IMG/VR virus record: IMGVR_UViG_3300043423_000188
Location: 1-39,704 of that record
Strand: one strand, 5' to 3'
Length of the DNA: 39,704 nucleotides
Source of the DNA: a virus
Taxonomy: Duplodnaviria; Caudoviricetes
The notes below the pieces were generated by a model. That model had not been told where the DNA came from and did not search any database. It saw only the letters and a list, made by a program, of their open reading frames with translations. Of the stretch, positions 1 to 39,704 are shown piece by piece. Every line of letters starts with the position of its first letter. Within the stretch, counting starts at the first letter, position 1. Both the position numbers and the translations under genes were made by a program.

Positions 1-273
1 ATGCGGTCTGCAACACCTGCCCGAACCGGGCGCACTTCACCTCTTGGCACCCCAGGTCAAGACGCTCTGCCTGCTGAGCGAATGGTCTTCACGGAAGCTG
101 ATTTGGCTTCTCGTTGGGGCATGAGTCCCAAAACCCTGCAACGTTGGCGGACCGAAGGTCGTGGTCCTCACTACCTCAAGCTTGGCAAACGCGTGACCTA
201 TACCGTTAACGCGATTGAGGCGTACGAGAACTTCGTGCAACACATCTCAACTTCACAACGTGTCGCAAGCTGA
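1..273 (+). CDS. Helix-turn-helix DNA-binding protein (excisionase/AlpA-like, HTH_17 type)
   Basis: TEADLASRWGMSPKTLQRWRTEGRGPHYLKLGKRVTY is a typical Xis/MerR-like winged HTH; the true start may be downstream of base 1. Confidence 0.8.
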   Translation: MRSATPARTGRTSPLGTPGQDALPAERMVFTEADLASRWGMSPKTLQRWRTEGRGPHYLKLGKRVTYTVNAIEAYENFVQHISTSQRVAS

Positions 274-283
274 GGAGCCAAAC

Positions 284-769
284 ATGAACCACCTCCAACT
301 CCACCAGGCCGCTTTGCCTGACCTCTCGGCCAACCAAATCAGCCGACTCCCCAAAGACCAACTGGCTCAGTTTAGCCATGCGGTGCAAGAACTCCATGAC
401 TGGACCATCCAGATGCGTGGTCGTATTAACCGAGGTCTTGAACAACGCTACGACGAACAAATCCGACAAGCCAATAGCTTTGGTGAGGAGGAGTCAGCAC
501 GTTTCCGTATTGACGACGGTGACTTGCAGATCGATGTCACGCATGCAAAAGAGATCGTTTGGGATCAGGAGCACCTCACCCAAATCGCTGACCGCATGGT
601 CGCAGCCGGGGACCGCGTGCAGGACTTCATGGAAGTTCACTTGTCAGTGTCCGAGGAGGACTATGCCAAGTGGCACCCATTACTTCGAGCAGCTTTTCAG
701 CCCGCACGCCGAGAGCTTGTCACTGAACCTCAATTCAAGATTCGTTGGGTCGGCGAAGTCCAGCTCTGA
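284..769 (+). CDS. Conserved prophage hypothetical protein
   Basis: GAGGAG RBS at 272-277, ATG at 284 (MNHLQL), sits in the early operon right after the HTH gene. Confidence 0.7.
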   Translation: MNHLQLHQAALPDLSANQISRLPKDQLAQFSHAVQELHDWTIQMRGRINRGLEQRYDEQIRQANSFGEEESARFRIDDGDLQIDVTHAKEIVWDQEHLTQIADRMVAAGDRVQDFMEVHLSVSEEDYAKWHPLLRAAFQPARRELVTEPQFKIRWVGEVQL

Positions 770-805
770 ATCTACTCCTCATTTACACATTCATTGGATT
801 TACAC

Positions 806-1516
806 ATGTACCCAGAACAACACACCCAAAACGCTCCCAGCAGCTGGAACGACTTCAACGATGCCGAAGCCCAACAAAGTGGCTTTGACCTGATCCCCAA
901 AGGTACCCAAGCTGTGGTGCGTATGACCATCAAGCCTGGTGGTTACGACGAACCTGAGCGCGGATGGACTGGCGGCTACGCAACTGCTTCACATGAAACA
1001 GGAGCCGTTTTCCTGTCCTGCGAATTTGTAGTGCTGCACGGGCAATTCGCTAAGCGCAAGATGTGGAGTAATGTGGGGTTGCACTCCAACAAAGGACCAA
1101 CTTGGGGCCAGATGGGGCGCAGCTTTATCAAGGCGGTGCTCAACAGCTCACGCAATATTCATCCGGATGACAACTCACCCGAGGCGGCGCATGCGCGACA
1201 AATCCGAGGCTTTGCAGATCTCGATGGCGTGGAGTTCCCGGCACGCATCGGTGTTGAAAAAGACGGCAAGGGTGAGTTGCGCAACATCATCCGCATAGTG
1301 ATGGAGCCTGACCACAAAGACTATGCTGATTTGATCTTGGCCAAAGCGCAGGCGATTGCTGGCCCTAGTGGTTCAAACGGCGGTGCTCCCGCTGCGGCGG
1401 TTCCTGTGTCGCATATTCCTCCTGCCAATTTGCCGCCATCGAATTACCCGCCCACCGGGTACTCAACCCAAACGCGTGTGCCCAGCACGCAGGGACGTCC
1501 TTCATGGGCTCAGTGA
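806..1516 (+). CDS. Phage replication-module protein, DUF669/ssDNA-binding-like
   Basis: WNDFNDAE..FDLIPKGT N-terminus, beta-rich core, Pro/Ala low-complexity tail ending PSWAQ as in phage SSB-like proteins. Confidence 0.6.
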   Translation: MYPEQHTQNAPSSWNDFNDAEAQQSGFDLIPKGTQAVVRMTIKPGGYDEPERGWTGGYATASHETGAVFLSCEFVVLHGQFAKRKMWSNVGLHSNKGPTWGQMGRSFIKAVLNSSRNIHPDDNSPEAAHARQIRGFADLDGVEFPARIGVEKDGKGELRNIIRIVMEPDHKDYADLILAKAQAIAGPSGSNGGAPAAAVPVSHIPPANLPPSNYPPTGYSTQTRVPSTQGRPSWAQ

Positions 1517-1552
1517 GTCAAGTTGTGACACATGGTGAGCAAACACGCAGTT

Positions 1553-1984
1553 ATGAAGTGTTGGGTTTGTGCACGGCAGGCCAGAGGCTACGGCCATACG
1601 GACATCCGATTTCCTGTGGGACGTGCAGCACGCTATCCCGTCGATTGGGTGTTTTGTTCGATGCGCTGCCAGAGGTGTTTTCACAAACTCTACGAAGCGG
1701 GCGTGCGTTTGCTCAACCATGGGGATGTGCGCATCTCGGTGAAGGAGGGCTATGTGATTAATCCTTCTGAAGCTGAGATGTCCGCCATGCGTCGTTGCCT
1801 CAAACCCTTGGGCGAAGCTGCAAACGAAGTGGGCATGGACCGTGCGCTGAGTACTTACTCACAGGCGGAGGCCTTGGTCTTGATCAACGCTGTGGTCACC
1901 GCCTATGTCGAAGCGATGGTGCAAGCGCATGAAGCGAGCAAGTACCCGCCCTTACGGATGCTTGGCCACGAGTCCTACGGCTAG
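1553..1984 (+). CDS. DUF6511-like protein with N-terminal Cys zinc-finger
   Basis: CWVC...CSMRC metal-binding pairs followed by EMSAMRRCLKPLGEAANEVGMDRALSTYSQAEAL. Confidence 0.65.
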   Translation: MKCWVCARQARGYGHTDIRFPVGRAARYPVDWVFCSMRCQRCFHKLYEAGVRLLNHGDVRISVKEGYVINPSEAEMSAMRRCLKPLGEAANEVGMDRALSTYSQAEALVLINAVVTAYVEAMVQAHEASKYPPLRMLGHESYG

Positions 1985-2001
1985 ACCTAGATCTAAGTCC
2001 C

Positions 2002-2030
2002 AGACGCAGTACTAGTTGCTGCGTCTTATT
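2002..2030 (+). terminator. Possible intrinsic terminator
   Basis: AGACGCAG (2002-2009) / CTGCGTCT (2019-2026) inverted repeat followed by a T-rich stretch, just after the stop at 1984. Confidence 0.4.
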
Positions 2031-2085
2031 CAATTTTCAAAACTGATGCTGACCACTGAGGTGGTTGGCAGGGAGAACTTTTGCC

Positions 2086-2391
2086 ATGACAAATCAAACA
2101 CCCCGAAATTCACACACCAACTCAAACTCCTTCGAGACCATGCTCTCGTCTGAGCAAGCTGCCATCGCGTTCAACCTGCCTTTTTACTTTTTCCGAAATC
2201 CCTACAAGCGCAAGAAGCTTCAGATCCCGCATTACTACATCAACAAGCTGGTGCGCTATCGCCTCAACGAATTGCGGGTGTGGCATGCGCAACTCGGAGA
2301 CCTGTTGGCGGCGCAAGCAAAGGAGGCACAGGACCAGCTGGCGTCTGAGCCATCTCGCCACTCTCAAGAAGGCGAGGCTATACATGCTTGA
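2086..2391 (+). CDS. Small DNA-binding protein (Xis/AlpA-like HTH)
   Basis: GGAGA RBS, LSSEQAAIAFNLP...IPHYYINKLVRYRLNELRVW resembles a winged HTH; stop overlaps the primase start. Confidence 0.6.
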   Translation: MTNQTPRNSHTNSNSFETMLSSEQAAIAFNLPFYFFRNPYKRKKLQIPHYYINKLVRYRLNELRVWHAQLGDLLAAQAKEAQDQLASEPSRHSQEGEAIHA

Positions 2392-4702
2392 TTTCAATGA
2401 CCCCGCCCAAGAGGCGTTTCGCAAATCGATTCCACCTAAAACGGATAGCTCGCGTGAAAAAGATGACATCCGTCAGGCTTTGCTTGAACGTTTGAGCACA
2501 CTCATCGCTGAGATCTGGCCAGCTGGCAAACGCCGCAATACCAAGTACTTGGTGGGCGATGTGATGGGCGGCCCAGGGGACAGTTTGGAGTTGCTGCTCT
2601 CAGGCCCCAAAGCAGGACTGTGGACTGACCGCGCAACAGGTGAGGGTGGTGACATCTTCGATCTGATTGCGCGTCACTACCAACTCAACATCCAGACCCA
2701 TTTCCCCGATGTGCTCAAACGTGCCGAGGATTTAATGGGTCGAGTGGATTCACTGCCGCAACGCCCCCCAAGTCAAGACAAAGCCAAAACGCCTGCAGTC
2801 GATGAACTTGGGCCCGCTACTGCCAAGTGGGACTACCAAGATGCAACAGGCAAGCTGATTGCAGTGGTCTATCGCTACGACCCTGAGCCTGGCAAGAAAG
2901 AGTTTCGCCCATGGGATGTGAAGCGCCGCAAGATGGCTCCACCTGACCCGCGCCCCTTGTTCAACCAACACGGCATCTCGTACGCCGAACGAATCATTCT
3001 GGTCGAGGGGGAGAAGTGTGCCCAAGCGCTCATTGAGCTTGGCGTGTGCGCCACGACTGCCATGCAAGGTGCAAATGCGCCCGTGGATAAAACCGACTGG
3101 ACACCACTTGCTGGCAAGCATGTGCTCATCTGGCCTGACCGTGACAAGCCAGGTTGGGACTATGCGGACCGTGCGTCACAAGTCATCCTGCTTGCGGGTG
3201 CTCTCAGCTGCGCAATCCTTCAGCCCCCAGAGGAAAAGCCTGAAGGTTGGGATGTGGCCGATGCGCGCGTCGAAGGATTTGATGTCGCTGGTTTTATCGC
3301 GGCAGGCGACCGCATGCCCGTCGTGCGTCAAGCTGACGAGAACATGGCAACAGACATCGTGGATGGACTAGATTACACCACTGAAGATGGCTTGGCCATA
3401 GCGTTTACGCGTCAGTTTGGTGAGGACTGGCGGTTTTGTTCTCCATGGGGCAAATGGTTGGTGTGGAATGGCGTGCGCTGGAACATCGACAAGTCGCTCT
3501 ACGTGCATCACCTGAGTCGAACGGTTTGTCGTGCCGCGTCCTACAAAGCAGACACGCCAAGACTCAAGTTACGCTTGGCTGGCTCGAGCACCATGTCTGC
3601 AATTGAACGCATCGTTCGCACGGACCCACGTCACAGTGCGACGGTTGAGGAGTGGGATGCCGATCCTTGGTTGCTCAATACGCCTGGTGGAATCATTGAC
3701 CTCAGGCGTGGCGGAATTGGGCCGCATAGGCGCGATCGACGCATGACTAAGGTCACCACAGCCACACCCAAAGGTGAAAGCCCTGTATGGACTAATTTCC
3801 TCGAGAACGTCACGGGTGGCGATAAGGAGTTGCAGTTGTATTTGCAACGCGTGGTGGGCTACTGCCTCACGGGCGATATCAGCACGCACGCCTTGTTCTT
3901 CCTGTACGGCACTGGGGCTAACGGCAAGTCCGTGTTCGTCAACGTAATCTCAACCATCTTGGGTGATTACGCGGCCAACGCTCCCATGGACACGTTCATG
4001 GAAACACGCTCTGACCGTCACCCCACGGATCTCGCTGGTTTGCGCGGCGCACGCTTTGTCTCGGCCACAGAAACCGAGCAGGGCAGACGTTGGAACGAAT
4101 CCAAGATCAAAGCCATCACAGGCGGGGACTTGGTGACAGCGCGGCTGATGCACCAGGACTTCTTCACCTACACGCCTCAGTTCAAGTTGTTGATTGCGGG
4201 CAACCACAAGCCCGCCATTCGAAATATCGATGAGGCGATGCGCCGTCGTATGCACTTGATTCCTTTCACGATCACGGTGCCGCCTGAGAAACGTGACCCC
4301 TTGCTCACGGAAAAGTTGCTCTCTGAGCGTGACGGCATCTTGGCTTGGGCACTAAAGGGTTGTTTGCTCTGGCAGCAGATCGGGCTCAAGCAACCACTCT
4401 CGGTGACCAGTGCCACGGATGAGTATTTCGAGGGTGAAGACGCTATGGGGCGTTGGATGGATGAGCGCTGCAAGCTCGGAGCCAATGACAAAGCACTGAC
4501 GGTGACTCTCTTCAACGATTGGAAGCAATGGGCCGAGATGAGCGGTGAGTTCGTGGGCACACAACGCCGATTTTCTGATGCTCTCATCACGCGACGTTTC
4601 GACAAGTGGCGCAACTCCATAGGTGTTCGTGGCTTTGCGGGTATCGACATCAAACAGCCCACCAATTTCCCTAATCGCAGCTACCCCTACAACGATAACT
4701 AG
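2384..4702 (+). CDS. Phage/plasmid P4-family primase-helicase (TOPRIM + D5_N + SF3 helicase)
   Basis: TOPRIM motifs ILVEGEKCA and WPDRD; Walker A GTGANGKS; IKAITGGD and KLLIAGNHKP SF3 motifs; start MLDFND at 2384. Confidence 0.93.
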   Translation: MLDFNDPAQEAFRKSIPPKTDSSREKDDIRQALLERLSTLIAEIWPAGKRRNTKYLVGDVMGGPGDSLELLLSGPKAGLWTDRATGEGGDIFDLIARHYQLNIQTHFPDVLKRAEDLMGRVDSLPQRPPSQDKAKTPAVDELGPATAKWDYQDATGKLIAVVYRYDPEPGKKEFRPWDVKRRKMAPPDPRPLFNQHGISYAERIILVEGEKCAQALIELGVCATTAMQGANAPVDKTDWTPLAGKHVLIWPDRDKPGWDYADRASQVILLAGALSCAILQPPEEKPEGWDVADARVEGFDVAGFIAAGDRMPVVRQADENMATDIVDGLDYTTEDGLAIAFTRQFGEDWRFCSPWGKWLVWNGVRWNIDKSLYVHHLSRTVCRAASYKADTPRLKLRLAGSSTMSAIERIVRTDPRHSATVEEWDADPWLLNTPGGIIDLRRGGIGPHRRDRRMTKVTTATPKGESPVWTNFLENVTGGDKELQLYLQRVVGYCLTGDISTHALFFLYGTGANGKSVFVNVISTILGDYAANAPMDTFMETRSDRHPTDLAGLRGARFVSATETEQGRRWNESKIKAITGGDLVTARLMHQDFFTYTPQFKLLIAGNHKPAIRNIDEAMRRRMHLIPFTITVPPEKRDPLLTEKLLSERDGILAWALKGCLLWQQIGLKQPLSVTSATDEYFEGEDAMGRWMDERCKLGANDKALTVTLFNDWKQWAEMSGEFVGTQRRFSDALITRRFDKWRNSIGVRGFAGIDIKQPTNFPNRSYPYNDN

Positions 4703-4740
4703 GAGATAAAAATGAAACTTAGGAATTCAAAAACAGGTAC

Positions 4741-4850
4741 TTTGACACTTGCGACACTACTTAACAGTAGTTCTCTACGCGTACGTACATACGCGCATAA
4801 AGAGAAGGAATGTTTTAAAACGTCAAATGCGTCATTCGACGCATTTGCCT
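4741..4850. promoter_or_regulatory. Candidate replication origin / structured non-coding element
   Basis: GACACT repeats, 24-nt alternating purine-pyrimidine tract (4776-4799), A/T-rich spacer, perfect 10-bp inverted repeat 4824-4847, directly downstream of the primase. Confidence 0.4.
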
Positions 4851-4890
4851 CCCCATCGGCACATGGATATTTCACGATTGGAGGTGTTCA

Positions 4891-5118
4891 ATGAACATTC
4901 CCCAACCGCACTATCCATCGCCCCTTGGGCGCATGCAAGCCCACCCCATGGATGTTGAGGCCACCAAGCGCCAAGGTTGGCGAGAGCAACACATCTTGGT
5001 CATCTCTGAGCAAGACACGCGTCTGAACTTCTTGGAGCGTCAACTCATTCGCAGCATTGGAGAGCGGCTCTACGGGCAAACCAACTGTGTCCCACCAAAG
5101 GGAGGGCAGCATGGATGA
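4891..5118 (+). CDS. Small phage hypothetical protein
   Basis: GGAGGT RBS at 4881-4886; stop overlaps the start of the next gene. Confidence 0.65.
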   Translation: MNIPQPHYPSPLGRMQAHPMDVEATKRQGWREQHILVISEQDTRLNFLERQLIRSIGERLYGQTNCVPPKGGQHG

Positions 5119-5515
5119 GCTTTGGACGATTGATGTTGTAGCCGAGCGTTTCACGGAAGCAGCACGCACTGCGAGGCGTTTGCCTCGTGTGACGGTCCAA
5201 GGCTACGTGAGCACTTGGCCAGTGGTCGCGCAAAGTGAACTCGAGGCGTATCCCGACCGCGAGAAGCTTTATCGATTGCCGCCACCAAGTCCCAAGGACG
5301 TAGACCTGATGCTTGAAGTCATGCAATGGGTGCAAGTCTTGGAGTTGGATGAGCGGCACTTGGTGTGGATGCGCGCCAAGCGATACGACTGGCGAGAGAT
5401 CGGTAAGCGCTTCGCCTGCGACCGAACCACAGCGTGGAGACGTTGGAAGCGCGACATGCAAGTCGTGACCGACAAGCTCAACGCCAAAGCAAAACCATCT
5501 GCGAACTGTTTGTGA
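5111..5515 (+). CDS. DUF6362 family protein, putative late-transcription regulator with C-terminal HTH
   Basis: WTIDVVAERFTEAARTARRLP start and HLVWMRAKRYDWREIGKRFACDRTTAWRRW HTH; occupies the Q-like position between replication and packaging genes. Confidence 0.75.
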   Translation: MDELWTIDVVAERFTEAARTARRLPRVTVQGYVSTWPVVAQSELEAYPDREKLYRLPPPSPKDVDLMLEVMQWVQVLELDERHLVWMRAKRYDWREIGKRFACDRTTAWRRWKRDMQVVTDKLNAKAKPSANCL

Positions 5516-5809
5516 GGGTTCTAGCGTGATTTGAAGTGAGTAAGCGGCGCAGTTAAAGGGGGAGAGGATATGCGCGGCTTTTGAGCCCAAATCACGCTGC
5601 AACATTTCAGCGTTTTGAAGCTACATTTCTGTCTATGGTCGCGGCAGTTGTGAGTCAAGTGAACCCACACAGTGACCGTAAGTGGCTAAGTGAGAAAGAG
5701 TAAGTGACTCACAGTGTGTGACCTCAAGAATCCATGCGCCATCTCAGGCACAAAACGCCCCATCAATGGCGTCAATCAAGCCAAGTTACCCCCAACTTCC
5801 TGAATTCAC

Positions 5810-5910
5810 GGGTCCTTCCGGGCGATAAACCTATGCGGGGGGCAAAGGTGCGAGATTTCGATACTGATAGCCCCGAAATCCGGGTGCGCAGTACGCACCG
5901 GGTACGCACC
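5810..5910 (+). other. Putative lambda-like cos packaging site (cosQ-cosN-cosB-like)
   Basis: GGGTCCT at 5810-5816 is identical to lambda cosQ; a G-rich cosN-like segment follows about 20 nt later; TGCGAGATTTCGATA matches lambda CGCGGGTTTTCGCTA at 11/15; GTACGCACC repeats follow. Confidence 0.6.
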
Positions 5911-5921
5911 CAACCTAATTC

Positions 5922-6137
5922 TCAGGCCAGCAGAACGTCTCCGCGTTTGACGTAGGTGTCGAGTTTGTCGATTGGCAAAAACAAACTGCTGCCGTTTTCT
6001 TTGCGAATTTCAAGGAACCCATCCTTGACCGGACCCACGACCTCATAGGTCCCTACGACCAGTGGTGCAAAGCCTGCATCGCTTCCATCTTTGTTTTTCT
6101 GACGGGCTAAGACCCCGTTGATGACTGTTATCCGCAC
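5922..6137 (-). CDS. Small hypothetical protein (possible SH3-like beta-barrel), moron-like
   Basis: 71-aa ORF with protein-like composition (GTYEVVGPVKDGFLEIRKENGSSLFLP), GTG start, fills the gap between cos and the methylase. Confidence 0.5.
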   Translation of the reverse strand: MRITVINGVLARQKNKDGSDAGFAPLVVGTYEVVGPVKDGFLEIRKENGSSLFLPIDKLDTYVKRGDVLLA

Positions 6138-6181
6138 TGCAGCTTCTCGTTGTTGTTTGCTTAATTTTAACCAAGGCCCCT

Positions 6182-7438
6182 ATGACACCCGAGATCCGAA
6201 TGGTCGCGGTTGATACGCTCATCCCGTACGCCCGCAATGCCCGCACGCACAACGATTCTCAAGTTGCTCAGATTGCAGCTTCCATTGCCGAATATGGCTG
6301 GACCAATCCCATCCTCACAGACGGTGAGAGGGGCGTCATTGCAGGCCATGGCCGCTTAATGGCAGCCAGAAAACTCGACCTCAAAGAGGTGCCTGTTATC
6401 GAGTTGGCGCACCTGACCCCAGAGCAAAAGAAGGCCTACATCTTGGCCGACAACCGCATTGCGGAAAACGCTGGCTGGGATCAAGAGCTTATAAAGCTTG
6501 AGTTGGCTGAGCTCCAAGCTGCTGACTACGACCTCTCGCTCATGGGGTTCACGGATGAAGAGATTGATGACTTGCTCAGTCCAGAAGATGAAGGCGGTGG
6601 TTTAACCGAGGATGATGCAATCCCAGAACCACCAGTAGATCCTGTTTCCAGACCTGGGGACTTGTGGATTCTCGGCAACCACCGCCTCCTTTGTGGTGAT
6701 TCCACGGTGCTCTTAGATGTTGAGCGCCTCATGGATGGGCAACTTGCAGACATGGCCTTCACAGACCCGCCCTACAACGTGGACTACGGCAACAGCGCCA
6801 AAGACAAGATGCGCGGCAAAGACCGTCGCATCCTGAACGATGCGTTGGGCGATGGGTTCTACAAATTCTTGTACGACGCTTGCCTGAACTTGCTGATCAT
6901 GACCAAGGGCGCTTGCTATGTGTGCATGAGCTCTTCGGAGCTGCACACCTTGCAAAAGGCTTGGCTCGATGCGGGCGGCAAGTGGTCGACTTTTGTGATT
7001 TGGGCGAAGAATTCATTCACCTTAGGGCGTGCTGACTATCAGCGTCAGTACGAGCCCATCCTCTACGGCTGGAAGCAGGGCTCCGACCATTTTTGGTGCG
7101 GCGACCGTGACCAAGCTGATGTTTGGTTTTACAACAAGCCTCGCGTCAATGATCTGCATCCCACGATGAAGCCTGTCGAGCTCGTAGAGCGTGCCGTGAA
7201 GAACTCATCCAAGAGCCGTGACATCGTGCTCGACTTGTTTGGGGGTTCTGGCACCACAGCGATTGCCTGTGAAAAAACCAACCGACACGCCCGACTCATG
7301 GAGTTGGATCCTAAGTTTGTGGATGTGATCGTGAAGCGCTGGGAAGACTTCACAGGCAAGAAGGCTGTGCTCCATCGCGCTGTTGCGGTAGAGCTTGAAA
7401 CACCTCAAGTGCTAGAAGAAAACCCTTTAGCGAATTGA
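6182..7438 (+). CDS. ParB-like domain fused to an N6-adenine/N4-cytosine DNA methyltransferase (beta class)
   Basis: N-terminal LIPYARNARTH...IAGHGRL ParB/Srx domain; catalytic DPPY, HPTMKPV, then SAM-binding DLFGGSGT. Confidence 0.92.
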   Translation: MTPEIRMVAVDTLIPYARNARTHNDSQVAQIAASIAEYGWTNPILTDGERGVIAGHGRLMAARKLDLKEVPVIELAHLTPEQKKAYILADNRIAENAGWDQELIKLELAELQAADYDLSLMGFTDEEIDDLLSPEDEGGGLTEDDAIPEPPVDPVSRPGDLWILGNHRLLCGDSTVLLDVERLMDGQLADMAFTDPPYNVDYGNSAKDKMRGKDRRILNDALGDGFYKFLYDACLNLLIMTKGACYVCMSSSELHTLQKAWLDAGGKWSTFVIWAKNSFTLGRADYQRQYEPILYGWKQGSDHFWCGDRDQADVWFYNKPRVNDLHPTMKPVELVERAVKNSSKSRDIVLDLFGGSGTTAIACEKTNRHARLMELDPKFVDVIVKRWEDFTGKKAVLHRAVAVELETPQVLEENPLAN

Positions 7439-7485
7439 CATGTACCCGTGTCAGAATCACGACCGTTCATTAAAAGGAGATTACG

Positions 7486-7767
7486 TTGAACAAGACCGAA
7501 TTGATCGAGGCATTGGCCCACGAAACTGAAATGTCAAAGGCCGCAGCTGGCCGTGCAATCGATACATTGCTTGAAATCATCACCAAGTCTGTGGCCAAGA
7601 AGCAAGACGTGCAGTTGATTGGTTTTGGTACTTTCAAAGCTACCAAGCGTGCTGCACGTACAGGTCGCAACCCACGTACGGGTGAAGCATTGAAGATCGC
7701 TGCTGCCAATGTGCCTAAGTTCACACCCGGTGCAGCTTTCAAAGCCGCATTGAACAAGAAGAAGTAA
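7486..7767 (+). CDS. hup: HU family histone-like DNA-binding protein
   Basis: [11 protein letters not shown]...VQLIGFGTF...[26 protein letters not shown]; AAGGAG RBS, TTG start. Confidence 0.95.
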
Positions 7768-7791
7768 TCACTTCGCTTGTGCATCGCACAA

Positions 7792-7824
7792 GGAGGCAAA
7801 GGTTTAGGCTTTGCCTCCATTTTT
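7792..7824 (+). terminator. Intrinsic terminator after the HU gene
   Basis: GGAGGCAAAG / CTTTGCCTCC 10-bp stem, 7-nt loop, ATTTTT tail; second hairpin CTTGTGC/GCACAAG at 7776-7792. Confidence 0.8.
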
Positions 7825-7897
7825 GACTCTGCACAAAACATAACTTAGCTTAGCTTTCACATTCATGTGCAGTCAATAAACTTTATGGAGACCCAGA

Positions 7898-8578
7898 TCA
7901 AACGGTTCTTGCTCGGTCTTGGTAAATCCAATAGCAATCACAAGACGCTTTTTCTAGTGCAGGTCTGTTTAATATTTCTATCTGGCCGCGACTTAGTTTC
8001 ACATGTCCACGAATAACAAGTTTCTTTAAAGCAAGTGCAACTGCTTCTCTACGGAAACCAAGCAAATCAGCAACTTCTTGTTGCGTGATTTGTATCACCA
8101 AAGTCAGACTGTGATCGAGTGTTATCAAAAACCACCGAATGAGTTGCTTCTCTGTTGAGTGATGTCTCCCGCATGCCATTGTTTGTGCCATCTGAGCCAT
8201 TAACTTACACGTATCCGACTGAGCTGCATGTGTATAAACAGGGCAATTCATTGCTTCATGCTTCAAGGCACTTGTCGGTATTTGATAGGCAAGTCCTGTA
8301 TTTCTAACTGTTGCACGATAAAAGCTGGGCCTATCCATAACGGCCATACCCACCATAGAAGTTTTTCCTATGACGTTTATTTCAATGCTCGTACCTTCAG
8401 TTAAATCTACCAACATCGAAACTAACGCACCTGCCGGGTAATACACATTTGTGGGCCGCTGGCCTATTCCAAACAATGTTTGCCCTTTGTGCAAAATTAC
8501 CTTTTTCAGATGCGGTTGTAATCGTAAGTACTCTGATTCAGGAATGCTAGCTAATAGTAAATTGGAAAAAAATGTCAA
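7898..8578 (-). CDS. Crp/Fnr family transcriptional regulator
   Basis: cNMP-binding-like N-terminal domain (NLLLASI..EYLRLQPHL..VILHKGQTL...VYYP) and C-terminal HTH ITQQEVADLLGFRREAVALAL; visibly lower GC than the flanks. Confidence 0.88.
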   Translation of the reverse strand: MTFFSNLLLASIPESEYLRLQPHLKKVILHKGQTLFGIGQRPTNVYYPAGALVSMLVDLTEGTSIEINVIGKTSMVGMAVMDRPSFYRATVRNTGLAYQIPTSALKHEAMNCPVYTHAAQSDTCKLMAQMAQTMACGRHHSTEKQLIRWFLITLDHSLTLVIQITQQEVADLLGFRREAVALALKKLVIRGHVKLSRGQIEILNRPALEKASCDCYWIYQDRARTV

Positions 8579-8593
8579 AATGTGCTTTTATTG

Positions 8594-8884
8594 TTAAAAA
8601 TGCATATTTGTCGAGTTTGTTGATTTAGGAGTCGCTTTTCTATGCGAATTCACACACATCGGCAAGGGTAAGGTTGCCCTGTTGGATTTCTGATTAGTGG
8701 GAATGTCAGTCACAACCAAGTGGCGATAGTTACCAGACATCATTTCGCTACTGATGGGTATAAAGTCGATTCTTGGGTTTCGGGCGAGTGATTGACCAAT
8801 TCCAAGGATGCACCATGCATTGCCATCGGGGCCGTTTAGGTCGATGCTCTGTTTACCAGATGGTTTGTGCTGGAGAAATGCCAT
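8594..8884 (-). pseudogene. Probably 3'-truncated small phage protein
   Basis: IDLNGPDGNAWCILG...EMMSGNYRHL resembles a small conserved phage protein but runs into unrelated AT-rich sequence at ~8715. Confidence 0.4.
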
Positions 8885-8888
8885 ACGC

Positions 8889-9248
8889 TCATCCCAATCG
8901 CGCCACATAACGCGCATAGTCCCCACCCTCGGGATTGACGTAGAGGTAGGGTCGTCCTGGTGCTTTGATCTCAACGCACAAAAATCCGCCACCTGTGCCG
9001 CCGCCTTTGCCTGCAAGCCAATCGCGTGACCTGAGGAGCGTTCGGCCAAAGCTGTCGAACTCATCAGCAGTCATCTCGCAGGTTGCAGTCACGAGCACCT
9101 TGTAGCTGCCGTAACCGCCCACTTCCTCGAGGCTGCAGAGCTTGCGCGCAAAGGGCAGCTCGATGCTGAGTTCCTCAACGTCAATTTTCTTACCCCCGAA
9201 GTCTATGGTGCAGGCTGTGCGCTCGATCGTGATGGTCATCGTGCTCAT
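8889..9248 (-). CDS. Conserved prophage hypothetical protein
   Basis: VEIKAPGRPYLYVNPEGGDYARYVA C-terminal motif; ATGA overlap with the upstream gene. Confidence 0.7.
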   Translation of the reverse strand: MSTMTITIERTACTIDFGGKKIDVEELSIELPFARKLCSLEEVGGYGSYKVLVTATCEMTADEFDSFGRTLLRSRDWLAGKGGGTGGGFLCVEIKAPGRPYLYVNPEGGDYARYVARLG

Positions 9249-9742
9249 GCTGCGACTCCTTCGCTGCTGATGCGATAAGTGCGCTCTTGGCCCGCTGCTT
9301 TGTCTGAGGTGATGGTGAGGCCCAGTTTCTTTTTCAGGGCTCCGGCCATTGCGCCACGCACGGTGTGTGCTTGCCAGCCGGTGGCTTCGATCAGTTGGTT
9401 CAAGGTTGCGCCATCGGGGCGCTTGAGCAACTCAATCATTTGAGCTTGCTTACTGTTTTCTCGTGTACGCGGTGTTTTGGGATTGGCTGGCGCAGCGTTG
9501 GTCTCCAACGCTGGCGCGTTGGTTGATCCCTTGCGTGGCACACCGATCGCGTCGTAGCCCTCGGCTGCAATGAACCAGTTGCTGGCGCTCTTGGTGATGA
9601 GTGTTCGGTTGAACAAACCGTCGAGCACTTTTTGGCGAGCTCCCCCTTTGATGTTTTCCGGGAACCATTCAATCTTGCCCGATGTGTGTTGGTATGCATG
9701 GGCAAGGATGGCTTGTTGGGTGGCTGTGAGTGTGGTGGTCAT
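9245..9742 (-). CDS. DUF3489 domain protein (winged-HTH-like)
   Basis: RENSKQAQMIELLKRPDGATLNQLIEATGWQAHTVRGAMAGALKKKLGL; AGGAG RBS. Confidence 0.85.
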   Translation of the reverse strand: MTTTLTATQQAILAHAYQHTSGKIEWFPENIKGGARQKVLDGLFNRTLITKSASNWFIAAEGYDAIGVPRKGSTNAPALETNAAPANPKTPRTRENSKQAQMIELLKRPDGATLNQLIEATGWQAHTVRGAMAGALKKKLGLTITSDKAAGQERTYRISSEGVAA

Positions 9743-9769
9743 GTGTTTCTCCTGTTGAGGTGGTTGGGG

Positions 9770-9973
9770 TTACTTCTTGACGTTGTGAATCTGGCTGGCG
9801 CGATCAAAGTCAACCCAGTGGCCTTCTCTGTCCAAACCGCGTGAGGCCAGCTCTTCCCGAGCTAAGCGGTTCAAGTCCAGCTCACCCTTGGCCGCTGCCG
9901 ACAAGGCTTTGATGCCAGCGATCTGGATAAAGCCCACCTCATCGAGGGTGAGGCCGTTAGTTGTGTAAGTCAT
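9770..9973 (-). CDS. Small prophage hypothetical protein (start uncertain, 9973 or 10000)
   Basis: KALSAAAKGELDLNRLAREELASRGLDREGHWV motif; co-oriented with the leftward cluster. Confidence 0.65.
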   Translation of the reverse strand: MTYTTNGLTLDEVGFIQIAGIKALSAAAKGELDLNRLAREELASRGLDREGHWVDFDRASQIHNVKK

Positions 9974-10043
9974 CGTTTCAATCGCCTTGGGGTTGTTCAT
10001 GTCTTTCATTCCGTTTTTCAAATAATTACTTGTGAGGTGCGTG

Positions 10044-10073
10044 ATGAACGCTTCTATTTCTGAATGAGTCAAG
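10044..10073 (-). promoter_or_regulatory. Repeated promoter-like motif, copy 1
   Basis: Minus strand CTTGA-N14-GAAGCGTTCAT upstream of the 9973 gene. Confidence 0.5.
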
Positions 10074-10110
10074 CGGCTTGTGAATCTCTTGCTTCAATTT
10101 TTGGTGCTCT

Positions 10111-10326
10111 TTAAGCCTTCTTTGTCTTCGCCTGCAAACCAGCCTGAACTCCTGCCTCAAATGCAGCCTTCAGCGCCGATTCAATCGCCCAAACCGAAAC
10201 GTCGTGAAAGTCCAAGCAGTCGCGGCTCTGTGTCTGCAGGGTCTCGACAAAAAAGTGCTTCAAAGCGATCTCCTCCAAAAGCGAAGAGGGCGCGGTGATC
10301 GCGTTGGCAGTGGTGTGGTGGTTCAT
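10111..10326 (-). CDS. DUF6900-like protein
   Basis: LLEEIALKHFFVETLQTQSRDCLDFHDVSVWAIESALKAAFEAG; GGAG RBS before MNHH. Confidence 0.75.
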   Translation of the reverse strand: MNHHTTANAITAPSSLLEEIALKHFFVETLQTQSRDCLDFHDVSVWAIESALKAAFEAGVQAGLQAKTKKA

Positions 10327-10371
10327 CAATCGCTCCAAAAAAGTTAATCAAATGCGTTAGCGCATGTACGT

Positions 10372-10401
10372 ATGAACGCTTCATTCGCAAACAAGATCAA
10401 G
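10372..10401 (-). promoter_or_regulatory. Repeated promoter-like motif, copy 2
   Basis: Minus strand CTTGA-N14-GAAGCGTTCAT upstream of the 10326 gene, same spacing as copy 1. Confidence 0.5.
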
Positions 10402-10497
10402 TTGTTCTTTAAGTCAGACTGAATCACTTGGACATGAGTGCGCACTGACACGCTTTAGTACGCTTATTCGCGCGCACGCACTCACAGGACCTCATTC

Positions 10498-11049
10498 ATG
10501 AGCCAAAACATGTCCATGCGCGCTTATGCGCGCTACCGTGGAATTTCTGATGGCGCTGTGCGCAAAGCCATCCATACCGGGCGCATCACTGCTAATCCCG
10601 ATGGATCCATTGATGTAGACAAGGCCAACGAGCAGTGGCGTCTGAACACGGATGCCTCGCAACAACGTGGCGAACATCGTCCCGTGCCCAATGAAGCGAT
10701 TGCCAGCGTTCGAGAAACGCTAGGTGACTCGTCAGGGGCGCAGGCCCCCTCAATGGGTGGCACCACCTTGCTGCAAGCGAGAACAGCGAATGAAGTGCTC
10801 AAAGCGCAAACCAACAAGGTGCGCTTAGCACGCCTTAAAGGCGACTTGGTGGACCGAGCGCAAGCCGTGGCCCATGTCTACAAATTAGCGCGCACACAGC
10901 GCGATGCGTGGCTGAACTGGCCCGCTCGTGTCTCTGCACAGCTAGCGTCTGACTTGAACGTCGATGCTCACCAAATGCACCAGATCTTGGAAAAGGCGGT
11001 GCGTGAGCATTTGCAGGATCTGGGAGAGATGGCGGTGCGAATCGATTGA
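10498..11049 (+). CDS. Terminase small subunit (Nu1-like)
   Basis: N-terminal HTH MSMRAYARYRGISDGAVRKAI, coiled-coil RLARLKGDLVDR; immediately upstream of the large subunit. Confidence 0.8.
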   Translation: MSQNMSMRAYARYRGISDGAVRKAIHTGRITANPDGSIDVDKANEQWRLNTDASQQRGEHRPVPNEAIASVRETLGDSSGAQAPSMGGTTLLQARTANEVLKAQTNKVRLARLKGDLVDRAQAVAHVYKLARTQRDAWLNWPARVSAQLASDLNVDAHQMHQILEKAVREHLQDLGEMAVRID

Positions 11050-11060
11050 GGAGCACCAAT

Positions 11061-13205
11061 GTGTTTGACCATTACGACGGAATTGACGCGATCGCTGAGG
11101 CGTGGCGCGAGGGGCTCACCCCTGATCCACTCTTATGCGTTTCTGAATGGGCGGATCAATACCGCTTCTTGTCGGGTAAATCTGCCTCTGAGCCTGGCCG
11201 CTGGCGCACAAGCCGCACGCCATATCTCAAAGAGATCATGGACTGCCTTTCACCCAGCTCACCAGTTGAGCGTGTAGTGTTCATGAAAGGTGCCCAAGTT
11301 GGCGGTACCGAGTGCGGCAACAACTGGATTGGCTATGTGATCCACATGGCACCAGGCCCGATGATGGCTGTGGCTCCCACGGTGGAGATGGCCAAGCGAA
11401 ACTCTAAGCAGCGTATTGATCCGCTCATTGAAGAGAGCGAAACGCTCTCGACGTTGATCTCGCCTGCGCGTGCTCGTGATTCGGGCAACACCATCCTCAC
11501 CAAAGAGTTCCGAGGCGGGGTGTTGGTTCTCACAGGTGCCAACAGCGCGGTTGGCCTGCGCTCCATGCCTGTGCGTTACCTCTTTTTGGATGAGGTGGAT
11601 GGCTATCCGGGTGACGTGGAAGGTGAGGGTGACGCCATCTCGCTGGCGGAAGCTCGTACTCGTACGTTTGCCCGACGCAAGATTTTGATTGTCTCGACCC
11701 CGACCATCTCAGGTGCCTCGCGCATCGAGCGGGAGTTTGAACAATCAGACCAGCGTCACTTCATGGTGCCGTGCCCCCACTGTGGGCATGAGCAACGCTT
11801 GCAGTTTGAGCGCTTGATTTGGGAAAAGGGCCAACCGGAGTCCGTGCGCTACCTCTGCACAGGATGTGAGGAGCCCATCTATGAGCACGCCAAGACCCAG
11901 ATGCTCGAGCAGGGCCGTTGGGTGGCGACTGTTCCGGGTAATGGGCGAACCGCTGGTTTTCATCTGTCTAGTCTGTACAGCCCGGTGGGCTGGCGCAGCT
12001 GGGTAGAGATTGCCCAAGCGTGGGAGCTGTCGCAAGGCTCAGCCACGGCACTCAAGGCTTTTAAGAATACCGAGCTGGGTGAGACTTGGGTCGAGCAAGG
12101 CGAAACCCCTGAGTGGGAGCGTTTGCTTGAACGGCGAGAGTCTTATCGCATCGGCACTGTGCCGCATGGTGGTTTGCTGCTTGCCGGTGGCGTGGACATT
12201 CAAAAAGACCGTATCGAAGTCTCCATCTGGGCGTTTGGACGCGAGAAGCGTTCATGGTTGGTGGAGCACCGGGTGTTGGAGGGCGATACATCGCGAGACG
12301 ATGTGTGGCTGCGCTTAGGGCTCATGCTGCAAGAGAGCTGGACCCACATCAGTGGTGTGCCAATGCGCTTGGTCCGCATGGGACTGGATACGGGCTATGC
12401 CACACAAGAGGCATATGCCTTTGTCCGCCGTCAGCACGACCCACGGCTCTTGCCCATGAAGGGTGTGGCCCGTGGCGCTGCATTGGTCGGTTTGCCCACA
12501 GCCGTGGACATGACCACCAACGGCAAACGACTGCGACGAGGCCTGCGTGTCTACGCAGTGGTGGGCGGTATTGCCAAGCTGGAATTCTTCAACAACCTGC
12601 GTAAAACGATCGACATCACCGAAGACGGCGAGATCATCTTTCCCAACGGCTATGTCCATTTGCCGCAGGTTGATGCGGAATATGTCCAGCAGCTCTGTTC
12701 AGAGCAACTCGTGACAAGGCGCGACCGCAATGGTTTTTCGTTTCGCGAATGGCAAAAGGTGCGAGAGCGCAACGAGGCCTTGGACTGTTACGTGTACGCG
12801 CGTGCAGCAGCAAGCCTTGCAGGCTTAGATCGTTTTGAGGAGCGCCACTGGCTAGAGCTGGAACGCCAATTGGGTATCCCGCTCAGTGCAGAACCTCCTG
12901 AGTTGCGCATGGACGGGTTGTTCCCTGTACGACCAGGCTTTGAAACCCCGGAGTTCTTGCAAGGTGTTCAAGGCGTGCGTCCGCCCAACGATGACCTAGA
13001 TGTGGACTTTGTGGAAGCAGAGCCCAAGGTCGAAATTCATGATGAGGTGGATGACCCGCCAGAGGACGTGTCGTGGCGCAGTCCGACTGTCTTGCCAAAC
13101 CCTCCAAGTGTCCAACCCCTTCCAGCCACCCCATCGGGTGGCTTTTTTATGAACAAAGTCCCCCAGCGTGGCAGGAGGGTCATTCGCAGTAACTGGATGA
13201 AGTGA
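11061..13205 (+). CDS. Terminase large subunit, lambda GpA family
   Basis: RTPYLKEIMD, Walker A-like MKGAQVGGTE, Walker B YLFLDEVD, CPHC..CTGC zinc motif, GVDIQ nuclease motif, RNEALDC; GAGGAG RBS then GTG at 11061. Confidence 0.95.
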   Translation: MFDHYDGIDAIAEAWREGLTPDPLLCVSEWADQYRFLSGKSASEPGRWRTSRTPYLKEIMDCLSPSSPVERVVFMKGAQVGGTECGNNWIGYVIHMAPGPMMAVAPTVEMAKRNSKQRIDPLIEESETLSTLISPARARDSGNTILTKEFRGGVLVLTGANSAVGLRSMPVRYLFLDEVDGYPGDVEGEGDAISLAEARTRTFARRKILIVSTPTISGASRIEREFEQSDQRHFMVPCPHCGHEQRLQFERLIWEKGQPESVRYLCTGCEEPIYEHAKTQMLEQGRWVATVPGNGRTAGFHLSSLYSPVGWRSWVEIAQAWELSQGSATALKAFKNTELGETWVEQGETPEWERLLERRESYRIGTVPHGGLLLAGGVDIQKDRIEVSIWAFGREKRSWLVEHRVLEGDTSRDDVWLRLGLMLQESWTHISGVPMRLVRMGLDTGYATQEAYAFVRRQHDPRLLPMKGVARGAALVGLPTAVDMTTNGKRLRRGLRVYAVVGGIAKLEFFNNLRKTIDITEDGEIIFPNGYVHLPQVDAEYVQQLCSEQLVTRRDRNGFSFREWQKVRERNEALDCYVYARAAASLAGLDRFEERHWLELERQLGIPLSAEPPELRMDGLFPVRPGFETPEFLQGVQGVRPPNDDLDVDFVEAEPKVEIHDEVDDPPEDVSWRSPTVLPNPPSVQPLPATPSGGFFMNKVPQRGRRVIRSNWMK
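13124..13148 (+). terminator. Terminator-like hairpin inside the 3' end of the large terminase gene
   Basis: AGCCACCC-CATC-GGGTGGCT followed by TTTTT. Confidence 0.5.
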
Positions 13206-13414
13206 TGACGAGCTATACCGAACAACACCTTCAGGCTTTGCGAGAGGCCTTGGCCAGTGGCGAACACCGCGTGACGTATGACGGCAAGAGCGTCGAGTAT
13301 CGAAGCGTGGTGGATCTCAAAGCTGCCATTGCTGAAGTGGAGTCTCAGATCGCCCGTGCGGCAGGTAGACGCAAGTCTCGCCAGATTCGCATCTCAACAT
13401 CCAAGGGGTTTTGA
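13205..13414 (+). CDS. Head-to-tail joining protein, gpW-like
   Basis: LREALASGEHRVTYDGKSVEYRSVVDLKAAI; lies between terminase and portal. Confidence 0.88.
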   Translation: MTSYTEQHLQALREALASGEHRVTYDGKSVEYRSVVDLKAAIAEVESQIARAAGRRKSRQIRISTSKGF

Positions 13415-14931
13415 TGGGTTGGATCAACACAATCAAACGCCGGATGTTTGGCAACACGCCGGTTTATGACGGAGCGGGGATGGGGCGGCGCGCCCTGAAA
13501 TGGAATCCCGGTAACCCGGGTGCTGTCTCAGCGCTGGCGCTCACCCAAGACCAATTGCGCACCAAGAGCCGTGACCTTGTGCGTCGCAACGCGTGGGCCG
13601 CTGCAGGCATTGATGCCTTTGTGGCCAACGCCATTGGCACAGGCATCAAGCCGCAAAGCATGATTCAAGACCAACCCCAACGTGAGGCGGTTCATGCCTT
13701 GTGGTGGAGCTGGTGTGAAGACGCTGATGCAGCAGGGCTCACAGACTTCTATGGCATTCAGGGCTTAGCCACCCGGGCCATGCTCGAAGGCGGCGAATCG
13801 TTTGTGCGCATGCGCTACCGAAGGGCAGAAGACAACTTGTCTGTTGCGTTTCAGCTCCAAGTGCTCGAAGCAGAGCATTTGCCCATCAGCTTGAATCAGG
13901 ACTTGCCAAACGGCAACGTGGTTCGAGCTGGGATTGAGTTTGATCTTTTAGGCAGGCGTGTGGCGTATCACCTGTACCGAACTCATCCCAATGACGGAAT
14001 GCTGGCGCCTATGTCTGGCGCATCTGGGGCGGGAAGCCTCGATCTGGTTCGAGTTGACGCGACTGAAATTGTGCATTTGTATCGACCACTTCGACCAGGA
14101 CAGATTCGGGGTGAGCCATGGCTTGCCAGAGCGTTGGTCAAGCTCAATGAGCTAGACCAGTATGACGATGCCGAGTTGGTGCGAAAGAAGACAGCAGCGA
14201 TGTTTGCTGGCTTCATCACCCGCATGGCTCCTGAGGACAACCTCATGGGCGAAGGCGATACCGATGAAAGCGGTGTGGCCCTTGCAGGTATGGAGCCGGG
14301 AACGCTTCAGATCTTGGAGCCTGGTGAGGACATCAAGTTCTCTGCGCCAGCCGATGTGGGTTCGAGCTATGCCGAGTTCATGCGTCAGCAGTTCAGAGCG
14401 GTGGCCGCTGCCATGGGCATCACGTTTGAGATGCTCACGGGCGACTTGACCCAAGTGAACTACTCATCCATCCGGGCGGGCTTGTTGGAGTTTCGACGAC
14501 GGTGTGAGACCTTGCAGCATGGTGTGATCGTGCATCAGTTGTGTCGCCCAATCTGGCGCGCATGGATGCAGCAAGCTGTGATCGAGGGCAAGCTTGATTT
14601 GCCGAACTACCGCACCAAAGCTCGGGAGTATCAAGCGGCCAAGTGGATTCCACAGGGTTGGCAATGGGTGGATCCCGAGAAAGAGTTCAAGGCCATGCAG
14701 CTGGCGATTCGCTCTGGTTTGATGAGCCGCTCAGAAGCTATTTCATCCTACGGCTACGACGCAGAGTCCATTGATCGGGAGATCGCCGCAGACAACGCAC
14801 GCGCCGATTCGTTAGGTCTGGTGCTCGACACCGACCCGCGCTTAGTCGCACGCAATGGAGCCACAAACCAAGCGGCTCCCTCACACCCACCGGACGTGGC
14901 AGACCCGCCGCTGGTGGACCAAGAAACCTAG
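13414..14931 (+). CDS. Portal protein, lambda family
   Basis: LRTKSRDLVRRN, RPGQIRGEPWL, LTGDLTQVNYSSIRAGLLEF, WVDPEKE motifs. Confidence 0.95.
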   Translation: MGWINTIKRRMFGNTPVYDGAGMGRRALKWNPGNPGAVSALALTQDQLRTKSRDLVRRNAWAAAGIDAFVANAIGTGIKPQSMIQDQPQREAVHALWWSWCEDADAAGLTDFYGIQGLATRAMLEGGESFVRMRYRRAEDNLSVAFQLQVLEAEHLPISLNQDLPNGNVVRAGIEFDLLGRRVAYHLYRTHPNDGMLAPMSGASGAGSLDLVRVDATEIVHLYRPLRPGQIRGEPWLARALVKLNELDQYDDAELVRKKTAAMFAGFITRMAPEDNLMGEGDTDESGVALAGMEPGTLQILEPGEDIKFSAPADVGSSYAEFMRQQFRAVAAAMGITFEMLTGDLTQVNYSSIRAGLLEFRRRCETLQHGVIVHQLCRPIWRAWMQQAVIEGKLDLPNYRTKAREYQAAKWIPQGWQWVDPEKEFKAMQLAIRSGLMSRSEAISSYGYDAESIDREIAADNARADSLGLVLDTDPRLVARNGATNQAAPSHPPDVADPPLVDQET

Positions 14932-14962
14932 ACACGGTTTTATCTCTTAACTCAGAGGTCCT

Positions 14963-16423
14963 ATGACAAATCTTCCGACGATGCCGTATCTGGCTTCGCG
15001 GGTTTTTGGCACGCCTTTGCTCATTCATCCCCGCAAGCTTGAGGTCATCCTCTCGGTGGTGGGGCCACGCATGGGCATGGTCGTTCCAGAAACCTCAGCG
15101 CACCAGCTGGCGCAAATCACTCCACCTGAGCGCGTGATGCGCTCAGATCTGCAAACCCCCAATATTGCAGTCATCAGCATCCTTGGGACGCTGGTGCGGC
15201 GCACGGGAGCCATGGACGCTGCTTCGGGGTTGACCAGCTACGCCTCCATCAGCGCACAAATCGATGCAGCGATCAACGACCCCAATGTGGATGCTGTTCT
15301 GCTTGATATCGACTCTCCCGGTGGCGAAGCGGGTGGGGCTTTTGATCTGGCAGACGAGATCGTGAGCGCGCGAAGCACCAAGCCCATCTGGGCGGTGGCC
15401 AACGACGATGCGTTCTCTGCTGCGTACGCAATCGCCTGTAGTGCGGAGCGCATCTATCTGACACGAACAGGTGGTGTGGGCTCGATTGGGGTGATTGCGC
15501 TTCACGTGGATCAAACCCAGCGCGATGCGCTCGATGGCTATCGATACACGGCCATTTACGCAGGTGACCGAAAAAACGACTTGTCACCACATCTGCCGCT
15601 CTCCAACGAAGCATCGACCGCGCTTCAAACAGAGGTGGATCGGCTCTACGAAATGTTTGTCACAACGGTAGCCACCAACCGAGGGTTGGATGCGCAAGCC
15701 GTTGGAGACACACAGGCGGGACTTTTTTACGCGGGTGACGCCATTGAGGCTGGGTTTGCAGATGCCATTGGCACAGCAGATGACGCCTTGCGCGCGTTGG
15801 CTATGGAGGTTCAACAACGCAAATCTGCCATCGCGCGATCGTTTGGATCGGGGCGCGAGATGGAAGTCTCACAACCCGATCCAGTTCTTTCTAAGGAGAA
15901 ATTGATGTCGCAAACATCGACGCAGCCATCTGGCCCGCCTGCAACCACCGCTTCGACAGAAGCTGTCCCTGTCACTTCCACTGGTGTGGTTCCTGAGGAT
16001 GCGACTCCCCAAGATGCTCATCAAAGCCCGCATCAAGAGGTAGTGCCACCTGCTGGCGCTGCTGAATCAAATGAAGAGCTCCCTGAAGTGGCTCAGCCCG
16101 CTGCAGCATCCGTATCTGCAGCGGCTGCCAGTCATGACATTCGTAAAGCGAGTGCCAACGTGCTCGCTGTAGCTGAGATGTGTTTGCTGGCAGGCAAATC
16201 AGACATGACGTTTTCTGCACTCGAGCGCGGTTTGAGTGTGGAGCAAGTGCGAACTGAATTGCTGGCCGCCAAAGCTGATGCGAGTCCTGAGATCCGCTCA
16301 CACATCATGCCGCAGGCCGGTACCCAAGCGACGGCCAAGCCAGAAGTGAGTCCTGTGGTGCTTGCGGCACAACAGCGCGCTCAAAAGCTCGCCGCCAATC
16401 GTCCTTCTTACAAATCCAACTAG
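14963..16423 (+). CDS. Head maturation protease, S49 family (lambda gpC-like) with C-terminal scaffold region
   Basis: LDIDSPGGE, AFSAAYAIA, GVGSIGV motifs; low-complexity linker then helical C-terminal domain. Confidence 0.92.
   Translation: MTNLPTMPYLASRVFGTPLLIHPRKLEVILSVVGPRMGMVVPETSAHQLAQITPPERVMRSDLQTPNIAVISILGTLVRRTGAMDAASGLTSYASISAQIDAAINDPNVDAVLLDIDSPGGEAGGAFDLADEIVSARSTKPIWAVANDDAFSAAYAIACSAERIYLTRTGGVGSIGVIALHVDQTQRDALDGYRYTAIYAGDRKNDLSPHLPLSNEASTALQTEVDRLYEMFVTTVATNRGLDAQAVGDTQAGLFYAGDAIEAGFADAIGTADDALRALAMEVQQRKSAIARSFGSGREMEVSQPDPVLSKEKLMSQTSTQPSGPPATTASTEAVPVTSTGVVPEDATPQDAHQSPHQEVVPPAGAAESNEELPEVAQPAAASVSAAAASHDIRKASANVLAVAEMCLLAGKSDMTFSALERGLSVEQVRTELLAAKADASPEIRSHIMPQAGTQATAKPEVSPVVLAAQQRAQKLAANRPSYKSN
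15905..16423 (+). CDS. Putative in-frame internal scaffolding protein (Nu3-like)
   Basis: AAGGAG at 15893-15898 followed by an in-frame ATG at 15905. Confidence 0.6.
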   Translation: MSQTSTQPSGPPATTASTEAVPVTSTGVVPEDATPQDAHQSPHQEVVPPAGAAESNEELPEVAQPAAASVSAAAASHDIRKASANVLAVAEMCLLAGKSDMTFSALERGLSVEQVRTELLAAKADASPEIRSHIMPQAGTQATAKPEVSPVVLAAQQRAQKLAANRPSYKSN

Positions 16424-16432
16424 GAGTTTTAA

Positions 16433-16810
16433 ATGTCAGTTCTCGTCAATGAGTTGACCTTGGGCGATTTGCTCAAGTATGAGGAAGAGTCCCTCTATTC
16501 CCGCGACCAAGTCACAGTCGCTGCAGGCCAGAACTTGCGCATCGGTACGGTCCTTGGCCGTGTAGATGCTAACGGCAAGGTCAAAGCGCTTGATCCTGCT
16601 GCCACCGATGGCACGCAAATCGCCACAGCAGTTTTGTTGCAGTCCGTAGATGCCACAACGGGTGACAAATTCAGCGGTATCGCGGTAACCCGTCAGTCCA
16701 TCGTTGCGCACCACGCACTCGTGTGGCCCGCAGCCATCACCGCCGAAGAAAAAGCGACTGCCACTGCGCAGCTCGAAGCCGTCGGCATTCTCGTTCGTCA
16801 AGGAGTCTAA
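16433..16810 (+). CDS. Head decoration protein (gpD-like)
   Basis: YSRDQVTVAAGQNLRIGTVLG...DGTQIATAVL; lies before the capsid gene; AGGAG RBS. Confidence 0.88.
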   Translation: MSVLVNELTLGDLLKYEEESLYSRDQVTVAAGQNLRIGTVLGRVDANGKVKALDPAATDGTQIATAVLLQSVDATTGDKFSGIAVTRQSIVAHHALVWPAAITAEEKATATAQLEAVGILVRQGV

Positions 16811-16813
16811 GCA

Positions 16814-17818
16814 ATGAACAATCCTTTCCAGTCCCCCGCGTTTTCGATGACCGCATTGACCGCCGCGATCAACATCTTGCCTAACCAGTTTGGCAAGATT
16901 GAACAGATCAACCTCATGCCTGCCAAGCCTGTGCGTTTTCGCCAGATTGCCATTGAAGAACGTGATGGCGTGTTGAACCTCTTGCCCACATTGCCTGTGG
17001 GTGCCCCCGGCACTGTCGGACAGCGCAGCCGCCGCAAGTTGCGCTCGTTCATGATTCCTCACATCCCACACGACGATGTGGTGTTGCCTGAGGAGATTCA
17101 AGGTCTTCGCGCTTTTGGCTCTGAGACAGACACCGAGACCGTGGCCAACGTGATGACTGATCACTTGCAGTCCATGCGCAACAAGCATGCGATCACTTTG
17201 GAGCACTTGCGTATGGGTGCTCTCAAAGGTGTGATCTTGGATGCAGATGGTTCCGTGCTGTATGACCTTTTTGAAGAGTTCCAGATCACGCCTGCCGTGT
17301 TCAATTTCGAGCTGAACAAGAAGGACACGGACGTTAAGAAGAAGTGCTTGGACTTGAAGCGTTACTTTGAGCTCAACCTCAAAGGCGAGTACATGACCAA
17401 TGTGCGTGTGCTGGTGTCTTCGGACTTCTTCGATGCGCTGACCAGTCATCCCAATGTCATCCGTGCTTACCAGCTTACGCAAGAAAGCGCGATGTTGCGC
17501 ACCGACCAACGCTCGGGCTTCACCTTTGCGGGTGTGACCTTTGAAGAGTACTTGGGCCAAGCCACAGACATGGCTGGCAATCTGCGCCGCTTCATTGAAC
17601 CCGGTGAAGGTCAAGCGTTCCCTGAGGGCACGCTCGATACGTTTGCCACGTACTTTGCGCCTGCAGACTTCAACGAGACGGTCAATACTTTAGGCCAGCC
17701 CTTGTATGCCAAGCAAGAACCCCGTGACTTTGGTCGCGGCACGGACTTGCACACGCAAAGCAATCCGCTGCCCATGTGCCACCGTCCGAGCTTGTTGGTC
17801 AAAGTCGTCGCAAGCTGA
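16814..17818 (+). CDS. Major capsid protein, lambda E family
   Basis: FSMTALTAAINILP, TLEHLRMGALKG, QSNPLPMCHRP motifs; 334 aa. Confidence 0.93.
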   Translation: MNNPFQSPAFSMTALTAAINILPNQFGKIEQINLMPAKPVRFRQIAIEERDGVLNLLPTLPVGAPGTVGQRSRRKLRSFMIPHIPHDDVVLPEEIQGLRAFGSETDTETVANVMTDHLQSMRNKHAITLEHLRMGALKGVILDADGSVLYDLFEEFQITPAVFNFELNKKDTDVKKKCLDLKRYFELNLKGEYMTNVRVLVSSDFFDALTSHPNVIRAYQLTQESAMLRTDQRSGFTFAGVTFEEYLGQATDMAGNLRRFIEPGEGQAFPEGTLDTFATYFAPADFNETVNTLGQPLYAKQEPRDFGRGTDLHTQSNPLPMCHRPSLLVKVVAS

Positions 17819-17829
17819 GGGGTTAGCCG

Positions 17830-18150
17830 ATGAGTCGAGATCCTTTCGTTCAGCTCATCTCTCGGTTGTTTCTTCGCTTGGGGACTCCCGCTGTGTACAC
17901 CACACAAGCGGGGGTCTCCCTCAACGTGCGGGTGATCACCAAAGCGCCAGATACGGTCCAAGACTTCGGTCAAACCCATCTGGTGGTCGACACCCAGCGT
18001 TTTGAGTTGATGGCATTAGAGGTCAAACAGCCGAGAGATGGCGATCGATTGGTTCTTGGGGGCGTGCGCTACGTGCTTCACGGTGAGGCACTCATTGATC
18101 GTGATGGACTCGTTTGGACGGTGAGTGCCTCAATCTGGCCGGAGGGGTAA
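17830..18150 (+). CDS. Head-tail joining/closure protein (gpFII-like)
   Basis: Position after the capsid gene; beta-rich 106 aa with PRDGDRLVLGGVRY. Confidence 0.7.
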   Translation: MSRDPFVQLISRLFLRLGTPAVYTTQAGVSLNVRVITKAPDTVQDFGQTHLVVDTQRFELMALEVKQPRDGDRLVLGGVRYVLHGEALIDRDGLVWTVSASIWPEG

Positions 18151-18152
18151 TC

Positions 18153-18800
18153 ATGTCTTCACGGCTTATTGCCGCTTTGAGTGGCAATTTGCAAGAACTC
18201 ATGGCGGCTGAACTCAAAGCAGCCAGACATGCCGTTACCACGGGTGTGCGTGATGCCACTGATGGCCTCAAAGGTGAGCTGCGAGGTCAGATCACTTCGG
18301 CTGGACTGGGGGCACGTCTTGCCAATACCTGGCGCGGTGAGGTCTATCCCAAGGGGCGTGAAAGCCTAGGCGCTGCAGGGTTGGTTTACAGCCGAGCCCC
18401 TGTGGTCGTGTCTGCACATAACGAGGGTGCGTTGATTCGTTCGAAGAACGGCTTTTGGCTCTCTATCCCATTACCAGCGGCAGGCACTGGCCCGCGCGGC
18501 AAACGCATCACACCGGGGCTTTGGGAGCGCATGCGCGGCCAGAGACTTCGATTCGTTTACCGAGCAGGTAAGCCGTCACTTCTCGTGGCGGACAACCAAC
18601 GTGCAAGAGCTGGCAAGCGGGGTGGTTTCACAAACGCTTCTGCATCGGCGCAGCAGTCCGGTAAGGGGCTGGTGAGTGTGCCCATCTTTTTGCTCGTGCC
18701 ACAGGCGCAGCTCAAAAAGAAGTTCGATATTGATTCCGCAGTTCAGCACTGGGAATCACAACTGATTCAAAACGTCATCTCCAACTGGCCCGATGAATAA
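18153..18800 (+). CDS. DUF6441-like neck/tail completion protein (gpZ position)
   Basis: Basic protein, GLKGELRGQITSAGLGARLANTWR; GGAGG RBS. Confidence 0.7.
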   Translation: MSSRLIAALSGNLQELMAAELKAARHAVTTGVRDATDGLKGELRGQITSAGLGARLANTWRGEVYPKGRESLGAAGLVYSRAPVVVSAHNEGALIRSKNGFWLSIPLPAAGTGPRGKRITPGLWERMRGQRLRFVYRAGKPSLLVADNQRARAGKRGGFTNASASAQQSGKGLVSVPIFLLVPQAQLKKKFDIDSAVQHWESQLIQNVISNWPDE

Positions 18801-18820
18801 GGGCGATGGGTGATTAACCG

Positions 18821-18844
18821 GAGCAGGTCACTGGCCTGTTTTTT
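18821..18844 (+). terminator. Weak terminator-like hairpin
   Basis: GCAGGTC-ACT-GGCCTGT stem with G-U pairs followed by T6, right before the ATG at 18845. Confidence 0.35.
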
Positions 18845-19279
18845 ATGTCTAAGCGTGAAGAAGCCGTCGGGGCTTTGTTTCAGTTGTTGGGGCAGTTGCC
18901 CCTTGGCGGCAATGTGCCCAAGCGAAACAGCGCACTGCCTGAACGCATGACAGAGCACTCCATGGTGGTACTGCGCGATGGCGACATGAATGAAGTCGAT
19001 GTGATGCTCTCACCACTGACTTATCAGTGGGAGCACTCGGCCAATTTGGAGGTGTACGTGAGCCACCCCGATGGCGCTGAGCGAGACGCGCGCATGGATG
19101 CACTGCTCAAACAGTTCTCAGAACTCGTGACAACAGACCGAACTTTGGGTGGCGTTGTGGAGTTCACGCAAATTCACCCCCCGAAGTTTGAAGAGGTTGC
19201 GCCCGATGGCGCTGTGGGCATCAAGGCCTGCACCTTGGATGTGGTGATGCATTACGCAAGCAGTGATCCGCTGTCTTGA
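18845..19279 (+). CDS. Putative tail terminator protein (gpU position)
   Basis: 144-aa acidic protein directly upstream of the tail tube; DRTLGGVV motif. Confidence 0.65.
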   Translation: MSKREEAVGALFQLLGQLPLGGNVPKRNSALPERMTEHSMVVLRDGDMNEVDVMLSPLTYQWEHSANLEVYVSHPDGAERDARMDALLKQFSELVTTDRTLGGVVEFTQIHPPKFEEVAPDGAVGIKACTLDVVMHYASSDPLS

Positions 19280-19304
19280 TTCAATTTAAAACTGGAGAAA
19301 AACT

Positions 19305-20249
19305 ATGGCCCGTGCCTATGGCGCAAATGCCAGCTTGCTGGCTGCATTCGAACCTTCCTACGGTGCACACCCAAGTGGCAGCACCGACTATTGGAAGCTC
19401 CCATTTGTCTCTACCTCATTGGGCTCTGAGCAAGGCCTCATTGCCAATGACCTGATTGGACTTGGCCGAGACCCAAGCGCCCCCATCCGCGATGTGATTA
19501 AGGTTGAGGGCGATATGGTTGTGCCGATCGACCTGCGTAACTTTGGCTTGTGGCTCAAAGCTTTGTTGGGTGCTCCCACCTCTGTGGGCGACGTAGACCA
19601 TCAACACACCTTTGGCTCCGGGCAGCCTGTATTGCCAAGTCTCGCGCTTGAAACAGGCTTGCCTGATATCCCCGCTTACTTTGAATCGTCGGGCGTGATG
19701 GTTAACTCCGTCCAAATCAAGTTCGCACGCTCTGGTGCTGCAGATGCAACCTTGGGGTTGATCGCGCAAGGGGAAGTCAAGCAACTCGGATCTGTCGATG
19801 CAACGCCACAAGCTTTGTCGATCACACGGTTTAACCAGTTCCAAGGTTCGATCAAGAAAAACGGTCAGGCACTGGGTAACGTGGTGGCGGCGCAGCTGAC
19901 CTATTCCAACAACCTAGCTCGCATTGAGACCATCCGCTCTGACGGAAAAATCGAAGGTGCAGATCCAACCGTTGCGAGTTTGACGGGCAACTTGGAGGTG
20001 CGCTTTGCAGATACAGAGCTCATTGATGCTGCCACCAACAACACGCCACTCGAGCTCACGTTCAGCTACGTGATTGATGCCACCAAGAGTTTGACCTTTG
20101 TGGCGCATGAGGTGTATCTGCCCAAACCCAAGCTGTCGATCTCTGGCCCGGGTGGCATTCAAGCCACCTTCAACTGGCAGGCCGCCAAGAACACAGCCGC
20201 TGGTCGGATGTTCACGGTCATTCTTCACAACGATGTGGCTAGCTACTAA
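19305..20249 (+). CDS. Major tail tube protein
   Basis: MARAYGANA...LGSEQGLIANDLIGLGRDP...ISGPGGIQATF; GGAG RBS; upstream of the chaperones and tape measure. Confidence 0.88.
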   Translation: MARAYGANASLLAAFEPSYGAHPSGSTDYWKLPFVSTSLGSEQGLIANDLIGLGRDPSAPIRDVIKVEGDMVVPIDLRNFGLWLKALLGAPTSVGDVDHQHTFGSGQPVLPSLALETGLPDIPAYFESSGVMVNSVQIKFARSGAADATLGLIAQGEVKQLGSVDATPQALSITRFNQFQGSIKKNGQALGNVVAAQLTYSNNLARIETIRSDGKIEGADPTVASLTGNLEVRFADTELIDAATNNTPLELTFSYVIDATKSLTFVAHEVYLPKPKLSISGPGGIQATFNWQAAKNTAAGRMFTVILHNDVASY

Positions 20250-20284
20250 GTCGCACGTATTCAGCCACACGCACAGGTATTTCC

Positions 20285-20635
20285 ATGCTCAAACTTAACT
20301 TGAAACGTGAGCCGTATTGGCTCGACTTGAAACATGGCGTTCGCGTCAAGGTTAAACCTGCCACCACAGCGTTGGTCATGGCAGCACGCCATGCGGCGTC
20401 GGTCATTGACGGCAAAGACCATGCAGCAGCGGGGCAGCGCACCGCGACTTTGATCACCGAACTTGCCAAGCTGGCTGTGTTGGCCTGGGAGGGTGTGGGC
20501 GATGAAAAGGGCAAGGCCACACCGGTGAGCCCAGAAGGCATTGAAGCCCTGATGGAGTTGTGGCCGGTTGCCGATGCCTTCGAGCGCGAGTATCTGGCGG
20601 CTCTGTATTTGCTGGATGCCGAAAAAAACGTCTGA
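20285..20635 (+). CDS. Tail assembly chaperone (gpG-like)
   Basis: LAWEGVGDEKG motif, position, ends in slippery GAA AAA AAC GTC TGA. Confidence 0.8.
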   Translation: MLKLNLKREPYWLDLKHGVRVKVKPATTALVMAARHAASVIDGKDHAAAGQRTATLITELAKLAVLAWEGVGDEKGKATPVSPEGIEALMELWPVADAFEREYLAALYLLDAEKNV

Positions 20636-20961
20636 AGGCTCGTACCGAATGGCACTTCGGTGGCGGGCCAGCGTACTGTGAAGCCTGCGCAACAACCTGT
20701 CCTGAATGTCCGTACCAAGTAAATGCGCCTAGAACCCAAGAGGGGTGGGAGGCGCTTGCGGTGCTTGAGGTTTGTGCGGGGCAGTTGCGTATGGCTCAAA
20801 ACACGGTGATTGGTTTGGACTTCAATGCTTGGAGACAAGCCAGTGAGTCTTTAAATGCAGATGTCTGTGCGATGACGCACATATTCCCTGCGATTGAGGC
20901 GGGCGTCACGGCTGCCATGAACTCTTCAAGCAACGCAACAACAGGTGACAGCCATGGCTGA
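20623..20961 (+). CDS. Frameshifted tail chaperone extension (gpT-like, expressed as a G-T fusion)
   Basis: Open -1 frame starting at A AAA AAC (20623-20629), no ATG/RBS of its own, ends overlapping the tape measure start. Confidence 0.75.
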   Translation, partial: KKRLKARTEWHFGGGPAYCEACATTCPECPYQVNAPRTQEGWEALAVLEVCAGQLRMAQNTVIGLDFNAWRQASESLNADVCAMTHIFPAIEAGVTAAMNSSSNATTGDSHG

Positions 20962-23575
20962 ACGCAATCTCGCAATTCGACTCTCGGTGGTGGATGGCGG
21001 CAAGGTCAAGGCTGAGCTCTCCGATGTTGGAGAGGCGGGGGAGAAGTCTCTCAAGCGCATTGAGGCCGCATCGCAACCTGCCTCAGCAGGATTGCAGATC
21101 GTCTCCAAAGCAGCCAACGATGCGTTCGCGCAAATGGAAGATGCCACCTCGCGTCTTGGGCTCCTTGGAACGGTTCTCGGAAAACTCGGTCCCGCAGGTT
21201 TGATTGCTGGAGCCTCCATCGCTGCAGCTGGATACGGCATGCATCAGCTGATCGTGCCAGTGGCCGAAGTTGGTGAAGAGCTGAACAAGCTCTCGCAAAA
21301 GACAGCGGTGTCAGTGGAGGCCTTGTCTGCGCTGCTTTATGTCTCTGAGCTGTCTGATGTCAGTACTGAGAGTTTGACCAAGGCTTTGAAGTTTTTGTCG
21401 ACCGCCATGTTTGACGCAAAAGTCAAAAGCGGCGAGGGCAGCGCTGCATTGCGCGCGTTTGGTATTTCGGCATTGGATGCGAATAACCAAATCCGTCCGA
21501 CCGAAGAGGTCTTGCTCGATCTTGCCGATAAGTTTTCGGCCATGCCAGACAGTGCCGAAAAAGCTGCACTTGCGGTGAAGCTATTTGGCAAGAATGGTCT
21601 GGACATGATCCCGATGCTCAACCAAGGGCGGGACGGGATCACGGCCATGATGGAAGAAGCCAAGCGCTTAGGCTTGGTGATGTCTGCAGATGCTGCACGG
21701 GCATCGGAAGAGTTCAATGACAACCTGAAGCGACTGCACGCGGTCAACGAAGGTGTGCAGCGTCAAATTGGCTCGGCCTTCATCCCGATCTTGGCCGATT
21801 TGACGGAACACATCTTTCTTGCCAAAACAGAGACTGGTGGTTTTAGCAGTGAGCTGATTGCAATCAGCAACAACCGCCAGCAAGTGCTCAACTACCTTGA
21901 GGACGTTGCCAAGGGGCTTGGCTTCATTGCTGAGTCGGCAGTGCTGGCCAAGCGGGTCATCTCTCAGCCGTTTGACAGTCTGTCTGTGGTGGGCAAGGAC
22001 GTCGAAACATGGATGAAGAGCGACATGCTGCGCTCGATGAAGTCCATGGGCTACAACGAACAGCAGATTGATGCGGAGATTGCCAAGCTTCAAGGCGCAC
22101 GTGACAAGTTTGTTGAATCAGCCAACGAGCGATTGGCGCGCATCAATGACAACCCCGGTTATGTGAACTCGATTGAGAAGTTCTTCGATGAGCAGCGTCG
22201 AACCGTTCGGGTGATGGGCCAGAAGTTTGTACTTGATACAGCTGAGCAAGCTGCACAGGTGCAAAAGATCTATGACGAGTTCTTGCCCAAGATGCCCAGA
22301 AAGGCTCCTGCCGGGATGGACCTCTCTGGGTTCGACAAGAACAATGAAGGCCTGCAATTTTTAAAACAACTCGAGCAACGCTCAATGCGTGTGACCGGTG
22401 GCGAGGCTGCTGAGCTCAGAGCCAAGGCGCTGGACTTGGAGAAAAAGGGCTACGCAGGTGTGCGGGCTGAAGCTGAGAAGTACATCCAAGTCATTGAGGC
22501 CATGGAGAAGCAAAAGGTCTCGGACAAGAAGTTCGATGAGTACGAGAAAGAGCTGCAAAAGGTTCATCAGATCACCGAGGGCTACATCGGTAACAACCGT
22601 CTCAAACAAGAAGAGCTGGTGCTCAAGCGTCAGATGCTTGATGTGGGGGATGTCGAGCGTGCTGGCATGCAAGTGCGCTTCGATTTGGAAAAAGCTGCTT
22701 ACGCTGCGCGCAGGCAAGCGGATCAAATCACCGACCCCGGGCTAAAGGCTGAAGCGATCGAGATCATCAATCATGCGTTGTCACGCCAGTTGCCTGTGAT
22801 CGTTGACTTGGCCCGTGCCAATGCGGAGTACCAACGCAGCTTTGATTACGGCATGCGCTCATCGGTTCGCAGCTATGTGGAAGACTCTACCAACGCTGCC
22901 AAGCAAGCTGAGCGGGCGGTGACTTCTGCTTTCAAAGGTATGGAGGATGCGCTCGTTCAGTTCGTGACCACGGGCAAACTCGACTTCACCAGCTTGGCCA
23001 ACTCCATCATTGCTGATCTGGTGCGCATTCAGATTCAGCGCATGGTCACTTTGCCATTAGCTGGGTGGTTGGGAGGTTTTGGTTCAACACCCACACCTGC
23101 GCCTGGCGGCAGCATCGTTCCAATCGGTGCGACAGACCTTGTAAACCCCATGGTCGCAGTGGCACACACGGGTGGCTTGATTGGGTCGGACAGTTTGGTC
23201 TCCCGATCTGTGGGGCTTCACAACTTCGCAGGTGCCACCCGTTATCACACGGGTGGTCTTGTCGAAGGTGAGGTTCCCATCATCGCGCAGCCGGGTGAGG
23301 CGGTGTTCACGCCCGGTCAGATGCGCGCATTGGGTGGGGCGCTTTCTTCTAAGAACCAGCCTCAAGTGCGCGTGGCTGTGAATGTGATCAATAACGCCTC
23401 GGGCGTGGATGCGCGTGTGCAGTCTTCTCAACAAGCGGATGGTTCCATGCGTCTAGACATCATCGTGGAGCAAATTGAAGCTCGCATGTCCCGATCAATT
23501 GGTCAGGGCACGGGGATTGCGCCAACTCTTGAGCGCCGCTATGGGTTGAATCCGGCTGCAGGAGCGATGCGATGA
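20954..23575 (+). CDS. Tail tape measure protein, lambda-type C-terminus
   Basis: Long Ala/Leu helical protein; AFKGMEDALVQFVTTGKLDFTSLANSIIADL and HTGG motifs. Confidence 0.92.
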   Translation: MAERNLAIRLSVVDGGKVKAELSDVGEAGEKSLKRIEAASQPASAGLQIVSKAANDAFAQMEDATSRLGLLGTVLGKLGPAGLIAGASIAAAGYGMHQLIVPVAEVGEELNKLSQKTAVSVEALSALLYVSELSDVSTESLTKALKFLSTAMFDAKVKSGEGSAALRAFGISALDANNQIRPTEEVLLDLADKFSAMPDSAEKAALAVKLFGKNGLDMIPMLNQGRDGITAMMEEAKRLGLVMSADAARASEEFNDNLKRLHAVNEGVQRQIGSAFIPILADLTEHIFLAKTETGGFSSELIAISNNRQQVLNYLEDVAKGLGFIAESAVLAKRVISQPFDSLSVVGKDVETWMKSDMLRSMKSMGYNEQQIDAEIAKLQGARDKFVESANERLARINDNPGYVNSIEKFFDEQRRTVRVMGQKFVLDTAEQAAQVQKIYDEFLPKMPRKAPAGMDLSGFDKNNEGLQFLKQLEQRSMRVTGGEAAELRAKALDLEKKGYAGVRAEAEKYIQVIEAMEKQKVSDKKFDEYEKELQKVHQITEGYIGNNRLKQEELVLKRQMLDVGDVERAGMQVRFDLEKAAYAARRQADQITDPGLKAEAIEIINHALSRQLPVIVDLARANAEYQRSFDYGMRSSVRSYVEDSTNAAKQAERAVTSAFKGMEDALVQFVTTGKLDFTSLANSIIADLVRIQIQRMVTLPLAGWLGGFGSTPTPAPGGSIVPIGATDLVNPMVAVAHTGGLIGSDSLVSRSVGLHNFAGATRYHTGGLVEGEVPIIAQPGEAVFTPGQMRALGGALSSKNQPQVRVAVNVINNASGVDARVQSSQQADGSMRLDIIVEQIEARMSRSIGQGTGIAPTLERRYGLNPAAGAMR

Positions 23576-24060
23576 CGAGTAGTTATCCACAGTTTCCGAT
23601 TGAACGGATCCCTCTTCCTTCGGTGGATGGTTACACCATCTCGCCTGGTGAGGCTGTGATTCGAACGGACATGGAGTCGGGGGCGGCAAGATCGCGGCGA
23701 CGGTTCAGTCAGACGCCTGCACGGGTGAGTGTTCGTTGGAACTTGCGCCCGCTGACCTATGCGATTTTTGAATCTTGGTTCAAACACGAAATCCTTGATG
23801 GTGCGGAGTGGTTCGAACTGCCATTGCTTGCGGGCATCGGCATGGCCACCACACAAGCGCGTTTCACCAAGGCTTATCAAGCCAAGCTGGTGCGGCGCAA
23901 CCAATGGGAAGTCAGCGGAGAGCTGGAAATCCGAAACCGTCCAGTTCTAACCCGTGATGCGCTGGGAGTTCTTGTGAACTCTGACTTTGAAGCCTTGGAG
24001 CTTTCCATCGACTCGCTCGAATACCTCGTCCAACACCAACTGCCCTCAGAACCCTGGTAA
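23572..24060 (+). CDS. Distal tail protein (gpM-like)
   Basis: IRTDMESGAARSRRRF...FESWF..DGAEWF; ATGA overlap with the tape measure gene. Confidence 0.75.
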   Translation: MTSSYPQFPIERIPLPSVDGYTISPGEAVIRTDMESGAARSRRRFSQTPARVSVRWNLRPLTYAIFESWFKHEILDGAEWFELPLLAGIGMATTQARFTKAYQAKLVRRNQWEVSGELEIRNRPVLTRDALGVLVNSDFEALELSIDSLEYLVQHQLPSEPW

Positions 24061-24091
24061 CTCAGGTCTGGGGGCTTTCTTTTGAGCCCCC

Positions 24092-26722
24092 ATGAACCTG
24101 CAAGAACAGTTAGAAGCAACAGTCAACAAGGCTGAGGTCGATGTGTCCTTGTTGCACCAAGTGGTGCACGGAGACAGCGAGACGGATGTGGTCACCGAGG
24201 GTGGTTCTGTCAAAACGGTGGCCAAGGCTATCCATCAGGTTGAACTTGATTTGGCGGCGTCCCGCACAGAGCTCACAGCTCAGGTGGGGGAGGCCACAAG
24301 GCAAGCTGGCATTTCCACGAGCAGTGCCAATCTGTCCACGTCCAAAGCAGCAGACGCAGCGGCAACGCTGGCAGAGGTCATGGCTAGAGCAGACGCGGCA
24401 ACCAGTGCCGTGGTGATTCCTACCAAGACATGGGTGGGAAACGGCACGCAGACAGACTTTGCACTTGACTATGCGGTGGGTCATCCCGGTGCATTGCAAG
24501 TCACGGTGGCCAGTGTGTTGCAAACACCCCTAGATGCCTATTCGCTGTTTGATTCCAGAACGCTGAGGTTTGTGACGGCCCCCTTGAATGGGGTGAGCAT
24601 CACCGCGCGAATGCTGGATAAAGAGAGCCAGACCGGTGCAGCCGCTGCGATGGATTGGGCGACCAAGACCACGGGGCCTGTGCAAGGAACTGAGTATTCG
24701 GCGAAATACCAAGCGCAGGCAGCGGCCAGCAGTGCAAGCGCATCAGGTGCTTCAGCTTTGGCGGCTGCAACGAGTGCTTCAGCCTCGGCATCTTCTGCGT
24801 CCACATCGAGTACCAAAGCCAGTGACGCGGCTATGTCTGCGGGCGATGCAGCAGCTTCTGCTGCAACTGCAACGACACAAGCCAGCGCGGCTTCTGGTTC
24901 TGCCAGTAGTGCGGCTGCATCAGCCACTGCTGCTGCCAACTCAGCGATAACTGCAGCTTCTAAAGCCACCGATGCATCCAGCAGTGCATCGAGTGCTTCG
25001 AGTTCAGCAAGTGCAGCCGCAACGAGCGCCAATAACGCGCAAGACTGGGCGACCAAAACAAGTGCGCCTGTCAATGGCGCTGATTATTCGGCCAAGTACT
25101 ACGCCCAGTCCATCACGGCATCTGCGGCAACTGCCAGTCAAAAAGCGAGTGATGCGGCGGCGAGTGCCACGGCTGCGGCAGGCTCTGCCAGCACTTCTAC
25201 GACCAAAGCCTCGGAGAGTGCTGCGTCCGCCAGTAGCGCTGCATCATCAGCGACAACGGCAACGACGCAGGCCACTGCAGCTACGACATCTGCCACCAAC
25301 GCAGGTGCATCTTCGACGGCGGCATCTGGCTTTGCAAACACGGCCAGCACCAAAGCAAGTGAGGCGGCTGCAAGTGCCACGGCTGCCGCAACCTCTGCGA
25401 CCAATGCAGGTGCTAGTGCAACGAGTGCTGCCGCATCTGCGAGTGCCGCAGCAGGTTCTGCGACGACGGCAACGACCAAGGCCTCAGAGGCTATGGCCAG
25501 TGCAAATGCTTCGGCATCTTCTGCGAGTGCGGCTTCAATCAGTGCAACAAGTGCAGCGAGTTCGTTGACTTCAGCTCAAACGCAAGCTACCAAAGCAGCG
25601 GATTGGGCGGAGAAGACTGCGGCGACGGTTGACGGGACGGGTTACTCAGCCAAGTACTGGGCAGCGCAAGCGGCTGGTTCAGCCGCAGCAGTGACGACCA
25701 ACACCATCATTCCTGCGGAGACTTTCACGGGCAATGGTGTGGCGACGGACTTCACAATCAGTCGTGGGGTTTCTTATCCCGGTGCCTTGCTGGTCACGGT
25801 CGCAGGGGTGCAGCAAGCGCCAGTGGATGCGTACACCACGCCCACTATGACCACGCTTCGATTCAGCTCAGCGCCGGACAACGGTGTTCTCATCAGTGTT
25901 CGGTATTTGGATAAGGAAGCGCAGTCGGGTGCCGCTGCCGCGCAAGAGTGGGCAACGAAGACGACTGGCATGGTCTCGGGCTCCACGGAGTATTCCGCGA
26001 AGTACCACGCAGGTGCAGCAGCTGCAAGTAGTTCTGTGGCAACCCAAAAGGCATCGGATGCCTCTGGGTCTTCGACTTCTGCTGCAGCCTCAGCCACGAC
26101 GGCCACGACCAAGGCATCTGACGCTTCTGCTTCTGCCAGTGCGGCTGCGAGTTCGGCAGCAACAGCCACTGCCAAAGCAGGTGAAGCATCGGCGTCGGCA
26201 ACGAATGCGGCCTCGTCTGCATATGCAGCGGCGACTTCCGCAACCGCATCAGCTGCCTCTGCCGCAACGACGACTACCAAAGCTTCTGATGCTGCGACGT
26301 CCGCTTCTACGGCCACAGCCAAGGCAGCCGAGGCCAGTGGTTCTGCGACGGGTGCTGCAAGTTCGGCGAGTGCAGCGAGTACGTCTGCCTCTCAGGCATC
26401 GACCTCCGCCACCAATGCAGCCACAAGTGCAACAGCGTCAGCCACCTCTGCAACCAATGCCCAGACCTATGCCACGCAGGCACAAGCTGCGGCAGCCAGT
26501 GCGCAAGGTTCAAGCGTTGCACCGCAGGTGTTCACGGGTAACGGCAGTGCCACTGACTTTGCCCTCACCACGGCAGCGGCCAGTGTGACCAAGCTCATGG
26601 TGACGGTGGCCAACGTCATTCAGGACTCGTTGGACGCTTATGTGTTGGTCAATAGCGGTGCAACTTTGAGATTCACCTCTGCGCCCTTAAACGGGGTGCG
26701 CATCGTTGTTCGGTATCTGTAG
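24092..26722 (+). CDS. Long Ala/Ser/Thr-rich side tail fibre (Stf-like) with three repeated beta-domains
   Basis: Extended ASSAASSA..TKASEA repeats; three GNG..TDF...LRF..AP.NGV.I..R.L domains; four (D/E)WA.KT...YSAKY motifs. Confidence 0.85.
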   Translation: MNLQEQLEATVNKAEVDVSLLHQVVHGDSETDVVTEGGSVKTVAKAIHQVELDLAASRTELTAQVGEATRQAGISTSSANLSTSKAADAAATLAEVMARADAATSAVVIPTKTWVGNGTQTDFALDYAVGHPGALQVTVASVLQTPLDAYSLFDSRTLRFVTAPLNGVSITARMLDKESQTGAAAAMDWATKTTGPVQGTEYSAKYQAQAAASSASASGASALAAATSASASASSASTSSTKASDAAMSAGDAAASAATATTQASAASGSASSAAASATAAANSAITAASKATDASSSASSASSSASAAATSANNAQDWATKTSAPVNGADYSAKYYAQSITASAATASQKASDAAASATAAAGSASTSTTKASESAASASSAASSATTATTQATAATTSATNAGASSTAASGFANTASTKASEAAASATAAATSATNAGASATSAAASASAAAGSATTATTKASEAMASANASASSASAASISATSAASSLTSAQTQATKAADWAEKTAATVDGTGYSAKYWAAQAAGSAAAVTTNTIIPAETFTGNGVATDFTISRGVSYPGALLVTVAGVQQAPVDAYTTPTMTTLRFSSAPDNGVLISVRYLDKEAQSGAAAAQEWATKTTGMVSGSTEYSAKYHAGAAAASSSVATQKASDASGSSTSAAASATTATTKASDASASASAAASSAATATAKAGEASASATNAASSAYAAATSATASAASAATTTTKASDAATSASTATAKAAEASGSATGAASSASAASTSASQASTSATNAATSATASATSATNAQTYATQAQAAAASAQGSSVAPQVFTGNGSATDFALTTAAASVTKLMVTVANVIQDSLDAYVLVNSGATLRFTSAPLNGVRIVVRYL

Positions 26723-26748
26723 AGCAATTCATCTGAAAGGAGGCCCTT

Positions 26749-27348
26749 GTGCCTATTACCCAAATCCCACCCGAGGGCCTGAAAGATTCGGGCGTATCTG
26801 CAGGAACCTATGGGTCTGCTTCGCAAATCCCTGTAGTGACGGTCAACAGCAAAGGCCAAGTCACCTCGGCGGGTACAGCAGCGCTGGACTTGTCGACTAA
26901 GGTCAATAAGTCGGGCGACACGATGACGGGAACGTTGTCTGTTCCGCGTCTGCAAGTCACCTCCACTGCTAACTACATCGACATGGTCGATACGGACTGG
27001 GGTACACGTTCGTTTTATCACAACCAGGGGCTCATGGGATTTTTGAAATCCGATGGCAACTGGGACATGTACATGAACAACGGTGGTCAGATGTGGGCGG
27101 CCAACTACGGCTGGTTGCATGACTATTTTTTCAGCAACGTGAGTAATTGCATTCGAATTAATGGCAACCCATCATCAGCTTGGTCAGGTGCACCTAACTG
27201 CCAGGTGACAGACAACTGCTACAACTGCGGAGAATTTGCACCTAATCAAAGTAACACGTTACCGACGCTGTTTGATAACGGTGGAAACATACGACTTGGT
27301 GCTTATGGCACTCGATACAACTGCAATTGCGATTGCAACTGTTGCTGA
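26749..27348 (+). CDS. Small tail-fibre/receptor-binding protein with Asx-Cys-rich C-terminus (candidate modification substrate)
   Basis: Fibre motifs SGVSAGTY..VTVNSKGQVT and KSGDTMTG; 9 Cys, all after residue 133; ends YNCNCDCNCC; AGGAGG RBS, GTG start. Confidence 0.75.
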   Translation: MPITQIPPEGLKDSGVSAGTYGSASQIPVVTVNSKGQVTSAGTAALDLSTKVNKSGDTMTGTLSVPRLQVTSTANYIDMVDTDWGTRSFYHNQGLMGFLKSDGNWDMYMNNGGQMWAANYGWLHDYFFSNVSNCIRINGNPSSAWSGAPNCQVTDNCYNCGEFAPNQSNTLPTLFDNGGNIRLGAYGTRYNCNCDCNCC

Positions 27349-27359
27349 GGAATGAAAAT

Positions 27360-28202
27360 ATGAAACTTCACCTAGCTACAAAAAATACACCGTTTGCGCT
27401 TGATGTTGTTCTGACCGGCACGATTCTGAAGTTTCAGATCAGATCAGTTGTGCAGAGAAACTTTGTGGGAAATCCTCAAAAAGAGGATGTCAACGGATGC
27501 AAGTTCTTTGATGAATCGTTGATTACCGAGTGGCGGGGAGATTGGGGCGTTTTTGATGAAGGCGCCTACCAGCGATCTCTAGACTTGGAAACACTCAAAT
27601 CACATGCTGAGTTTGGCGACCATGCTTCGTTCATGTTGTATGCGCCGAAGGGCTGGGCGTCAGAGGGCGCGCGTGAAAGCCTCTTTGATCACACGCCCAA
27701 TCTGTATGTCGCCACTTTGGCGAGCAAGATGGATGCGCAGGCGTATCACGCGACCGTGGTTCAGGCGCATCCCATCGGTCACATCTTGGTGCCATTCAAA
27801 ACATCTGAACTCGCAGATTGGTTGCTTGGTTTCAATGTGTTCGATCCTGTCCTTGTTAAAACACAAGGCGACATCGATGCAGAGCCTTGTGTCACTCTGG
27901 CTCTGGCGCGTATGGAGTCATTGCCTGTGGTTCGATTCATGCCCAGCACTGAATCGTACGACGGACTGATTGTTAGTTTCAGACTTGAAGAGCCTGATGG
28001 CAAGCCAATCATCCATCACGATGCAGACGTCTATTTGGATTCAACCGCTGGGTTCTTACGTGACCGTCGTGTGATGACAGTTGATGGCGCAGGAAGCACT
28101 GTCTTTAAAACAGACGGCTTGAGCTCAGGCACCCAAGTCAAGATCAAAGTCGGCTTCAAGTACTTCAGCGGTACGGATGACTTGGTGGTGAGCGTCCCAT
28201 GA
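27360..28202 (+). CDS. Hypothetical protein with probable C-terminal Ig-like domain
   Basis: GAGGAA RBS; the last ~85 aa are alternating beta-strands (VSFRLEEPDGKPI..DVYL..TVDGAGSTVF..QVKIKVGF). Confidence 0.65.
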   Translation: MKLHLATKNTPFALDVVLTGTILKFQIRSVVQRNFVGNPQKEDVNGCKFFDESLITEWRGDWGVFDEGAYQRSLDLETLKSHAEFGDHASFMLYAPKGWASEGARESLFDHTPNLYVATLASKMDAQAYHATVVQAHPIGHILVPFKTSELADWLLGFNVFDPVLVKTQGDIDAEPCVTLALARMESLPVVRFMPSTESYDGLIVSFRLEEPDGKPIIHHDADVYLDSTAGFLRDRRVMTVDGAGSTVFKTDGLSSGTQVKIKVGFKYFSGTDDLVVSVP

Positions 28203-28810
28203 TCCTTGACCTCTTCCCTCTTAAAACAGGGATCTGGTCACTTGGAATGGATGCGACGTTTGATCAGGATCTCTATGAAGAGCTATTGCAATTGAACGCC
28301 CGCATGCAAACAGGCGATCAGATCTGGGAGCGCAAAGGTCACAACATCTTTGACGGATATTCGCCGCGCTGCCAGACATTGCAGACGGCAGTCCTGTCCA
28401 AAGTGCAGGAGTTGCTTGGCCCAAGCGGACGAGTGGTTCATGTGCAAGGGCGAGAGGTCGTTCGTTCTAGTGGCGTCGAAATCATGCCGCACAACGACGA
28501 AGACGAATGCGATGTGCAGGCCATCTACTTTCCATTCGGCCCCGAGCTTGACTCTGCACTTGAGCTGATGCCGCAGATCAATCAATTTGTTCCCAATGGC
28601 TTTGCCATCTGCAACCCCGCCTGGCGCTCGTCCGGGTTTGCTGGGTTACTCATGCCTTGGGAAGCCCCATCCAAGTTCTGGATCAAACCTCATCGCGATC
28701 TGTTGATAGCGTTTGACGCCAGAGCAATTCATTTTCAGAAACCCTACTTTGGGGAGCAACCGTTTATGAACATTCTTTTCAATATAAAAGTGGAGCGCAT
28801 CCATGGCTGA
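28199..28810 (+). CDS. Putative 2OG-Fe(II) oxygenase / double-stranded beta-helix protein
   Basis: LFP N-terminal motif, H98-x-D100 plus distal H178 facial triad, KP..DLLIAF...H...P.....NILFN pattern. Confidence 0.6.
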   Translation: MILDLFPLKTGIWSLGMDATFDQDLYEELLQLNARMQTGDQIWERKGHNIFDGYSPRCQTLQTAVLSKVQELLGPSGRVVHVQGREVVRSSGVEIMPHNDEDECDVQAIYFPFGPELDSALELMPQINQFVPNGFAICNPAWRSSGFAGLLMPWEAPSKFWIKPHRDLLIAFDARAIHFQKPYFGEQPFMNILFNIKVERIHG

Positions 28811-30152
28811 GTTCCGTATCTATGTGATCAAGCCAGACGGCGCAGAAGACTCGCTGGTCTACAACAACCAGACTTCGAGTCTTGTTTGGAGCAATGGTCA
28901 GTCGGTCGTTCCAGTCAAAGCACGCGCTTGGCGTGATGCGACGGTTGTTGCCAAAGATCAACCCGGTCGCAAGGGCAATGTGCGAGTGCTCAAGATCAGC
29001 CTTGGCCTGCTTTGCAATTACGCCTGCACTTACTGTTCACAACGGTTTGTACCCCATGCCGACCAGACCAATCCAGAAGATGTCGAGACATTTCTTCACT
29101 CTCTGGTCGATGCGCTGATTGAACCTCCAGAGCGTATTGAGTTCTGGGGCGGTGAGCCGCTGGTTTACTGGAAGACCTTGAAGCCACTGGCTGAGCGGTT
29201 GAAGGCGTTGTACCCCAAGGCTCAGTTCAGCATGATTACCAATGGCAGTCTGCTAGATGCGGACAAGAACGCATGGATTGACCGTTTTGGATTCTCCGTA
29301 GGGTTGTCGCACGATGGTCCTGGTTATCACGCACGTGGTGCTGATCCCTTGGATGACCCACAAAAACGAGCTGCCATTTTTGATCTGTACGCACGCTTGA
29401 AGCCTGAGGGTCGAATCAGCATCAACGTCATGATTCACTCAAGCAATCCAAGTCGCGCTCATGTGCAGGCATGGCTGCGCGAACGCTTTGGTGATGACGT
29501 CGTCATTGGTGAGGGTGCATTCATTGACCCTTACGACGAGGGTGGATTGGCTTCCACGTTTCAGACTTCAGACGAGCGCGTCACTTTCAGTGCCTATGCG
29601 TTCAAGGAGTTGCGTGCAGGTGAAGCTACCAGTTTTGATATCGGTCGCAAGAAGATCATGGACTTTGTGGAGTCTGTGGCACAAGGTCGCCCTGCCAGTG
29701 CGTTGGGCCAAAAGTGCGGCATGGACCGTACCGACAACCTCGCTGTTGATCTGAACGGCAATGTGTTGACTTGCCAGAACGTGAGTGCAGCCGCTGTCGC
29801 TCCAAACGGCGAGTCACACACGATTGGACACATCTCTCAGCTTCAAGCAGTCAAGATGCGCAGCGCCACGCATTGGAGCAAGCGAGATGGTTGTTCAAAC
29901 TGTCCTGTGCTTCAGTTGTGCAAAGGCTCATGCATGTTCTTGGACGGCCCCTTGTGGACGGCAGGGTGCGATGCCTCCTATGCCGACAACGTGCCGTTCT
30001 TAGCCGCTGGCATTGAGTTCCTCACTGGCTGTTTTCCGTTCTACATCGAGGGCGATTTCCCACAGGAGCGGCGAGATATCTTTGGATTAGCCAGTGAGCA
30101 CTCCGAAGCGAAAGAGCGTCGTGTCATCCCCATCAAGGTAGAGCATGCCTGA
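28803..30152 (+). CDS. Radical SAM enzyme with C-terminal SPASM domain (peptide/protein maturase type)
   Basis: C71xxxC75xxC78 (CNYACTYC), FWGGEP, ITNG, LSHDG; SPASM pattern Cx13Gx4C...Cx2Cx5Cx3Cx11C. Confidence 0.92.
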   Translation: MAEFRIYVIKPDGAEDSLVYNNQTSSLVWSNGQSVVPVKARAWRDATVVAKDQPGRKGNVRVLKISLGLLCNYACTYCSQRFVPHADQTNPEDVETFLHSLVDALIEPPERIEFWGGEPLVYWKTLKPLAERLKALYPKAQFSMITNGSLLDADKNAWIDRFGFSVGLSHDGPGYHARGADPLDDPQKRAAIFDLYARLKPEGRISINVMIHSSNPSRAHVQAWLRERFGDDVVIGEGAFIDPYDEGGLASTFQTSDERVTFSAYAFKELRAGEATSFDIGRKKIMDFVESVAQGRPASALGQKCGMDRTDNLAVDLNGNVLTCQNVSAAAVAPNGESHTIGHISQLQAVKMRSATHWSKRDGCSNCPVLQLCKGSCMFLDGPLWTAGCDASYADNVPFLAAGIEFLTGCFPFYIEGDFPQERRDIFGLASEHSEAKERRVIPIKVEHA

Positions 30153-30687
30153 TGTGACATTGAGTGATGCGTTGAAAGAGGCGTACGCGAGTGCGCCTTC
30201 AGATGTGGTGATCCTGCATACCTTGGAGCTGCGTCACCCTGACTTTAAAAGCGATTCGGGTGTGACAACAGCAATCCGTGTGGTGCGAGATCAACAAGAC
30301 CTCTTTGCGCGCCTCGAAGCTTCGGCACCGTTGAACTCAAGTGAAACGGTGAGGTTCGTGGCCATGGGATTCGATTTGGATTTGCCACCTGTGGATATTG
30401 CTCCCGTTCCTGAGGTCGTGCTGACCTTGGACAACGTTTCACGCGAAATCGTCAAACACCTTGATGCTGCGTCGGAGTCAGAAGCTTCCATCGAAGTGAC
30501 CTATCGCCCGTACTTGTCAAACGATGTAGAGGGGCCGCAGATGGACCCTCCCATCACGCTGGTACTGACCGAGGTGGAGGCGGATGTGATGCGTGTGACC
30601 GCAAGAGCGCGAATGGTGGATATTGGGAACAAAGCGTTTCCGGGGCGGCTGTACACCTCGACAGAGTTTCCGGGACTTGCCCGGTGA
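30145..30687 (+). CDS. DUF1833 family minor tail protein (gpL-like)
   Basis: ALKEAYASAP..VILHTLELRHP...LTLDNVSREI..VTYRPYLS; precedes the NlpC and J genes. Confidence 0.8.
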   Translation: MPDVTLSDALKEAYASAPSDVVILHTLELRHPDFKSDSGVTTAIRVVRDQQDLFARLEASAPLNSSETVRFVAMGFDLDLPPVDIAPVPEVVLTLDNVSREIVKHLDAASESEASIEVTYRPYLSNDVEGPQMDPPITLVLTEVEADVMRVTARARMVDIGNKAFPGRLYTSTEFPGLAR

Positions 30688-30697
30688 TGGGTAAGTC

Positions 30698-31141
30698 ATG
30701 AAACCAACAGACGGTTACTGGGCGCATCGATACATCGGTCGCCCATGGATAGCAGGCGCACGAGGCCCCAAGTCATTTGACTGCTGGGGCCTTTTTTTAT
30801 GGGTGCAGAGAAATCACTTCGGACGGGTGCTTCCGCTCATCCCTGTGGATGCACTGGATCTACGTGTGGTGCTCAAGACATTCAACGAACACCCCGAGCG
30901 AAAACGCTGGCAACATGTTCCGAATCCAAAGCATGGGGATGCCGTGCTGATGCGTCAGTCCAGATATCCGGTGCATGTCGGTGTTTGGCTAGACATCGAT
31001 GGTGGTGGCGTGCTGCATTGCGCGCAAGGTGTGGGTGTGGTGTTTCAGGACTTGTGGGCGCTTGACCGTCATGGTTGGCGTGTCGAGGGGTTTTATGCAT
31101 TTCGAGGTGAGCCATGCCAATCAACAATGACGGCGTCGTAG
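30698..31141 (+). CDS. NlpC/P60 tail-associated peptidase (gpK-like)
   Basis: YIGRPW..GARGPKSFDCWGL catalytic Cys; HVGVW...VLHC. Confidence 0.88.
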   Translation: MKPTDGYWAHRYIGRPWIAGARGPKSFDCWGLFLWVQRNHFGRVLPLIPVDALDLRVVLKTFNEHPERKRWQHVPNPKHGDAVLMRQSRYPVHVGVWLDIDGGGVLHCAQGVGVVFQDLWALDRHGWRVEGFYAFRGEPCQSTMTAS

Positions 31142-33393
31142 TTTGGCTGCGAAACCCGTTCGATCAACATGAGCGTGATATCCATCACGTTCAAGGCAAT
31201 CCAACGATTAGCCACTGGATGAACCAAGAGCAGATCGTTTTTGAGCAACCAATGCTGGTGCTCAAGAACGGTAAGCCTGTGCTGATGGCTGAACGCTGCG
31301 TGACTATCATTGAGGCTGGAGATGTCATCGCACTGGTGTCACTGCCGCAAGGCGGTGGAGGCGGGGGCAAGAACCCACTGCAGACGGTTTTGATGATTGC
31401 CGTGTTGGTTGTGGCCAATGCCTATGGCGCGGAGTTGGCTGCATCGTTTGGGTATTCAGGGGCCGTGGCAACTTCGGTGGCATCGACCGCGATTGCTGTG
31501 ACGGGTTCCATCATTGTTAGCGCGTTGGTGCCGCTACCCAATCAGAGCCTGCCCAATGCGACTGCGAGTTCCTCCTCCCCAAGTCCTACCTATTCGTTAC
31601 AGGCCCGAGGTAACTACGGACGGCTGTCGCAGCCAATTCCTGTTGTGTACGGTCAGCATCTGATTTATCCAGATTTGGCAGCAATCCCCTATACGGAATA
31701 CGTCAACAACGAGGAGTATCTGCATCAGCTCCATGTGATTGGTATTGGGCACTTTCAGTTTGAAGAGCTGTCGATTGATGACAGTCCGATTGCATCGTTT
31801 GAAGAAGTACAGGCGCAAGTCATTGAGCCAGGCGGTCAAAACACACTGTTCAACAACGATGTGGTGACGGCTGCTGAAGTGACAGGGCAGGAGTTGATTG
31901 CCGTCGCTGATACGGGTGGCAGCATCATTGGCCCGTTCGCACTTAATCCTGCAGGAACTCAGGTCAATCAGATTGGCATCGATGTTGTGATGATGCGTGG
32001 GTTGTATTACGCGACTGATGCCGGGACGCTGGATAGCCGAACCGTTCAATGGCGTGTTGAGTTAAGAAGCATCAACGACGATGGTGATGCCATCTCGGGA
32101 TGGATTCATCTTGCGGATGAGTCCTACTCTGCTGCGACCAACACGGCGCAGCGCAGAACCTACAAATATGGGGTGGGTGCAGGGCGCTACGAAGTACGCG
32201 TTCAAAGGCTGGACACAAAAGACACCAGCACCCGAGCTGGGCATGAGCTTCGGTGGGGGCAGGCCAAGGGCTATCTGATCAATCCAACATTGCCCTCAGA
32301 TTTGACCTTGCTGGCATTGCGCATGCGCGCAACGGACAACTTGTCGCAACGGTCATCCCGCTTAGTGAACTGCTTGGTAACGCGCAAGTTGCCAGTTTGG
32401 TCAAAGTCCACCGGTTGGAGTGCACCGCAAGTCACACGCTCGATTGCCTGGGCATTTGCAGATGCAGCACGCGCGAGTTATGGCGCAGGCTTACCGGATG
32501 CAAAGATTGATCTCAATGCATTGGCACGGCTCGATGGCGTCTGGTCTGCGCGTGGTGATACGTTCAATGGTGTGTTTGACCAGAACCTAACCGTTTGGGA
32601 TGCCATGGGGCAGATTGCGAGAGCGGGTCGCTCGGTGCCATTCCTGCAAGGCGGGATCGTGCGCATTGTTCGAGATGAGCCCAAGACCATTCCTGTGGCT
32701 TTGTTCTCCACCCGAAACATCGTTCGCAGTAGCTTGAAGATTCAGTATGTGATGCCCGGCGATGCTACTGCTGATGCGGTCACAGTTGAATACTTCAATC
32801 CCAAGAGCTGGAAACCGGACGAGATCACAGTCGCTCTTGCTGGTTCCACTCTGTCCAAGCCTGCGCGCTTGAAGCTCTTTGGTTGTACCGACAGATCGCA
32901 AGCCGCACGTGAGGGAAAGTACATCGCCGCAGCCAATCGGTACCGCAGACGAATCATCACTTTTAGGACGGAGCTCGAAGGGTTGATTCCAACCTACGGC
33001 GACTTGGTGGCCATCAGTCATGACATGCCCAGCTGGGGTGTAAGTGGCGAGGCACTGTCTTGGAATGGTGCATCAAGGGTGTTGTTTTGTTCTGAGCGTT
33101 TGCTATGGCAGGTGGGAGCAAATCACTACATCGCGCTCAGGCGCTTGGATGGCTCAGTCACTGATCCGATTGGTGTGACGCGCGGTGCGACTGACAGGCA
33201 TGCCGTCTTGCAGCAAGCGCCGAGCGTTGATATCCAAACCGGTGGAGGTGAGGAGCGAACGCACTTTGCTTTTGGGGTGGGGCAGACTTGGGCCCAGATG
33301 GCACGCGTGATGAGCGTCAAGCCTCGAGCTGATTTGGTGGAGGTGACCTGCGTGGCAGAAAGCACTGCAGTTCACACCGCCGATCAACCATAA
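31114..33393 (+). CDS. Tail tip / host-specificity protein (gpI-gpJ-like fusion)
   Basis: N-terminal ubiquitin-like gpI segment ending PQGGGGG, PIPVVYG, GRYEVRVQR, RSIAWAFAD, YGDLVAISHD. Confidence 0.88.
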   Translation: MPINNDGVVVWLRNPFDQHERDIHHVQGNPTISHWMNQEQIVFEQPMLVLKNGKPVLMAERCVTIIEAGDVIALVSLPQGGGGGGKNPLQTVLMIAVLVVANAYGAELAASFGYSGAVATSVASTAIAVTGSIIVSALVPLPNQSLPNATASSSSPSPTYSLQARGNYGRLSQPIPVVYGQHLIYPDLAAIPYTEYVNNEEYLHQLHVIGIGHFQFEELSIDDSPIASFEEVQAQVIEPGGQNTLFNNDVVTAAEVTGQELIAVADTGGSIIGPFALNPAGTQVNQIGIDVVMMRGLYYATDAGTLDSRTVQWRVELRSINDDGDAISGWIHLADESYSAATNTAQRRTYKYGVGAGRYEVRVQRLDTKDTSTRAGHELRWGQAKGYLINPTLPSDLTLLALRMRATDNLSQRSSRLVNCLVTRKLPVWSKSTGWSAPQVTRSIAWAFADAARASYGAGLPDAKIDLNALARLDGVWSARGDTFNGVFDQNLTVWDAMGQIARAGRSVPFLQGGIVRIVRDEPKTIPVALFSTRNIVRSSLKIQYVMPGDATADAVTVEYFNPKSWKPDEITVALAGSTLSKPARLKLFGCTDRSQAAREGKYIAAANRYRRRIITFRTELEGLIPTYGDLVAISHDMPSWGVSGEALSWNGASRVLFCSERLLWQVGANHYIALRRLDGSVTDPIGVTRGATDRHAVLQQAPSVDIQTGGGEERTHFAFGVGQTWAQMARVMSVKPRADLVEVTCVAESTAVHTADQP

Positions 33394-33411
33394 ACCAACG
33401 AGTTGTTCACA

Positions 33412-33446
33412 ACCCGCTTTGAAGCGATTCAGGTGGGTATTTTTTT
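33412..33446 (+). terminator. Intrinsic terminator-like hairpin between tail and lysis genes
   Basis: ACCCGC..TGAA-GCGA-TTCAGGTGGGT stem with GNRA loop followed by T7. Confidence 0.55.
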
Positions 33447-33458
33447 GGGAGTTAAGAA

Positions 33459-33842
33459 ATGCCAGAACCAACAAGTAGCGGAGTGGCTGGAGCTGCCGCT
33501 GCATACAAAGCCTTTGGTGGAACGGCTGCCGCCGCCGCCAGTGGTGCAACGCTTGCCGCAGTCGTAGTCATGCTCATGACGCCACCACGCGATAAGCGCG
33601 AGTGGACAGTGGGGCTGATCAGTACTGTTGTTTCAAGCATAGGTGGTGGTGCAACCACGATCGAGTATTTCCAGCTTCATCACTGGGCGTTCTCAACGGT
33701 GGGGCTGTGTGCCATGGGCGGTTTGATCTTTGCCTGCGGCTTGCCCGGATGGGCATTGGTTCGGTGGATTTTTAACTTCATCGATGAGCGGCGCGACGCC
33801 TCAATTGACGAGGTGGCCAAAGATGTGAAGGAGATGCTGTGA
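33459..33842 (+). CDS. Putative holin
   Basis: Three hydrophobic segments, charged C-terminus, GTGA overlap with the endolysin start. Confidence 0.7.
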   Translation: MPEPTSSGVAGAAAAYKAFGGTAAAAASGATLAAVVVMLMTPPRDKREWTVGLISTVVSSIGGGATTIEYFQLHHWAFSTVGLCAMGGLIFACGLPGWALVRWIFNFIDERRDASIDEVAKDVKEML

Positions 33843-34303
33843 AACCACAAGACTTCATCGCCCTTGTCGGGCCAGCTGCACAGGCTTGTCACAAGGTTGC
33901 GGGTGTTCCAGCCAGTATCACAGTGAGCCAAGCGGCACTCGAGTCTGGCTGGGGAGAGTCAGGGCTCACGAAGATGGCCAATAACTTGTTCGGGATTAAG
34001 GCAGACAGTTTGTGGCGCGGTGAAACCGTGACGCTAGACACCAAGGAGTTCATCCGAGGGCAGTGGGTCGTTGTGCCCGCTAAATGGCGTAAGTACCCGA
34101 CATGGCAGGCCAGTGTGGACGACCATGCCGCATTCTTAAAACGCAACCCTCGCTACAAAGACTGCTTCTTGTGTGTCTCGGCGCAGACTTTTTCGCGAGC
34201 TCTTCTAAAAGCAGGCTACGCCACGGACCCTGACTATGCCGACAAGCTCATCCGTTTGATTGGCTCCTACAACTTGGCCTCGCTGGATGGGGAGGGAGTA
34301 TGA
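33839..34303 (+). CDS. Endolysin, GH73 glucosaminidase/muramidase (FlgJ-like)
   Basis: QAALESGWG, NNLFGIKA, AGYATDPDYADKL. Confidence 0.93.
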   Translation: MKPQDFIALVGPAAQACHKVAGVPASITVSQAALESGWGESGLTKMANNLFGIKADSLWRGETVTLDTKEFIRGQWVVVPAKWRKYPTWQASVDDHAAFLKRNPRYKDCFLCVSAQTFSRALLKAGYATDPDYADKLIRLIGSYNLASLDGEGV

Positions 34304-34791
34304 GCTGGATTCGTGCATTTCTCGAATTGAATAAATCCTTGTTTCTCAAGGGATTGTTGCTTCTCATGGCGTTTTTACTAGGCCTGCAGATGGGGCAATC
34401 CCGTCTGCAGCGCCAGTGGGATGCTGAAAAACAAACCGTACAAATCGCACAAGCAAAGCAAGAACAACACGTGGCCGATGTGGCTCGAGTTCAAAACCAA
34501 ATATCTAAGGAGATTTCAGATGACTATCGTAAGAAGTCTAGTTTTCTGGCTAGCCGTTCCGTTCCTATCCGGATGCTCGACAACTCCGCAGCTAACTCAA
34601 AAAGTTTGCTTTTCGTTCCCTCAGGTTCCACAAGAGTTGATGGTGACTCCTCCAACGATATACCTTCTGCCTCTGGAAGTGAGCGAGAAACCGTAGGATG
34701 CACAAAAATTGTGGAAGATGCTGAGAAAACAACTCTTATGTTGATTGAATTTCAGAGGTGGTACAACAAACAGCACCTCCTGATGCATTGA
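34300..34791 (+). CDS. Rz-like inner-membrane spanin
   Basis: N-terminal TM (LFLKGLLLLMAFLLGL), coiled-coil periplasmic region, follows the endolysin with ATGA overlap. Confidence 0.75.
   Translation: MSWIRAFLELNKSLFLKGLLLLMAFLLGLQMGQSRLQRQWDAEKQTVQIAQAKQEQHVADVARVQNQISKEISDDYRKKSSFLASRSVPIRMLDNSAANSKSLLFVPSGSTRVDGDSSNDIPSASGSERETVGCTKIVEDAEKTTLMLIEFQRWYNKQHLLMH
34520..34696 (+). CDS. Rz1-like outer-membrane lipoprotein spanin embedded in Rz (+1 frame)
   Basis: AAGGAG RBS at 34507-34512, MTIVRSLVFWLAVPFLSG-C lipobox, Pro-rich mature part. Confidence 0.8.
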   Translation: MTIVRSLVFWLAVPFLSGCSTTPQLTQKVCFSFPQVPQELMVTPPTIYLLPLEVSEKP

Positions 34792-34806
34792 AATAATTCT
34801 GCTAAA

Positions 34807-35709
34807 TCACTTGGCCCAGCCGATGTCCCGCAAGATTAAACCTAAAGCCTCAATGGCAAGCTGGGCGTCTTCCTCGATAGGGGGGCGGGCTTCCTTAGCG
34901 TGTTGCTCATTACCTTTTCCTCGGGCGTGAAGTCGAGCAGCGACCTGTGCGAGATTACCTATTACGAACATCTGATAGGGTGGGGCAAGGACAACTTTTG
35001 CGACTTCGCCGATGTCTTTATCCAGAATAGATTTCGGATGTCCTTGTTGAACGAGCCATCGACCAAGAATAACTGTCATTGCATTTTTGCAGTGATCAAC
35101 TACGGAGATAGCAGTTTCCCGGAAGGCTGAGTCCAAAGCTCGGTTGAATGCTTGGGTGACAGGCTGTTGGTGCTCCATCGAAACCTTGTTCATGTCGATT
35201 GCAGGCAAAATTCCAAATGCGCTAAGTGCTTTAAGTGTCACCATTACGCAGCCGCTAATCAAAAGTTCGGTTTGGACGACTCGCCATGAGGATGCGGCCT
35301 GAGTAGTTCCCAATGCTAAGGTTGAGCCCTGTCCTTGATTAGGTTCCTGGAGTAAAGGCGTGCAAGCCATGTATGTATAAAGTGTTTTTCGCGTTAGACC
35401 TCCCTGGCCCGCAGATTTTCCGAAAGGGTCCTCATATGGATGTGGTGTCACGGAAGTTGTTGTCGGTTGAATTCCTCCTGGTTGGAAGTAAAGGCGACCT
35501 CGTCGAGTGCGAGTCACTGCATCAAAAGTGTCTTCCCGGAAGATCCAGCTCAAAGACGATTGGCTGAAGTTAAGGGGCAGAGCGAGCCAGTCCTCTGGGC
35601 TTCTGATTAATGTGGCTAAGGCAATATGAGGCGTAGGAATAGTCGGGGAGCTAGGGTGCCCCCAACCCTCATAGACCAAACCTGAGTTGTTATCGATTCC
35701 AAGATACAT
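34807..35709 (-). CDS. Hypothetical moron protein, possibly anti-phage (helical HEPN/Abi_C-like C-terminus)
   Basis: 300-aa ORF with AGGAG RBS, convergent with the lysis genes, lower GC; FREDTFDAVTRTRRGRLY motif. Confidence 0.6.
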   Translation of the reverse strand: MYLGIDNNSGLVYEGWGHPSSPTIPTPHIALATLIRSPEDWLALPLNFSQSSLSWIFREDTFDAVTRTRRGRLYFQPGGIQPTTTSVTPHPYEDPFGKSAGQGGLTRKTLYTYMACTPLLQEPNQGQGSTLALGTTQAASSWRVVQTELLISGCVMVTLKALSAFGILPAIDMNKVSMEHQQPVTQAFNRALDSAFRETAISVVDHCKNAMTVILGRWLVQQGHPKSILDKDIGEVAKVVLAPPYQMFVIGNLAQVAARLHARGKGNEQHAKEARPPIEEDAQLAIEALGLILRDIGWAK

Positions 35710-35825
35710 GACATCTCCTAATTTCTTACTCGTGATTCCATGCAGAAGGTATGTTCTCTAGCTGATGCCCATGTTGAACGAACAGTAGGTTGACGAAGGA
35801 AGGTAGAGCGAGCTGTATGTTTTCC

Positions 35826-36770
35826 TCAAGCCATCGGAATCGGAGGGGGAGCAACGAACTCTTCTTTTTGCTCCATTTCATTGTCATAAGACTCGAGTGC
35901 ATCTCCGCCAAATGTCTTTCGCATTTGGTTTGCCGCTTCCTTACTATTTCCGCTGCTCCATGTTGATTGAATCGAGTCTGGGTCGATTACAGACCGAATT
36001 TCAGCTCGCTCGTAATCTAGAAGTGGGCGGCCGGATAGAAATAGCCTTCCGTCTTCAAATCGTGGCCAAAAGAAGCCTATATCGGTTGAATTTAAGTATT
36101 GGTAAATTTTTACTGCTTGAGGCGCACCACCGATGCTATCGTTAGCAGAAGAATTTCTGAGAAGATCCCGAATGCATTCGAAAGGCTCCAAGTTGAACCT
36201 TGCTGTTGGGGGGTGACGCATGTCAAGACCATAGCGCGACTGTGCTAAAGCTTTTACATTCTTATGTAACGTTGCAGTCCACTCTGGGTCACCTGCAATT
36301 TCGATCTTTCCAAGTCCACCCAATGCGTTACTTCCCGTTCGCTCATCTGCGATAAAACAGGACATTGTTTGATTGAATTCAATTCGCCACAGTCGAAATG
36401 ATTTTTTCCACCAGTCGTAGCCTCCGAACAAGAAGGTGACATCTGGAATATTTGCTCCATGTGCGAAATTGTGTACCTCACTCTGCATCTGATTTAACAG
36501 ATTAAGCAAGTGAGTCTTGAATTTTGAAAGAGTGAGCGAGCGAGTCTGCGACGGCGCATGAAGATCCGCTGCTTTGATTGCGGCGATGATCATGGGGTAT
36601 GCCCAATCTGTTCTGCCTGCAAAGCAAATGGCCGCATCTGTGCGATTGAAACGGAAAGTTTTTTGGCAATGATCGAATCTTGTGCCATTGCTTAATCGGC
36701 TATCTGAGCAAAAAAAGAGCTCTTCGGCCCCATTTTCTAGGGTTCGAATCCAAGCTGCAGCTATTGTCAT
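35826..36770 (-). CDS. Putative Ntn-hydrolase (proteasome beta/HslV-like fold) protein
   Basis: Starts M-T-I; SDSRLS motif, downstream QK, ICFAG, FLFGGYD and late SIGG motifs echo proteasome-subunit motifs. Confidence 0.6.
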   Translation of the reverse strand: MTIAAAWIRTLENGAEELFFCSDSRLSNGTRFDHCQKTFRFNRTDAAICFAGRTDWAYPMIIAAIKAADLHAPSQTRSLTLSKFKTHLLNLLNQMQSEVHNFAHGANIPDVTFLFGGYDWWKKSFRLWRIEFNQTMSCFIADERTGSNALGGLGKIEIAGDPEWTATLHKNVKALAQSRYGLDMRHPPTARFNLEPFECIRDLLRNSSANDSIGGAPQAVKIYQYLNSTDIGFFWPRFEDGRLFLSGRPLLDYERAEIRSVIDPDSIQSTWSSGNSKEAANQMRKTFGGDALESYDNEMEQKEEFVAPPPIPMA

Positions 36771-36850
36771 ATGCGTCGCCAGTAAGTTGTTTTGTATTGA
36801 ATCCTAACGTGCAGTTAGCAGCCGTTTAACCGTTCTCTGCTGTCGGGAAG

Positions 36851-36877
36851 GCCAGCTGGCTAAATTGTGCACAATTT
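36851..36877. repeat. Two adjacent perfect palindromes (operator-like)
   Basis: GCCAGCTGGC (36851-36860) and AAATTGTGCACAATTT (36862-36877). Confidence 0.6.
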
Positions 36878-37361
36878 GCAACGATCCTTTCAGTTTGCGA
36901 AAGTGAACAAACAAAGCATATTTGTCAATGACCGTCGATTGTCAGGGGCTGTGTGATGTGGTTTGTCAAATGGTCTTTCACTTTCTCGACGGTCACAAGC
37001 TAGGCCTTGCATTGCTCCTCAAGGTAGTCGTGCTGTTCGTAGAACTTCTCCTTTAGGCTGGCTGCGGATATTCGCGGCAGACGGTCCCAGCGACCGCTGC
37101 GATCGATACCCGACGCTCGCGGCTGTAAACCGTAGGCTTCACGAAATACCGCCGCGTTGCTCGATTCGTTGCGGAGACGCATCAAGCGAAGCGTTAACCC
37201 CAAATTCTTCCGTAACTGCGACAGAGTCTGTTCGATTGCGGTCTAATCAACGCACAGGAAGGGGCTCGACATAGTACGCGCGGATGCAACCGGGTTGTAT
37301 TGAAGCCTCTTGTGTCAATGCCGTTGCAAACGCGGCAACTCAATACAGGAGGCACAGCATC

Positions 37362-39704
37362 GTGACCACACCAGCAGCACCAGCAATTTCGTCCGGTAGC
37401 ATTACGCTGCGGTATGTCGAGTTGTGCAAGTTCCGTCGCCTGGGCAAGGTCCAATTGGACTTGGACCCGCTGACGACGATTCTCGTGGGCGCCAACAACA
37501 GCGGCAAGACCGCCATCCTCACCGCGCTTCGGCACTTCCTAGCTGAATCCTCGCCCTTTGGCGCGTTCGACATCAGCCTCTCGGAGTGGCCCGTGCTTCG
37601 CGCGCTGGGCGTCAAATGGGAATCGTTGACGGAAGATCCGGCGACCGCCGCACCGAAGGAGGGCGACAACTGGGAGGACGAGCTAGCGACGCTGTTGGCG
37701 GCGATGCCCACGCTGGATTTGTGGTTCGACGCTGAGGCCGGGATGTTCCACTACGTTCAGCCCTTCTTGTCCAAGTTGGTTTGGAAAGGTGGCGCTGTTG
37801 GCGTCCGGCTGCGCCTGGAGCCGGCCAGCGATGTCGCGTCGCTCAAAGAGCTGGCCTGGGCCTACAACTTGGCGCGCCAACCTGTGAAGGGCATTAGCAG
37901 CGATTCGCTGGCCTGGCCGATTGACCTGCTTGACTACTGGCTACGCGAGCCCAGGAAGCTGGGACAGGTCAAGCCGTACAGCCTTGATGCGGCCAACAAT
38001 CCTATCCAGGGGATCAAGACCTACAAGACCCAGGTCTTGGCGGCGGGCGCGCAGCCAGCCGACCGCAAGCACCTCGCTAAGTTGATCCGCGTCGACTTCG
38101 TGGCCGCCCAGCGTGGCCTCGGCTCGGAAGAGGCCGACTCCAAGTCTACGTCGTCATCACATCCCGTCGGCCTGTTTTCGAACCAGCTCCTGAAGTTTGC
38201 GCGCCAGCACCTCAACGTCGCCGTCACTGGGCACGGGCAACGCGCCGACCTCATCCAGGCGGTCGCCAATGCGCAGAAGGACCTTGACCTGAAAATACAC
38301 GAAGCCTTGGCGTCCTCGGTGGCCGAGGTGAAGATGCTCGGCTACCCCGGCCTTCATGATCCTCAGGAAATCAGGTTCAGGACGCGTATCCACACCGCCG
38401 ACCTGCTTGACCACAGTACTGCCGTCCAGTACAGCATGAAAGGCGGGACCGGCGAAGACATGCTGCCGGAGTTCTCGATCGGCTTGGGTTACCAAAACCT
38501 GCAGTCGCTGAGCTACCAGCTCGTGTCGTTCAAGACCGCGCGCATGAACCCTGAGAAAGGCTCGCCGCCACCGGTCCACCTCGTCATGATCGAGGAGCCC
38601 GAGGCCCACTTGCACGTCCAGGTGCAGCGCATCTTTCCGGACAAGGCGCACAAGCTCATCAGCCCGACCGATAGTGATGCCAGCGCGCTGCAAAGCCAGT
38701 TGCTGATCAGCACCCATTCCAGTCATCTCGCGCACGCCGAGGACTTCGATCGGCTGCGGTACGTGCGGCGGATTCCAGCCTCGACGTCCTATCCAACGCC
38801 GAGCACCGAAGTTGTCGACCTGGGGGAAGTGTTCGGCGACGACGAGGAGACACGGCAATTCGCGGAACGCTACTTTCGCGTGCAACACACCGATCTTCTG
38901 TTCGCCAACGCCGCACTGTTCGTGGAAGGAGTCGCAGAGCGGATGCTCGTGCCGCTCTTCATGGAGCTGAAGTACGAGAAATTGAACAGCCGCTACGTCT
39001 CTTTCCTGGACATCGGTGGCAGCCACGCACATCGGCTGAGGCCCTTGGTTGAGAAGCTCCGGATTCCTACCGTCGTCATCACCGACCTCGATCCCACCGA
39101 GAAGAAGGCCGGCCCCAAAGGCAAGATGCGCTGGATGGCCACGGCGAACACAGGCCAGGCCGGCCTAAGGTGTGGCAATGCCACGCTACGCGAATGGCAT
39201 CCCAAACTGCAAAACGTGGACGACTTCAAGGCGCCAACTTCCGCCCAACTCATCTGGACCGGTGCACCGGACTGCAAGGTGCGGTTCGCATGGCAGCTGC
39301 CGGTCTCTGAGGCGGGCAATCAATGGCCGACGACCTTCGAGGACTCGCTGATCCTTACCAACATCGACTGGTTCAAGGGGCTGAATAAGTTGGCTGAAGA
39401 GACTGAGGCTGCCAAGGCCGGCGGCCAACAAAAGGCCGAGGACGAAGACAAGGAAAAGAAGGTCAGGCCACCTACCGGCGCACTTGCCGAAGCGGCCGAG
39501 GTCGTGGCAGGTGCTGCCACCCACGTGGATCTACTGCAGGCCCTACATGGGCTGATGCGGGATTCGTTCAGCAAAGGCGATTTTGCGGCCAGCATCTTTG
39601 AGCGCGTCGCGGCCGGTGAGGATGTCACGTGCCCCAAGTACATCGCCGACGCCCTCAGCTGGCTACAGGATGAACTCGATCCTGCCGGAAGTATGACGCT
39701 ATGA
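37362..39704 (+). CDS. OLD-family ATP-dependent nuclease (ABC ATPase + TOPRIM), GajA-like
   Basis: Walker A GANNSGKT, signature-like IGLGYQN, Walker B IEEPEAHLH, STHSSH, TOPRIM FVEGVAE and ITDLD; AGGAGG RBS before GTG at 37362. Confidence 0.9.
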   Translation: MTTPAAPAISSGSITLRYVELCKFRRLGKVQLDLDPLTTILVGANNSGKTAILTALRHFLAESSPFGAFDISLSEWPVLRALGVKWESLTEDPATAAPKEGDNWEDELATLLAAMPTLDLWFDAEAGMFHYVQPFLSKLVWKGGAVGVRLRLEPASDVASLKELAWAYNLARQPVKGISSDSLAWPIDLLDYWLREPRKLGQVKPYSLDAANNPIQGIKTYKTQVLAAGAQPADRKHLAKLIRVDFVAAQRGLGSEEADSKSTSSSHPVGLFSNQLLKFARQHLNVAVTGHGQRADLIQAVANAQKDLDLKIHEALASSVAEVKMLGYPGLHDPQEIRFRTRIHTADLLDHSTAVQYSMKGGTGEDMLPEFSIGLGYQNLQSLSYQLVSFKTARMNPEKGSPPPVHLVMIEEPEAHLHVQVQRIFPDKAHKLISPTDSDASALQSQLLISTHSSHLAHAEDFDRLRYVRRIPASTSYPTPSTEVVDLGEVFGDDEETRQFAERYFRVQHTDLLFANAALFVEGVAERMLVPLFMELKYEKLNSRYVSFLDIGGSHAHRLRPLVEKLRIPTVVITDLDPTEKKAGPKGKMRWMATANTGQAGLRCGNATLREWHPKLQNVDDFKAPTSAQLIWTGAPDCKVRFAWQLPVSEAGNQWPTTFEDSLILTNIDWFKGLNKLAEETEAAKAGGQQKAEDEDKEKKVRPPTGALAEAAEVVAGAATHVDLLQALHGLMRDSFSKGDFAASIFERVAAGEDVTCPKYIADALSWLQDELDPAGSMTL

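Follow-up and report, generated by a model that had tools for sequence, protein, structure and literature searches.

What is a radical SAM enzyme doing among the tail genes of a phage? In the window, the whole 39,704-nucleotide stretch of viral DNA analyzed here, four same-strand ORFs form a cassette within a provirus, flanked by Dit-like and gpL-like tail genes (Table 1). The tight coupling claimed in the original prediction was borne out: the genes are joined by an 11-nt gap (27349-27359), an ATGA overlap (28199-28202) and an 8-nt overlap (28803-28810), and the last overlaps the gpL-like gene by a further 8 nt (30145-30152). The first ORF, encoding the tip protein, opens with a GTG start codon preceded by AGGAGG. 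Comparison with eight close relatives gave low dN/dS values for all four genes (0.04-0.16; 0.05-0.14 for the tip protein). Upstream, the 876-aa fibre shares its N-terminus with the first slot gene of cassette-free relatives; it probably serves as a stalk to which the short tip protein attaches.

Table 1. Features of the receptor-binding slot and its borders, in positions of the window.
Feature	Position	Strand	Basis
Dit-like tail gene bordering the slot upstream	23572..24060	+	phrog_384 virion structural protein; Dit label from position
Long proximal fibre, Ala/Ser/Thr-rich, 876 aa	24092..26722	+	three FTGNG-type adaptor module copies; PHROG tail-fibre matches (E 9e-6 to 2e-3)
Short tip protein of the tail fibre (199 aa), the predicted substrate	26749..27348	+	PHROG tail-fibre matches
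Asn-Cys ladder NCNCDCNCC (N191-C199), where modification is predicted	27319..27345	+	
Partner F1, 280 aa, non-enzymatic	27360..28202	+	beta-rich N-domain and C-terminal Ig-like domain (189-280)
Putative oxygenase of the Fe(II)/2OG type (203 aa), an optional tailoring enzyme	28199..28810	+	H98-x-D100...H178
Radical SAM/SPASM enzyme of 449 aa (phrog_1802), the predicted maturase	28803..30152	+	motifs, folds
gpL-like minor tail protein (DUF1833) bordering the slot downstream	30145..30687	+	PF08875, phrog_396

The tip protein combines fibre-type sequence with a position in the receptor-binding slot, and its Atlas neighbours at 0.86-0.89, which serve as a lead only, include gp36/gp37/gp34 fibre clusters. 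It terminates in RYNCNCDCNCC, confirming the Cys-rich fibre C-terminus that had been noticed, and a six-frame scan placed the single NC[ND]C[ND]C match of the window at this end. Across ladders the Cys of the repeat is invariant, whereas the X of C-X-C is Asn in 139 of 220 positions, Asp in 32, Ala in 25 and Gln in 4, the rest being taken by Gly (9), Cys (5) and others. The ladder is kept across tip domains unrelated to one another; given that it does not change as tip and partner do, its role is probably structural and not that of a specificity determinant. A microsatellite artefact was rejected for real ORFs: among 74 unique ladder DNAs only 2 consist purely of hexamer repeats, and the dN/dS values are low. 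Among the short-ORF matches of a DNA-pattern scan many are microsatellites, and 13 of 14 short terminal ones lack a radical SAM gene.

The enzyme carries the CxxxCxxC motif (C71/C75/C78) and the 7-Cys SPASM pattern (Cys 305, 324, 364, 367, 373, 377 and 389) that had been reported for it, and all of these cysteines are invariant in 58/58 aligned sequences. Together with its barrel fold and matches to PF04055 (above cut-off), phrog_1802 (E 5e-59) and the SPASM model TIGR04085 (35.2 bits, cut-off 27), both motifs place it in the radical SAM/SPASM superfamily. The closest folds to its model are anSME (top), CteB (E 2e-11), ChlB, TigE and SuiB, with EpeE weaker. The enzyme falls below the anSME family cut-off (TIGR03942, 48.6 versus 349). 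In 58/58 sequences the stretch from C305 to C324 contains no further Cys, so the enzyme lacks the second cysteine of the eight-Cys anSME SPASM. In CteB, auxiliary cluster I has an open site; in the phage enzyme D308 is invariant and could ligate the fourth AuxI site. The enzyme missed the ranthisynthase family cut-offs of PapB, its best NCBIfam match (64.8 versus 340 bits), QhpD (46.3 versus 453) and SCIFF (32.6 versus 425), and its six catalytic-proximity residues, placed by hand from a HMMER alignment as S79-W115-I145-S169-Q325-N326, share one identity in six with the CteB-like hexad F-F-T-S-H-Q. By family and by this active-site profile, the sequence indicates that the enzyme is not a ranthisynthase of the PapB/QhpD type. 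No RRE family match was found in any cassette gene in Pfam or NCBIfam, and the AF2 model has a three-strand sheet (3-29), not RRE helices, ahead of the barrel.

Is this enzyme tied to the ladder? The original prediction had proposed asking whether an (N/D)C-rich fibre gene always accompanies the enzyme gene. Counting loci with at least 5 kb upstream, we found an N-C-[NDAQ]-C ladder upstream at 103/106 enzyme loci and in 35/36 clusters at 80% identity, with a background of 0/78 downstream and 1/164 on the opposite strand; the loci are related to each other and partly redundant. Of the three exceptions, one locus is disrupted by an IS, another has a deletion and the third carries a variant ladder. 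We adopted this motif because a looser C-x-C-x-C pattern, present upstream at 97/106 loci, had a high background (37/106 on the opposite strand, 7/78 downstream). In the reverse direction, the enzyme accompanied all 52 countable tip homologues (out of 78 loci) and, in a motif-only scan, 35/35 ladders that end a real ORF. Apparent counter-examples were discarded where the ladder was a spurious antisense ORF (L286) or the radical SAM protein an unrelated, 18-bit match (L262/L263), and locus L331 appears deleted and disrupted. Among fibres that share the N-terminal module alone, 13 have both ladder and enzyme and 41 have neither. The original interpretation is supported in that enzyme and ladder-ended fibre are tied in both directions, with the qualifications that the oxygenase proved optional and that the enzyme falls outside the PapB/QhpD type.

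We also modeled the enzyme together with the fibre. The complex scored 0.69 against 0.00 for the best control, a mark reached by 116/157 solved and 2/215 mismatched pairs, in a job type that differs from the tool's calibration set and with an uncertain partner fold (partner pLDDT at least 37, run agreement at least 16% of contacts). Fibre residues 186-198 are the sole confidently placed stretch and lie inside the active site, with N191 near I145/N208/Q325/N326 and C192/C194 near C305/C377. This score may reflect likeness to the solved SPASM complexes of anSME and CteB with their peptides.

Using the gpL-like gene as an anchor, with the Dit-like gene bordering the slot in relatives, we found both ladder and enzyme in 15 relatives and neither in 13; in most of the cassette-free relatives the slot is filled by a collar fibre or one with RCC1 repeats. 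Prophages L317 and L320, with gpL 94-96% identical, differ in tip and accessory gene set. The cassette is a swappable receptor-binding unit of the phage tail, and because the ladder fibre is inherited as such a unit with a dedicated radical SAM enzyme, stapling of the fibre tip by the virus is likely.

The remaining genes vary in how closely they follow this core. Partner F1 or an unrelated F3 occurs in 119/119 architectures, the two together in none, and homology between them was rejected by profile comparison (probability 0.2%). F1 (AF2 pLDDT 92.5), described earlier as an Ig-like protein, has an Ig fold limited to residues 189-280, where VIA matched it to an Ig domain of GH2 (Z 11.1, rmsd 2.1, 87 aligned) and to intimin (Z 10.3). 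Viral fold matches include RP12 ORF075, and nothing above lead level was found in Pfam, NCBIfam, PHROGs, PDB sequences or Atlas; F1 is a candidate tip chaperone or adhesin. Over 55 loci the Spearman correlation was 0.31 for tip and enzyme, the pairs being non-independent as for the other gene pairs, and co-evolution of the partner with either was weak or none (tip-partner 0.13, partner-enzyme 0.02). The 2OG oxygenase assignment stands on the HxD/E...H facial triad of PF13759, present in the window protein, and on family matches, but the window copy itself has no Pfam match. Among 25 family representatives, 21 match PF13759 at E <= 0.05, 8 exceeding the curated cut-off; the family also matches PDB 3bvc/2rg4, and H98 and H178 are invariant in 25/25. 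A 2OG-binding Arg after the distal His is not conserved: Arg reaches at most 9/25 in columns 186-192 and is absent there from the window oxygenase. With every oxygenase-type family lacking in 12/119 architectures, a role as core component was rejected and the oxygenase is an optional add-on to the cassette. Accessory families F4, F5, F7 and F8 have no informative Pfam or PHROG name.

Taken together, some modification of the ladder by the radical SAM enzyme is highly probable. Its specific form, a cross-linking of the fibre-tip ladder through Cys-to-Asn/Asp thioethers, is the account that we favor with some reserve, both the chemistry and the presence of the product in the virion being our deduction. 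Counting against it, the one virion proteome found, a shallow RP31 table of 32 proteins in which the ladder ORF is unannotated, includes no cassette protein. On late expression, the enzyme would bind the ladder itself, with neither leader peptide nor canonical RRE. With the thiol of a ladder Cys bound to a three-Cys auxiliary cluster, a 5'-dA radical would take a beta-hydrogen from Asn, Asp or Ala, giving a thioether (-2 Da), most likely in NxxC register (N191-C194), repeated down the ladder. The stapled end could close and stiffen the far end of the fibre trimer or form a docking knob for the Ig-type partner, and the optional oxygenases might add decorations such as hydroxylation. Evenly balanced, in our judgment, is the wider proposal that widespread tailed phages (lambda-like prophages, siphoviruses, an ackermannvirus and phiKZ-like jumbo phages) mature a receptor-binding fibre by a leaderless radical SAM thioether ladder, possibly linking trimer chains or tying on an Ig-type adhesin and diversified by swappable oxygenases, making RiPP chemistry a virion assembly and host-range mechanism.

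Known systems offer partial parallels. The streptococcal RaS-RiPP enzyme NxxcB forms a Cys-Asn beta-thioether and tolerates Ala, Gln and Asp as acceptors (PMC9389541). The ladder NCNC is itself N-x-x-C and its N/D/A/Q residues coincide with that range, while Gly, Cys and others at X fall outside it, a likeness of motif and acceptor range. NxxcA is a short precursor in a bacterial gene cluster (PMC9389541), whereas the phage enzyme would act on the terminus of a virion fibre, where the motif is tandem and overlapping. In Methanococcus voltae, the SPASM enzyme CrpC puts thioethers on CrpA, which like the tip is a Cys-rich protein rather than a peptide (PMC13692751). In contrast to the fibre cassette, that system is archaeal and cellular, and it combines an RRE with an active-site profile resembling that of PapB; the localized CrpA motifs are ACAGM, CAVD, PCAGD and CPLVL, not Asn-Cys ladders, and the accessible text mentions neither phage nor tail (PMC13692751). 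The phage enzyme shares fold class and 7-Cys SPASM with the ranthisynthases of the QhpD/QhpC, PapB/PapA and CteB/CteA pairs (PMC10288494, PMC13692751), but lies far under their cut-offs and has neither RRE helices nor a leader. Iyer et al. 2010 (PMC2938197) likewise cast fibre-type proteins as substrates of neighboring oxygenases, predicting that 2OG dioxygenases hydroxylate the proteins with a tail-collar domain alongside which they are encoded; theirs is a prediction for bacterial operons with sulfotransferases and, in the accessible text, no radical SAM enzyme or Cys ladder. Fibres with self-cleaving chaperones at the C-terminus (Peptidase_S74 or Hint) and two-part fibre-plus-assembly-protein modules occupy the same slot, and some ladder proteins have S74 or Hint, but those systems need just folding helpers and we found none requiring an Fe-S enzyme. 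In the available parts of two further papers, a cyanophage radical SAM gene is labeled for antibiotic synthesis (PMC12801897) and annotations are listed, no more (PMC5468394). The literature searched contained no description of the cassette, in agreement with the earlier statement that no characterized system of this kind is known.

The same observations can be read in other ways. The enzyme might perform other chemistry on the ladder: alpha-thioethers, epimerization of alternate residues, oxidation of Cys to formylglycine or thioaldehyde, or C-C bonds. Co-occurrence and the complex model fit this equally well, the hexad differs from that of CteB, and near folds include formylglycine-making anSME as well as TigE and the weaker EpeE; by analogy, a strict two-residue period would also fit alternating D/L chemistry. 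What makes it unlikely in our estimate is the full 7-Cys SPASM without the second anSME Cys, the match of acceptors to the NxxcB range and the invariance of Cys.

A metal reading is more improbable still. Here the ladder would be an unmodified metal- or Fe-S-binding needle, with CxC from three chains, and the enzyme would make a small molecule or act elsewhere. CxC repeats are typical metal ligands, the T4 gp37 tip has His-x-His iron sites, and a few internal ladders (L377, L404) lack the enzyme. Such a needle leaves unexplained both the two-way gain and loss of a peptide-maturase-type enzyme with the ladder and the modeled threading of the ladder into the active site. Very improbable is a conventional RiPP core that would be cleaved off a fibre-like leader and set free, perhaps to act as an antibacterial or counter-defense peptide. 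It would suit the variable tailoring enzymes, which recall RiPP clusters, and the ladder protein of RP12/RP31, only 65 aa long and beside three annotated radical SAM genes and a DUF3050 protein. However, no protease or transporter family match above cut-off was found among the scanned cassette genes, and the cassette takes an ordinary fibre's place in the same slot. Self-cleaving domains directly follow the ladder (Hint in JWF and L110, S74 in L410), and therefore cleavage would leave the ladder on the fibre. That no free short precursor is present also stood: the cassette has no leader/core precursor, and the candidate substrate is the 199-aa fibre protein.

If thioether stapling of the fibre tip is correct, a radical, Fe-S-dependent covalent step would join virion morphogenesis, and host recognition would hinge on enzymes as well as fibre sequence, affecting host-range prediction and recombinant fibre expression. 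The enzyme would be leader-independent and might allow folded proteins to be stapled at a C-terminal tag of nine residues. It would also give a function to the orphan phrog_1802-type family, currently annotated as sulfatase maturase or MoaA; at E <= 0.001 the enzyme has at least 2526 database relatives, a figure that takes in distant radical SAM proteins. The cassette is also present in the cultured phages JWF, RSP15 and RP12/RP31.

The four-gene cassette between the Dit-like and gpL-like genes is real. The original prediction had described four genes with tight junctions and Cys motifs in the fibre and the enzyme, and all of these agree with the window sequence. Compared with eight relatives, all four genes are under purifying selection (dN/dS 0.04-0.16). 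The tip protein ends in an Asn/Cys ladder, NCNCDCNCC (N191-C199), and ladder codons are mixed, with a pure hexamer repeat in 2 of 74 unique ladders. The partner is confidently modelled (pLDDT 92.5) as an N-domain followed by an Ig domain at residues 189-280 (Z 11.1, rmsd 2.1, 87 aligned), and the third gene, whose family matches PF13759, retains an H-x-D...H triad.

Coordinates of the features discussed (L numbers denote compared loci)
Feature	Sequence	Position (strand)	Description
Dit-like gene	window	23572-24060	upstream border of the slot
Tip protein	window	26749-27348	short tail-fibre protein, 199 aa
Partner	window	27360-28202	family F1, 280 aa
Third gene	window	28199-28810	putative 2OG oxygenase
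Enzyme	window	28803-30152	radical SAM/SPASM, phrog_1802, 449 aa
gpL-like gene	window	30145-30687	DUF1833
Regulator	window	7898-8578 (-)	Crp/Fnr-type, cNMP-binding + HTH
DUF3489 gene	window	9245-9742	
ORF	window	34807-35709 (-)	candidate defence cargo
ORF	window	35826-36770 (-)	candidate defence cargo
Gabija gene	window	37284-39704 (+)	GajA-like OLD-family nuclease/ATPase, PADLOC E 2e-243
Ladder + SKI[VI]C domain	L383	4633-5628 (+)	
Ladder + SKI[VI]C domain	L392	44-943 (-)	
Asn/Cys-rich protein	L137 (Paraburkholderia)	7482-9353	small, acidic tail
Ladder ORF	L488 (RP31)	1948-2145	unannotated, 65 aa
RCC1-repeat protein	L336	7886-9538	in fibre slot

Starting from the enzyme, we compared the best 80 of 582 viral loci, the best 80 of 190 cellular loci and three cultured phages, counted the 106 with at least 5 kb upstream, and looked for an ORF ending N-C-[NDAQ]-C within 7 kb. 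Such an ORF lay upstream in 101 loci and a ladder followed by a Hint domain in two more, so that the predicted Cys-rich neighbour of the radical SAM (rSAM) gene was found in 103 of 106; the other three comprise one IS-disrupted locus, one deletion and one variant ladder. Control searches returned 0/78 downstream and 1/164 on the opposite strand, and the pairing holds in 35 of 36 clusters when enzymes are clustered at 80% identity. Starting from the fibre, three partly overlapping sets of loci, kin included, were examined: ladder and enzyme were both present in all 52 countable loci (closed ORF, at least 4 kb downstream) among 78 with tip homologues; a homology-independent DNA-pattern scan (120 loci, 119 analysed, 54 with at least 5 kb downstream) placed an rSAM gene beside 35/35 ladders that terminate a real ORF, 1/3 internal ladders in real ORFs and 1/16 short-ORF matches; and 80 loci with the fibre's N-terminal module in common, 57 of them countable, gave 13 with ladder and enzyme, 41 with neither, two with an unrelated weak rSAM and one spurious. 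The cassette is widespread.

Its gene order is tip protein, a single non-enzymatic partner, then accessory enzymes (none to several) and the rSAM gene last. The partner is F1 in 107 of 119 rows and the unrelated F3 in 12, never both, a count that leaves out L137 (whose substrate and enzyme genes have no partner between them) and phage RP12 (a partner with the F1 fold). Every oxygenase-type family is absent from 12/119, including the cultured phage JWF; tips, partners and enzymes occur in freely reassorted combinations, and the ladder is the sole constant. A Hint domain directly follows the ladder in JWF and L110, and an S74 chaperone in L410; both domains self-cleave, so the ladder would remain as the mature C-terminus of the fibre. 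The domain starting SKI[VI]C that follows the ladder in L383 and L392, without a Pfam or PHROG match, is possibly a third self-cleaving type.

Several cassettes depart from this layout. Expanded versions (L024, L042, L054, L082) hold 5-8 accessory genes between fibre and rSAM, including pairs of His-rich proteins without a Pfam match that presumably resemble membrane desaturases/hydroxylases; L140, L142 and L157 have a second radical SAM gene where the oxygenase would be. In L137, the Asn/Cys-rich protein lies directly 5' of the rSAM gene, with no F1 or F3 between. In the cultured jumbo phages RP31 and RP12 (matching place in L003), an ORF with an Asn-Cys ladder at its end directly precedes a gene with the F1 fold, three genes annotated as rSAM and one for a DUF3050 protein. 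The RP12/RP31 paper gives the cassette genes generic names, and they are absent from its 32-protein virion table.

The mechanism of the cassette is predicted. By fold, the enzyme is closest to SPASM enzymes that modify peptides and proteins (anSME, CteB, ChlB, TigE, SuiB); RRE helices were not found in it. The second SPASM Cys of anSME is absent from 58/58 enzyme sequences, the pattern expected of an auxiliary cluster that would bind a substrate thiol, for which CteB is a precedent. NxxcB is described as having an auxiliary cluster that binds the substrate thiol, with Asn as acceptor and Ala, Gln and Asp tolerated (PMC9389541); the variable ladder residues here, of 220, are N (139), D (32), A (25), G (9), C (5), Q (4) and 11 others. 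We modelled the enzyme with SAM, three clusters and fibre residues 100-199, and the complex scored 0.69 (best control 0.00; mark attained by 116/157 solved and 2/215 mismatched pairs), a pass that may stem from likeness to solved SPASM-peptide complexes and is no demonstration of binding. Runs had at least 16% of contacts in common and a pLDDT of at least 37 for the partner chain of the complex. Only fibre residues 186-198 are confidently placed, with N191 against I145, N208, Q325 and N326 (the scheme of PMC10288494 counts three of these four as catalytic-proximity positions) and C192/C194 against C305 and C377.

We consider it very probable that the enzyme modifies the ladder, and we lean towards stapling by thioethers, which would close the trimer tip or anchor the partner. 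Two results count against a plain ranthisynthase: the catalytic-proximity hexad S-W-I-S-Q-N matches that of CteB at 1/6 positions, and the scores for all single-function families lie far under their cut-offs. The enzyme likely works like NxxcB, QhpD or CrpC (PMC13692751 for the last), but falls outside these families by membership tests, NxxcB being compared by description rather than sequence. Subscription papers and bioRxiv supplements aside, the literature searched does not describe a phage radical-SAM enzyme that modifies a virion fibre, and the cassette is apparently unpublished.

Anchoring the comparison on gpL gave 73 loci, 28 with at least 6 kb upstream, of which 15 have ladder and enzyme and 13 neither. 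In the cassette-free loci the slot is filled by an RCC1-repeat protein and a ~150-aa gene (7/13, Pfam run on two) or a collar fibre (1/13); the Dit-like gene directly adjoins gpL in two, two distant relatives (36%; one inspected) lack a recognisable slot, and the last locus is degenerate. Prophages L317 and L320 have a gpL 94-96% identical to that of the window, yet another tip and accessory set; the enzyme on the L320 contig (L053) is 54% identical. Because gpL-anchored relatives hold both or neither and slot contents swap, the cassette and an ordinary receptor-binding module are interchangeable occupants of the slot. RCC1-repeat proteins (L336 and relatives) hold the fibre slot of cassette-free relatives, so PHROG entries there labelled 'regulator of chromosome condensation' are probably receptor-binding proteins. 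Degenerate loci include L115, where an apparent deletion fuses the fibre to the middle of the oxygenase, L045, apparently with an IS-type insertion 5' of the rSAM gene, and L331, with an apparent deletion spanning tape measure to gpL.

Recorded in IMG/VR as a provirus, the window carries a head module of lambda-like type and a tail module (GpA terminase, portal, S49 protease, capsid E, tube, tape measure, Dit-like, DUF1833, NlpC/P60, gpJ-like and lysis genes). The nearest cellular enzyme copies (93-94%) are in one Limnohabitans and one unclassified Pseudomonadota genome. The Gabija gene lies at the right edge of the record, which ends with it and so shows no GajB partner. Two ORFs of lower GC 3' of the lysis genes, without a match in Pfam and PADLOC searches, are possible defence cargo; the one at 35826-36770 starts MTI...DSR, which we take to resemble an Ntn-hydrolase/proteasome-type subunit. 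Within the provirus, the Crp/Fnr-type regulator lies near the DUF3489 gene.

Follow-up and report, generated by a model that had tools for sequence, protein, structure and literature searches.

Results

Gene content of a tail-fibre slot in a provirus

We analyzed a stretch of phage DNA of 39,704 nucleotides (the window), a provirus record that is 72% complete and whose genes include those for a lambda-type terminase, portal, capsid, tail tube, tape measure, and TipJ. A slot between the gene for a 162-aa tail protein and that for a DUF1833 protein contains, in order, genes for an 876-aa fibre-like protein, a 199-aa fibre, a 280-aa protein, a 203-aa protein, and a 449-aa radical SAM/SPASM enzyme (Table 1). 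The 876-aa protein has three copies of a domain of ~70 aa, from near a GNG..TDF motif, with long low-complexity linkers between them. In bacterial genomes, the closest relatives of the 199-aa fibre include prophages of Limnohabitans and other Burkholderiales.

Other genes in the window lie outside the slot. A Crp/Fnr-type regulator with cNMP-binding and HTH domains (7898-8578, minus strand) is encoded inside the prophage, ahead of the packaging genes. Two genes on the minus strand, opposite the lysis genes (34807-35709 and 35826-36770), had no Pfam or PADLOC match; the product of the latter has a Thr after the Met at its start and a 'DSR' motif, features that we presume recall proteasome-type Ntn hydrolases. 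At the right end of the record (37284-39704, plus strand) is a gene for a Gabija GajA-like OLD nuclease (PADLOC E 2e-243); GajB would fall outside the window.

Table 1. Features of the fibre slot and the evidence for each
Feature	Position	Strand	Evidence
Proximal fibre-like protein, 876 aa, Ala/Ser/Thr-rich	24092..26722	+	Weak PHROG tail-fibre matches; slot map
Distal tail-fibre-like protein, 199 aa	26749..27348	+	ORF with ribosome-binding site; weak PHROG tail-fibre matches
Constant fibre body (residues 46-127), predicted trimer	26884..27129	+	Identity among relatives; inter-chain contacts; related to Itty13 gp11 and Dolphis gp33
Exchangeable tip (residues 129-199), nine Cys, eight after Asn/Asp	27133..27345	+	Cys counts; shuffles; homologue comparison
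Terminal Asx-Cys ladder, N191-C199	27319..27345	+	CxCxC conservation; inter-chain contacts in trimer model
280-aa partner with C-terminal Big/intimin-type Ig domain (residues 189-280)	27360..28202	+	Model; structure matches
2OG-Fe(II) oxygenase-like protein, 203 aa, H98-x-D100...H178	28199..28810	+	Atlas feature matches
Radical SAM/SPASM enzyme, 449 aa	28803..30152	+	PF04055; phrog_1802; invariant Cys; fold matches
DUF1833 minor tail protein, right border of swappable slot	30145..30687	+	Domain match; slot map

A predicted trimeric fibre with an Asx-Cys tip

The 199-aa open reading frame starts with GTG and has a strong ribosome-binding site (AGGAGG at 26738-26743). Matches of its product to PHROG tail-fibre families were weak (E 4e-5 to 7e-3). 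Searches of Pfam and NCBIfam gave no family, the fibre profile, searched against PDB sequences, matched only T4 gp34 and another fibre, with E of 0.1-0.25, and Atlas matches to named families were all below 0.9. Two cultured Pseudomonas phages, Itty13 (gp11) and Dolphis (gp33), encode a related fibre body (E 1e-12 and 1e-10, respectively), and the Dolphis protein is annotated as a tail fibre. From prediction and homology, the 199-aa protein appears to be a tail fibre with a homotrimeric plan.

A sequence-only reading of this DNA had suggested a trimer model as a check, and we modeled three copies of residues 45-199. The score was 0.91, compared to 0.00 for the best control. In the calibration, which does not extend to three copies, 20 of 30 solved homo-pairs and one of 23 single chains attained the score mark. 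At least 73% of the contacts agreed between runs, and the pLDDT was at least 68. There were confident inter-chain contacts in the body, at L174, and at the Cys residues of the terminal ladder (C192, C194, C196, and C198/C199), and none at N191, N193, D195, N197, or the Cys residues in the loops. The fibre body is thus predicted by the model to trimerise.

All of the Cys residues are in the C-terminal part of the protein. The nine Cys (134, 151, 157, 160, 192, 194, 196, 198, and 199) are preceded by Asn in seven cases, Asp in one, and Cys in one (C199), and residues 1-133 have none; this count confirms the sequence-only reading that eight of nine Cys follow Asn or Asp. Eight or more Asx-Cys dipeptides appeared in one of 200,000 shuffles of residues 129-199, and in 15 other proteins encoded in the window 6 of 61 Cys follow Asn or Asp. 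The shuffles and this background rule out compositional chance as the source of the pattern. The chance of all nine Cys falling within the last 66 residues was 3e-5, for a region picked after the data were seen. The DNA of the tip had also been described as AT-rich. This holds at four-fold degenerate sites, where G+C was 42/68 in the body and 8/29 in the tip (p=0.0035), but not overall, where 53% in the body versus 46% in the tip was not a significant difference (Fisher p=0.10).

The Asx-Cys dipeptide is conserved in tips that are exchanged between fibres

We compared the tips of the best 120 of 304 fibre homologues. CxCxC was present inside the last 16 residues in 119 of these 120, and Asn precedes 189 of the 189 internal Cys in their 51 distinct tips, which are related to one another. 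Asn makes up 15% of the tip regions compared. We then used one representative of each of 21 tip clusters and scored the residues around 57 isolated tip Cys. Asx was found at i-1 in 55 of the 57, compared to three at i-3, three at i+1, nine at i+4, and 16 at i-4. Based on the counts at i-1 and i-3, we conclude that the conserved unit is the Asx-Cys dipeptide and not NxxC, a spacing that the NCNC ladder contains trivially. A CX3D-type motif, which would place Asx at i+4, was rejected as well.

The alignment of homologues, another check suggested from the sequence, showed that the Asx-Cys rule is kept while the loops vary. N133-C134, N191, and N193-C194 were invariant in 50 aligned homologues, and Ala, Tyr, and Gly are also accepted before Cys at the distal rungs. 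C151, C157, and C160 are shifted in other tip types, and internal Cys are absent from some tips. The 'fixed Cys anchors' that had been proposed therefore exist at the invariant positions and not at the three loop Cys.

In six close relatives, the bodies were 92-96% identical and the tips 79, 69, 52, 38, 38, and 39% identical. Additionally, one tip was 99% unchanged on two fibres, of 197 and 306 aa. These near-constant bodies with divergent tips, together with the tip shared by two fibres, indicate that tips are exchanged at the YGWLHDYFF junction. The body and tip identities bear out the exchangeable tip module that had been proposed.

The radical SAM/SPASM enzyme falls outside the curated maturase families

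The 449-aa protein scored above cut-off for PF04055 (33.8 bits, cut-off 29.5) and for SPASM TIGR04085 (35.2 bits, cut-off 27), and matched phrog_1802 with E 5e-59. Ten Cys were invariant in 52 aligned relatives: the three of the radical SAM CX3CX2C motif (C71, C75, and C78) and seven auxiliary Cys (C305, C324, C364, C367, C373, C377, and C389). An eighth invariant auxiliary Cys was not found in this alignment. The auxiliary spacing, 19/40/3/6/4/12, compares with 19/38/3/6/4/19 in CrpC. The sequence makes auxiliary cluster I (AuxI) a candidate for a three-Cys cluster with an open site, a non-Cys fourth ligand being possible.

Judged by its sequence, the enzyme belongs to no curated maturase family. 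The best NCBIfam match was PapB (65 bits, cut-off 340), and the scores for the SCIFF maturase (33, cut-off 425) and QhpD (46, cut-off 453) families were also far under cut-off. Assignment as an anaerobic sulfatase maturase (anSME) was rejected, with 49 bits against a cut-off of 349 and seven invariant auxiliary Cys versus the eight-Cys SPASM. In a Foldseek search with the enzyme model, anSME was the top match (E 2e-13), and CteB (E 1e-11), ChlB, and TigE were also found, all about equal. Matches to EpeE structures were weaker (TMq 0.33, versus 0.52-0.55), and there were weak viperin-type matches (E 1e-12). Based on these modeled structures, the fold alone does not decide the chemistry. At its N terminus, the model has three strands (residues 3-29) and lacks helices ahead of the core; an RRE (RiPP recognition element) consists of three strands and three helices.

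The ladder and the enzyme occur together

We fetched 80 of 582 confirmed viral-contig matches to the enzyme; 56 had at least 4 kb of upstream sequence and 24 were too short. A ladder ORF was present in 53 of the 56. Starting from the ladder, the enzyme was present in 58 of 59 viral loci and in 26 of 26 loci from bacterial genomes that had at least 3.5 kb downstream; six genome loci without a fibre match and two truncated viral loci were dropped from these counts, and the counted loci are redundant.

These counts bear on the earlier idea that Asn-Cys is an enzyme recognition or crosslink motif in what was called a precursor core peptide. A dedicated radical SAM/SPASM enzyme does accompany the tip, and the wording 'precursor core peptide' does not stand: the tip forms the last part of a fibre for whose body a trimer is predicted, and neither a protease gene nor an exporter or transporter gene was seen between the fibre gene and DUF1833. 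We rejected a RiPP precursor, a short leader-core peptide that is released by a protease and exported, on the same grounds and because the protein has 199 aa and a fibre body.

There were exceptions to the linkage. One ladder locus, L132, had no enzyme in 3.9 kb of a fragment that is 13% complete. The enzyme was found without a scored ladder in four loci, of which L042 looks IS-broken, L049 looks degenerate, and both L080 and L234 look rearranged. RSP15 has an enzyme of 51% identity, and its gp48 ends with only two Cys. The RP12 enzyme is 27% identical, and there was no ladder in the six neighbours examined. We also noted what lies at two of these loci. In L132, two membrane desaturase-like genes (5453-7701; His boxes identified by eye) follow the ladder cassette at the usual radical SAM position, and a Pfam scan of one of them gave no match. 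In L252 (Ralstonia phage RP12), three radical SAM genes (5102-10212) follow virion structural genes, with no Asn-Cys ladder in the neighbours examined.

The ladder and the enzyme were jointly present or jointly absent when DUF1833 was used as an anchor outside the pair. The whole slot was visible in 35 of 73 DUF1833 loci, after dropping L175 (rearranged) and 37 loci with no match to the upstream 162-aa gene. Both ladder and enzyme were present in 14 of the 35, neither in 21, and one alone in none. A presence/absence tree needs about three changes, two of them forced by well-supported branches, indicating that few independent events are behind this contrast. In five DUF1833 records without the cassette, four of them incomplete, the enzyme was not found elsewhere, in a search that had no positive control. 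Phages that are 94-98% identical in DUF1833 have had the cassette replaced as a block. The enzymes of the replaced cassettes are 39, 54, 86, and 94% identical to that of the window, and each has its own ladder protein beside it.

The pair is kept across differing fibre bodies, two partner types, and Hint-capped fibres, and its carriers include one phage of siphovirus type and one from the Ackermannviridae. The ladder of gp28 in the cultured Achromobacter phage JWF comes before a Hint domain. The related fibres of Itty13 (gp11) and Dolphis (gp33) end in a Peptidase_S74 chaperone in place of the Asx-Cys tip, and directly after the S74 fibre gene is a Gly-rich gene that, by resemblance, we take to be gp38-like. 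No PF04055 gene was found in the complete genomes of Itty13 and Dolphis; JWF has one. Related phages that have no cassette hold other genes in the slot (L180, 7886-9541; L183, 8013-9569); the L180 protein is an RCC1-repeat protein.

The 280-aa partner and the oxygenase

The 280-aa partner was modeled with a pLDDT of 96. Its Ig domain aligned with GH2 Ig/intimin domains over ~87 residues (VIA Z ~10-11, rmsd 2.2-2.8). There were 143 relatives. Pfam and NCBIfam searches with the partner and with the 203-aa protein gave no match, nor did a Foldseek search with the partner at E <=0.001. The partner is a candidate tip adhesin or chaperone. Its identity tracks that of the tip (rho 0.52), and that of the enzyme does not (rho 0.10; n=108, not independent), and so sequence co-evolution of enzyme and tip was not found. 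This difference fits a docking protein that is specific to the tip and an enzyme that reads the motif, and is not proof of contact. In some cassettes, a second partner type replaces the Ig type (L015, 5360-6130; L250, 8282-9004, which is JWF gp29). The L015 and JWF proteins are 25% identical to each other and do not match the Ig-partner profile.

The 203-aa protein had Atlas feature matches of 0.95 and 0.94 to PF13759 clusters, and genes at this position in relatives match PF13759 or PF13640. The relatives examined have from zero to three oxygenase-like genes here, and the oxygenase is an accessory gene that varies in number. In L156 (8887-10866), a single protein combines the radical SAM enzyme with a 2OG-Fe(II) oxygenase domain, a fusion suggesting that the two share one substrate.

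Discussion

The tips of tail fibres determine host range and are regarded as no more than folded proteins. On the evidence above, we lean towards the view that the radical SAM/SPASM enzyme makes Cys-Asn thioethers on the tip of the intact fibre, and not on a released peptide. This reading is favoured because Asn and Asp are known acceptors, because of the seven-Cys pattern of the enzyme, and because the dipeptide rule also holds in loops that have no predicted axial metal site. The enzyme, encoded three genes downstream, would join the sulfur of each Cys to the Asn or Asp just before it. The free iron of AuxI would bind the Cys thiolate, a SAM radical would abstract a hydrogen from the neighbouring Asx, and a small ring would close. 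The ring would have six members if closed at C-alpha, the enteropeptin case, or seven if closed at C-beta; an inter-chain link within the trimer is a less likely geometry. The rigidified tip would then take the place that is filled by the self-cleaving S74 chaperone in related fibres, the Ig-domain protein would dock on the modified tip as an adhesin or a chaperone, and the oxygenases could add optional hydroxylations. Against thioethers, the enzyme is far under every family cut-off and its top fold match is anSME, which is not a thioether former. The enzyme model without RRE helices, the enzyme identities that do not track the tip, the small number of changes on the tree, the exceptions to the linkage, and the other residues accepted at the distal rungs also weigh against this reading.

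Known systems share parts of this arrangement. In the accessible part of PMC13692751, CrpC of Methanococcus voltae makes thioethers in the Cys-rich protein CrpA, and the proposal there is that its three-Cys AuxI binds the Cys of the substrate. CrpC/CrpA resembles the phage system in having a seven-Cys SPASM enzyme whose Cys are spaced almost identically, with a neighbouring gene for a Cys-rich protein and not a peptide. It differs in being archaeal and non-viral, in its predicted RRE, and in residue order (PMC13692751): the Cys there comes ahead of the acceptor, and in the phage tip Asx comes ahead of Cys. The word 'phage' was absent in a term search of the text and three supplementary files of that paper. 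Cys-to-Asn beta-thioethers are made by the radical SAM enzyme NxxcB, according to the portion of PMC9389541 available, and Cys-to-Asp beta-thioethers by QhpD in QhpC, as described in the same portion of PMC13692751. These share the acceptor type, Asn or Asp, with the Asx-Cys tip; however, NxxcA is a short peptide under quorum regulation (PMC9389541) and QhpC is one subunit of an enzyme (PMC13692751), whereas the phage substrate would be a predicted trimeric fibre, and the NxxC spacing of NxxcA is seen outside the ladder here at only 3/57 Cys.

In the enteropeptin thiomorpholine (PMC12395415) and the TqqB morpholine (PMC9389541), as presented in the accessible text, a radical SAM enzyme links a heteroatom to the adjacent residue in a six-membered backbone ring, and the enteropeptin order X-Cys matches the Asn-Cys of the tip. 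Those products have one ring, and the acceptor, ornithine or Gln, is part of a small secreted peptide (PMC12395415; PMC9389541), whereas the tip has up to eight potential sites on a structural protein. By analogy, the system may work like CrpC/QhpD protein maturation, yet outside the curated maturase families and outside RiPP precursors.

The plan of the fibre also has a precedent. S16/T2-type gp37 and gp38 follow, in the available portions of the sources, a plan in which the distal fibre is a trimer, its C-terminal module can be replaced, and the adjoining gene encodes a separate tip protein; gp37 has an intramolecular chaperone and gp38 is the adhesin (10.64898/2026.05.12.724579; 10.1101/2024.10.28.620165). 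Itty13 and Dolphis show this gp37/gp38 plan on a body related to that of the window. Unlike the S16/T2-type as presented there, the Asx-Cys tip replaces the S74 domain, the next gene encodes an Ig fold and not a Gly-rich protein, and enzymes follow. Literature searches, with subscription papers and bioRxiv supplements outside their scope, yielded no description of an Asx-Cys fibre/radical SAM system. The accessible part of PMC12801897 is unrelated to such a system, and those of two fibre-structure surveys and the Pam3 paper do not mention cysteine.

Other readings of the tip have to be weighed. The ladder Cys of the three chains might coordinate metal ions, or an Fe-S core, along the three-fold axis, with the enzyme only editing Asn or helping to build the site. 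Iron bound by pairs of His residues in the T4 gp37 needle is a precedent for metal in a fibre. Axial metal binding stays a rival on account of the trimer model, in which the ladder Cys, and not the Asn and Asp between them, are in confident inter-chain contact, and the nearly universal CxCxC register (119 of the best 120 of 304 homologues) is consistent with it. We nevertheless consider it unlikely: it leaves unexplained the Asx before isolated loop Cys (55/57), which have no confident inter-chain contact, and simple metal binding does not need a SPASM enzyme. A model of the unmodified protein may also misplace donor and acceptor, as noted for CrpA in the accessible part of PMC13692751. Somewhat less probable still is that the enzyme acts on the tip by other chemistry: it might oxidise Cys to formylglycine as anSME does, epimerise every second residue, or close a different ring. 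The top Foldseek match and the lack of fit to any characterised family would allow this, and strict alternation would suit an epimerase. The canonical SPASM motif, however, has eight auxiliary Cys and not the seven invariant ones found here, and the matches to EpeE were the weaker ones.

The tip Cys might instead form ordinary disulfides, with the enzyme and oxygenases targeting something else (the partner, the host surface, or DNA) and merely sharing a mobile cassette with the fibre. The independence of enzyme and tip identities points in this direction, as do the two terminal Cys of RSP15 gp48 and the weak viperin-type matches. We regard this as improbable, since disulfides do not need a preceding Asn, the pair persists across the fibre bodies, partner types, Hint-capped fibres, and phage types described above, and ladder and enzyme are jointly absent where the tip type changes.

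Returning to thioether formation on the intact fibre, we can put forward a broader proposal, tentatively and as something that may well not hold in full: that phages have a third route to a finished fibre tip. Every Asn-Cys of the trimeric tip would be converted to a backbone thioether ring by a radical SAM enzyme of the phage, instead of the tip being finished by a self-cleaving or folding chaperone. This would give a RiPP-like, poly-heterocyclic surface for receptor binding or adhesin docking, diversified by swappable oxygenases, with host range set by enzymes as well as by fibre sequence.

If true, this would be an undescribed chemical finishing step for the host-binding part of a virus, and could be the reason if such fibres fail when produced on their own. 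Radical SAM chemistry would gain a new substrate class and motif, and a role would be suggested for some of the 2OG-oxygenase genes that are beside phage tail genes. A widespread enzyme cassette (582 viral-contig matches to the enzyme) that chemically matures fibre tips would be a new layer of phage-host recognition.
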